Assembly: GCA_964016885.1 (NCBI GenBank)
Contig: OZ024741.1
Span: 319,238,001 to 319,302,000 of the forward strand
DNA: 64,000 nt
Origin: Eledone cirrhosa
Taxonomy: Eukaryota
Reading direction: 5' to 3'
A program made the translations under genes and the position numbers. Positions 1 to 64,000 of the stretch are shown here, piece after piece (the stretch's first letter is position 1; each line of letters opens with the position of its first letter). The notes below the pieces were generated by a model. It did not search any database. It was not told where the DNA came from and saw nothing but the letters and a program-made list of their open reading frames with translations.

Positions 1-252
1 ATATACATACACACACATATGTACACACACACATATATACACACACATATATATATTCATATGCACATACACATATGTAGTTGTCATGACAAATAGCACC
101 CAGTACTAACTGTAAATGTAGTTGGCATTAGGAAGTGCCTCCAGCTGTAGAAATCAGTCTATGAGTAAGACATGGTCACCAAATCTGGCATTTCTCACAA
201 CATAACCCATGCTAGCATGGAAAAATGGACTTTAAATGGCGATGATGATGAT

Positions 253-945
253 ACATCATCATCATCACCGTTTTACGTCCATTCTTCCACGCTAGCATGG
301 GTTAGACGGGTTGTCCTGTTGTGGGAAGTGTCCGGTCGGCTGACCTTGTCTTGCTCATACAAGAGCTGATTCTGGCTTGATTTCTACAGCTGGATGCCCT
401 TTCTAACACCAACCTCATTTACAGTGAGTGCTGGGTGCTTTTTTCCTGTGACACCTACATGTCCACTTTACAGTGTGGGCTGGGTGCTTTTTTGAGGTGG
501 CACCTCCACGACCACTTTGCAATGGGAGGGTGTGGCGGCATATTGTTTATATGCTTCAGCTTCGGCTTGTACCCATGGAGGGGCTCGGGTCTTCTTTATT
601 ACTGTGTGATGCCAGAGGTCACAGTCGTGTGTCATCGCCTTTGAGAGGTGTAATTGGGTAAGGTCGGCTTTTATCACCTTATCCCAGGTCTTCTTGGGTC
701 TCCCCACTCCGCAGTTTCCATCGACTTCTAGTGCTCTGCACCTTTTTATGCAGCTATCATCCTTCATACGCATCACATGTCCATACAAACGCAGTCGCCT
801 CTCCTGCACACAGCATTTGATTCCTCTTATGCTCAGTTGCTCTCTCTCAATTCATTTATACTTTGCCGTTTGCATATATTACTATTACACATCTATTGGA
901 GCATGCAGGCTTCGTTTCTTTCTAATCTACGCAAGTCTTCCACAG
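253..945 (-). mobile_element. RTE-clade LINE, 5'-truncated 3' fragment with 3' UTR and (GAT)n tail
   Basis: ORF 468..809 reads ERRLRLYGHVMRM...GRPKKTW, the typical RTE C-terminus. Plus-strand (CAT)n at ~255-267 is the tail. Confidence 0.85.
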
Positions 946-2774
946 ACAGATACATATATATACATATATATACAACAATATTACAGATAAGTGTTTCCAC
1001 CTAAGTTTGTTTCCTTATAACTTCCTTACTAACATATATATTTTGTGAGTGTAGATTATGATGGCATTTATCAAATGTTTTTAAATTGTCATTTCATGGA
1101 AATTGCCAAAACTTGTTGGAGGTCTTAAAACGTAGGATTACCTCTTTCTCCCCCTCTCTATCTCTATATATAGAGAGATATATACTTTACTCTGTAAAGA
1201 AATTGTGTTAGGGCCACAATAAATCACATCCAATATACCCTGTAAAGTAGTAGTACTTGTGCCATGATATAGTACATCCAGCCAAAGTGGTAGTGTTCAT
1301 ACCGCAATAAAATCCTCCAGTCCACCCTGTAATGTGGTAGTGACAGTGTCTTTATAAAATGCATCAAGTGCACTCTGTAACATGGTTGGCATTTAGACAG
1401 GTATGCATCCAGCCATAGAAACCATATCTGAAACAGAGCATATGGGCAAGATATGGTTACCTGACAAGTCTAGCCTTAGTACGTGACAGTCTGTCTAATC
1501 CATGCATGGAAAATAGACATTAAACAGTGATAATAGTGATGCTGATGATATATATATATATACGTGTGTAGGTGTATGTACGTGTGTGAGTCAATTATGT
1601 GTATCACTGACAATGTTAACTAGTTTTAATTTCTACAATACAGAAAGAAATAGATTACCAAGTCACGGCATCTCTGTTCATTGCTCTGTGTCTCTTCCTT
1701 CCTTCCTATCTTTCTCTCTCTCCCACTCTCTACCTCTCTCTCTCTCTCCCTCACTCTCTGTTTCCCTTCCTTTGCTGGAGATATTTACATGCTTATTATT
1801 TCATTCATGTCTGGTTACATGTGACAGGAAGTATAATAGATTCACTGGAGTGGAGCCGTGTGGCATTCTTCTGTATGGTTTGTCTCTTTAGGTTTCTCAG
1901 TTCAAATTCAACATGAGGTCAACAGCGTTGACTCTCATCCTGTTGTTGTTGTTTTACTAATATATATAATTGCACCAATTATTTCCAAAGGATTAACAAT
2001 TTGCAAAAAGAAAGAAATCAGAGGAAAAAAAGAAAAAGAAGAGCAAAAAAATGAGCAGACAAAATGGGAAGGGGAGAAGAAGAAAAAGATGCACACTCAT
2101 TTACATGGGGTGTAGGAGATTCCCTCTAATAAATTTTGAAGCAAACCACTTAGAGCATTGTTCTGAGTGACAGAGAGGCTGAGATGTTGGAATAGCCAAG
2201 CACCTTCATGAGCATCACCTGATATGTAGGTAGAACTGGATGAAAGAGAGCAAAAGGTGCTGGAATAACTAAGCATCCTCACTAGGAGCATCATCTGATA
2301 TGTAGGTAGCGAGGTTAAGGTGCTAGAAAAACCAGGTACCCTCATGAGCATCACCTGATATGTGTGTAAAGTGAACTGCCGACAATGACAAGAACCACTA
2401 GCTGAAGAAAATAGTTAGCTGATATGCAAACGTAGAACAGTAAATACACAGTTTTTTTCTTATAAGTGTAGGATATTTTCCACTTGATACATTTTATTGT
2501 AATTCTGTTCTGTTTGACACACACAGTCTGATTTTATAGTAACTCTACTCTGTTTTGACACACATGGTCTGATTCTAATGTCTCTTCACAGATTTAGGTA
2601 CAAACATGATTATGTAGATAAAATGTTTGCTTCACAACTACATAATTTTGGGTTCAGTCTTCTTGTTTGGCATCATGAGCAAGCGTCTTCTATTAGAGCA
2701 TGAGGCTGGCCAATGATTTGTGAATGGGATTTAGTAGATAGAATATATAGAAGTCCATTGTGTACATTATATAT

Positions 2775-4020
2775 ATCATCATCATCGTTGGATGTCTATC
2801 TTCCACGCTAGCATGGGCTTCAACGGTAATTGTCCCACTTGAGGCAAGATTGGTCGGGAGACCGTGTCTCGCTTGTATTGTCTGGCAGGTTTCCTACAGC
2901 TGGATGCCCTTCCTAACACCAACCACGTTTACAGTGTGGACTGGCTGGTTTTTACCGTGTTACCTACATGGCCACATTACAGTGTGGACTGTGTTTTTTT
3001 GTCATGACACCTACATGACCTCATTTATTTTGGACTGGATGTTGTCGTACCAACTTTACAGAGAGAGGCTGGTGTTGGTTGGGGTGGGGGGTGGAGTAGG
3101 GGTAGTGGGATGGGGATGTATATTTGGTTAAGAGGTGCTTACTGACAGTAGGTTTCACCATGTACATATGCAAGGCAGGTCTTCTGTATTACCGTGTGGC
3201 ACCAAAGATCTCGGTCCAGTGACATTATCTTGGAGAAGTGCAAGTGTGTAAGGTCGGAATTTATCAAATCATCCCAGGTTTTTCTGGGTCTACCTACTCT
3301 GCAACTTCCATCAATTTTGATTGCCCTGCACTTTTTTTCATACAGCTGTTGTCTTTCATGCGCATCACGTGACCATACCAACGTAGTCTTCTCTCGAGTA
3401 AACAGCATCTGATCCTTCTTATTCCTAATTTCTCACTTAGTTCATTTATGCTTTGCCGTTCGCGTATATTACTATTACACATCCAGCGGAGCATGCAAGC
3501 TTCGTTCCTCTCCAGTCTGCGTATATCCTCTGCACACAATACCCAAGTCTCACTGCCATGTAACATTGTTGTTCGTATGCACGCATTGTACAATCTGCCT
3601 TTCATTTTTAGAGAGAAACCTTTAGCGGCCAATAGTGGTATAAACTCTCTGAACTTTTTCCATGCCATTCTGACTCTGGCTACTGTACTTTCAGAGCACT
3701 CTCCACCACTGCTGATATTGTCACCCAGGTAACGGAAGGTGTACACTATTTCCATAGAACCATCTGGGCAATAGAAGGAGCTAGTATCCTGTGGGCACTT
3801 GCTGCTACTTAGTGCACCTGAGCACTGGCCACATATAAAATCTACGGACTTAGATAGCTTACCTGTGATCCCACTACATCTTTTATGTACCCATAGTTTG
3901 CATTTGGGACATAAAATGGAATTTCTGCCTACTCCTTTCCTACATACTGAGCATGGCCATTTCCCAGAGGGGACCTGTGCCCTATTTTCCTTTCTACATA
4001 CTAGAACTTTAGTCTTAGAC
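2775..4020 (-). mobile_element. RTE-clade LINE 3' fragment (RT C-terminal part with PHD-like Cys/His insert)
   Basis: ORF 3294..4079: GLKVNLSKTK, CSVC...CPKCKLWVHKRC...CGQC, FRYLG, LHGSETW, RRLRWYGHVMRM. Frameshifted GRPRKTW in ORF 3139..3408. (CAT)n tail at ~2775. Confidence 0.9.
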
Positions 4021-4967
4021 AAGTTAACTTTAAGGCCTTTTATATATATATATAAAGTAGCTGATGATAGGAAGGACATCCAGCTGTAGAAAGCTTGTCA
4101 AAAAAAAAGGGTTGACAGCCACTCTAGTACTGGAGATCTACATGACAAATGCAGTACAGCATTGCATGTAAAGTGGTTGGTGATAGGAAGGGCATTCAAC
4201 CATAGAAAGCTTACCAAACAATGGGTTCGGTGGACCCTTTAGTTGTGTCAAAGACAAGACAACTTACCTTGTGCACTAAATAAAATGCAAGACCAAAGGT
4301 AAGTGAAATGCAGACCTCCTGGCCTGTCTGGGAGGTTAGTAGCCCCACTTCAGAACTGACTTTCCTTGCTAGCAGGGAAAGCAGACCTTAAATGATGATG
4401 ATTATATATATGTGTGTGTGGAGTTGACGGCCGAGAGAAAAGAGTACTTGATACCAAAGTAGAGTTTAAAGGTTCATTTTATAAAGGCTAAATAGTTAGT
4501 CTTGTCATTCTGGAGTTTTGCCTTAATAAAATGAATTATCATCATCGTTGTTTTAATGCCTGCTTTCCCTGCTAGCAAGGGTGTGTGTGTGTGTATATAT
4601 ATACCCATGGTAGCGTGGAAGATAGACGTTAAACGATGATGATGATGATATATATATATATATATATATATATCTAATATATATTTGTGAAATGGGTGGT
4701 GGTTGAAATTCAGATGTGCACGGTTAAATGGTAGTTGACGTGGTCGGACTGACATGAAAATTTACACACCTATGTAAAAAGTGCCAAGGAAGCAAATAGA
4801 CGAGGTTTCAAATCTCTAACTTGAAAAATGTGGTCCCTGGGGCCCCAAAACTATCGCGTTCGGTGAGTTATTTCCCCCTGTTCTAATACTTTTGTCTTAT
4901 TTACAATTTCATACATATAAAGCAGTAAATAAAGGATTATGAGTTCATGCAATTGACTTATGTTTCG

Positions 4968-5009
<42 letters not shown>

Positions 5010-6269
5010 GAAAACTCTTTAATAAAAAAAAAATATCAACTGTAATGTATGTATGCATGTATTTATGTGTTTATATGAGCGGGGATATGCAAGTAAATCT
5101 TACTTTGTGGACAGCTTATCCTTAGCATAATATTCATGCTAGAACAGCATATATTTGAAAGTTTTCAGGGAGTTGAAGCTTTAGCTTTGAAAAAATGAAA
5201 TGTGCAGTGTAAACATTTTTTATTATTCCTCCGGGGATGAATCTTCTCTGCCTTTTTCCATCTCTCTCTTTCTCTCTGGAAGAAATCAGCTGTAGTAAGA
5301 CCTAAAAAATGGTTAGATACACCATGACACACCGTGCATCACGGTGGAGTTGAAAAGCAGACTCAGAACATGGCGTTGTGTGGGGGAGGCTCGCAGCCCA
5401 ATGTTCCAGGGGGAGAAAAAGAAGAAGAAGAAGTGAGCTGGAGTCCTATCAAATATGTAGGTTGTGTCTTCTTAAATTGAAGGTTTAGTAGAAACAATTC
5501 ATGTATAGTTTTGTACTTTTCTTTTTGTCATTCATATATAAATATATCTACTATATAAATTGGAAGTGGTCGGATGTTGTATATGTAGGTGTAGTCGGAT
5601 AAACGTTGAAACGGCTTGGTGGAATGCAGAGAAAATTTACACAGTTATGCAAAATGACCCGAGGAGGTGTTGGGTCGACTTTCAAGCTACAATCTTCCAT
5701 GGTTACAGAGAAAATGGATGAAACAGGAATTTCCCATTCAAATTGAACTGAGAGTAATCTGTGAACGCAGAAGTAATTATTTCGAGAAACGTTGCAACCG
5801 AACGAAAACAGGAAGACGATATTTTGGTTCGTGAAGACGTTCCCTGGCAATGAACGGGAAAAAAGCGAGGATAATACGTCGTTATGTAGAGCGTGAAGAA
5901 CAATTTCATACAAAGACAAGACCAAGTTTATGGTATAAATAGAGTCGTTAGACTAATATTCTATTTAACATAACAGAATGATTTCCAGCCCCGGAGTTTA
6001 AGAATGATGTAAATAAAATTGAAAACGAAATTGACAGAGGTTATTAAAATAGTAAAAGTAAATAGTGAAGATTATGGCCAGTACATACGTATGCCCCGAC
6101 AGAGATACACATACATACGCACACACAAATACATACACACCCACACACACGAACGCACGCGCGTATGTATAAACCTTATGCATTTCTACAGTATTTTCAC
6201 CAAACTTAAGACATAGGCTACTTATGAGCTCCGGATGGTCATGGGCACTTTCATTTTTCCAGATATTGA

Positions 6270-7030
6270 TTATAGGGCAAAATGTACAAAATGTAAGCTA
6301 TGGATACATAAGAAATGTAGTGCAGTTGTGGACAGGCTAGCAAAGAATGGAGCTTTTGTATGTGACTAATGTACAGGAGCTGTAAGCAACAAGAGCTCAA
6401 AGGAAACAAGCCCTATCAAATGCTCAGATGTCTCCCTTGAGGTAGTTGAGACAGCTTCTGCTACCAGAGGAGGCAGAATTAGAGGTGGACGTAAGTGTTC
6501 TGAAACCACAGTAGCCAGTGGGAGGTTTGGTTGGAAACATTAAGGGAGCTACTACCACTGCTAACTACAAAAGGTCTCTACCTCAGAGTGAAAGGCAGTT
6601 TGCATGAGGCTTGTGTGCAAATGACAATGCTGCATGGAAGTGAGACATGGACATTGTGTATGGAAGATTTATGGAAACTGGAATGATATGCAGTGAGCAA
6701 GCTCTGATGGATGTGTAATAGCATGAGTAACAAAGTATGAATGAGCTGAGAGAAAAAACTGGGCATAAAAAGCATCAGCTGCAGTGGGCAGGAAAGGAGA
6801 CTGTGATTGTATGGACATGTAAGATGACAGCTCTATAAAAAAATGCAGAGCGCTTGAAGTCAATGGGTCTCATCTCATGAAAATGGAAGACCTAGAAAAA
6901 CATGAGTAGATATGGTAAAGGCTGATTCCAAGCAGCTGAACCCCACAAAGGAAATGACTAAGAATTGAGTTAACTGGTGATATGCAGTCCTGCAGGAAAC
7001 TCACCTTCCCATGCAAGTGGGATGAAATGA
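6270..7030 (+). mobile_element. Degraded RTE-clade LINE fragment
   Basis: Fragmented matches to the 3294..4079 protein (KCKLWIHKKCS, MLHGSETW, GRPRKT) with stops and frameshifts. Confidence 0.75.
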
Positions 7031-7544
7031 GCATAGGGAGGAAGCCTTCCACCACCATCACCACATGTGCCAGTATGTTCATAATTCCCTCCTCCTATTC
7101 ACTTTCCCTAAACCTGAAAAAGCAGAGAAGTGCAACAACTTTCAGAACCTTGCCTGCTGGTATATTCCTGACTTCCCAGTACCCCAGCATGGCCACAGTC
7201 TTATGACTGAAACAAGTAAAACATGTAGTTTTGCAAAAATAACTGCCATTGATTTTTGTTGTTGAGAAATTAAGAATAAGAAAGTTACAATCCTTTAAAA
7301 ATAGAATGTTTAAATTAATTTTAACCATTCAAAGAATTGTAGAAAGAAAAGTGAATGTTGCTATCGGGATTGAGACACACTAAGATGACACACTGTATTA
7401 CTCCAGATGTTGACATTCAAATGATGACACACTGTATAGCTCCAGATCTTCACACAATAAGGCAACATATTGTGTTGCTCCACATATAGACACTGAGGTG
7501 ATGATACAGTGTTGCTCCAGATCTAGACACACTGAGGTGATGGC

Positions 7545-8560
7545 ACATTGTACTGTTCCAGATCTAGACACACTGTACTGCTCCAGATCTAGACACACTG
7601 TACTGCTCCAGATCTAGACACACTGTACTGCTCCAGATCTAGACACACAGTACTGCTCCATATCTAGACACACAGTACTGCTCCATATCTAGACACACAG
7701 TACTGCTCCAGATCTAGACACACTGTACTGCTCCAGATCTAGACACACTGTACTGCTCCAGATCTAGACACACTGTACTGCTCCAGATCTAGACACACTG
7801 TACTGCTCCAGATTTAGACACACTGTACTGCTCCAGATTTAGACACACTGTACTGCTCCAGATTTAGACACACTGTACTGCTCCAGATTTAGACACACTG
7901 TACTGCTCCAGATCTAGACACACTGTACTGCTCCAGATTTAGACACACTGTACTGCTCCAGATTTAGACACTGTACTGCTCCAGATTTAGACACACTGTA
8001 CTGCTCCAGATCTAGACACACTGTACTGCTCCAGATCTAGACACACTGTACTGCTCCAGATTTAGACACACTGTACTGCTCCAGATTTAGACACACTGTA
8101 CTGCTCCAGATCTAGACACACTGTACTGCTCCAGATTTAGACACACTGTACTGCTCCAGATTTAGACACACTGTACTGCTCCAGATCTAGACACACTGTA
8201 CTGCTCCAGATCTAGACACACTGTACTGCTCCAGATCTAGACACACTGTACTGCTCCAGATTTAGACACACTGTACTGCTCCAGATTTAGACACACTGTA
8301 CTGCTCCAGATTTAGACACACTGTACTGCTCCAGATCTAGACACACTGTACTGCTCCAGATCTAGACACACTGTACTGCTCCAGATTTAGACACACTGTA
8401 CTGCTCCAGATTTAGACACACTGTATTGCTCCAGACAGAGACACACTGTATTGTTCCAAATCTAGACACATTGTATTGTTTCAGATGTAGATACACTAAG
8501 GTGATAACAATTATAGCTCCAGATCTAGACACACTATATTGCTCCAGATGTAGACACTGA
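7545..8560. repeat. 25-bp minisatellite (CTCCAGATYTAGACACACTGTACTG)n with degenerate edges
   Basis: Over 30 head-to-tail units, near-identical from ~7580 to ~8430, with a C/T variant at one position. Confidence 0.95.
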
Positions 8561-8929
8561 GATGATGACATATTGATCAGCTACATGCCACACACTGTAT
8601 TTCGTGACTGAATGAAACTATCAAATGACCGACAGACAAAAGAAGACACAATGTCCTTATGATGTTTATCAAATATATTGTTGCTGTTGTAAGTTCTCAG
8701 CCATTATTGAAGAGATATTTGATCAATGACATTGCAATCATGATTATCCTGTCTATTTTTTGCTCCCACTACTTGAAGTAATTATTTCAGTCTCATACAG
8801 CAGTGGTTCTCAACCTTTTTTGCCCTAGACCCCATTTGTTATTTTATGAAATCATTCCAATTATTTTCATAGGCAGTCTGCCATTAGAAATATCGTAAGG
8901 AAAGTGTTAAAGTTATCATTATCCAGTGG

Positions 8930-9340
8930 CCTCAGCCGAAATTGACTCAACAATTGATCTCCACGTGGGTCAGTCGTTCAATACCAGAATCTCTGGAGAT
9001 GACATCAAAATAGGAGAGCTTGTACCCCCTGTTATTAGTGACTGCTTGTTGTTTCCAAAGCACTAATGGGGTCATAGACTCAGAGGTGTCACGATGGTAA
9101 TGGCCAGCAAATCTTACTCTCCTTTTACGTACAACGACATATGCATGAGTGGCTGGCATATATTTCTTTCAAAGTCAGATGTTGTCGGCTTATGTTCTGA
9201 ATGCATTGAAGCAGGCGAGTGTAGGTGCCATCAAGGCACGTTTGTTGCTTGAATGAAAGCATCCATGTTTCACTTCAATATGTAAGATGGTTGAATTGTT
9301 ACTTGGAAGAGTCTGATTTTGGTATGGTTGGAAAGATTTG
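8930..9340 (-). mobile_element. Degraded RTE/RTEX-like LINE C-terminal fragment
   Basis: ORF 8947..9159 RRVRFAGHYHR...LVLW...SYFDVISRDSG resembles the post-RT region of RTE-group LINEs. Confidence 0.55.
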
Positions 9341-9939
9341 AGTGCCAAACCCATTTATAGGCAGTCTGCCATTAGAAATATGATGATGAAAGGATTAAAG
9401 ATATAGGCAATCTGCCATTAGAAATATCATAATGAAAAGGTAAAAGATATAGGCAGCGCCTTTAATTAAAAATATGGTAAAGAAATGGTTAAATACATAT
9501 TGAACAATTGTAGTCACTTCAATTGGAACTTTGCCCTGATACTGGCAGTATATTTTTTTAAATCAAGGTGATAATTTTATAAGTTTCAACCCTTAAACTC
9601 CATTTGTTTGTACTTTCCAATTGGTTTCTCTTGGTTTAATATTAAATCATAACTTTCATACCAACATAACAGGTTTATTTTTTCAAACCAACTTAATTAT
9701 TTCTTAAAATATTTTTAAGACCCACACCCCACCTTCAGAATCACTAGTATAGTATTTAGTATTTATGAGTATAATGGAGTTTATGGTCTTTAAAAAAACA
9801 CAAGATGTTGTGCAATCTAAGCTCAATATGATGCAATCCCACACTTATGCACAAAATTGCATTCATTGCCCATAAAAACCCTAATTAGCAAAACATACCC
9901 ATTTCAAAGAACCACCTGCACTGATAGGAAATGCAGTCT

Positions 9940-10620
9940 GCAAGCTAAGCCCGCAAACTAACTGCAAAACTAGGAACGTAGTATATAGCATAAGATGTAC
10001 TGAGGGACAGTGTAGGAATAAGAACATAACATACATAGGTGAAACAGCCCATAGCATAGGAGAGAGAATAAGTGAACACTGGCAAGAACTCCAGGATGGG
10101 AAAACTCATCAGACTCCACCTACATGCCAAAATAGAATATAGGGGCACATTAGAGAACATAGAGATAAAAATTATATCCACACACAGAAAAGATGCAATG
10201 CTCAGGCAAATCATAGAGGCAACAAATATAAATGAACTCCAACCAAAATTAAACAGAAAACATGAGTGGAATAGAAACATCACTACTAGTAATTAAGGAC
10301 AAAATGAAGACATACAAAAACCAAACTAACAAAACAAATCAGACACACACAGATAGAACAAACAACCAACTAGTGATAAGTAAATAAACACATAAATAAA
10401 TAAATAAAAAAACACACTCGGATGTAATGCATGCACAAACTAAACACACAACACACAAAAACAATATGGTGTAGGACAGAACAAAGGCGAGACACAAAAT
10501 AAAAACCTAGTCATTGAGGAGGTCACAGAATGTGTGACGAAAGAGCTTTGACAATATATAAACAACTATCTGGTTATTGAACCAACCAACCAACCGGAAA
10601 TTTATAATAAATTGAAGTGA
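9940..10620 (+). mobile_element. Penelope-like element 3' remnant (GIY-YIG endonuclease plus pLTR)
   Basis: Reads RNVVYSIRCTEGQC ... TYIGETAHSIGERISEH (~9975-10080), then IIEATNINELQPKLN in ORF 10072..10296. A hammerhead motif follows downstream. Confidence 0.85.
10510..10552 (+). ncRNA. Minimal type I hammerhead ribozyme motif (core C mutated to T)
   Basis: gtca-TTGAGGA-g-gtcaca/gaatg/tgtgac-GAAA-gagc-TT-tgac. Stem I gtca/tgac and a 6-bp stem II. Confidence 0.7.
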
Positions 10621-10748
10621 AACCAACAGGTGCGTGTGTTTTTATTGGCAGCATGACCCTCCCAAAGTATAACAATATGTTTCAACACACGTTTTCAGAT
10701 AAGAAATCTTGCAAAACGAACTCAAAAACGAAGTGTGTGTGTACATAT

Positions 10749-10785
<37 letters not shown>

Positions 10786-11131
10786 ATATGAAGGACCCAC
10801 CAAACCTGGACTGTCCCAGGCCCCAAGGTCTAAATGTATGTATGTGAGTGTATGTATGTGTGTGTGTAGGATGCTACAAGATATTTTCATATTCTAGTTT
10901 TAAGATCTATTGTCAATGGTATCCTCATTGGTCTGCTGGATCAGATCTGACCTGGGGTTAAACAAAAACTGTTTCATGTAACCACAATTATACGAGGCCG
11001 TCACTCTGTTCAGTTAAGCGATCAGTTAATTTTACCTGAAATTCAATCACACTATCTTTAACCCTATTGGTACCCCACTCACCAAAACCGCCACTGTTTC
11101 TACGATACAAAACTTTGTTTTAAAGTGTTTA

Positions 11132-11755
11132 TCTATATATCTAAAACAGAGAATGTCTTTCTGTCTCCCTAAAACTCGAAACCCACCCAACCGATCTTTT
11201 CAAACTTTACACATGTAATACTTATGGTTGTGTGAGTGTTTTGAGCAAAAAATATTTCAAATTTTCAATGGCCTAGGGACCGCATTAGTAGCCGGTTAGC
11301 GATCTCTCTCTCTCTCTCTCTCTCTTAGTCTGTCTTTTAGATATATACATAGCTACAACGTCGCGCCCTAATAATATCTGTCTGTATGTCTGCATTACGA
11401 CATTATGAAAACACTGACTTCGCTATGTGTGTGTGTATATATGTATATATATAGTGTGTATATATGTATATAATGTGTAACGTTTTTCGAAATATTTACT
11501 TCTGCGTTCACAGATTGATTTTTTTAGTTTCAGACGATCCTGTTAAGGGTGAAAGCAGCGATTCTTTGCTTAAACTTTAATCTGTTATTTTAATATATAC
11601 TAGCAGAATGGCCCGGCGAATTTTTTTTATAAGCACAAAATGTAGACACCATCCCCAGGCCGAGGTATTCCATACTTCTCTATACTGTTTCAGAAAGGAG
11701 GGATAAACATGCCAATCTGTTTAGAATCCCGAGCAACGCCGGGCCATTCTGCTAG
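11132..11755 (+). mobile_element. Non-autonomous Helitron
   Basis: A|TC 5' end, 3' hairpin cccgagcaacgccggg followed by CTAG|T. 5' region is similar to the Helitron at 19485-20190. Confidence 0.85.
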
Positions 11756-12529
11756 TGTTTATCTAAAACCCTTCTATCATAATTTTATGTAAGAACCTTT
11801 GCTAAGTTATGTTCAAAACACCATCTTATCGATGGGAAATTTAGTTATATTACAAAATCTTTTTCAAATTTTTGTCTATTTTCATAATTATTTGAAATAT
11901 AGTATAAAAGGGGAGGGGGTAAAATAAAGGACACATTGAATACTGTAGTCCTAGATACACTATCATGGTGAGAAGATGAGGTGGTAATGACAGGAAAGCA
12001 TGCGATAATCGGAGTGTGCAGTGCAAGGCTGACCTGGAGCAATACAACAACGACAAGCAGCATACGAACCAATAAGACAGATGCCACGTGGTTGCTTGAT
12101 ATACAAAAATAACAGTCAAATCACACTCTTGCATTTTTTTTTAAGGGCCTATTGTAGAATGTAGCGGTCCTCAACCTGAGGTCTGCAAAGTTTCAAATAT
12201 TTTGTTATAGATATAATATATAATATACACACACACTGTTAGATACCCGCACTACTCTATAAATACTTCTCTCTTCTGATTGTTATTCTCATCCTATAAC
12301 AATTCCAAATACTTCGTTATAGACATAATATACATACACACACAATTAGATATCCATTATACTCTATAAACATTTCTCTTGTGATTGTTATGCTCACTCT
12401 ATAACTGTATAACAATTTCTAGTATTTTGTTATAAACATAATATACATACGCTATTGGGTATCCAATTCTTCTTTAAGTTTAAATATTTCGGTAAAATTA
12501 TAGCCCCCCCCCCCTCCCCCTCCCCCCGA

Positions 12530-13047
12530 TCTCAGTGAGAAAATTATTTTTCCTCGTTTTTTTTTTTTAACTTTGCATAATATCAGCGAATCTGACTTCC
12601 AAGATGCTCACAATCGACTTTTTTTTCCTGGAAAACGGAAATCCTAACCCTAATCCATGAAAAAAAAAGTCGATTGTGAACATCTTAGTGGACAGATTAG
12701 TTGATAGCACACACACAGACAAAAAAAAATGAAGTAAAATAATTATTTCCAACCAAACACGAATGGAGGGGGGGGGGGTATAGATATGCGAAACTCCGAT
12801 GGTTTTTCCACACCCTTTCCCTCTCCTTTATCTACAAAGCTAGTCATTTCCAACTGATTTGGATGTCATATTCGTTGATAACGCGCGCAGAGTGTACTCC
12901 GAGGAAGGGCACAACCACCCCACCCACTCCATTCTCCTGGAAAAAAAAGTCGATTGCGAGCATCTTGAAAGTCAACTTATTTGATAACACACGGAGAAAA
13001 AAAAAAAACCCAAACCCCCCAGGAAAATATGTTTTCTCACAATGAAA
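12530..13047. mobile_element. Non-autonomous element with long imperfect inverted repeats
   Basis: aagatgctcacaatcgacttttttttcc (~12601) is inverted at ~12660 and ~12940. Outer gtgagaaaa..tttcct / aggaaaa..ttttctcac also match. Confidence 0.5.
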
Positions 13048-13084
13048 TCGAAGTGGGTGTTGTATAATAATAATTGCTTCTATT

Positions 13085-13240
13085 TTTGGCACAAGTGTAT
13101 TACTGGTACTTTATTTTATCGACCCCGTAAGGATGAAAGGCAAAGTTAACCTCGGCGGGATTTGAACTCAGACCGTAAAGGGACGTAACTCTATGCTACA
13201 AAGCTTGGCATCCAATCCTCTACCGATACTGCCAATGCAC
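13085..13240 (-). mobile_element. tRNA-derived SINE
   Basis: Same family at 16420-16570 (-), 38018-38205 (+), 42010-42085 (-), 57135-57280 (-), 60605-60814 (+). B-box-like gagttcaaatccc and shared ctttgcctttcatcc...ggggtcgataaaat body. Confidence 0.75.
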
Positions 13241-13562
13241 CGTTCTATAACAATACCAATATTTCTCTTTTGATGGTTATTAAAACAATTTGGGAGGGGA
13301 ATAATTGTAGTTGCATGGGGTGGGTTCGTATGGAAATTCATTTAATTAAAAGGGTCATTTGTAGTGAAAAGGTCGGTAACCACTTACCCGTTAGATAATG
13401 TAATCCTTAATATATGAAAAGAACAGTAAATACATAAACAAAAAAAGGTGGGAGGTCACGCCTAGAACGCCTGTTGATTATATGTCTGTTTGGAGTAGAG
13501 CTAGGATTAAACAACAACAAAAGATACACCAACTCCATAACAAAAAAACAACAAAAACATAC

Positions 13563-13881
13563 CTGGTATGTGTGAATCGGACTCACTAGAAGTTTTCTTT
13601 CTGGTCAACACATTGTTGTTCGTTATATTAGCAGTATTATTTAAAATCCGTTTGGTTTGCCGCACAGTTTCCTCTCGTGCGATATCTAGAGATATATTAG
13701 ATGGCCTAACTAACTCGCTAGAGTCATTAATGTACTCAGAAGTTCGATAATCGATAACTTTCTTCAGTGTTTTTCTCTTCGAAACTGCGTGAGCTAATCC
13801 ATTGATAACAACCGAAGAAAACAACACAAAAAATAGTAAACATTTTACAGTAACTAAAGTAACTATTTCTCCGCAAGACAT
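13563..13881 (-). CDS. Probable first coding exon of a host secreted or membrane protein (unidentified)
   Basis: Non-repetitive ORF with ATG at 13881, a hydrophobic signal-like segment (CLLFFVLFSSVVINGLAHA) and 4 N-glycosylation sequons. Ends at a CAG|GTATG donor (phase 1). Downstream exons not established. Confidence 0.6.
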
Positions 13882-14272
13882 ATTCGAAGTAAAACAATGT
13901 TTGGTTGCTTCTATTGCAAAGAATGGCTGGACAAATAATCCCAGTCTGCTCTATAATGTCTCTTTGTCTTTGTATATATATTGTTATTTCTTTTCGCTCG
14001 GCAGATACACATAGTTTTAAGTTAGATTCAGTGAGTCTCTTTCTACACCTACACCTGATGATATTTGTGGTCTGATTGACTGACTGACAGAAAATCAGAA
14101 CGAAAGAGATAGACAGAAATATAGCAAGTGGTTGGTGCGGTGGACAGCAAGCGCAGAGAGAAAAAGAGAGAGATAAAAGGCGTAAGGAAGAGGAAAAGTC
14201 TAGTAACCAAACAACCCTATGTGGTGTCATGGATATATTATACCTGTCTAACTTGGTTTATAATGTTATGTA

Positions 14273-14620
14273 CTCTCGGCCTCGAATAATCGCCTCCCCC
14301 ACATCAATTTTTCAGACCCCCCCCCCCCTCATACTTATTAAATTTTGCTAACTTATCTCTGGCGAAATTGTATTTTAAGTGGTAGCATTCCTTCGACAAT
14401 TCCCTTTATACATTAAAAAAACATTATACATGACTAAAAAGTACATTACTAGAAATCCCATACATCATAAAATAAATAGTTGGGGGGGGGGGGGTCTCAA
14501 TATGTAAACTAAACGACTAATTCTGGCTTTTTAAAAAAAATCAACGGAGACAACCTAGAAAAATTACCGATTTTCCAACGCCCCCGCTTATTCCCACCCC
14601 CTATTATTTGGACCCGAGAG
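14273..14620. mobile_element. Tc1/mariner-pogo-type MITE
   Basis: TA-flanked inverted ends ctctcggcctcgaataat / attatttggacccgagag. Confidence 0.65.
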
Positions 14621-14626
14621 TATGTG

Positions 14627-14960
14627 AAGGAATGTGGCTAAGCAATTAGGGTATTCGGTTCAAGATCATAATGTGGTCAGTTCGACTACCTCTGGAGGAT
14701 TGTCTTTGAACAAAGCACTTTATTTCACGTTACTACAGTCCACTCAGCTGAAAAAAATATTGAAAAGGCCTGCCTTGTCACTCATCGTGACACACCGAAT
14801 CTCCCTGAGAATTACGTTAAGGGTACACATGTCTGTTGAATACTCAGCTACTTATATCACCCTACATCAGCTATATCTATAATTAAAAGGACCAGACTTG
14901 TCACGTACTGTGTCATGCTGAATCTCCCTGAGAATTACGCTAAGGGAACATGTAGCAAGC
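14627..14960 (+). mobile_element. tRNA-derived SINE with duplicated 3' module
   Basis: Head gtggctaagcaattagggtattcg; body gaatctccctgagaattacg..aagggtacac is repeated. Same family at 38244-38550 (+) and 51840-52170 (-). Confidence 0.7.
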
Positions 14961-15290
14961 TGTTAAATTGAGATATAGGCTTGTTTACTGTGCAAATATT
15001 GAAAGCTATTTAGGTGCAGGCATGGCTGTGTAGTTAAGGAATTTGCTTCGCAGCCATGTGGTTCTGGGTTCAATCATTTTGAGTCACTTTGAAGTCACCT
15101 GTTGCATGTGACTTCAACTGTAGCCTTGGGCTGTGAGTGAAATTTGGTAGAGGGAGACTGAGTGGAAGTTGCTTGCATGTCAGTGTGTGCGCACGTTTGT
15201 GTGCATGTATGTGCGTGTGTGTTTACATTTACTATTTGTTTATGCCCTGTAACTGAGTGATTCAATAAAAAAACATCGATAAAATAAGTG

Positions 15291-15636
15291 CAATGGAACC
15301 TCAGTTAACGAACTTAATTCGTTTCTGAAGGCTATTCACCACCCGAAACGTTTGTAAGCTGAAACTATTTTTTCCATACGAAATGTTGAGAGAAAAATAC
15401 AGTGAGAGAGAGAGAGTCTGCGTGTGAAAAACAGATAAATATCACCATAGTAACCAACTACACAGGAAGTGACGCTTTCCCGCTGATACTCACAGCGTAT
15501 CGCCAACTATTGTTGCCGGTTTGCGTATTCATTACTTGAGGCACCGTTCGTCACCTGAGACGTTTTATGTTTGGAAAAAATGTTCACGAACCGATTTGTC
15601 CATGATGAGAGGCGTTCGGGAACCGAGGTTCAACTC
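15291..15636. mobile_element. Tigger/pogo-like MITE
   Basis: Imperfect TIRs caatggaacctcagttaacgaac / gttcgggaaccgaggttcaactc, with TA on the right side. Confidence 0.6.
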
Positions 15637-16139
15637 TATTACGCTTGGAAAAAAATGCTGGAGTCAATATGATCGACTAAACCTCACCAATGCGATGCTC
15701 CAGAATGGCACAGTCAAATGAAAGAAGCAATGTTTTGTGTCTGACTGAACCACTGAAAGTAGCCTGTATTAAGGTTTTGTGAACGCATGTATATGTGTTT
15801 ATATTTCATGCGTGCATGTGTGTGTTTATGTATGTTTGAGTGTGTTTGTGTATTTATGTATGTATTTGTGTGAATGTGTGTTCTGGTCTCAAAAAGTTTC
15901 ATTATCTAAACAAATAATATACTCATTATCTCAATCATTTTGTCTGTGTGTGCGTGCGCATGTGTGTATGAGTGTGTGCGCGCGTGCGCACATGTATGTG
16001 TGTGTGTTTACTTGATTTCGTGACCCACAAGAGATCAAATAAAATAATTACTTCCCCCACTGTCCCCATTCATAATTGGGAGATAGTTATAGTTTCAAGT
16101 TAAAGATATAGAATACTACTCCTTATTTGAAGAACCATG

Positions 16140-16790
16140 GAACTCGTGCTCACACCGTGTTACACTGAATCTCCGTGAGAATTACATCAGGGGTACACGT
16201 GTCTGTTGAATACTCAGGTACTTACATCATCCTACAATATCAGTTACACCTATAATTAAAAGGGCCAGACTTGTCAGGCACTGTGGTATGCTGAATCTCC
16301 CTGAAAATTACATCTGGGGTACACGTGTCTGTCGAATACTCACCTACTTACATCACGCTACAATATCAGCTATACTTATAATTGTTTAATTGTTTTTATT
16401 AAAGGCCAGCAAATTTTCCAGTGCATTACTGGTACTTTTTTTTTTATCGACCCCGTAAGGATGAAAGACAAAGCTAACCTCAGCGTGATTTAAACTCAGA
16501 CCGTAAAGGGCCGTAACTCTATGCTACAAAGCATGGCGTCTCACCCTCTACCGATACTGCTAATCCACCGCCCAGCTATACTTATAATTAAAAGGGCCAG
16601 GCATGTCATGCACTGTGTCATGCTGAATCTCCCTGAGAATTACATCTGGGGTACACGTGTCTGTCGAATACTCAGCTACTTATATCATCCTACAATATCA
16701 GCTATACTTATAATTAAAAGGGCCAGACTTGGCACGCACTGTATCATACTGAATCTCCCTGAGAATTACGTTAGGGGTACATGTTTGAGC
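16140..16790 (+). repeat. Tandem array of ~120-bp SINE 3' modules interrupted by an inverted SINE
   Basis: Four copies of gaatctcc(c/g)tga(g/a)aattac...ggtacac, with a minus-strand SINE at 16420-16570. Confidence 0.7.
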
Positions 16791-17082
16791 AAGCTATTTG
16801 ATTATATGGGTTCATTTACTGTGCAAATATTTTAAGCTATCTAGGTGCAGGCGTGGCTGTGTGGTTAAGGAATTTACTTTGTAGCCATGTGGTTCTGGGT
16901 TCAGTTCTGTTGTATGGCACTTTGGGTCACTTTGAGTCACTTTGAAGTTCCACGAAGCACCACGGAGATCGTGCACACATCACAATGTATATATAAGTTT
17001 GTTAGAAATATCCAAGGGTAAGAGTACTCAGTCCATAGGATGAGTTAAGTATGTCACTGTTGTAACTAATTATATATATATA

Positions 17083-17284
17083 ACTAAGAGGGTGTGGTAA
17101 GATAACCAGGTGGACCATGACGCACCAGAGTACTCAATACTTAGGGTAGTAGAGTGGGTAATAGGAAAAGAGTCAGGACCCCGATGAATGAACTCCGGTC
17201 GTTTCGACAGCTAGATCTGAACGTTTGGATCTAGCTGTATAAACGGCTGGAGCTCAGCCGTTGGGGTCCTGACTCTTTTCCTAT
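17083..17284 (-). mobile_element. Fold-back Penelope-like/hammerhead element in (TA)n
   Basis: Imperfect palindrome 17161-17284 plus a unique tail at 17083-17160. Homologous to 37031-37224. Confidence 0.75.
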
Positions 17285-17291
17285 ATATATA

Positions 17292-18112
17292 TATAGTAGA
17301 ATAATCGAGTATCGAAAAATCGGCGCACGAGTTCACGATAAACAAAATTCGACATGAGTGGCAGAGGGCTCAATAATTCAGAGAAATCAGAGCTATAACT
17401 ATCGTTAAAATACCAACACACATAGATTATGTCTAAAATCAACCATACGACCGAAAAATTACGATCAGGAAGATTCGGGTCACTCAGATAAAATATCAAT
17501 AAATCAATAAATCATGTGAATGTAAAAAGCTTACCCGGACCCACTAGAAAGATGGTAAATCTAGCTTCTTGGGTTTCTGTAAATCCCTAAACCGCCCACT
17601 ATCAGCCCACATAAAAATATATAAGACTTCTAGAGAGCGGCGGACAGGAAATACTTTATCAACGAGCTTTGTCCAGACGAATAAAAAAGCCAACCCTAGC
17701 TGAAAACGCACATGGAATCCAGCAAGGGAGATAACCTCTATATCCGCGAAAAATATTCGGGAATGTGGAAAATCACATATCGAATAAGAGTGCTCAATAG
17801 ACATGTTAAAATAAACAGGAGCTATTCATCATTTAATAGAATCGACAAAATATGAACAATAAAATTAACTGGTCAATAGCTATGTCTAGAGCTAAATATA
17901 GTAGAATAATCGAGTATCGAAAAATCGGCGCACGATAAACAAAATTCGACATGAGTGGCAGAGGGCTCAATAATTCAGAGAAATCAGAGCTATAACTACC
18001 GTTAAAATACCAACACACATAGATTATGTCTAAAATCAACCATACGACCGAAAAATTACGATCAGGAAGATTCGGGTCACTCAGATAAAATATCAATAAA
18101 TCAATAAATCAT

Positions 18113-18116
<4 letters not shown>
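17292..18116. repeat. Element with ~225-bp near-identical direct repeats, bounded by (TA)n
   Basis: 17292-17519 is repeated at 17897-18116 (one 8-bp indel, one substitution seen). Period ~605 bp. Confidence 0.85.
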
Positions 18117-18180
<64 letters not shown>

Positions 18181-18504
18181 AGAGTATTGAAGTTTGCTTG
18201 AAGCATTGTGGAATAGTAGGTAAATACCTTTAAGTCGTTTGGAAGCCTCGACAATGCAAATGGGTAAATCTCCGGGTAACAAGATCCGCTGGTGGAGAGA
18301 GAGATGTAAGTGGGTGTACGTTGAGATGCGTGGTGTGTATAAGACGTGTAGAGGAATGAAGGAAAGATTATAAAGGATAAAATAAAAATAACAACACGAG
18401 AGAGAGAGTTACCTTGGGAGAGATTTAATTGTCCCTATATATTTCGGATTCACATCCATCAACTGGGGGTTTTTTCCGGGGTGGGAGAAAGGTTGTCTGT
18501 CGGA

Positions 18505-18584
18505 AAGGTGCGAAACGCGTCCTCCGCTGTTTGTTGTTTTGAATATTCAAAACAACAAACAGCGGAGGACGCGTTTCGCACCTT
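18505..18584. repeat. Perfect 80-bp palindrome containing the hammerhead 3' half CGAAACGCGTC on both strands
   Basis: aaggtgcgaaacgcgtcctccgctgtttgttgttttgaat|attcaaaacaacaaacagcggaggacgcgtttcgcacctt. Confidence 0.9.
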
Positions 18585-18917
18585 AATGACTTTAGCTTTT
18601 AAAGAATCTCCCTTTTCTTTAATTCTATCGACCATGACTGACCCCCCACTGATTTTATAGACACCTGTTAGCTTAAGAGAAACTTATTGACAAGGAATGG
18701 TATGCCATCCGGAACCTGTTTATAGAATTCTGTCTGCCTTTGTTACTCTAAAAACATAAATAAATATAAATAAAAATAAAAATAAATTATAGCTTTGTAG
18801 AATTAGCTTTTAATGAATTCCCTTTTCTATCAACCAATGACCTGCACCGATCCCACTCCTCACCCTCTCCTACCACTTGTAGAGACCTATAAATACCATA
18901 TTTATTTTTTGATACCC

Positions 18918-18968
18918 AGATTCCTGATGATTTCTTATGAATGAAACAGTTCTAGTCCTGTAGAATCT
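18918..18968 (+). ncRNA. Type I hammerhead ribozyme motif
   Basis: agattc-CTGATGA-tttc/ttat/gaat-GAAA-cag/ttctagtc/ctg-TA-gaatct. Perfect 6-bp stem I, 4-bp stem III, GUA cleavage triplet. Confidence 0.8.
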
Positions 18969-18980
18969 CATCTATATTAA

Positions 18981-19027
<47 letters not shown>

Positions 19028-19084
19028 TATATATATATATATATTACTTCAAAATATTAATAAATATAGACATTCATGTGATCA

Positions 19085-19158
19085 AATATATTTTATTAAA
19101 CATATTTCAGAGGTACTGAGCTATTTCAACAGTACGTCCTCATCAGATAAAATAAATT
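19085..19158 (-). ncRNA. Minimal type I hammerhead ribozyme motif
   Basis: Reverse complement: tttattttat-CTGATGA-ggacgtactg..cagtacctct-GAAA-tatgtt-TA-ataaaata. Confidence 0.7.
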
Positions 19159-19270
19159 GATGTCTGACATACCTTGACTGTGTTGATGGTTAAAATTCAG
19201 TCATGGCAGTATTCATTGATTATTGATTATTCATTGATTAATTCATTGAACCTTGTTAAACTTTTAATCA

Positions 19271-19313
<43 letters not shown>

Positions 19314-19378
19314 GAACCAAATAAATATACATATAAAAAAAAGACTCCAGTTGCATTTTCGATTTCATCTTTTTTCCT

Positions 19379-19439
<61 letters not shown>

Positions 19440-19484
19440 AAAACGAAGAATCAGTGATGCATCGAAACACAATTTATTAACGTA

Positions 19485-20190
<706 letters not shown>

Positions 20191-20300
20191 TTACAATTGT
20201 TTCTCCGGCGAACAGCTCGAGGTTCGATCTATTTGTGGATCGAACCCGACTGTCGATTCGCAAGTTCCTCAGATTCGTCTAGCGACTTCGAAGTTGCGAG

Positions 20301-20393
20301 ACGTATCTGAGGAATTTGCGAATCCAGAGTCGGATTCTATCCACAAATAGATCGAACCTCGAGTTGTTCGCCGGAGAAACAATTGTAATACGT
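20301..20393 (+). ncRNA. Type I hammerhead ribozyme motif with extended stem II
   Basis: acgtat-CTGAGGA-(long stem II)-GAAA-caattg-TA-atacgt. Perfect 6-bp stem I and palindromic stem III. Confidence 0.75.
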
Positions 20394-20488
20394 TAATAAA
20401 TTGTGTTTCGATGCATCACCGATTCTTCGTTTTAGCATAGAGTGCTCAACCAGCATACCACCTATGGAAGCATCCAAGCAACCTTACC

Positions 20489-20610
<122 letters not shown>

Positions 20611-20743
20611 TCTGCGGTGCTGAGACCGAGGAGACCACTAATCATGTGAGTACTTCATACATAGGGGGTGTAGAGTGGGTATAGAACACACAAGCCAAAA
20701 CCACTTGGCACCATGGTGAGGATTTTACATATCTATCTATCTA

Positions 20744-22448
20744 CCAATAACATCGAAAATTTAAACAACACTAACCAGAACAACAACAACAACAACAACA
20801 ACAATAATGACAACAAGAACAACAACAACAACAGCAACAATGATAACAATAACACCACCACCAACAACAGCAACACGAACAACCACACAAGGAAAATATT
20901 TCCTTTGCACAAACCGTCCAAAAGACGGAACTGTTTACATATCTTGACATCTCCAATGCTAGGGAGTTGTTAAGAAAGGCAAAGCAATATGTAACTTTTG
21001 GTGAGACTTCAGCATCACTTCTCCTCAACAGTTACGTAGAGAAACTATCCTAAAAACAATAATTTTTAGGACAGTTTCAAATTCGTCTAAAAAACCAGTG
21101 CAATTATGCCAAAACGAAATTGAACTGGTTTTGAAGAATTCAATGAAGGATATTGCCTTTATCCAAAAAGATAAACTTTTCGGAAGCATTTCGGAGCTGA
21201 TGAAAGACCAATTGACGGCACAAAAATATTCTGTGTCGCCAATTGTGTCCCCCCTTTACACCTTTTTCCCCACATATATGGGAAAAAGAACCCAGAAAAT
21301 TAAAATTTCAAACATCACACCAAACGTAAACGTCTGGTGGATTTTGACTGGCTTCATCGATTTCGATGAAGACACCATAATTTCAGTGGGATAGTCCTCC
21401 AGAGTCACATTCAATGGTACAAGCCTGGAAGTTCTGTTTCAAAGGAGGCCAGAACGGATAGCTAAAATACCACAACGTGTGCCTCTGGATGGGAATTCAT
21501 ACATAAACAGTTCTGTTGAGGGTAGGCGGCCTTCATGTTACCACTGTTTAAGCAGTGGTCACCTAAAGGCTTACTGTCCTCAGCTAGCTGCAAGAAAAAA
21601 AGAGGCACTACTGCCAACACCCAAAACAACAACACAACCACCACCACCACCACCACAACAACAACAACACACAAACATAACCAAAACAAGAACAACAAAC
21701 CAAACTGCAAGCACAGTCCCACCCAACCCCCACTCCACCTAAAACCACAGCAAAAACACCCACAAACACAACATCTCCCCAAGACATACCCCTCCCCAAT
21801 CACACAGACGATACAACAGATGAGGCTCTCTCGTCATCACCCAGTGAAGACGAGGGAGAACCCCATCGCTCGAAAAGAAAAAAAATGCACCATAAAAACA
21901 AAAAAAAACAGCAAATACTACCACAAACATACAACCACCAACACAAACAACAAAAACATCACAAACAAAACCCCCACCTCCTGAAAACAAAATGCCTACA
22001 ACAAAACGAAAGCACACACAAGAACTACAGACAAAAACAAACACAGCACAAGAAAATTACACCTACACATACATAAACACTGAAAACAAAACACTAATGG
22101 AGACCATAACGAACAACCCTTCGGTGAAAACCGAAGGGAAAACTTTCGCAAACTCTAATAAAAATAATAAAAAAACCGAACCTAAAACTGATTAGGGTCC
22201 CTATACAAACTTATAGGTCCCTAAAAGAAACATTTGAAAAGGACGTGGGGAATTCCTGCGTGAAACCACTTAACCGCGTCCTTCTCAAATGTCTCTCCAC
22301 CCCAGACACCCCATCCCACCAGACATCCCCTCCCCACCAAACATCTCCGTCCCCACCCCACCGGAAACCACCACCCACCCAGACAACCCCTCCAACAACC
22401 CCATGGAACTTGAGCGACCCGCTCTCCAGGAAACTAAAAGGTGAGTGA
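20744..22448 (+). pseudogene. Disrupted ORF1 of copy A
   Basis: Fragments 21098..21394, 21479..21742 (EGRRPSCYHCLSSGHLKAYC knuckle) and 22245..22448 (CVKPLNRVLLK) align to ORF1 26286..28154. Confidence 0.88.
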
Positions 22449-22484
22449 ACTCTTCCCTTTCTTTTCTAACTCTTACTCACCAAC

Positions 22485-25400
22485 ATGGCGAATGTAAGAG
22501 TCGGTTGTGTGAATGTGCGCAGCCTGGGATGCCCTGGAAACAGACAAACTCTTAAACGACCTCAGGTCGCACAGTATGGATGTAATTGCCATCTGCGAGT
22601 CCAGGATCCACAGCGAGCGACAGCTGGCTCCCATCTTCGATGACTATGAGATCTACGCATCTCTCTGTCAACCGGGAGGTGGGGGCGGGGTTTCCGTTTT
22701 GCTGAGGAAACACCTGGGCCTCGTAACACAGACGGTACATCTGGACCCGGAGGGTCGACTGGTGGTCCTAGACGTTGACGGTAGTGAAGGTGAAGCCTTC
22801 AGGCTGGTGGCCGCATATGCCCCATCCGGGACTCCGCGGCCAGACTTCTTCAAATGTCTAGAGACTTTTCTGGGAACGTCCCGCTCCTTGCTTTTAGTGG
22901 GGGACTGGAATGGAATCCTAGATGCACGTTGGGACTATGTGGGAGCATGTCCCGATACAGGGGGGTGTAACAGCCTCAAACAGTTAATCGGCCGATTTGA
23001 CCTGGCCGATAGATATCGACTAGATTTTCCGACTGTGCCACTGTGGACGTGGACTAATCGCAGCGGGACATCTAGATTGTACCTAGATAGGGTTCTAGTT
23101 AGAAATAAGGACAGGGACATGTTAAGCTGTCCACAAATGTTCATGGTTGCCTATTCAGATCACAAACTAGTGACCTGCATGGTCAACCTTGATAGAACCC
23201 ATAGACAAGGACCCGGCTATTGGAAGCTGAACTTGTCGTTACCGACATGCAAAGCCTACAGTAGACGGATTAGCACTTTCGTTAAACAGCACTTGACAGG
23301 GGCCATTGTCAACAACAGATGGTGGTACTCTCTCAAGAGGGCAGTTAGATTAGACTCGTTAGTTTTTAGTAAAGAATTAGCGTTAGATAGAAATAGGACC
23401 GAGAAGGAACTGGTAGATAAAGTAGAAGAGGCAATTAGAAGTGGCAACGTAGCCAGCGTGCTAGCAACGAGAACGGCCTTGGACCAGTTCTTCGACGCAA
23501 AGCACGAGGGTTGCGTTGTCAGAAGCAAAATACGTGTTCTGGGTAACGAGGGAGCCAAAGCTGTTAGCCAGGCCCGGGTGACGGAGGCGAAAAGTGGCAA
23601 CAAGTCCACGATTCAGTCTTTGAATGACCAAGACGGACGCGTGATACGTGAGCCGAAACAGATGTGCGCGGCCTTTCAGCGGCACTTTGCTCAGCTGTTC
23701 CGGCAGGGTGACGCGGCGGAAGGGGCTATGGATTTCGGTCCATACCTCGACAGCCTGCCGCGACTCTCGAACAGCGAGGCGAAGTTCTGCGAAAGGCCGA
23801 TTTCAGCCGCTGAGATAGTGGACGCGCTGAGCCAATGCGGCAAACGCAAATCTCCAGGTCTCGACGGTCTACCCTACGAATTTTACGTAGCAATGCCGGA
23901 CTTGTTCTCTGTTCTCCTGGAAGCGGTCTACTGTAACTGGCAGCAGAATGGGAGAATTCCCAGTTCTGTGACCAGGAGCGTAGTCACGCTAGTCAGGAAC
24001 AACGAGAATAAGGAGGATGAGATAGGCAACTTCCGGCCCATAACTCTACTAAACACAGAGTTACAGATTTTGGCCAAGGTGTTGGCAAAGAGGCTGGCGC
24101 TTGTCAAATACCTGGTGGGAGAAGCGCAGATATGCGCAATCCCGACCAGGTCCATACACGATAACCTCCACCTCATGCGATACATCGTAGAGAGGGTTGG
24201 GTGTAAACCCGGCTTCGGTGGGGCCCTGACCAACTTGGATCAGTCTAAGGCTTTCGATAGGGTTGACCATCGTTATCTGGATGCGGTGCTCGAGGCGGCA
24301 GGCTTCGAACCCGTGTCCAGGGGCTGGATTGCTTTAATGCACAGCAGCAACATCTGCTCAAGGGTCAAGGTGAACGGCTACCTCTCGGAGCCGTTCCATA
24401 TCACGCGATCCATCCGACAGGGATGCCCTCTCTCCTCCCTTCTGTACGTACTGACTCTCGAGCCACTACTGCGGATGTTGGAGCTATTGCAGGGCATCCC
24501 TCTGGAACCGGGACTGCGGAAAGCGGCGTCGGCCTACGCCAACGACATGACAGTAATGGTATCGAGCACCTCGCAAATAGAGGAAGTCGGCACCTTACTG
24601 AAGGAATACGAAAGGTTCACAGGAGCGAAGCTGAACCGGGACAAGTGCATCGGTTTGCAACTCGGATCGTGGAAAAGCAAACCGATGCCTTCCGATGGCG
24701 TCGTCGAACGCTGGACGGAAGGACCGGTGAAGCTGCTCGGGGTCTGGTTTGGTCCGGACCTCCAGGTGGAGAAGAACTGGAACGAGGTGACGGCCAAGGT
24801 GTTTGCACTCACCCAGAAGTGGGCCGAGTGCAAACTATCCTTGAAAGGTCGAGCGGAGGTGGCGAACACTTTTATAGCGTCTGTCATCTACTACCGCTTG
24901 ACCGTTGTGCCTTGTTCAGCCAAAACGCTCACCAAAATGGAGCGCGTGCTCTTCCAATTCCTTTGGAAGAAGCGGGCTTCTTTGGTGAGAAGATCCATCT
25001 GCTGCCAACACCCTTCCAACGGAGGGCTGGGGATGCCGTGGCTAACGATTCGCAAACACGCGCTCAGGCTGCGGCATCTCCACGTATTCCTCACCGTACA
25101 ACCGGTGTGGGCCCCGTTCGTGAGGCGAGCCTTCCCACGACTCGTCTCGCTGACCGAGCTGCAGTCCTGGGTCAAGCAAAGACCGAGGAAAATAGGCGAT
25201 TGGCACATCGAATGTGCTCAGGCGCTCACGGACCCGGTTGTTAGTGGAGACTCCACTTCGTCATTCTATAGAAGGTTGGTCCGCAGCAAGTGCGACGACG
25301 CACTCGGAGAAACTCTAGGCGTAGAGGAAGACGAACTGGCCAGTCTGTTCGGTAGGACCTTCTGCCGGGACCGATGGACAACTTCCAAAGTCCCTGGCCT

Positions 25401-25878
25401 GGCAGTGCTACCAAGGAGCTCTACCAGTTCGAGACAAGCTCTACAGACATGGGCGCCCGGGCAGGGACCCTTCGAAAAATATCTGTCCGAGATGCGTGCG
25501 AGACGAAGAAACCGTCGCGGGCGTTACCGACCTGTGGGGCTATGTAGAACGACTAATGTCGCGAGTGGGACCAATCCGGTTGACCACCGAGTCCATTGTC
25601 ATGATCAAACCGCTACTCTCCTTCAAAAACGAAGGAGAGGCGGTTTTCCTTTGTGTGATAGCTATGGCGAAAGAGGTTGTATGGTGGACGAGGTTAAAAG
25701 GACTGAGATCAGACACCTTTCTCTCCAGCCAACAACTGATTCGTTTTTTTCAAATACCACTTTGGAAGAAGAATCAGGATGGAGAGAGAGGTGCTGTACC
25801 CCAGCAAATTTTATGAAAGGTGGGTGAAAGGGGCAAGAATGGCCCGAGTGAATGGCCTTCTCTCTATATCAGCCTGTA
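22485..25878 (+). pseudogene. ORF2 of copy A (APE endonuclease, RT, Cys-rich domain), frameshifted
   Basis: ATG at 22485 (MANVRVGCVNVRSL), then frameshift into 22513 frame. Motifs GDWN, SDH, KSPGLDG, FRPITLLN, KAFD, QGCPLS; catalytic YADD reads YAND. Further frameshifts from ~25360. Confidence 0.92.
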
Positions 25879-26002
25879 GGTTGAGGAAAAAGAGGAAGAG
25901 AGGAAAGGGGTACTCACTCTTTTTTACACGACTGTATGTAAAATCCCCGGCATGTCTTTATATTGTCCCCTTTTCTTGTGCGCCCCTGTGGCAAATAAAG
26001 AA

Positions 26003-26057
<55 letters not shown>

Positions 26058-26110
26058 CATCCATCTATCCATACATCTATCCATCCATCCATCTATCTAT
26101 CTATCTATCT
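26003..26110 (+). repeat. (ATCT)n/(ATCC)n microsatellite between copies A and B
   Basis: Direct reading. Confidence 0.95.
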
Positions 26111-26312
26111 TGATAGAGTAAGACACGCTTCACATCGGCTCCGCTATTCCATCGGGATTTACCCTTACTATTGTAAGTACCGGATAAATTTTTCAGTGCA
26201 ACACATTTGGAACACTAACCCCTGTTATTTAGGGAAACATTTTTGCATTTACCCCCTTTTTAGGGGGTAAAATAAATATCTATTTTTGCCGAAAAATTTC
26301 TTTCTTGGCAGC

Positions 26313-28154
26313 ATGGCGGAAAAGATGGCAGACATGTCTGCCATTAGCTCTGCCACGCCCCCCAAGTCTGAAGAACAAAAAATAATTACAACAAAATTAG
26401 ACAATGAAACAAACAAAGAAAATGAAAAAACAAATGTTAAGGAAAATGAGCAAACGGAAAACAAACAAACAGAAAATAATACAAATAACAACAGGGCAAC
26501 TTTCGCCCAGAAAACAAAACAATCCATTACATACACACCAATTGACCTAACTGCCGCCAGAGAAAAACTGGCCGAAGCAAAGAAACACATTGTTTTGGGG
26601 GAGAACGGAATGTTTTCCATTAACCCCCCCCCCCCCCCCCCAGAATTCAAGAAAGAAAGAACAGAGAACACAGTTCTCTTCAGAACTATACTGAACCAGA
26701 CAAGAAAGCCAGCACAGCCCAGCCAAATGGAAATAGAGTTAGTCCTAAAAGACTATATGAAGAATATTCTCTTCATACGAAAGGACCGACTCTATGGCAG
26801 CATTTCGGTCCTAACAAGAGACAAGGAAACGGCGGAGAAGCTTTCCCTAAGCCCACTCTCATCGACAACATACAGCTTCTATCCCTCCTACATGGGTAGA
26901 AGAACACAGAGAGTAAAAGTAAAAACAATGCTGCCCACAATGGACTTCTGGTGGGCTATTGCTGGCTTTATAGACATGGGCGAAGACACAATGCTGTCAA
27001 TGGGGAAGGCAACTGGAGATGCGTTCCTGGGAATGGGCCTCGACATATTAGTCCAAATGAGGCCCGAAAGAATAGCACAAATCCCGGATCGCATCTGGCT
27101 GGATGACCTTACCCCAATAGACATAATTGTAGAGGGGAGAAGACCAGCATGCTATTTATGCATGGAAAGGGGACACGTTAAGGCTAACTGCCCGAAACGT
27201 ATCCCCCAAAAAGGACTATTGCCCACACCCACCACAAACAGTACACCAACACCACCCACCTCCAAAAATACACTAATACCACACACAGCAAACAAAATAC
27301 AGACACCACCAACCACAAACACAACACAAACATCACCACCACCAGCACCAAACACAAGCACGACACAAAAATCACCACCACCAACCACAACACAAACATC
27401 ACCACCACCATCACCAACCACAAGCACGACACAAACATTACCACCACCACCACAAAACCCATTCCAAACAAATAATAAAAAAAACAGTAACAAATCTACC
27501 CTTCCCGCAAAAAAAAAACAACCACACAACACGTCCCTCCCACCTAGCGCTGAAGAGTTTCCCCCAACTTCTGAAGAAGAAGGAGGAGAAGCCTTCAGAC
27601 AAGTTAAAAGAAAAAAAAGAAAACACACACCCAGCACACCACAAATAACCCACACACAAACACCAACTCCAATCAAAAACACCCCACCCTCAACAAACAA
27701 AAATAAATCTGCGCCTCCCCTCTCCGAAACATTGACAGCATCACAAAAAAAGACGTTGCAATACACATATATAAATAAAGAAAACAAAAAACTGGTTAAA
27801 TTAATAAACAATAACCCTATGGTGCAGACCGAAGGGCCAAACTTTATCTCAACAGAGAACTTCACCCATTTAAAAATGATAAAGGTCCCTCTGGACCTTT
27901 ATCGTTCCTTAAAAGAACAATTTAGACGGGACGTGAGCCCCCCCTGTTTAAAACCGTTGAATCGCGTCCTCTTGAAAGATTTCCCCATAACCGCCCCTCT
28001 CCCTGACACAACTCCAAATACCCCAACCCCACCACACACGTGTACCCCCACACCACCACAAAACATCCCTCCACCCAACACACCTGATGCCATGGAAATT
28101 ACGCAACCCGGAGAGGTAGGTGCTTTTCTTTCTTCACTTTCAACACCAAAATAG
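26313..28154 (+). CDS. ORF1 (gag-like, single CCHC knuckle, Pro/Thr-rich linker)
   Basis: Open frame 26286..28154, first ATG at 26313; CYLCMERGHVKANC knuckle; basic KRKKRK motif. Confidence 0.88.
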   Translation: MAEKMADMSAISSATPPKSEEQKIITTKLDNETNKENEKTNVKENEQTENKQTENNTNNNRATFAQKTKQSITYTPIDLTAAREKLAEAKKHIVLGENGMFSINPPPPPPEFKKERTENTVLFRTILNQTRKPAQPSQMEIELVLKDYMKNILFIRKDRLYGSISVLTRDKETAEKLSLSPLSSTTYSFYPSYMGRRTQRVKVKTMLPTMDFWWAIAGFIDMGEDTMLSMGKATGDAFLGMGLDILVQMRPERIAQIPDRIWLDDLTPIDIIVEGRRPACYLCMERGHVKANCPKRIPQKGLLPTPTTNSTPTPPTSKNTLIPHTANKIQTPPTTNTTQTSPPPAPNTSTTQKSPPPTTTQTSPPPSPTTSTTQTLPPPPQNPFQTNNKKNSNKSTLPAKKKQPHNTSLPPSAEEFPPTSEEEGGEAFRQVKRKKRKHTPSTPQITHTQTPTPIKNTPPSTNKNKSAPPLSETLTASQKKTLQYTYINKENKKLVKLINNNPMVQTEGPNFISTENFTHLKMIKVPLDLYRSLKEQFRRDVSPPCLKPLNRVLLKDFPITAPLPDTTPNTPTPPHTCTPTPPQNIPPPNTPDAMEITQPGEVGAFLSSLSTPK

Positions 28155-31100
28155 ATCAATTGAGAGTTGGCTGTTTGAACGCGCGTGGCCTGGGCTCAGC
28201 TTGGAAGCAAGCAAAGCTTCTAAGTGACCTCAGGTCACAAAGTATAGATGTGATGGTTGTTTGCGAGAGTCGGATCAGCAGCGTGAGACAGCTGGCGCCC
28301 GCCTTCGATGACTTTGAGATGCACGCATCTCTCTGTCAACCCGGAGGCGGGGGGGGGGGGGAGTTGCCGTACTGCTGGATAAACGTCTGACTCTCGACGT
28401 ACAGATTGTTCACTCGGACCCGGGGGGTCGATTACTGGTGCTGGACGTCGGAGGCGGTGAAGGCGGGGCTTTCAGACTGGTCGGTCTTTATGCTCCCTTC
28501 GGGGCGGAAAGAGCCGACTTCTTCCAGCGTCTGGAGACTTTTCTAGGAACGTCGCGTTCCCTGCTTTTAGTGGGGGACTGGAATGGAATCCTAGATGCGC
28601 GTTGGGACTATGCAGGGGCATGTCCCGATAGAGGGGGGTGCAGCAGCCTCAAGGGGTTACTCGATCGATTCGACCTGGTCGATAGATTTCGACTAGATTG
28701 TCCAACTGCGCCAACCTGGACCTGGGCAAACCGCAGTGGACAATCTAGATCGTACCTAGATAGGTTTTTGGTTAGGAGTAAGGATAGGGACGTATTTAGT
28801 TGTCCAGAACTGATCATGGTTGGCTATTCAGATCACAAATTAGTGACCTGCGTGGTCAACCTTGATAGAACGCATAGACAGGGTCCCGGTTACTGGAAAT
28901 TGAACTTGTCCTTGCCGACAAAGAAAGATTACAGAAACCGGATTAGTAGCTTAGTTAAGATGCGGTTGACGGGAGCGATCGTCAACAGTAGGTGGTGGGT
29001 ATCTCTAAAGAGAGAGATTAGAGTAAGTTCGATAGGTTACAGTAAGGAACTAGCGGCGAATAGAAATAGGAAGGAAAGGGAGTTAACAGATAAACTAGAA
29101 GAGGCGATTAGGAGCGGAGACGTAGCCAGAGTGTTAGCGGCGAGAACGGCGTTGAGCCAGTTCTTTGACGCGAAGCACGAAGGCTGCGTTGTCCGAAGTA
29201 AAATACGTGCTTTAGGAAACGAGGGGACCAAAGCTGTTAGCTGGGCCCGCGTGACAGAAGCCAAGAGTGGAATTAAATCCACCATTCGGTCTTTGCGAGA
29301 CCAGGATGGACGGGTGATCCTTGAACCTGAGCGAATGTGCGAGGCCTTTCAAAGGCACTTTGCTCGACTGTTCGGAGGTGGCGGGGGGCCGGACGGGGAT
29401 GTGGACTTCGGTCCATACCTCGACGGTCTACCGCGTCTTTCGAGCGGCGAAGCGGAGTGCTGCGAAAGGCCAATCACAGCCACTGAAATCGGGGAAGCGC
29501 TCAGCCAATGCAGCAGACGCAAATCCCCGGGTCTCGATGGTCTACCATACGAACTTTATTTAGCTATGCCGGTCTTGTTCTCCGAACTCCTCGAGGCTGT
29601 CTATTGCAACTGGCAACAGAACGGGAGAATTCCCTGTTCTGTGACCAAGGGCGTGGTCACGCTAGTGAGGAAGGACGAGAGCAAGGGGGACGACTTAAGT
29701 AACTTTAGGCCCATAACTCTGCTGAATGCAGAGTTACAGATTTTGGCCAAGGTGTTGGCGAAGAGGTTGGCGCTTGTGGTGGGTGGTTTGGTAGGAGACG
29801 CGCAGACATGCGCTATCCCGTCCAGGTCCATTCACGACAACCTCCACCTCATGCGATACATCATAAAGAGGGTTGGCTACGAACCCGGCTTTGGTGGGGC
29901 TCTGATCAACTTGGATCAATCTAAGGCGTTCGATAGGGTCGACCATGGTTACCTGGATGCGGTGCTAGCGGCGGCGGGCTTCGGACCCGTTTTCAGGGGC
30001 TGGATTTCTGCCATGCACAGTGACAACATCTACTCTAGGATTAAAGTAAACGGCTACCTCTCGGAGCCGTTTCAAATCACCCGGTCCATCAGACAGGGGT
30101 GCCCCCTCTCCTCCCTTCTTTACGTATTGACTCTCGAGCCACTGCTGCGGAAGTTGGAGTTGCTGCGGGGCATACCCCTGGAACCGGGATTGCACAAAGC
30201 GGTCTCGGCCTATGCCGACGACGTAACAGTAATGGTGGCGGACGCCTCGGAAATCGGGGCGATCGTCACCCTACTGGAGGAATACGAAAGGCTGACGGGG
30301 GCTAGGCTGAACCAGGACAAGTCAGTCGGTTTGCAACTCGGAACGTGGAGGGGCAAACCGATGCCGTTAGATGGTGTCGTCGGGCGGTGGACGGAGGGCC
30401 CGGTGAAGCTGCTCGGGGTCTGGTTCGGACTGGACCTCCAGGTGGAGAAGAATTGGGGCGAGGTGACGAGCAGGGTGTTTGCGCTGACCCAGAAGTGGGC
30501 CAAGTGCAAACTATCACTGAAAGGTCGGGCGGAGGTGACGAGCGCTTACATAGCGTCCGTCATCTACTACCGCCTGACCGTCGTGCCTTGCCCCAAGGAA
30601 AAGCTCACCATCATGGAACGCATGCTCTTCCAGTTCCTCTGGAAGAAGCGGCCTCCCATGGTGAGGAAATCCATCTGCTGCCAGCACCCTTCGAAAGGAG
30701 GGCTGGGTATGCCGTGGCTGTTGATGCGTAGGCACGCATTGAGGCTACGGCATCTACAGGTATTCCTCAACGGTCAGCCGGTGTGGGCCCCGTTTGTGAG
30801 GCGAGCCTTCCCACAGCTCGTCTCGCTCACCGAACTGCAATCCTGGGTGAAGCAAAGACCGAGAAAACTGGGCAACTGGCACACCGAGTGTGCCCAGGCG
30901 CTCACGGCTATCTGGCAAGCGGACCCGACTATCAGTGGAGAATCCACCTCGACATTCTATAGAGGGTTGGTGGCTAGCAAGGGCGACGACACCCTTGGAG
31001 AGTCGCTAGGCATGGAGGAGGACGAACTGGCCAGCCTGTTCGGTAGAACTTTCGGCCCGGGACCCATGGACAACTTCCAGAGGTCCCTAGCCTGGCAGTG

Positions 31101-31593
31101 TTACCGAGGGGCTCTGCCCGTTCGAGAAAAGCTCTACAGACACGGGCGCCCGGGCAGGGATCCCGCGAAAAAGATCTGCCCCCGATGCGTGCGCGACGAG
31201 GAAACCGTTGCGCATGCACTGGTACACTGCCCGGGCGTTGCTGATCTGTGGGGCTACGTCGAACGACTGCTGTCGCGTGTGGCGCCGATTCGATTAACCG
31301 CCGAGTCTGTGGTGAACATCAAGCCGCCTCCTCCCTTCAGAAATGAAGCAGAGGCGGTCTTTCTGTGCGTAATAGCCATGATGAAAGAGGTTGTGTGGTG
31401 GACGCGCCTGAAAGGTCTGAGGTCGGGTGACTTTCTCTCCGGCCATCACCTGGTTTACTTCTTCCGATACCACTTCGGAAGAATGATCAGGATGGAGAGA
31501 GAAGTGCTTGGCCCCAGACAGTTTTATGAAAGGTGGGTGAAAGAAGCGAGAATGGCCCGTGTAAATGGGCCTTCTCTCTACATTGTTCTGTAG
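28151..31593 (+). CDS. ORF2 (APE endonuclease, reverse transcriptase, C-terminal CCHC) with one frameshift at a G13 run
   Basis: LRVGCLNARG, CESR, GDWN, YLDR, SDH, KSPGLDG, QGCPLS, YADD, CPRC...HALVHC. The frame break sits in the homopolymer 28349-28361. Confidence 0.92.
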
Positions 31594-31861
31594 GTGAAGA
31601 AGTGAAGAGGAAAGGGGGAGCGCCTCCTCTCTGGGCTTCCCCCGCGAAAAGAGTTGCACACTTTTCGGGGGTATGTGCAATCCCCAACACGCCCCCTCCC
31701 TTTTGAGGACTTTTTATTGTTATATTATTATTGTTATTCTTTTTTTCTTTACTCGATTTATGTAAACTCCCCCACTGTGTAAATGTCCCCTTCTTTTGTG
31801 CCCTCGTGGCAAATAAATAGAAATTTATCTATCTATCTATCTATCTATCTATTTATCTATC

Positions 31862-31978
31862 TTTATTTTATTTTTATACATTGTTATTGCCTCCTCCTTA
31901 TTGAGGACGCCTTTTTGTGTAAACTCCCCCCTTTGTACTTGTCCCACTTTTGATGCCCTGGTGGCAAATAAAAGAAAC
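31862..31978 (+). mobile_element. Third Tx1-like copy (C): 3' UTR-only, heavily 5'-truncated
   Basis: tgtaaactcccc...tgtccc...gccctggtggcaaataaaagaaa matches the 3' ends of A and B. (ATCT)n on both sides. Confidence 0.8.
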
Positions 31979-32114
31979 ATATCTATTATCTATCTATCTA
32001 TGGAGGGTTCGTTTCCATGCAGGTGCCTTTGTTCACTTCGTTCCGTTTCCGTACTTTACCAGATTTTCTCAACTATTATTATAGTTATTTACTTTGAGCT
32101 GAACACATTTAAAA

Positions 32115-32192
<78 letters not shown>

Positions 32193-32219
32193 ATGGTCTA
32201 ACCCATGCTAGCATGCAAA

Positions 32220-32440
32220 AGTGCCTCTCCATTTCACCTCTTGAACACACCATACAACCCCTTATCACCTCTCAAGCAACTCCACAGTTTCACCTGATCT
32301 ACCTTTGAGTGTGCCCACATTCAGTGTGGCAGTTCTGGCAGGAGTTACGGTGTAATGGTAATTTGGTCCTTTTGTGGTTCTTTGTACCTGAACTGGAGGG
32401 CGTGTGATTGCTTGATGATGGTAGAAGGGTTCTCGTACAT
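32220..32440 (-). mobile_element. RTE 5' fragment (start of APE endonuclease)
   Basis: Reverse complement reads RTATLNVGTLKGRSGETVELLER..CVQEVKWRG. Confidence 0.7.
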
Positions 32441-33339
32441 GGCTACATTAGTCACCCCATCACTGGCTTCATTCTTGTCACCCAATCACTTTTACCATTC
32501 CTAAATACATCCGACTTGTCATTTTATCAGCCAACAGAATAAGTTATGGCTTTAAAATTTGTATTAATGTACAGTAGAGCTGTGAAATAGATTTAAAATG
32601 AAAATAGCGAGAACTGTCTCTACCACCTCATTCCATTTCATTTTATAACATCCAGTCCTAACTAATGAGGTCGTGAAGGTGTCACGACAAAAAACAAAAA
32701 AAAAACAAACAAAAAAAACACACAGTCCACGCTGTAATGTGGTCGTGCAGGTAACATGGTAAAAAGGTCCCAGTTCACACTGTAAATGTGGTTGGTATTA
32801 GGAAGGGCATCCAGTCGTAGAAAACCTGCCAGATACAGTCCTATACGAGCGAGACACAGTCACTCGACCAATCTTGCCTCTAGTGAGACAACTCCCGTCT
32901 AACCCATGCTAGCGTGGGAGATAGACGTTAAACGATGATGACGATGAACATTCATCACCGACTCTATTCTTGTCACCTAGTTACTTTCATTTTCAACACA
33001 TGACCTAACCATCTCATTCCATTTCTTTTCATAACATTCATCACTGGTGTTATTCTTGTCATCCAGTCACTTTCATCCTCAACACATGGTCGAACCATCT
33101 CATTCCATTTCTTTTCACATCATTCATCACAGGTTTTATTCTTGTCACCTAGTCACTTTTATCCTCAACACATGACCTAACCATCCCAACATATAAGTGT
33201 TAAATACTGTAGCTTATATCAATATTATTTACGTGTTCTCCCATCATATTCACACAAACTTCAGTTTATGTATTTAGCACTAATTGCTCTATCAACTGAT
33301 ATTGCCAGTAATTTCTCTTCTACACACACTTTCTTCCTC

Positions 33340-34955
<1,616 letters not shown>

Positions 34956-35130
34956 AACAGTATTTTGTTGTGACCAACTCTACACATGCTCTGTTTTTCT
35001 ATGCTTGATTAAATTTTGTTGAGACTAGACTTTTCTAATCGATTATAGTGATTGACTTTGGTTACAGTTATCTTCTGCGATTCAGATTCCTAGATTTTCA
35101 AAAATTTCAAATCGTCCAGCATGCCTTGAT

Positions 35131-35183
<53 letters not shown>

Positions 35184-35591
35184 AGTTAACTCTTCCTCAC
35201 ACTTCCACTCACTCACTCACTCACTGTTTCTCCTCTTCTCACTTCACCCCGTTCGCGACGAAAACATTTTCTCTCTTTCTCACATTTGAATTCGCTCCTG
35301 AAAGGTCTTTTTTCTAAGCGCTCATATATTCACCTAGCTTATGCTAACAGAATAACTATGAAGCTTGTTCCCCTCCTTCTACGGTTAGCTATCCTCTTTG
35401 TTGTTATCTTGTTTCACTCGCTTTACGCGTTTTAATTGTCCTAATAACTTAATTTAGTTATTATTGCACCGACGTGAGGTATATGATTTTTAATGCAATG
35501 AAATATCTATGATCGTCGGCAAATCACTGATGAGGGACTTATTTTATTACATGTTATCCATGTGCAACCATCAGTATTCTTCTCCCCATTT

Positions 35592-35651
<60 letters not shown>

Positions 35652-35707
35652 AACGGAAAAAATGAAACGAAATTTCATTTCCCACTCTTAGTACGGCTGT
35701 TACTTAA

Positions 35708-36197
35708 ATATAAGTATGTACACGTACATACATATATGTATACAGACGTACAGTAGTATGTATATATATATACATACATGCACATATATATATATGTACG
35801 TATGGATTCACCGAACATTTATTATAATGCTCGGTGTGTTTGTAAACAAACATCCCGTATTAAGCCGTAGTGTCTAGCAACCATCGTTGCTCGTTTGTTC
35901 AACACTGACAAAGGAACGCTGTACTAGTTTCAAGTTTATTAGCTATCGTCAGCAACGTATACCTTCCTGCCAGATTGTTGAACGTATATACTTACCTTAT
36001 GCATATTAACGGCTGAGTAGCCCAATTTGCATATCGAGTGGGTTAATCGGCCGGGTGCACCGAAAACACCGAGCATTATAATAAATGTTCGGTGAATCCA
36101 TACGTACATATATATATGTGTGCATGTATGTATATATATATATACATACTACTGTACGTATGTATACATATATGTATGTACGTGTACATACTTATAT
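35708..36197. repeat. Inverted repeat, ~130-bp arms with a ~230-bp spacer
   Basis: 35708-35837 is a near-exact reverse complement of 36066-36197. Confidence 0.88.
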
Positions 36198-36210
36198 ATA
36201 TATATATATA

Positions 36211-37020
36211 CACAGTTCAAGAGTAACCAATCTTAAAGAGAGAGATGGAGATATTAGAGCCGATATGAGAGGAGAGATTGGTGAGTTAGTTAGAAGCCAA
36301 AGCGTAAAGGCATGTGCTCAATGTGCAATATGCAGTAGAAAGCAGCTAGGTGGCTGGGTTCATGCAGAAGTTAGGTGCGCAGAGCTGGAAATATTCATTA
36401 GTTAAGCAAAACAAGACCACAAATTTCACAAGGAAGACATTATTAAAAGATTGTCAACATATTTTAGTTTGATGTAAGGAATGTAGAGAATAATAATAAT
36501 AATATTAATAATAATAATGTCCGTTTATAATTGTTTCGCTACTCCATATAATATTTCTGGATCAGATGACTATATATCATAATTGATCTGGTTCAGTTGA
36601 AAATAATTAACATATATAGGCAGATCTCACACAATGCAGCCCCGACAGATGAATAGTGCTTGATTATGGCTGACAACTGATGCAACCAAGACACCATAGT
36701 AAAAACCAATATATGGAACATTATATTATGTAACATTATCCCATTATTTTAATTTATATTCCTTTGAAGTTCCGATGAGCCACTCTGTTTTTTAAATATG
36801 TTAATTATTTTCAACTGAACCAGATCAATTATGATATATAGTCATCTGATCCAGAAATATTATATGGAGTAGCGAAACAATTGTAAACGGACATTATTAT
36901 TATTAATATTATTATTATTATTCTCTACATTCCTTACATCAAACTAAAATATGTTGACAATCTTTTAATAATGTCTTCCTTGTGAAATTTGTGGTCTTGT
37001 TTTTCTTAACTAATGAATAT
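36211..37020. mobile_element. Penelope-like inverted pLTR structure with 225-bp arms and a hammerhead-like motif
   Basis: 36391-36615 is inverted at 36796-37020. Motif gtt-CCGATGA-gccactctg...tggagtagc-GAAA-caattg-TA-aac at ~36769-36888. (TA)n on both sides. Confidence 0.78.
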
Positions 37021-37030
37021 ATATATATAT

Positions 37031-37222
37031 ATAGGAACCAGTAAGACCCCGACGGCTGAGCTCAAGCCGTTTCGACGGCTAATTCGACGGCGAATTAGCC
37101 GTCGAAACGGCTTGAGCTCAGCCGTCGGGGTCTTACTGGTTCCTATTACCCACTCTACTACCCCAAGTATTGAGTACTTTGGTGCGTTATGGTCCACCTG
37201 GTTCCTTACCACATTTCCTTCG

Positions 37223-37224
<2 letters not shown>
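37031..37224 (+). mobile_element. Fold-back hammerhead element in (TA)n (perfect 56-bp arms)
   Basis: Palindrome 37031-37146 with a 4-nt loop. Each arm carries GAAA-cggct..agccg-TC-gggg. Confidence 0.85.
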
Positions 37225-37261
<37 letters not shown>

Positions 37262-37265
<4 letters not shown>

Positions 37266-37530
37266 CTAGTGGTAAGGGTGTTGGACTTACAATCATAATG
37301 TCGTGGGCTAGATTCCTGGGTTGCCTGTTGTGTTCTTGAGCAAAATACCTCATTTCACGTTGCTCCAGTATACTCAGCTGAATATGAGTAGTACCAGCAA
37401 TAGGTGGGGGTTTAACCCTGCAATGGACTGGTGTCCTGTCCAGAGGGGAGTTTTGTACTCTCAGTTGCTTCATGCCATCAAACTGGGATAAGCACCGGCC
37501 AAATAAGTCTTCTGGCTTCAGACAGATTTT
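37262..37530 (+). mobile_element. tRNA-derived SINE
   Basis: tggcctagtggtaaggg A-box-like head. Sister copy at 58548-58800 (-). Confidence 0.78.
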
Positions 37531-37617
37531 ATATATTTATATATACACAGTGTATGGGTATTTTAAGTTGACCATATCAGGTCTATTTTCCGGGTATGTC
37601 ACTATCTTATACATCAA

Positions 37618-37686
37618 ATATTGTATTTTATCTGATGAAAGCATACTATAATTTAGTATCCTTGAAATATATAATGAAATAAATAT
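37618..37686 (+). ncRNA. Minimal type I hammerhead ribozyme motif
   Basis: atattgtattttat-CTGATGA-aagcatacta/taatt/tagtatcctt-GAAA-tata-TA-atgaaataaatat. Long stem I. Confidence 0.78.
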
Positions 37687-37718
37687 GACGCTATAGTGAT
37701 ATATTTTCCATTTATTAC

Positions 37719-37769
<51 letters not shown>

Positions 37770-39029
37770 AACTGTGAATTAAACATTAACCAACTGTAAA
37801 GTGAAGCAAAATGATTATAAAAGCTAATCAATTAAAATACGTGCGCGAAAGTAGTATATGTAAGCCAAAGTGATTTTTCGTGGACTTAGCTTTCAATTCA
37901 TTATAATTTTATATAGAAAGGTTTGGTTTGACAGTATAAGCAAGAAAGAAAACTCCAGTTATATTAGAGTTAATTCTCTTAGCAAAATATATCAATAATA
38001 TAACAGTATTTGAGTACGGTGGATTAGCAGTATCGGTAGAGGGTCGGACGCCATGCTTTGACGCATGGAGTTACGGCCCTTGCCATTCTGAGTTGAAATC
38101 CCGCCGAGGTTAACTTTGCCTTTCATCCTTACGGGGTCGATAAAATAAAGTACCAGTAATGCACTGGGTAATTATTGGCCTTGTGCCAAACGTAGAAACA
38201 GTTATAATTTAAGAGTGCTCTCACCTTGCGTGTTTGTATCTGAAGGCGTGTGGCTTAGTGGTTAGAATGTTCGACTCAAGATTGTAAATTCAATTCCCAG
38301 CGATGCATTGTGTCTTTTAGTGAGAAACTTTATTTCACGTTCCTCTAGTTTACTCACCTAGAAAAAATGAGTTGTATCTGTAATTGATAGGGTCAGCCTT
38401 GTCACACATGAGGTTATGCTGAACCTACCAGATAACTATTTTAAGGGTATACGTGTCTACGGTATGCTCAGTCACATATACGTGAATTTCACGAGCAGGC
38501 AGATTCGTTGATCAAATACTTGGAATAATCGTCGGAATCGACAAAAGCCCAACACATACGCACAAGTATATTTTTTCTAAAGGGGAATAACTCTGATTAA
38601 TACAATTTTTTAGAGTTATCTTTCTTGTCGTTGCAGCTTTGGAAAATGAGAGCTTTGTTCATTTTAAAGCATACAAAACTGGATACAAAACTGTTTATCT
38701 TAAAGTGTTTGTATTTACCTAAAGACCTTTCATCGTGATTTTATGTAAAGAACCTTTGTTATGTTATGTTCCAAACACCAGCTTAACAGTGAGAAACATA
38801 CCTATATTACTAAATCCCTCTAAATTCTTGATTATTTTCAAAATTATTTGAAAACCATAGGCAACGAAAGGGCTAAAATGTTTATATTTTATGTAAAAAC
38901 CTTTATGTTCTAGTTTAATAATGAAGAACAATGTATTGATCATTGCTGTATAAATGTTACAGAAAGAAATTCCACCCATTAAGTATCTGATGATGAAACA
39001 ATTGAAATAGTGGGAAATGAAAATAACCA

Positions 39030-39545
39030 TTCTTCTTCTTCTTCTTCTTCTTCTTCTTCTTCTTCTTCTTCTTCTTCTTCTTCTTCTTCTTCTTCTTCTT
39101 CTTCTTCTTCTTCTTCTTCTTCTTCTTCTTCTTCTTCTACTACTACTACTACTACTACTACTCTACGCACATATCCCTGGGGGTGTCATGGAGGCAGAAT
39201 CCTCAAGCATGCTTACCAGCAGGCCCTGTCAGAAGCAACTGTCTCCAATTGATCCAGCTGAATCCCCAAGCGAGACCTGCCAAGCTCATAGATGTTATTC
39301 AATCATCTTACTCGGGGTCTACTCCTGGGACTCCTACTGATTCGCATTTGACTGTAAAATCCGTCCAGTGTTCCTTCTTTTAGACATTCTAACCACAAGC
39401 CCATAATATAGGAGCTGAGACTTTTCAATTTAGAGAAGTAACGTCTCTACCTGTAGAAACTTCCTGATATCCGAGCTATGCATTCTACCGAGTAACGTTA
39501 CTCCAAAGAACCTTCGGGGGAACTCCATTTCTGTTGCTTATATTC
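39030..39545 (-). mobile_element. RTE-type LINE 3' fragment with expanded (GTA)n(GAA)n tail
   Basis: Reverse complement reads RPRVR*LNNIYELGRSRLGIQLDQLETVASDRA. Related copy at ~57765-58100. Confidence 0.7.
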
Positions 39546-39819
39546 GCGATCGCGAAATAATCATTTAGAGTTGTAATATAAGGATTAGTTTTATTTATAA
39601 ATCCTTATAATAATTATTTCTAATTCAGTAATATAACAAGGCCACGATATTTGTGAGAGGAAGCTGGTTAAATCGGCCTCAGTATTTTATCAATCACGAA
39701 AAGATAAAATGCAAAATCAACCTTGGTGAGGTTTGAACTCAGAACGTGAAGAGCCGTATAGCATTTTGTCTGTGTCAATGATTCTGACAACCCATCAGCC
39801 TTTTAATATTTTAATAATG

Positions 39820-40955
39820 GTTACTTTATTGGCCACAAGGGCCGACATATAGAGGACAATACAAAAGACAGGGGCAGTGGGGTTTACAATAAAATTGAGT
39901 AAAAAATATATACAACAGATAACAATAAACAACAAAATACATAATGAAAATTTCCCAACAGGGAGAACACCACCCAGGGGTGGCTCAGGAACCCCACCAA
40001 TCCTAAACCTCCCTACTCTTCATGAGCACTCTAGGAGGGCGTCCCTCACCTTTCCAAACTAGACAGCTTACGGGCGCATGGTCAGTGTAGGCCTATTCAC
40101 ACGGGCCATCCTCGCTACTTTCACCCATTTTTTAATAAATATACTGGGGATGGGGGTGGGGGAAGCACTTCCATCTCCACCTCGCCTCCCATTTCAGGCC
40201 GACTAAGAGATGCGAAGATCTCCTAGTCATCAAACATGGAGGCTAGTTCGTGCGTTTCGGAAGCCCTTGTCTCACTGACGGCAGTCACATCCACACCTAA
40301 TGATATGGAGTCGTTCAGTTAGCGTCCTTGCTTCCAGGATGACTTCTGACATTTAAGCATCTTATTAATATAATAGCCATATTGCCTGGTTAGTCAAGAC
40401 GAAAAAAGGGTGGGCTATTTACTCCCCAGGTACTGTTGGAGATCGGGTGGTTTGATCTCCATATTTAGTGGGTTTATCTCATGAACCCCTTAAAAAGCCT
40501 ACTGCTGGCTCTCATAATAGGGGTCCTCACGTTATGCGGAAAACTTTCCCTATTGCTTTTGTAGGCACCCAACGACATTCTTGCCATCATTAGATAATCA
40601 GGCTCTAAAAATCTCTATCTTGCTATGAGGACCATCAGTTTTTCGTTGGCCCTTCTTACTAGCACGAAGTGTCCTGAATGTGATGTTATTTGATGTGATT
40701 TTGCATGTTTTCATTTATTTTGTTGTTCTGCTGGTGGTAGCGGTGGTAGTGTTGGTGGAGTTTAAGTTGTTGTGGATGTGCCTGTGTTTGTTGTGTGCGT
40801 ATGATGTCAAATGTTATCGTCTTGTGTTTTCGTTTTTGTTTTTGTTTTGGTTTTTGAGGGTTCCCCCTCGTCTTCACTTTGAGATGAAGAGCTCTGTTTC
40901 AACTGTTCGTTGGAGTATATTTGTGTTTATGTGGGTGTCTGTGTGTTTTTGTGTT
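39820..40955 (-). mobile_element. Internally deleted Tx1-like element
   Basis: ORF1 C-terminal part, then ORF2 start (MAIILIRCLNVR...SETR...EIFASLSRP) joined directly to the ORF2 end (KWVKVARMARVN). 3' UTR ends gtggccaataaag. Confidence 0.82.
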
Positions 40956-41153
40956 TAGATGAGACGGATATATATATTAGGGTTCTTATATATTTGATAT
41001 ATATTTATCCTTATCGAACCCTCTTTGGATTTTAGTCTTCACATTTATTATTATTACTATATATATATATATATAGTTTAGCGAGGTTTTTTATATGAAA
41101 TCGTGTGTCGAAACAGATGTTGGAGATCGGGTGGTTTGATCCTCCCCAAATAT

Positions 41154-41242
<89 letters not shown>

Positions 41243-41330
41243 GGAGGTGAGTTTTATTGTAGTACAATAAAGCAATGCAGATATCGGATAAGAAGCACTC
41301 TACAGTTTGTAGGACTGGAGTATATATAAC

Positions 41331-41427
41331 ATATAAGAACAAAAGATGGTTAAAAGAGTTCCATTTGTTTTTGAAATGCGCATAATAAAATACATGGAAC
41401 TCTTTTAACCATCTTTTGTTCTTATAT
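41331..41427. repeat. Hairpin with ~34-bp arms abutting (TA)n
   Basis: atataagaacaaaagatggttaaaagagttccat / atggaactcttttaaccatcttttgttcttatat. Confidence 0.85.
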
Positions 41428-41446
41428 ATATATATATATATATATA

Positions 41447-41899
41447 AGTTCTATTTAAAATTGTTGGGATACAACAAGTAAATATTTTATAACTGATATA
41501 AAGCACTCGACAAGTTTTTGGAGTAGATATACGATATTAAATAAATGGAAACTATATTTATAAAACCATATTTATTTCATTATACATATTTCAGGGATAC
41601 CAAATTAAAATATGGTATGCCTTCATCAGACAAAATACAATATATAAACAGTTTTATAAATAATTTTGACGTACCCTATTAGATGCAACCATTATTTTTG
41701 GAAGCTGTCTGGATAGTACAGCTTCCAAAAATAATGGTCGCATCTAATAGGGTACGTCAAAATTATTTATAAAACTGTTTATATATTGTATTTTGTCTGA
41801 TGAAGGCATACCATATTTTAATTTGGTATCCCTGAAATATGTATAATGAAATAAATATGGTTTTATAAATATAGTTTCCATTTATTTAATATCGTATAT
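41447..41899. mobile_element. Palindromic double-hammerhead element (182-bp arms, 9-nt loop) in (TA)n
   Basis: 41527-41708 is the reverse complement of 41718-41899 (one mismatch seen). CTGATGA at 41797 and GAAA at 41834 on +, with a mirror copy on -. Confidence 0.9.
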
Positions 41900-41912
41900 A
41901 TATATATATACG

Positions 41913-41997
<85 letters not shown>

Positions 41998-42462
41998 AAT
42001 TGTTTATACTTTTGGCACAAGGCCATAACTAGTACTTTATTTTATCGACCCCGTAAGGATGAAAGGCAAAGTTAACCTCGGCGGAGAGGTACACAGATAT
42101 ATGTGCATACATACATATATATGTATATATAAACATATATTTTTTCACAAGTACGTGAGATTGTATGTTGTCGGCCTTAACTGTTGTCGACTTTAACTGT
42201 TGTTGACTTTAACTGTTGTTGACCTTGACCGGTGTATCACGTGATAGCGTCTCCCTCCGCATTTTTGAGATTCTCTCGCATGCTACGGACGTGTCTAGTT
42301 AACGCTCTTTCCCTGATGTGCTCTCTATGATATAAGATTTTTGCATAGTAACCAGCGAAACTGTACAGTCGGGACATTGAAGAAAAAATAGGTATGTGTG
42401 TGTGTGTGTGTATCCCGGGTTCAATCGGGGGTAACCACAGTAAGTGTCCTAGTTCTGTAGAA

Positions 42463-42564
<102 letters not shown>

Positions 42565-42589
42565 TGGGGGAGAGAGAGAGAGAGCTTTT

Positions 42590-43050
42590 TTGACGGACCC
42601 CTGGATGGTTTTGTTGGAGTCTGCTATTGTTGGTGGTTGAGGTGGTTCAGGCCGTTTCAGCTGCAGTTCGTTGTTGTTATGGTTGTTGTTGTTGTTGTTG
42701 TTCCGGTGTCGACTGCATCGGGACACCGTGGTTCCCTGTTTTTTTGTTGTTGTTGAAGGCAAAAATCTCTTAAATATTGGCCCATGCTTTCTCTACTTAT
42801 ATTACTTTGGCTGCCTGAGTCAAACATTCATCACCCCCATTAAAGTCCCTGTTGAACAGTTCCTTTATTTTCGCAGCCGTAGATGCGAATGGTATTTTGT
42901 TGTTGTTATTGTTATTGCTCTTGTTGTTGTTGTTGTTGTTGTCGTTGTTGTTGTAGTTAATGATGTTGTTGTTGCTGCTGCTGCTGTTGTTGTTATTGTT
43001 GTTGTTGTCGTCGTTGTCTTTGTTATTGTTTTTGTTGCTGCTGCTGCTGC

Positions 43051-43084
<34 letters not shown>

Positions 43085-43086
43085 GC

Positions 43087-43184
<98 letters not shown>

Positions 43185-43215
43185 TTGTTGTTGTAGCCGT
43201 TGTTGCTGCTGTTGG
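42590..43215 (-). mobile_element. Fragment of Tx1-like ORF1 N-terminus with (AAC)n expansion
   Basis: KIPFASTAAKIKELF...ECLTQAAKV aligns with STFAVMAVKTMELF...ECLSEAAKL in ORF 46823..47449. Confidence 0.6.
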
Positions 43216-46200
43216 GGAGATCAGAGAACAAGTTTGCCATATCTACGTAAAAATAGGCAGACCATCCAAACCAAGTGTTTTACACCTTGTACAGCCAGCC
43301 AGGGCTTGTGATCATGTATCCTGCGTCTATCTCGGTCCGTCAAAGACTAAATTCTGACTTTATTGCTACGCTGAGTTTCTGCCACACGGGCCCATCGAAC
43401 AGCTTTCGTTTCTTCATGTCTTAGAGCACGTGTCTTAGCTCTGAAATTGAACCTTCGTATTTCGCATTGAAGAAATAGTTAAGTACTATTCTCGCAGGTA
43501 GCATCCTAACCGCCTCTTCTAGTTTAATTACTCACCTTCTCTGCTCTATTTTTCTATTGCGACTTTTTTTATTTAGTAAAAGCTATTGATTTTACTCTAA
43601 TCGCTCTCTTGACTGCACCCCAATAACTATTGTTAATGCTTCTCTATGTCAACTGTTGCATAGTAATCTAAACCGGTCTCTGTAGGCTTTACACGCCGGA
43701 AGCGACGCGTTAAGCTTCCAGTAACCAGGTCCCTGTCTATCAAGGTCAACTATGCAGCTCATAAATTAGTAGTCTGAATTGGCAACCGTTTTAACTGTGG
43801 ACCCCTACACTATCCCTATCTACTAACCTAATGGAAAACAATACTAAATACGATCTAGATGACCGTAGGTGATTGCCTCATGACCACACTGTTGTATTTG
43901 AGAAATCTAGTCGGTAGCTGTCAGACACCTGAAATTGTCCGGTCAGCTTCTTGAGGCGCTTGCACACCCCCCGCTTCAAACAGCTACTCCCACACAGTCC
44001 CGGCGTGCGTCCACAATGCCGTTACAGTCCCTCGCAAATAGTAAAGGGCGAGACGTTCCAAGAAATGCTTCCATACACCTGAAAAAATCTGGTCATCCTG
44101 CCCCAGTTGGGGCATAGGCGGCCACCAGTCTAAAAGCACCACCTTTGCTATCCCTCACACTCTGGAACAACCAACTTACCAACCAGATTCAGGAAGATCG
44201 TCGGTACCTCAAAATCCAGGCTTTTCCTAAACAACACTGTCACCCTGCCTCCCATTCCAGGCCAAATAAGAGATGAGTAGATCTCAAAGAGGTAAAAAAA
44301 AAATCAAAATGGGGTCTAATGCCTGTGAGTCGGAAATCCTGGTTTCGTTGATGATTATCACATCTATCACTAGTGATCTGAGGTCGTTGAGCAAGCGGCC
44401 TTGCTTCCAGGAAGACCCTCAATCGCGTACATTTATGCACCCTATTCTTAAAATTACTATGTTGGCCGAAAAGAGTTAACAGAAAAAAGTGGCTACTTAC
44501 TCTCTCAGTGCTGTTGAAGATCGGATGGTTCAACCTCCATATCTGGTTAGAATTCTTTTGGGAACCCATTTAAAGGCCTACTGGTGGTTTTACATTAGGG
44601 GTACCCACGTCATTTGGGAGATTCTCCCTAATATTTTTGTATGTCTCACGATACATGTACACCATCATTAGTGTTTATGGTACTTTGAAAGTGCTGACTC
44701 CAAAAGTTTCCTCTTTTCTCTGAATATCCTAACTTTGTGTTATGAGGGCCATCAATTCTATTTTGGCCCTCCTCGCTGGCACGAAGTTTGGTGTCTGTGT
44801 GGCTGGTTGTTGTTTCTGTGCTTTTTTTGTGGATGGTTGTGGTGTGCATGTGTTGATGGCAGTGCTGGTTGTTTGCCGCTCGTGGTTGAGTTGTTGTTGT
44901 GGATGCGTCTGTATTTGTTGTGGGTATGTTTCCTGTTTTCTGGCGTGTGGGTGTTGGTGTGAGGTAAGAGTTTCTTTTCTATTTTTTCTTTCTTTTTTGT
45001 TTCTTTGGTTTAGGAGTTTCACTTTATCTTCACTTAGAGACGAGAAGATAGCAGTGCCTGCGGAATCTGTCTCGGGTATGGGTGGGAATGTGTTTGTATT
45101 TGTGTGAGTGTCTCTTATGTGTGTGTGGAGGGGAGAAGGGGAGCTTCGTTGGGAGACCCTCCTGGGAGTTTTGACGAAGGATATTTTTTTCTGTTGTTGG
45201 TGTTGGTTGTAGTGCATCTTCTGCTGCTGTTGGTGGTTTTGTAGTCACTGTTGTTGATGTTAACCCTGTTACCGGTGTTGGTATCGCTGTTGTTGTTGGG
45301 GTCCTGGTGTTAACAACAATGGTATTCTATGGCTCCCCGCTGTTTCTGTAGAGGGTAGGAAATTCAATTCTTAGGTGGTTCGATTCTCCACATCGATGAC
45401 ACCTACGAGGGTCAGCTGAAACGTTCATAACTTGATCAATATACTCTCATGGAATGTAACCAAAATGAGGTTTATTTTTCAACATAGTCCCCCATGTGGT
45501 CCACACATTTCTTCCGTCGGTGTTGCAGTGCTTGGATCCTATTGGCGTAGAAGCTTTTATCCTGTTGGTAAAATAATTCATCAACAGCAGATATGACGTT
45601 ATAATCACTGCAATACTGGTTCCCAGTCAGGTGTTTTTTCATGGAGATAGGGAGCATGATCAACCAGTTAAATTCTACAACCACACACAGCAGCCGTTGA
45701 AACCAGTTTTTCTGGCTGTTTGGTCTTGATAGCCTTTCGTAACTGCATCAGCAAGTTGGCATAGTACTCTCCATTGATGGTGTGGCCCTTTTGAAGATAG
45801 TCAATGAAAAATGCATTTTTTATCCCAAAAAGCTGAGGTCATCACCTTTCCTGTAGATGAAACGACCTTGGCCTTCTCTTGAACAGGCGAGGAGGAGTGT
45901 TTCCACTGTATGGTTTGTCTCTTTGTTTCTAGCTCAAAGTGATGAACCCAACATGCATCCTGGGTTTAGAAACATTCAAGGAAACCAGCTGGATCTGCCT
46001 CAAACAATGTCAGATTTTGCTGTGGTATGATCACCCTGGTGCGTTTTTGATCAGGTGTTAGAAGACATAGCACCTACTGAGCAGAAAACTTCGCCATGCC
46101 AAGTTCATTGTGTCATTGTGCAGAATATTCTCAATTCTCTCACGGGATATGCTAATAGCATTGGCTATTTGATTTATAGTCAATCGCCTGTCATCCATCA

Positions 46201-47263
46201 CTATGTGGTGAACACGATCAAGGTTTTCCTCGGTGGTGGCAGTTGCAGGACGTCCAGACCTTGAGTTATCTTCAAGACTCTCTTTTCCCTCTTAAATTCA
46301 GCTGCCCACGTTTTCCCTGTTGATAAAGCTGGAGCGTCATCCTTTAATGTAGTAACCATGTCAACATGAATGTCCTTGGGGGCTAAACCCCTTTTCTGTA
46401 GGTACTTGATAACACGACGGTGCCAAATTCTGTCCATTTTCAAGAGATGTCACTACTAGTTACTTTTGAAGTTTTCTTTGAACAATTAGATGTCATTTTA
46501 CCTGGACAAAAACAATGCACTTCTTAGTAAGAAGAGTTTAAATTAATGTATGCAAGATTTCAAAGCTCTAGCATCACTACTTCATAGCCAGCTTATGAAC
46601 ATTTCAGCTCACCTTCGTAGGCCTTTTACCCTCAATTTCCACTCGTAGCTCCACGCCACCCGGAAGACCAATTAGATCTAGGGACATATGAATCTTCTCT
46701 GTTTTGATCTGGAAAAGTACTTACAGACTGATCCTAAACCAGTTCTTCCTCCGGAACCTCTTTATTTCAAGGAGGGTTTCACTTCGCTCCGAGTCGATGC
46801 ATGCTAGAATCCCCCAGATGTCTTATTCAGGCGCGATCACTGTAATGCGGACCTTCATCGTGCTTCTTCCACTGTAAGGAGGTAATATTACGAATTGGTC
46901 TATTTTACAGGGAACCACAAAGTACTTCTTTGCAAGAGCCTTGTTTTTGAAGAGGACTGAGATGCTCCCAAACTGCTTGGACCTTGTAACGTGTTGTATG
47001 TCCGACATCAAGCCATACAGAGATGCATCCAAGTAGGATTGTGAGACCAACGCTGGCTTTCTGAACTTGATGCCGATACATCTTTCAGTTAGGGTTTTTT
47101 TTTGTTCAGTTGCTGCCAACACCTCAGACAGAACACTTATGTTGGTCCAGGTTTTCTCAACTGTTACAAGTTTGGCTGCCTCAGATAAACATTCCCCTCT
47201 TCTGCTCAAGACCATAACGAACAATTCCATAGTTTTCACAGCCATTACAGCGAACGTACTTTT

Positions 47264-47300
<37 letters not shown>

Positions 47301-47755
47301 TTGTTGTTGTCATTGTTGTTGTCGTTGACGTTCTTGCTGATGTTACTATTGTTGTTGATGTTGTTGCTGCTGTTTTTTGTTGTTGTTTTTGTTGTCGTTG
47401 CTGTTGTTGTTGCTGTTGCTGTTGTCGTTGTCTTTGTTGTCGTCGTCACCGTCGTCTTTGTTATTGTTGTTATTGTTGTTATTGTTGCTGTAGTAGTTAT
47501 TGTTGTTATTGCCGTTGCTGTTGCTGTTTTCTTTCTTTTTTTTTGTCGTTGCCGTTTTTTTCTGCTGTTGCTGTTGTTTTTGTTGTTGCAGTTGCTTTGT
47601 TGTTGGTGATGGTGACAATGGCTTAGTTGGTGATGTCTATAGTGATAGTGGTGACATTGTTACTATTAATCTTTAGGTTCCAGTCGAACTTGCTTTCTTT
47701 TCCGTGCAAAATGTTGCTGCTGTAGCTGGATGTGAACGAAGTTGTAGCCTCCATT
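43216..47755 (-). mobile_element. Decayed Tx1-like element (5' UTR, ORF1, ORF2 EN to start of RT), interrupted by mariner
   Basis: ORF1 KQFGSISVLFK...PPYSGR. ORF2 remnants LDRQGPGYWKLN, FFNAKYEG, KAVRWARVAE, GLDGLP..FYVDMANLFSDL. Confidence 0.82.
45406..46617 (-). mobile_element. Mariner transposon (irritans-subfamily-like), decayed transposase
   Basis: TA target duplication; TIRs cgagggtcagctgaaacgttcataa / ttatgaacatttcagctcaccttcg. Transposase pieces MDRIWHRRVIKYL...WAAEFKR and ...CVDHMGDYVEK*. Confidence 0.92.
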
Positions 47756-47809
47756 TTTCAAAAGCTTTGTGGGCATATTTTGCAAATATAATTGCAATAT
47801 TTAGATCTT

Positions 47810-48310
47810 GTGAACCAAATGCTATGGGGTTACCTTTTTTAACGGCAATGCTCACCGCTCTCATCCATCTAACAAAATGGCTGGAAGGCAATACTTCCCT
47901 CTCCTTCCTGATTTTCCTAAAAAAGTGAAACATGAAGAAATTAATGAGGGATTCGCCAAAGAGGAAAGTGTTTGTCTTCAGCCACCAGGCATATTAAAAC
48001 TGCTCGCCCTTCCTGGTTAAAAGAAGGAAGTGGGGCAATCTTCATGTTGGAATCAGCTGATAGCTAGATCCATCTTACATGTGACAGAAGGTGTTTGATA
48101 TAAAACCACAGGTCAGCAATTCTCAGGCACTGAATGAGTGCATGCAAGATGGTTTCTTCACCCTATGTGCATCTCGAACATGCTCGGCTGATGGCGCTTT
48201 TGTGTCTAGATTTTATCTCAAACCAACAATGCTCCCTGGAGGTGCTGCCAGGCCATAGATTCCTGGAAGTTATCCTTTGACTCTGGACTGAAAGTTCTCC
48301 AGAAGTGATT
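47810..48310 (-). mobile_element. Tx1-like ORF2 C-terminal fragment
   Basis: Reverse complement has NFQESMAWQH, CSRC...ETILHALIQC and KEREVLPSSHFVRW, homologous to the copy B C-terminus. Confidence 0.75.
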
Positions 48311-48799
48311 AGCTAGTTGAACATCTTAAACATCCCTCTGTGATATCTCGCATAAGATAGATGAATCTTTTTATTATGGCACATGTCTGTACCTCCCCTA
48401 CCAGACTGCTGAAGACAAGCACCAAACTTCGTTGTCATCATCATATTATTCATAATAGTGTGTAATTTAAAAATTATCAAAGGATTTTCAAAATTTAATA
48501 TTTTCAACAATTTTGTTGTAGTGGTTGCAAACAAGAAAATCAAGAGGGATTAATCATTTCACTACCATATCTCTAATGGAAGATGTTTTGAAAATAATCA
48601 AAAATTTGAAAGTAATTTAGTAATATAACTAACTTTCTTGTTATTAAGTTGGTGTTTGGAGCACAATTTAACAGGAGATCTTACATAAAATTAGGATGGA
48701 AAGTTTTAAAATAAATATAAACATTTTGAAATAAAAAAAACTTTGTAGAACCAAAGGCAGTTTCAGGTAGATTGGTTCTAAAATGGATAAATATTAACT

Positions 48800-49677
48800 G
48801 AGAATGAACTTAGCAAAAACTAAAGTGTTAATAAGTAGGAATGAAGACAAGGCCCTGGTCCCATCAGGGAAATGGCCTTGCTTTATATGCAGAAAAGAAG
48901 TCAGTAGAAATTCTGTACTGTGTACTTAATGCAAATCTTGGGTGCATAAGAGGTGTAGCGAGATAATAGGCAGACTAACAAGAAAGGAAGACTTTGTATG
49001 TAATAGATGTTCAGAGAAAAGTAAGAGTGTTAATGATACACCTCTTTGAATCCCAGGTTGAATCCATAGAAGTGGTTGATAACTTCTGCTATCAAGGTGA
49101 CCTAGGTAGCAGTGGAGGTGGGTATTTCAGGAGCATAGTAGCTAGAATATAAACAGGAAGGAAGAAGCTTAGAGAGTTATTTCTGTTGACAACAAAAGGT
49201 TTCTCCCTACGAATGAAAGGTCAGCTGTATGATGCCTGTGTGTGATGTACAATGCTGAATGGTAGTGAAACAGAGACAAGTGACTGCAGAAGGTATGCAA
49301 AGGCTGGAGAGAAATGAAGCAAGCATGCTTTGATGGATGTGGGATGTTGATGTGCTTGAACAACAAAGCATGGATGAACTGAGAGAGAAACTGAGTATAA
49401 ATGGAATCAGATGTTGTGTGCAGGAAACAAGACTTTGCTGGTATGGACATATAGATGATGATTGCTGTAGCACTAAGAAATCTCAGTGGAAGGAAGGTGC
49501 AGCAGAGGATAACCAAAGAAGACCTTTTGGAAAATTGAAAGAGCTGATCTGATCTAAAATCACTGAATCTCATAGAAGAGATAACAAAGGGTTGTGGTGA
49601 GTGGAGAGGTGCTGTACAGAAAAGAAGCCGTTCAACCCATGCCAGCATGGAAAAGCGAATATAAAATGATGATGATG
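48800..49677 (+). mobile_element. Degraded RTE LINE 3' fragment with (GAT)n tail
   Basis: VPSGKWPC, WVHKRCS, RLERNEASML, RLCWYGH remnants; tail cccatgccagcatggaaaa...atgatgatg. Confidence 0.8.
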
Positions 49678-50044
49678 TCAGTTACAGGAAGGGAAAAATA
49701 GAGAATGACATGATAAAGATATTAAGGAGGAAATGAAAGCCAGAGGGTTGGTGAGGAAAACAGAGAAGCTTGTCATGAGGACCACAGGGTTAACACCTTC
49801 TTTAGCATGGAAAATGGTTTTAAAACACTTCTTGCTGTATGTACTGAGTTGAAAATAAAACAGCATTTAGAATGAACAATGTCACTTTGAGAAATAAGTG
49901 TTTCCCTCTCTGTGAAGAAAAATAAGAATGTGAGTTGCTTACTTTCACAATTCATTAATAAATGCTGGGATATCTCACCAAAGTTTTGATAGGTTTCCAA
50001 TAGGAATATTTTGAAAAGGAAATAAATGTTTGTTTAACTCTTAA

Positions 50045-50292
50045 CCTGTTGACTGCTGCGTATATTTTACACAGCTACATTTTTTTTTCAGTAAAATGAC
50101 TATTTTTTTAAACAAACATTTATTAACAACACATATCTGAATGATTGACAAACGTCACATCAATAAACTAGTAACCCTATCTAGCTTTGAAGTTATGAAC
50201 TGTTGGAAAAGAATTCCAACACGTTATCTCATCCGTGGCACTGGAATGCACACATGTTAGGATGAGTTATCTTGTCTACAGCACTGAAGAGG
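50045..50292. mobile_element. piggyBac-type MITE
   Basis: TTAA|cctgttgactgctg ... cagcactgaagagg|TTAA. Confidence 0.6.
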
Positions 50293-50902
50293 TTAACATC
50301 CTTTACCTCATGAAACTACTTCAGAAAGATATTCTTGATATGTACAAAACAACACTATGAGTGCATCACATAACAATCTGTTTTTAGATATTTTCCCAAT
50401 GATTTATCCACTAATAAAGGCACTCTAAACATCTAAATGTTTTTAGATATTTGTTGCTAAATCATTACAGGTTGTTAAAAGATAACACAGAACATTTTCA
50501 CAACAATCTGTCTACTAGTGAAGATACTATAACCAGACCCAGAAAAGAATAAATACAGAGTGAGGGGTGGTGCTCAATAAAATTAACTAAAATGCATTCA
50601 AAACAGTGCCCCAGTATGGCCACAGTCTAATGGCTGAAACAAGTAAAATAATAAAAAAAGGAGGAAACAGGCAAATAAAAGTGTATGAGATAGAAAGATA
50701 GAAAGATGAGGTTAAGTTGAGGATGAGGGAGAGAGAGACATGTTTCTTTGTAAGCTTCATTACTTCCATTCTTCTGTTCCAGGACTGAAGTAAAAGACTA
50801 TTTTTAAACAGTAATCTTGTTGATAACTAATTCTTCTATCAATATGGCCATCCAACTAAATACATACTCCATTCTTTCCCTTTATTAGATTATTACTATT
50901 AT

Positions 50903-50935
<33 letters not shown>

Positions 50936-51002
50936 ATATATATATATGTGTGTGTGTGTCATCATCATCATCATCATTTTACGTCCGCTTTTCCCTGCTT
51001 GC

Positions 51003-51068
<66 letters not shown>

Positions 51069-51457
51069 GGAGGCACATGGCTTAGTGGTTAGAGCATGGG
51101 CTTGCAATTGAAAGGTTGTCAGTTCAATTCTCATACCGGGTGATGTGTTGTTTCCTTGAGCAAGACACTTTATTTCACATTGCTCCAGTTTACTCAGCTG
51201 TAAAAATGAGATGATAGGACTGGGGTCACTATCATTCCACTGCATAGTGGTCGTGGAGGTGCTATGGCAAAAAAGCACCCAGCCCACACTGTAAAAGTGG
51301 ACGTGTAGGCGCCACGGCAAAAAACCACCCACCACTCACTGTAAATGAGGTTGGTGTTAGGAAGGGCATTCAGCTGTAGAAATCAAGCCAGAATCGGTTC
51401 CTGTCCCACCCTTGCAAGCAAGGAAAAGCGGACATAAAATGATGAAATGATGATGAT
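51069..51457 (+). mobile_element. tRNA-derived SINE with RTE-derived 3' tail
   Basis: Head ggaggcacatggcttagtggttagagc. The 3' part matches the RTE 3' UTR at 253-560. Close copy at 63315-63655. Confidence 0.85.
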
Positions 51458-54139
51458 ATATATATATCATCATTATCATCACCATCATCCTCGTTTAACA
51501 GCCATTTTCCATGCTAATATATACATATATATACACATAGACACACCTATATATATATATATACATATGTATATATGTATGTGTGTGACAAAGTTGGCCG
51601 GCCTTTTGAATTACTGGTTTAGTCCATCTGACAGACTTCCAAACAGTTTCTGTCTTCCCAATGTCACTCAGAAAGTATGGTTCCACCTGAAGTTATAGTA
51701 AATAACACGTACTCAAGATGCCATGTGATAGGATTGAACTTGGGTCTTAATGATTGTGAAGCAAACTCCTTAATAATTCGACTATGTTGTGCCCACATAC
51801 TTCGGATACAGTACTATGTGGTTAGATACGTACTGCATATTAGAGGCACTCCATGAGTTATGACAACAAGTGTTCCAGTTGATACGATCAATGGAACAGT
51901 CTGCTCATGAAATTAATGTACAAGTGGCTGAGCATTCCACAAACACGCATACCCTTAACGTAGTTCTCAGGGAAATTCAGCATGACACAGAATGTGACAA
52001 GGCTGGTCTTTCGAATTACAGCTACAACTCACTTTTCCCTGCTGAATGGACTGGAGCAACATGAAATAAAGTGTCTTGCTCAAGGACACAGCGAATTGCT
52101 GGGAATCAAACTCTTGACCTTATGATTGTGAGTGGAATACCCTAACCACAAAGCCATGTGCCGTCACATAGTTCATATAAAATCGCAACATACACACATA
52201 CATGCACAGGGAAAAATATATGGATAAATAATTTTGCAGAAAACTTTATAAATTCAAGCATACAAATATAAACCCAAATTTAATATGATTAAAGATACCA
52301 ATATGCTCATTTATTTGATCATGCACACGCACATGCATACATACAGGCTTACATACACACACACGCATGCAGGCTTACATGCACACACAAACATCTTGGG
52401 AAATACACACATACATGCATGCAGGCTTACATACACACACAAACATCTTAGGAAGTACACACACATACATACAGGCCTATAGACACACACAAACATCTTG
52501 GGAAGCATACACATGCACACCCAAACATACTGGGAAGCATACATACATGCACACACAAACATCTTGGTAAGTACACACACACACACATGCATGCAGACCA
52601 ACATTCATGCACAAATACTTTTGTAGTGGTGGGTGAAATCTTAAACACTGTCAAATGTTACACTTGATACTGGATCATCCAACTCTCACATATCTTTAGA
52701 AATGCAAATGTTAACCGCTTTTTTTTTTGCTTTTGCATGCGAACTTTTGAGTATTAATAAAATTTATTTAAAAAAAAAAATGTTTTTTTTAAATTGTTGA
52801 AGTGGTTGTATAAATTTGTTTTTATTGAGTTTTTCTATATACATTCCAGTATAAGAACTCTTATGCAACTGAGTAAAAATTAAAAATATATACTTTATTT
52901 TAAAAACTACCTACAACTGAAACGAAGCTACTCCAAAATAGTAGTTTCATGTTTTTATTTTCCTATTTTTCCCCCCCTTTTTTTTACAATGTTCTTCCTA
53001 TTTCTTCGTGCTTTCTTCAATGAAAAAGCAGGGAAAAAATTGTGTGGAAAAATGACATAGTTTATATAAGAGTTATAACAATAAACAGAGAAATTATTTG
53101 ATCTGTCCTTCCTAGAAATTTCACTGGCAAATATATTTCACAAACTAACCTATTTAGGTGTAGATCCAATGGTTGGCAGTTGTTCACCTTCTTCATGATC
53201 TTCAAATGATTGTATGTGTATGTGTGTTTGTATGTGTGTGCTTGTGTGTATGATTGTTTGTGTGTTTATATGCGTGTTTCTGTGTGTGTTTGCGTGCATG
53301 TTTGTGTGTGTGTGTTTGTGAATGTTTGTGATTGTGTCTGTGTGTTTGGGGGCATGTGTGTGCATATTTGTATGTATTTGTATTTGAGTTTTTGAGTGTG
53401 TGTGTGCATTTGTGTGTCATTGTGTGTGAGTGAGTGTGTGCGTGTGTTTGCATTTGTGTGTCATTGTGTGTGAGTTTGTGCGTGTTTGCATTTGTGTGTC
53501 ATTGTGTGAGTGTGTGTGTGTGTTTGCATGTTTGTGTTTGTGTATGTGTATGTTTGTATGCATGTGTGTGTGTATTTGTGTTTGTGTGTCTTTGGGTGTG
53601 AGTATGTATGTTTGTGTGTATGCATATGTCTGCATGCATGTGTTTGAATGCATGTATGTTTGTATGTGTATGTGTATTTGCATGCGTGTGTTTCTACATT
53701 TGTGTGTATGTGTGTGCATGCAATCTATTCTTGTACATTTTTGTGCATGTGAATGAATCTGAACTTGATTTAGTCAATCATATTGAGCCCAGTACTTATT
53801 TTATTGATCATATTTTTTTGTCCAACTGCTAAGTTACATAAATACAGACACAGACACAAAGACACACATACACACAGACACACATATACAAAACCACACA
53901 TACACAATCTGCTGCTGAAGCATCTGTCAACAAAATTCCACTCATATGGCATTGGTCAACCCAAAGCTACAGTGGAATGTTGGATAAGACATTCTACTAT
54001 GAAATCTATGAAATGCATAAATTATTGTAGTGTATTTTCCAGCATTGGTCAATAGAAAATGTGCCATACCAGAACCCAGAACCTAAAACCACATCTACCT
54101 AACATGCCACACAATAGGACTTGACCCAGAATCACACTT

Positions 54140-55180
54140 GTCCAAGGTGCCACACAGCTTCTCAAGATTTGTATTGAGGCAGTTAGTAACATATCTCAGT
54201 ACCCCAATGATCACAGGTACAAATCTAAAGTTATAGTCAGGGTGGAGTATTGACAGATTCCTCATTTATTCAACATAAATCTTCTCCTTTTCACTAATCT
54301 TTAGCATTATATTGACCTCTGCTGAGTAGCTGATTTCCACTACTGTGCATATCTTCTTTTCTCTGTCCAATATCACTATGTTTGGTCTGTTATGCTTGCA
54401 TTTTATTGAGGTTTTGACTGGAGCACTCCACCAGTACTCTTTCATATTATGTATGCAAATGTCCTTCACATCACTGTAATGTTTTATATATTTATTTTCA
54501 GAACTATCCTTTCTGCGGATAACATTGTATAGTGTTATGGTCACCACATCATGCCTCATAGGTAGATAGTACCATGATGATATCTTTGGACAGCTGCTTA
54601 TGATGTAGGTGGCATCTTCAATGCTTACTCTGCAGAGTCTGCATCTGTTGTCACATCTAGGTGTTTTGTCCATATCCCTATCTCTTTTGTGCAACAGGCA
54701 TTTTGTTGTTATTTCCTGTTCTTGGATTGCAAAAGCATATCCTTCAAACAGAGAGACAATAAAGCAGTTATTGGTCTAAATAGACTGCTTTACCTATCTA
54801 TATTACTCTCGCTTTGAAGCTTTCTAGCAACAAAGCCGTGCATGATTTGTTGCTGATCAGCTTGTAGCTTTTCATCCATGGATTCATTGTGGTATTGCTT
54901 TACAATTTCTCTGGGTGTGAGATTTTTGTTATCATGCGGTATTTCTGATAGAGCTACTTCCCAACTCTCATGTTATCTGCCTCATGTAGACATACTTTTT
55001 CTATAGATGGGCTTCTATACTTGGTGGTTTGTAGATGTCGAAAGGATATGATGCAATACTCAAATGCAGTTTGAACTGATGTTATGTCTCTAACTCCCTG
55101 TTTACATTTCGGGAAGAGTCAGTCTATGTCGCTGTTGATGTGGACATTTTGGGTACTGTGTAGAACTTTTGGAGTTTTAA
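54140..55180 (-). mobile_element. R4/Dong-like non-LTR retrotransposon fragment (restriction-like endonuclease end)
   Basis: EGYAFAIQEQEI, CRLC...C, RHDVV, EYWW, KHNRPNIV...VVEIS...KEKIY. Catalytic PD reads PN. Confidence 0.8.
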
Positions 55181-55249
55181 CATCAATGGTTCAGATTTCT
55201 TCTGGGGTCCAGTCAAGTAGTCCAAATTATGATGTCAGCATAGGCACAG

Positions 55250-56340
55250 CTGTGATGGAGAGAGAGGTTGAAAGAGCAGAGAGAGAGTGTTAGGGGTGGG
55301 TAAAAGAAAAGGGAGAGAGAGAGGGAAGAAGGAAGAGACAGTGATGGGGGATGAGGGGTGAAAGGCAAGGGAGAGAGACAGTGATGGAAGGGAGGGAGGG
55401 GAGCAGGAAGAGAGATTGTGATGGGAGAGAGGGGTGAAAGGGGAGGGAGAGAGAGAGGGAGAGGAGAAGGGAGAGAGAGTGATAAGAGGGAGGGGAGAAT
55501 GGAGAGAGATAGTGATAGAAGAGAGGGAGGGGTGAAAGGGAAGGGAGAGAGTGATGGGAGAGATGCAAGGGAAGGATGAGCGAGACAGTGATAGGAGAGA
55601 GAGGGGTGAAGGGAGAAAGATAGTGGTGGGAGAGAGGGAGAGAGAGAGCGAGATAGATAGAGAGAGAGGGAGAGAGAGAGCGAGATAGATAGATAGAGAG
55701 AGAAGGGGGGGGGGAGATGAGAGAAATGCCAATAGTAAAGTAATTTAAGGAATTATGTATTTAGCAATGGTGGTGCAGATGGGAATTTGGAGAGTTTTAC
55801 ACATCTGGTACTACAAGAAATTAATTAATGTCCCTCTGGTTTATTGTAGTTGGACTAATTATATGATAGTAGGTAGGGATGATGGTGAGGGAGTGGATGG
55901 TGGGGAGATGGGGAAGGGGGAATTGGTGGTGGAGATGGAGAGAGGGGATTGGTGGGGGAAATGGAGAGAGGGGGTTGGTGAGGAGATGGTTGGTGGAGGA
56001 GATGGAGAGAGGTGGTTGGTGGGGGAGATGGAGAGAGGGGGTTGGTGGGGGAGATAGAGGGATGAGGGAGGTGAAAGAGAGAAGAAGGGGTGGGGAGGTG
56101 AGAGAAGAGGGGTGAGGGAGGTGAAAGAGAGAAGAGGGGGTGAGGGAGGTGAAAGAGAGAAGAGGGGTGAGGGAGGTGAAAGAGAGAAGAGGGGTGAGGG
56201 AGATGAAAGAGAGAAGGGGTTGGGGTGGAGTGAGGGAGGTGAAAGAGAGAAGAGGGGGTGAGGGAGGTGAAAGAGAGACAGAGGAGGGAATGTATGTGTA
56301 ACCATATGAGAGTGAAAGAGTAAGAAGGAGTGAGAAGGAA
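55250..56340. repeat. Purine-rich low-complexity and minisatellite tracts
   Basis: GA-rich block 55250-55725; gagggaggtgaaagagagaagagggg units at ~56060-56280. Confidence 0.85.
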
Positions 56341-56600
56341 TGAGAATGTTGAGAGTGAGACATGGTAGACATTGGTGGTATGGGGTGAGATTTACTTAAT
56401 AAATTGTTGACTGAGCAGAGAAAACAAACGACAGATTAATGTCCAGTACAAACCTAGCTTGGATGATAATTGCTGAATACTTACACAAACAGATTTTTAA
56501 TAATTACTTCTCTTTTTCTCTCTTTACTTCTCTCTCTCACTCTCTCTCTATCTCTCTTTCCCTCATCCTCACTCTTTCTCTTCCACATACCCTATTTCTC

Positions 56601-56639
<39 letters not shown>

Positions 56640-56673
56640 CACACACCCTCTCTCTATTTCTCTCTTCCACATA

Positions 56674-56775
<102 letters not shown>

Positions 56776-59222
56776 ACTATCTCTTTATTCATCCATTTTT
56801 CTTTTCTTTATGTTCATCCCTCAGTACACCACAACCTCCACCATTTTCAGATAAGTTCTCACCATTTCTGCTCAAGTCTTCCTTGATATTCTTATACTGC
56901 AGCTTCCTTCCACTTGTTGCATTACTTTGCCATATCTAACGTCAGGTTCAGCATTTTATGATCAATTCTCACTTTTTTCTTAGGTTTTCTCCAGCCTCTA
57001 CCTATTGTATTCTTTTGTAGTGTTTCTTGAGCATTTTTTAAAAACCTGGTAGAGCCCACCCCTCTCCAGGACTGAACACAAGAGAGAGAGGGGGAGAGAA
57101 TGTGCGATTGAAAAAGATATAGAGAAAGAGAATCAACCTCAGTACTGGACTGGTACTTTTTTTTATTGACCTTGAAAGGATGAAAGGCAAAGTTGACCTT
57201 AGTGGGATTTGAATTTAGAGTGCAGAGTGCCAGAACTAAATCAACAAAGATTTTTTATCTGCCAATTTGCTGCCTTAACCAAAGAATACTGTACCAAATT
57301 TAAAGCGTAGCTGTACAGCCCAGCCCAGAGTGTAAAATTTGGCCCCCACTTTTCCTACTTCTTTTTATTTAATTTTTATTTTTCCCCCTCATTTTTTCCT
57401 TTTTTTTCTCTCTCTTCTTTCATTATCAATATATAACTCCCGCCACCAACACTGACTTCTCACTCAGCCTGGTTCGAAGACACAACGAGCATCCTAATGA
57501 CAACAAATGGTAATTTTGGTGTGGTGATAACAGCTTCTAGTCCATCCTATCAGGTTGTTGTGGTGATGCCATGATAAAATGCACCTGGTACACACCGTAA
57601 AAAGGTTGATATTAGTAAGAGTATAGAAACCATGCCAAAAATGTAACATGTGAGTAAGATACAGTCATCTGACTTGTCAGACTTCAGAACATGACAACCC
57701 ATCATATAAATGCAAGCATGGAAAATAGATGTAAAATGGTGATGATGATCTTTGTTTTTTTACCCACTTATTCCTTGGAGCGTTGTGGGGGCAGAGTCCT
57801 GAAAAACTTTCCAGAGGGTGCTATCAGAAGTAACCATCCACATTTGATCTGGCTAGATTCTCAAGTGAGACCGACCAAGTTTATAGATGTTATCCAATCA
57901 TCTTGCTCATGGTCTACCTCTGGCTCTCCTATCTGATGGCTTTGCCTGTCCAGTGATTCTTTCATTAGACATTCTAACCACATGTCCATAGTATCAGAGC
58001 AGTGACCTCTCGATTTGGTGAAGTAGTGGCTCTACCTGGATTGACTCTCTGATTACTGAGCTATGACCCAATTGTGTAACATTACTTCAAAGACTGTTCA
58101 GGGCAACACAGTAGTCAGGACATTCCCCTTATAAGAAAATTATAACCCACAATAGACTGGCATTAGTGATACCAACATTTGGGATACTTATTCTTTTATT
58201 TCCTCTGGGGAATGTGTACATGGAATCTGAGACATAAAATGTATGCAGAAATAGAGAGTGAAAATTATGAAACATGAGTTAGATTCCATGGCCAGGTGGT
58301 GCATTGTGTCTTTGAGAAAGACATTTTATTTCAGCTGGAAAAAATGAGTTGTGACAACACTGGTGTATATATATTGTATATATTATGTGTATATTGTACA
58401 TATAATGTGTATATGAGTTGTGATGATATTGTTATTAAGTGGTATCAGGCCTTGCTTTTTCCATGGACAACATCATATATAGTTATATAGTATGTATATA
58501 GTGTCTATACTGTGTATTACAAGTCTAAGTCTATCTTAAGACGTACGGCTCATTTGGCCAGTGCTTATCCCGGTTTCATGGCGTGAAGCGACAGAACATA
58601 CAAGACTCACCCCTGGACAGAACACCAGCCCATCGCAGGGTTAAACCCCAGCTATTGTTTGTACTCATTTTTAGCTGGGTATATTGGAGCAACATGGAAT
58701 GAGGTATTTTGCTTAAGAACACAACACGCAACCCAGGAATTGAACCCACGACATTATGATCGTAAGTCCAACACCCTTACCACTAGGCCACGTGCCTCCA
58801 CCTATACTGTGTATATATAGTACATATTAGTGTATAAATGAGTTGTGAAGGCACTGGTGCCAAGCTGTATCAACCTTTATTATAGTGTATGTATAGAGTA
58901 TATATGAATTGCAAAGACATTGCTGCCAAGCTGTATCAGCCCTTGCCTCTTCCTTGGACAACATCAGTGGTGGGGAGAAGAGAGACAGACATGCATGAAT
59001 GACTGCTGGTCTTCCACCAAAAACACCTTGACCTAGGTTTGTATCTCAGGGGTGCAAGCTATAGTTCATCATAACCAAAGGGAGCCTTGATTATTTTATT
59101 GACCATTCCAGCTAAGGTAGTAACAGTAGTAGTAGTAGTAGTAGTAGTAGTCGCAGTAGCAGCAGTAGCAGCAGTAGCAGCAGTAGTAGTATTTTTCTTA
59201 CTTATCAACGCCAGCAGCCAGC

Positions 59223-59255
<33 letters not shown>

Positions 59256-59663
59256 GAGGAGGATGAGGAGGAGAAGGAGAAGGAGGAGGAGGGAGAAGAA
59301 GAAGAAGAAGACAGAAAGAAAATAAAAATGAGAACCATGAGTGGGGGAGGAGAAAAAAGAAGGTGGGGCAAAGACTGGTGAAGTAGAAGGACAGCAGCAT
59401 AACCTTTGATCATAAGATGAGGAGCAAGTGCCGTAGATGAAGGCGTGCAAGAGAGATTAGATCAAAGATGTGCTTTAATGATGGCCTGCCTTCACTGACG
59501 AGGGAGAGTGAGAGAGGGAGATATGTTGTTTAATAACTGCTCATCAGATGTCTGTGATGATAACTATGGCATATCTTATGTGTGTATATATAAATATATA
59601 TATATAACCTGTATACATACACACACACATGTGTGTGGGCATATATATAAACATATATATATA

Positions 59664-59730
<67 letters not shown>

Positions 59731-60604
59731 GTGTATGTATGTATGTGTATGTGTATGTGTATGTGTGTGTGTGATGGGTTACCATATGTCCCAGTTTGAA
59801 TGGAATTCTCCCAGCCAATTTGAAATTATGTCTCGTTTTCTTTTCAAATTTGGAAAGATTTTTATCTGTTAAAGTCTTTCTAGTGTATTATGTAATACCT
59901 ATAGCAGTAACCAAACTAGGATTTGAAACTTACACCCACTGCTTCACTCATATGCAAAAACTATAATATTCAAGAGTGTTCCTTCTTCTTCTTCTTCTCC
60001 CCCCCCCCTCCTTCTTTTCTACCCACTTATTCCTGAGAGGGTCACGGGGGGGGGGGGGGGGGGGGGCAGAGTCCTTCTAATTGTTTTATTTTTTAAATGC
60101 TAAAAAGAGTAGGTACATATATGAAAGAACACAAGGAAGATTCCTCTTTTCTAAACATGGTTTGTGTTGACAGAGTAAAATGTGGTCATTGTTTTGCAGA
60201 GTTCTCTGTGGCACATGGAGATAGGTTGGATATTAAAGACTATTGGAAATCTCAAAGGCACAAAGTGAGTTTTGTTGCTAGTTTGTCACAATTAGATAAT
60301 AATCAAATTGGAGCTTCTCATTGTTACTAAAGAAGTCCCTTTTGCTTTTCGTAATGTTTCTCATAAATTCAGTTTCAATACATCTGATCATTAGTCAAAG
60401 TTGAATTCAAGCTTTTGAGCTCAAGCTTTGTGTAGCGTGGAGAAAATCTAAAGTCAGAATTTTAAATGTAACTGTACCCATTGCTAAATCTGAGTTTGCT
60501 AAAGACCTTTGCAAAGTCAAATTTTGTGACAGTTCTTATGGATGCTTTGAATTAAAAAGTTGTTAAAATTATGCTTTTCATTATTCAATATTACATTTCT
60601 GGTG

Positions 60605-60814
60605 GTAGATTGGCAGTATCAGTGGAGCGTCGGGCAACATGCTTCATGGCATAGAGTTAAGGCCCTTTACGATCTGAGTTCAAATCTTGCGAAGTTAATT
60701 TTGCCTTTCATCCTTATGGGATTGATATAATAAAGTACTAGTAATGCACTGGGGTTGATTTAATCAACTTTCCCATCCCCTAAAATTGTTGGCCTTGTGA
60801 CTAAATAAGAAACG
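60605..60814 (+). mobile_element. SINE with 18-bp target-site duplication
   Basis: aatattacatttctggtg at 60587-60604 and 60815-60832. Confidence 0.85.
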
Positions 60815-60888
60815 AATATTACATTTCTGGTGCAAGCATATACACACTGTTCTAGGTGATACAGATGAGATCTTGACTAATGATTTAA

Positions 60889-61108
60889 CCCTTTAATGTT
60901 CAAACCGGCCGAAACTGGCCAGAATTCTCTACCTTTTTCTGTTGAAACTGGCTGTAACTGGTCACTCAAACTGATGTTAAGGTATTGTTCTCAAAATAAA
61001 TACTTTCAAAATCTCATAGATTCGATATTATGTGAGATAATTATGTGAGTTAGAGCATTTACTATGAAAATACAATAGTATATATAGAGTAATGTGAATG
61101 CTAAAGGG
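60889..61108. mobile_element. piggyBac-type MITE nested in the hAT relic
   Basis: TTAA|ccctttaatgttca ... tgaatgctaaaggg|TTAA. Confidence 0.75.
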
Positions 61109-62023
61109 TTAAACTCAGCTATTGACAATCATAGGTTGAGAGAAAAAGTTGTTGCTACAACATAAATTTTTGTGGTGTAAAAGGAAAAGGAAAAATCAAC
61201 ATATTTAACTGATTAAAAGCCAAACTTGAAAGGTACCTTGTTGGCATTGGTTGTACTGCACCCATTGTTCACTACTGTTTCCAAACAGCTGTTGTTCTAT
61301 TACTGATTGATGGTGAAGCATTTATTGTGAGACTTTTCAAATATTTTCACAGTTCGTGTAACACGGCTAAAAGAATTTTGTGATTTTGCTAGAATGAATA
61401 CAAAAAGCTATTACAATATAGTATTACTAGCTTTTTGTCAATGCTATCACCAGTTGAAAGATTTGATACCATTTTTGCTGGTTTGAATTCCTACTTTTGC
61501 TCCCAAAAAACACAGCCTGGGATTGATAAAACGATTCTTGGAAAATGGTTTTAGAGAAATATATTTATGGTTTGTACATGGCCAGCTTAGCCTTTTCAAC
61601 GAATCGATTCTGGTCATAGAAAAGGAACATTCTAGTGCAGCTGTTATCAAACTAGAAATGCAAATATAGAACTATAAAAAAAACTGTGAAAACACCTTGC
61701 TGAGAAACCTTGAAGAAATAGTGAAAGCATTGAAAAAGAAAGAATTGAGAAGTTTTAGGAAAGATATGTCTCATACCTAAACTAAAGAGAATTTTGAATA
61801 GATGGAAGACTTTCTGTGGTTAAATTCTGGAGATTCTGGAAGTATACCTGAATCCAGTGTTGAGCAGTCTGCAGTAGAGATCAACCAGAGGATTGGAAAG
61901 CAAGTAGTAAATATTGATTAGTTAATAAGGTTATTATGGCAAGACCTCTTGTGTTTCTATGACAGAAGTTTGGGCAACACAGAATATTAAGTCTGAAGAA
62001 AAGTAGCATGTTCTCTTTCTTTC

Positions 62024-62054
<31 letters not shown>

Positions 62055-62873
62055 TATTGCAAAGTAAGACACCATGATCATCATCATTACCATCATCATC
62101 ATCATTTAATGTCCATTTTCCATGCTAACATGGATTAGACAGGTTGTCCCATTAGAGACCAGTTGGGTCAGGTGACCGCGTCTTGCTCATATAGAACTGT
62201 TTCTGGTTAGGTTTCTACAGCTGGATGCTATTCTTAACACCAACCACATTTACAGTGAAAAAAAAAAATCTTAGTGCTGTAGTAGAAATCATTTAAAAAA
62301 ATCTTTCTGGTACTTCTGCACCAGTTGAATGAGTGTTTTCTGTTATAAATAATGTGGGGTGAGATGAGAAGAGTAATCATCATCATCATCATCACAGTTT
62401 TATGTCCGTTCTTCCATGCTAGCATGGGTTAGACGGGTTGTCCTGTTGTGGGCAGTGTCCAGTCAGCTGACCTTGTCTTGCTCATACAGGAACTGATTCT
62501 GGCTTGATTTCTACAATTGTAATATGGAAGCAAAAGGAATTCTGATGACCAAAATAAACATTCAATTAAACTGCAAAGAATGTTTTGACAAAATTAAAAC
62601 TGACAATGAATTTCTTAGAAAAGTAGTTTCAAGTGAAAAAATATCAAAGTACTGATGATTTAATAAAATATTACTTGACAATAAAGAAAATCATGTTTAG
62701 TTAAATATATTTTTAAATGCTGCTGTTCTACTTGACTATATATTACATGTACGTGCAGTCAAATAAAGAACAGCAGCTTTGTACATCTTTTGTTTTTGTT
62801 CCCCATTTTACTATATCTGTCAACAACTTTACACACACATACACACATCCACATATATATATAGAATATATAT

Positions 62874-62914
<41 letters not shown>

Positions 62915-63282
62915 CATCTGTGTTTAATGTCTGCTTTCTCAGCTAACAAGGGTTGGACATGTTGTCACACAGGTTAATACAGAAGCAGAACATCTTACCT
63001 TATTGTGGCACTTACACTAGAGAAATTGTCATGTTTTTGGCATAGCAGAAGAGTCTTCTCAGATCTTTCTTTGGCAATTTTTTACGGCTACATACCCTTC
63101 CTATTACCTTCCTATCACCAACCACTTTACAGAGTGTAAGGGTTGCATTTATTGTGTAGGTCACCAACACCGGAGAAGCTGTCACACCTGACACAACTAA
63201 GAGTCTTCTTGAAGCTTTTGGTATGGTTTCTACAGTGGGGTGCCTTTCCTATTACCAGCCATGTTACATGTATATACATATT

Positions 63283-63314
<32 letters not shown>

Positions 63315-63655
63315 GGAGGCACATGGCTTAGTGGTTAGAGCATTGACCTTGCAATCGAAAGGTTGTGAGTTCAAATCTCAGACCAGGTGATGTGTTGTTT
63401 CCTTGAGCAAGACACTTTATTTTACATTGCTCCAGTTTACTCAGCTGTAGAAATGAGATGATAGGGACTGGGGTCCCTATCATTCCACTGCAAAGTGGTC
63501 ATTGAGGTGCCACGGCAAAAAAGCACCCGGCACTCACTGTAAATCAGGTTGGTGTTAGGAAGGGCATCCAGCTGTAGAAATCAAGTCAGAATCAGTTCCT
63601 GTCCCACCCTTGCAAGCAGGGAAAAGCGGACGTAAAATGATGATGATGATGAAGA
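63315..63655 (+). mobile_element. tRNA-derived SINE with RTE tail
   Basis: Close relative of 51069-51457. Confidence 0.85.
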
Positions 63656-64000
63656 TATAAATATGTATATATATTACATATTAAATTTATGCCAAAAAAC
63701 TCTATTTAGGGAAGATGTCTAAGTATTATAGACAAATAATTTTTTAATAAACATTAACAACAACTTCCTTTTAGAGTTGATTTAGACATTTTTTGGCTAC
63801 TATTTCTAGCGTCATTATATATGGAGAGATTTGTTCATTTAGTAGTGTAGTTCATCAAAGCAAAATGTTGGGTATCATGTAGTTTTGGTTTCAAAGTGGT
63901 CTGTATACTTGATGATTAATATCTCCTCTTGTTCCAAAGAATTCTCACCTTACGACCAAAAAATAAGTTCTTCCAATATTGGTTATTCCAGTCATTTGAA

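Follow-up and report, generated by a model that had tools for sequence, protein, structure and literature searches.

Thousands of related Tx1-like retrotransposon copies at TATCT motifs, mostly within ATCT/GATA repeats

The window, the whole stretch of 64,000 nucleotides analysed here, contains three retrotransposon segments that follow one another head-to-tail, with an ATCT repeat at each of their junctions. The locus raises the question of whether such a repeat is the site into which these elements insert or something that the elements bring along with them.

An array of three related families

The array, all features of which are on the + strand, begins at a (TATC)3.5 host tract (20730..20743) forming the 5' junction of element A (20744..26002), a decayed copy 5'-truncated within ORF1. 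A tract of (ATCT)27 (26003..26110; 27 units, 92%) separates A from the full-length element B (26111..31826; 5,716 nt). Another, (ATCT)9 (31827..31862; 9.2 units, the run beginning at about 31826), separates B from element C of family C (31863..31979), and an ATCT tract of 5.8 units (31980..32001) closes the array at the 3' end. All four junction repeats given in the preliminary description were recovered, as were the common orientation of A, B and C, their differences in sequence and truncation point, and the AATAAA (25994, 31812 and 31967), after which comes ATCT and not poly(A). The linker between AATAAA and ATCT is 3-9 nt long and specific to each family. Such tracts are far above chance: at least three ATCT units occur in the preceding 40 nt at 0.08% of random positions. 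Two points had to be amended: A (truncated) and B (full-length) are indeed stacked retrotransposons, but the third member is only a 117-nt stub of a 3' UTR, and the three do not represent one family but three different related ones, part of a set of families whose ends number more than 10,000. On the - strand, at 39818..40130, lies the 3' end of a family D element from a sister lineage, which runs into ATT, not ATCT.

Identity to B is 79% for A across ORF2 and 84% for C across 68 nt. The ORF2 of A (about 22485-25879) carries frameshifts and its YADD is changed to YAND, hence A is dead. It is 88-91% identical to family E copies (L233, L242, L343), and its last 84 nt match the 3' UTR of another subfamily, owing either to a deletion or to a chimera. 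B is about 98.5% identical to its family peers. Its ORF1 (26313..28154; 613 aa) is open, and its ORF2 (28151..31593) starts at an ATA that overlaps the stop of ORF1; a single frameshift in a G-run of ORF2, near 28340-28357, means that the endonuclease of this copy is not an intact reading frame. Both frames are open in 5 of 59 full-length B copies. The genome contains 566 exact B heads, 1,536 exact family C 3' ends and, over several families, about 13,500 3' ends of such elements.

ORF2 has the architecture of APE-type non-LTR elements of the L1/Tx1 group, with an N-terminal APE endonuclease, RT and a C-terminal zinc motif (Pfam Exo_endo_phos, RVT_1 and zf-RVT), and the 5' truncations and target-site duplications expected of an APE-type non-LTR retrotransposon both occur. 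ORF1 of B has a single CCHC knuckle (residues 279-295; CX2CX4HX4C at 280-293), which Pfam zf-CCHC matches at E 0.018, weaker than its curated cut-off. A CCHC zinc knuckle in ORF1 is a feature of the Tx1 clade. The endonuclease catalytic residues are invariant, and the predicted endonuclease structure (pLDDT 91.9; a single-sequence model with pLDDT 41 was discarded) has the L1 endonuclease as its best match (TM 0.82, E 2e-19). In trees with unnamed outgroups and no named Tx1 reference protein, the ATCT group forms one clade by RT and is not resolved as one clade by endonuclease. The elements are several related L1/Tx1-type APE-RT LINE families.

Insertion sites across the genome

Thousands of related copies have landed at TATCT motifs, mostly within ATCT/GATA repeats, stacking head-to-tail. 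Were ATCT confined to the 3' ends, the 5' flanks would be random, and this is not what was found: those of truncated copies are rich in ATCT. At least two tandem ATCT units occur in the upstream 40 nt of 20/31 5'-truncated family-C copies, and at least three in 15/31; for solo copies, not lying behind another element, the counts are 10/21 and 6/21. The corresponding background is 0.21% and 0.08% at random positions, and 6.7% and 4.1% at 973 TATCT sites. Fisher p values for the enrichment, 1.6e-15 for all copies and 6e-7 for the solo ones, are optimistic because the background tracts cluster at about six loci in 200 kb. A tandem tract is absent upstream of 11/31 copies and any ATCT of 6/31; no junction duplication was found in four of those six (L144, L236, L243, L245) or in L159. 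Informative truncated copies of family B are few, L070 and L088 supporting the pattern and L064, L204 and L086 having no ATCT at the junction. A published threshold for target specificity, as set out in the available part of PMC4494074, is the target in more than 20% of flanks; here 20 of the 31 truncated copies and 531 of the 566 B heads have it.

In family C, agreement of the 3' flanks with TATCT is 94-100% and drops to 60% at base 8; no more than one perfect unit is present in 21 of 47 of these flanks. A few copies occupy an isolated TATCT or TATAT, where the duplication is clean. Of 22 informative truncated copies, 11 (L231, L154, L137 and L244, for example) have non-repeat bases of their 3' flank again at the 5' junction, the other half having no diagnostic duplication. 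The diagnostic duplications, about 11-20 nt long, begin at or beside TATCT, and the 3' repeat is therefore part of the target, not an obligatory tail. Of the earlier proposal of independent, (ATCT)n-specific insertions, independent insertion at an ATCT target holds, but strict tract specificity was overstated, because 11/31 copies have no upstream tandem tract and the invariant core is only TATCT. The preference is strong, and TATCT is its core.

Full-length B copies present a different junction. ATCTATCT directly precedes 531 of the 566 heads in a fixed phase and mostly with no duplication; together these suggest that the B RNA carries a leader annealing to the target. Recurrence of 3'-flank bases was seen in 2/13 full-length copies, one of these being a tandem-array artefact; the contrast with truncated copies (p 0.07 as run, 0.024 minus the artefact) mostly compares two different families. 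Fifteen of 37 full-length B copies lie behind the 3' end of another family member. As evidence of a pre-existing tract, the 5' flanks of full-length copies were set aside, because an RNA leader could supply them, and a family-A 3'-UTR sample was not counted, because several of its junctions are switches between subfamilies. In sequencing reads, only two single-start joints ran from a 3' end, across ATCT, into an internal position, too weak to count.

Endonuclease and RNA end in target choice

The landing at TATCT is likely due to recognition of the motif by the endonuclease together with the RNA ends. The reading that we consider probable is insertion at TATCT in one orientation, strongly biased to ATCT/GATA tracts, by means of an endonuclease nicking the AGATA strand and a predicted pairing between RNA end and target. 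The element's own 3' end comprises AATAAA and the family-specific linker and lacks poly(A), the trailing ATCT matching the target site, as the junctions show. The endonuclease, whose specificity is inferred, would nick the (AGAT)n strand no more than two bases from where TATCT starts; a read-through RNA end (..UAUCU) could then pair with the freed 3'-OH and prime reverse transcription. The second nick falls about 7-20 nt downstream, often 11-17, as the duplications show. Full-length transcripts may start in the upstream tract, so that their cDNA would end in (AGAT)n and anneal to the target, leaving the fixed-phase ATCT|head junction, usually with no visible duplication; such cDNA may favour full-length copies. 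Each insertion would leave ATCT on both flanks, and later insertions of sister families would therefore stack head-to-tail. Both components have precedents in the available parts of published work: swapping the endonuclease sets the target of TRAS1/SART1 (PMC1919474), and target-matching 3' RNA improves priming by R2Ol (PMC6795142). Folds of the 3' ends were no more structured than those of shuffled sequences (z -0.34 to 0.28).

The same genome holds a sister clade ending in (ATT)n. Its ATT targeting is only partly shown: hand-picked cases support it, and at least two ATT units lie upstream of 2/8 truncated copies from an unbiased sample (n=30, of which 17 ran past the locus, 3 gave no match and 2 continued as element). 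The endonucleases of the ATCT and ATT clades have 18 fixed differences, including Ser/Ile at the hairpin tip, a change that we rejected as proven cause of a target switch because it is one evolutionary event among the 18. A tentative extension, less likely than not, is that one octopod Tx1-like lineage may have split into ATCT-reading and ATT-reading endonuclease clades, the youngest ATCT family possibly having repeat leaders at both RNA ends, mostly full-length 5.7-kb insertions and a non-AUG ORF2 start. If true, the two clades would form a naturally matched pair in which APE target switching could be mapped, and would give a lead on inserting at full length into GATA repeats.

The strongest competitor, somewhat unlikely in our judgement, is a loosely specific endonuclease nicking many A/T-rich sites, of which only nicks complementary to a read-through (UAUC)n RNA end are primed, so that the target is inherited through the RNA end. 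It agrees with the absence of poly(A), with a conserved target only about 5-7 nt long, as long as a priming duplex would be, and with the joint change of tail and flank in the sister clade; furthermore, according to the available part of PMC1950540, a Tx1L hairpin grafted into L1 did not transfer specificity and a tip mutation left it unaltered. However, sites with a mismatch among their first five bases were used (TACCT in L071, TATCC in L193, TATAT in L241), off-target copies lie in (CT)n/(AT)n (L191, L164, L170, L311), yet no family with such ends occurs in the samples, and the upstream enrichment relative to a null of TATCT sites alone requires recognition or access in addition to the primer.

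Near-random insertion, with copies surviving or being retained at tracts and the repeats made afterwards by tails or slippage, is very improbable. Some copies do lie at unrelated sites (L144, L245), slippage is able to lengthen a duplicated TATCT, and the 5' evidence in the ATT clade is weak (the same 2/8); but the pattern is already present in young copies (96-99% identical), duplications with unique bases begin at TATCT, and orientation and phase are single across hundreds of copies. Least credible is the case named as refuting in the preliminary description, in which the element itself encodes the (ATCT)n tail and its 5' flanks are random, combined with arrays formed by duplication or recombination: tandem B-B repeats (L076, L084, L087) and recombinant junctions (L210, L227, L237) exist, but flank and duplication data largely refute it, the 5' flanks of truncated copies being ATCT-rich, lone-TATCT copies carrying a single TATCT with no extra tail unit, and array members differing in family and truncation point.

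Relation to known target-seeking elements

A search of published papers found no ATCT-targeting Tx1 element; by this literature the group, which is very large, has an apparently unreported target. Since young open-frame copies and the ATT sister clade occur in the same genome, control by endonuclease or by RNA end is testable by swaps. A further consequence is that, in this genome, many tracts of GATA mark junctions of retroelements, which is relevant to marker design and repeat annotation.

The closest solved sequence (E 4e-48) and fold is human L1 ORF2p (PDB 8SXT, 1VYB, 7N8K), with the nine-residue hairpin loop of its endonuclease in register; L1 has poly(A) and T-tract targets, whereas the present elements have no poly(A) and a CCHC ORF1. 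The octopus 'L1-Tx1' class resembles them, at class level, in abundance and recent activity, 13/80 families being young in O. vulgaris, and the available portions of text and supplement report no target preference for it (PMC13282606, PMC8967140). Read-through of R2Ol/R1 type is similar in that the RNA's 3' end matches the target and pairs with it once it is nicked; for R2Ol, as described in PMC6795142, pairing was shown for a restriction-like enzyme at an rDNA target, whereas here it is read from junctions only.

Microsatellite-seeking APE retrotransposons are known and their molecular basis is described as poorly understood in the accessible part of PMC3812793, which lists Waldo at (ACAY)n and Mino at (AC)n in insects, and Dong at (TAA)n. 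These too are non-LTR elements with a short tandem repeat as their target, in Waldo a tetranucleotide, but they belong to other clades and use other repeats. The clades concerned are R1 and R4. Dong would share its repeat with the ATT sister lineage, with a different type of enzyme. Also comparable, as described in the available parts of PMC4494074 and PMC3812793, are the Tx1-clade elements Kibi, at (TC)n, and Koshi, at (TTC)n, of teleosts and the crocodilian Tx1 families at (TTCC)n/(TTTC)n. They too are APE-RT elements with a microsatellite target preference, but their repeats are pyrimidine-only, whereas TATCT/(ATCT)n is the target here, (TC)n flanks being sporadic and the (TC)n/(TTC)n target of Kibi and Koshi not being the one used. 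The present elements also differ in their likely octopod mollusc host, more than 10,000 ends and several families, and the group apparently brings a further target repeat to an established type of repeat-seeking retrotransposon.

Composition and abundance of the elements

In the window, the arrangement set out in the preliminary description was confirmed: ATCT tracts lie at all four junctions of the array, the three elements share one orientation, and their ends consist of AATAAA, a linker and ATCT. Three stacked pieces are indeed present, but only element B (26111-31826, plus strand) is full-length; element A (20744-26002, plus strand) is decayed and 5'-truncated, and element C (31863-31979, plus strand) is merely a 117-nt stub. 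Since A and B are 79% identical across ORF2, and C and B 84% identical across 68 nt, the three were assigned to separate families. ORF1 of B is open (613 aa) and carries a CCHC motif, and ORF2 has an APE-RT-zinc layout with one frameshift within a G-run in the window copy. The nearest solved protein is L1 ORF2p (E 4e-48); among named proteins the nearest relative comes from Argonauta hians (67% across the RT region), which makes an octopod host likely. Assignment to the Tx1 clade is tentative and based on this architecture. In 15 of the 37 full-length B copies another family member immediately precedes the element, hence the array is ordinary for the group.

The 3'-end motif common to the group occurs 23,504 times in the 3.0-Gb genome. 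Its GGCA/GGCT variants account for 18,108 occurrences, with ATCT 2-9 nt behind in 14,802 rows; as 9 of the first 100 such rows were counted twice, we estimate about 13,500 ATCT-type ends. For the GGCC variant (5,396, obtained by subtraction), only 85 rows show ATCT at this distance, and its ends run into ATT. Among the first 30 motif matches on contig 1, 15 are followed by ATCT and 10 by ATT, while 5 have other ends. Exact 5' starts (heads) of B number 566, and exact C ends 1,536.

Elsewhere in the window, a 25-bp minisatellite (38 copies, 96% identity) occupies 7544-8497. The B 5' UTR (26120-26357) matched, without differences over 238 nt, a sequencing run (X5) that carries another organism label; a close relative, transfer or contamination could each account for this.

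Flanks of truncated and full-length copies

ATCT or a one-base variant continues behind all 30 B loci sampled. The decisive copies are the 5'-truncated ones, because their upstream flank cannot derive from the RNA. From 40 family-C matches, 9 were dropped (7 full length, 2 recombinant), leaving 31, window stub included. The preliminary description held random 5' flanks to be fatal to its proposal; the upstream 40 nt are instead rich in ATCT, which is present in 25/31 copies, with 2 or more tandem units in 20/31 and 3 or more in 15/31. For copies not behind another family member these values are 15/21, 10/21 and 6/21. In 20 arbitrary 10-kb background stretches, 2+ and 3+ units were found at 0.21% and 0.08% of positions, and at 6.7% and 4.1% of TATCT sites (n = 973). 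The Fisher p-values of 1.6e-15 (all truncated C) and 6e-7 (solo copies) are optimistic, since background tracts cluster at about 6 loci. Where the 3' flank leaves the repeat within 12 bases (L242 excluded), 11 of 22 copies show the diverging bases again at their 5' junction; this reveals duplications, about 11-20 nt long when microhomology is counted, that begin at or beside TATCT.

At least two truncated B copies (L070, L088) support a target, and at least three B junctions (L064, L086, L204) are without ATCT. At most one perfect unit is held by 21/47 C-type and 9/53 B 3' flanks. Thus a target preference for TATCT/ATCT tracts well above background is real and well supported, but the strict (ATCT)n specificity proposed earlier fails: 6/31 truncated C copies have no upstream ATCT, and 11/31 no tandem tract.

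The head was reached in 37/40 copies of the contig-1 sample, and 531/566 B heads are directly preceded by ATCTATCT. Among 13 informative full-length B copies a diagnostic duplication was seen in only two, one of which is an artefact of a tandem B-B repeat (full-length versus truncated, p 0.07 as run and 0.024 without the artefact copy), and visual inspection of 4 informative full-length C copies revealed none. The transcript may begin within the upstream tract, its cDNA then annealing to the target.

A second LINE passes directly from its stop codon into a (TAGA)n run and thereby creates ATCT tracts on the other strand (L251:6643 and 7587, L269:5005, L065, L327). Its C-terminus looks RTE-like. 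It has 3,052 exact ends, accounts for 3 of the roughly 6 tract loci of the 200-kb background, and may thus provide the Tx1-like elements with insertion sites.

Coding capacity and the ATT-type sister lineage

Among 59 distinct full-length B copies, ORF1 is open in 14, ORF2 in 10 and both in 5. ORF2 begins with ATA overlapping the ORF1 stop codon (TAG) in 52/52 readable B copies (window 28151-28154), which suggests non-AUG re-initiation; families A and C have ATG. The endonuclease of L200, a natural open-frame copy, keeps the invariant catalytic residues, and its predicted fold (pLDDT 91.9) resembles L1 endonuclease (TM 0.82).

The RT tree places the ATCT-type rows together in a single clade (support 99/97; 9 rows, 3 with unclassed ends), to which the ATT-type rows are sister (91/91); two ATCT-side rows are unresolved in the endonuclease tree. 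The endonucleases of the two types differ consistently at 18 positions (11 versus 11 loci). One, Ser191/Ile, aligns with L1 Pro197, the tip of the T192-S202 hairpin; as it is a single event, and loop grafts in L1 did not transfer specificity (PMC1950540), it serves only as a lead. For the ATT-type, evidence of targeting from the 5' side is weaker (2/8 truncated copies), L290 and L305 being single cases with clear duplications. The pair would gain interest if it reflected a true endonuclease switch.

The minus strand at 39818-48320 holds several decayed relatives that are closest to the ATT-type lineage; a mariner-like fragment (at about 45470-46380, identified by eye) and tracts of (AAC)n and (TAC)n break them up. 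A short repeat of tRNA-like, SINE-like character, with (ATT)n on its flanks, often adjoins ATT-type elements (L284, L286, L334, L338, L374, others), and at L372 and L391 a common non-Tx1 body, possibly a non-autonomous partner, is joined to an ATT-type 3' end.

Mechanism and relation to known elements

Insertion is probably led by an endonuclease that would favour TATCT within ATCT tracts, assisted by RNA-target pairing at both RNA ends; each insertion would renew the target, and head-to-tail arrays would build up. The main rival, in which RNA-end pairing alone picks among loosely placed nicks, is conceivable but rather doubtful. Passive accumulation of copies at tracts fits the evidence poorly and is very improbable. 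A purely encoded tail, also a poor fit, is hardly credible: the copies at L231, L154 and L137 sit at a lone TATCT and lack an extra unit, so no tail is obligatory.

Literature searches found no ATCT/GATA-targeting Tx1 element, Repbase/Dfam, the likeliest place of record, being outside their scope; in our judgement the chance that the group is already recorded there is somewhat short of even. Parts of PMC13282606, PMC8967140, PMC9115989, PMC1919474, PMC3747384, PMC7943196 and PMC6795142 were also drawn on. No ATCT-type repeat is named in the main text of PMC4494074, whose Figure 3 and supplements list further targets. Among known systems, the closest parallels are the short-repeat targeters Waldo, Mino, Kibi, Koshi and Dong in the consulted part of PMC3812793, and Kibi, Koshi and the TTCC/TTTC families, with microsatellite targets, in that of PMC4494074.
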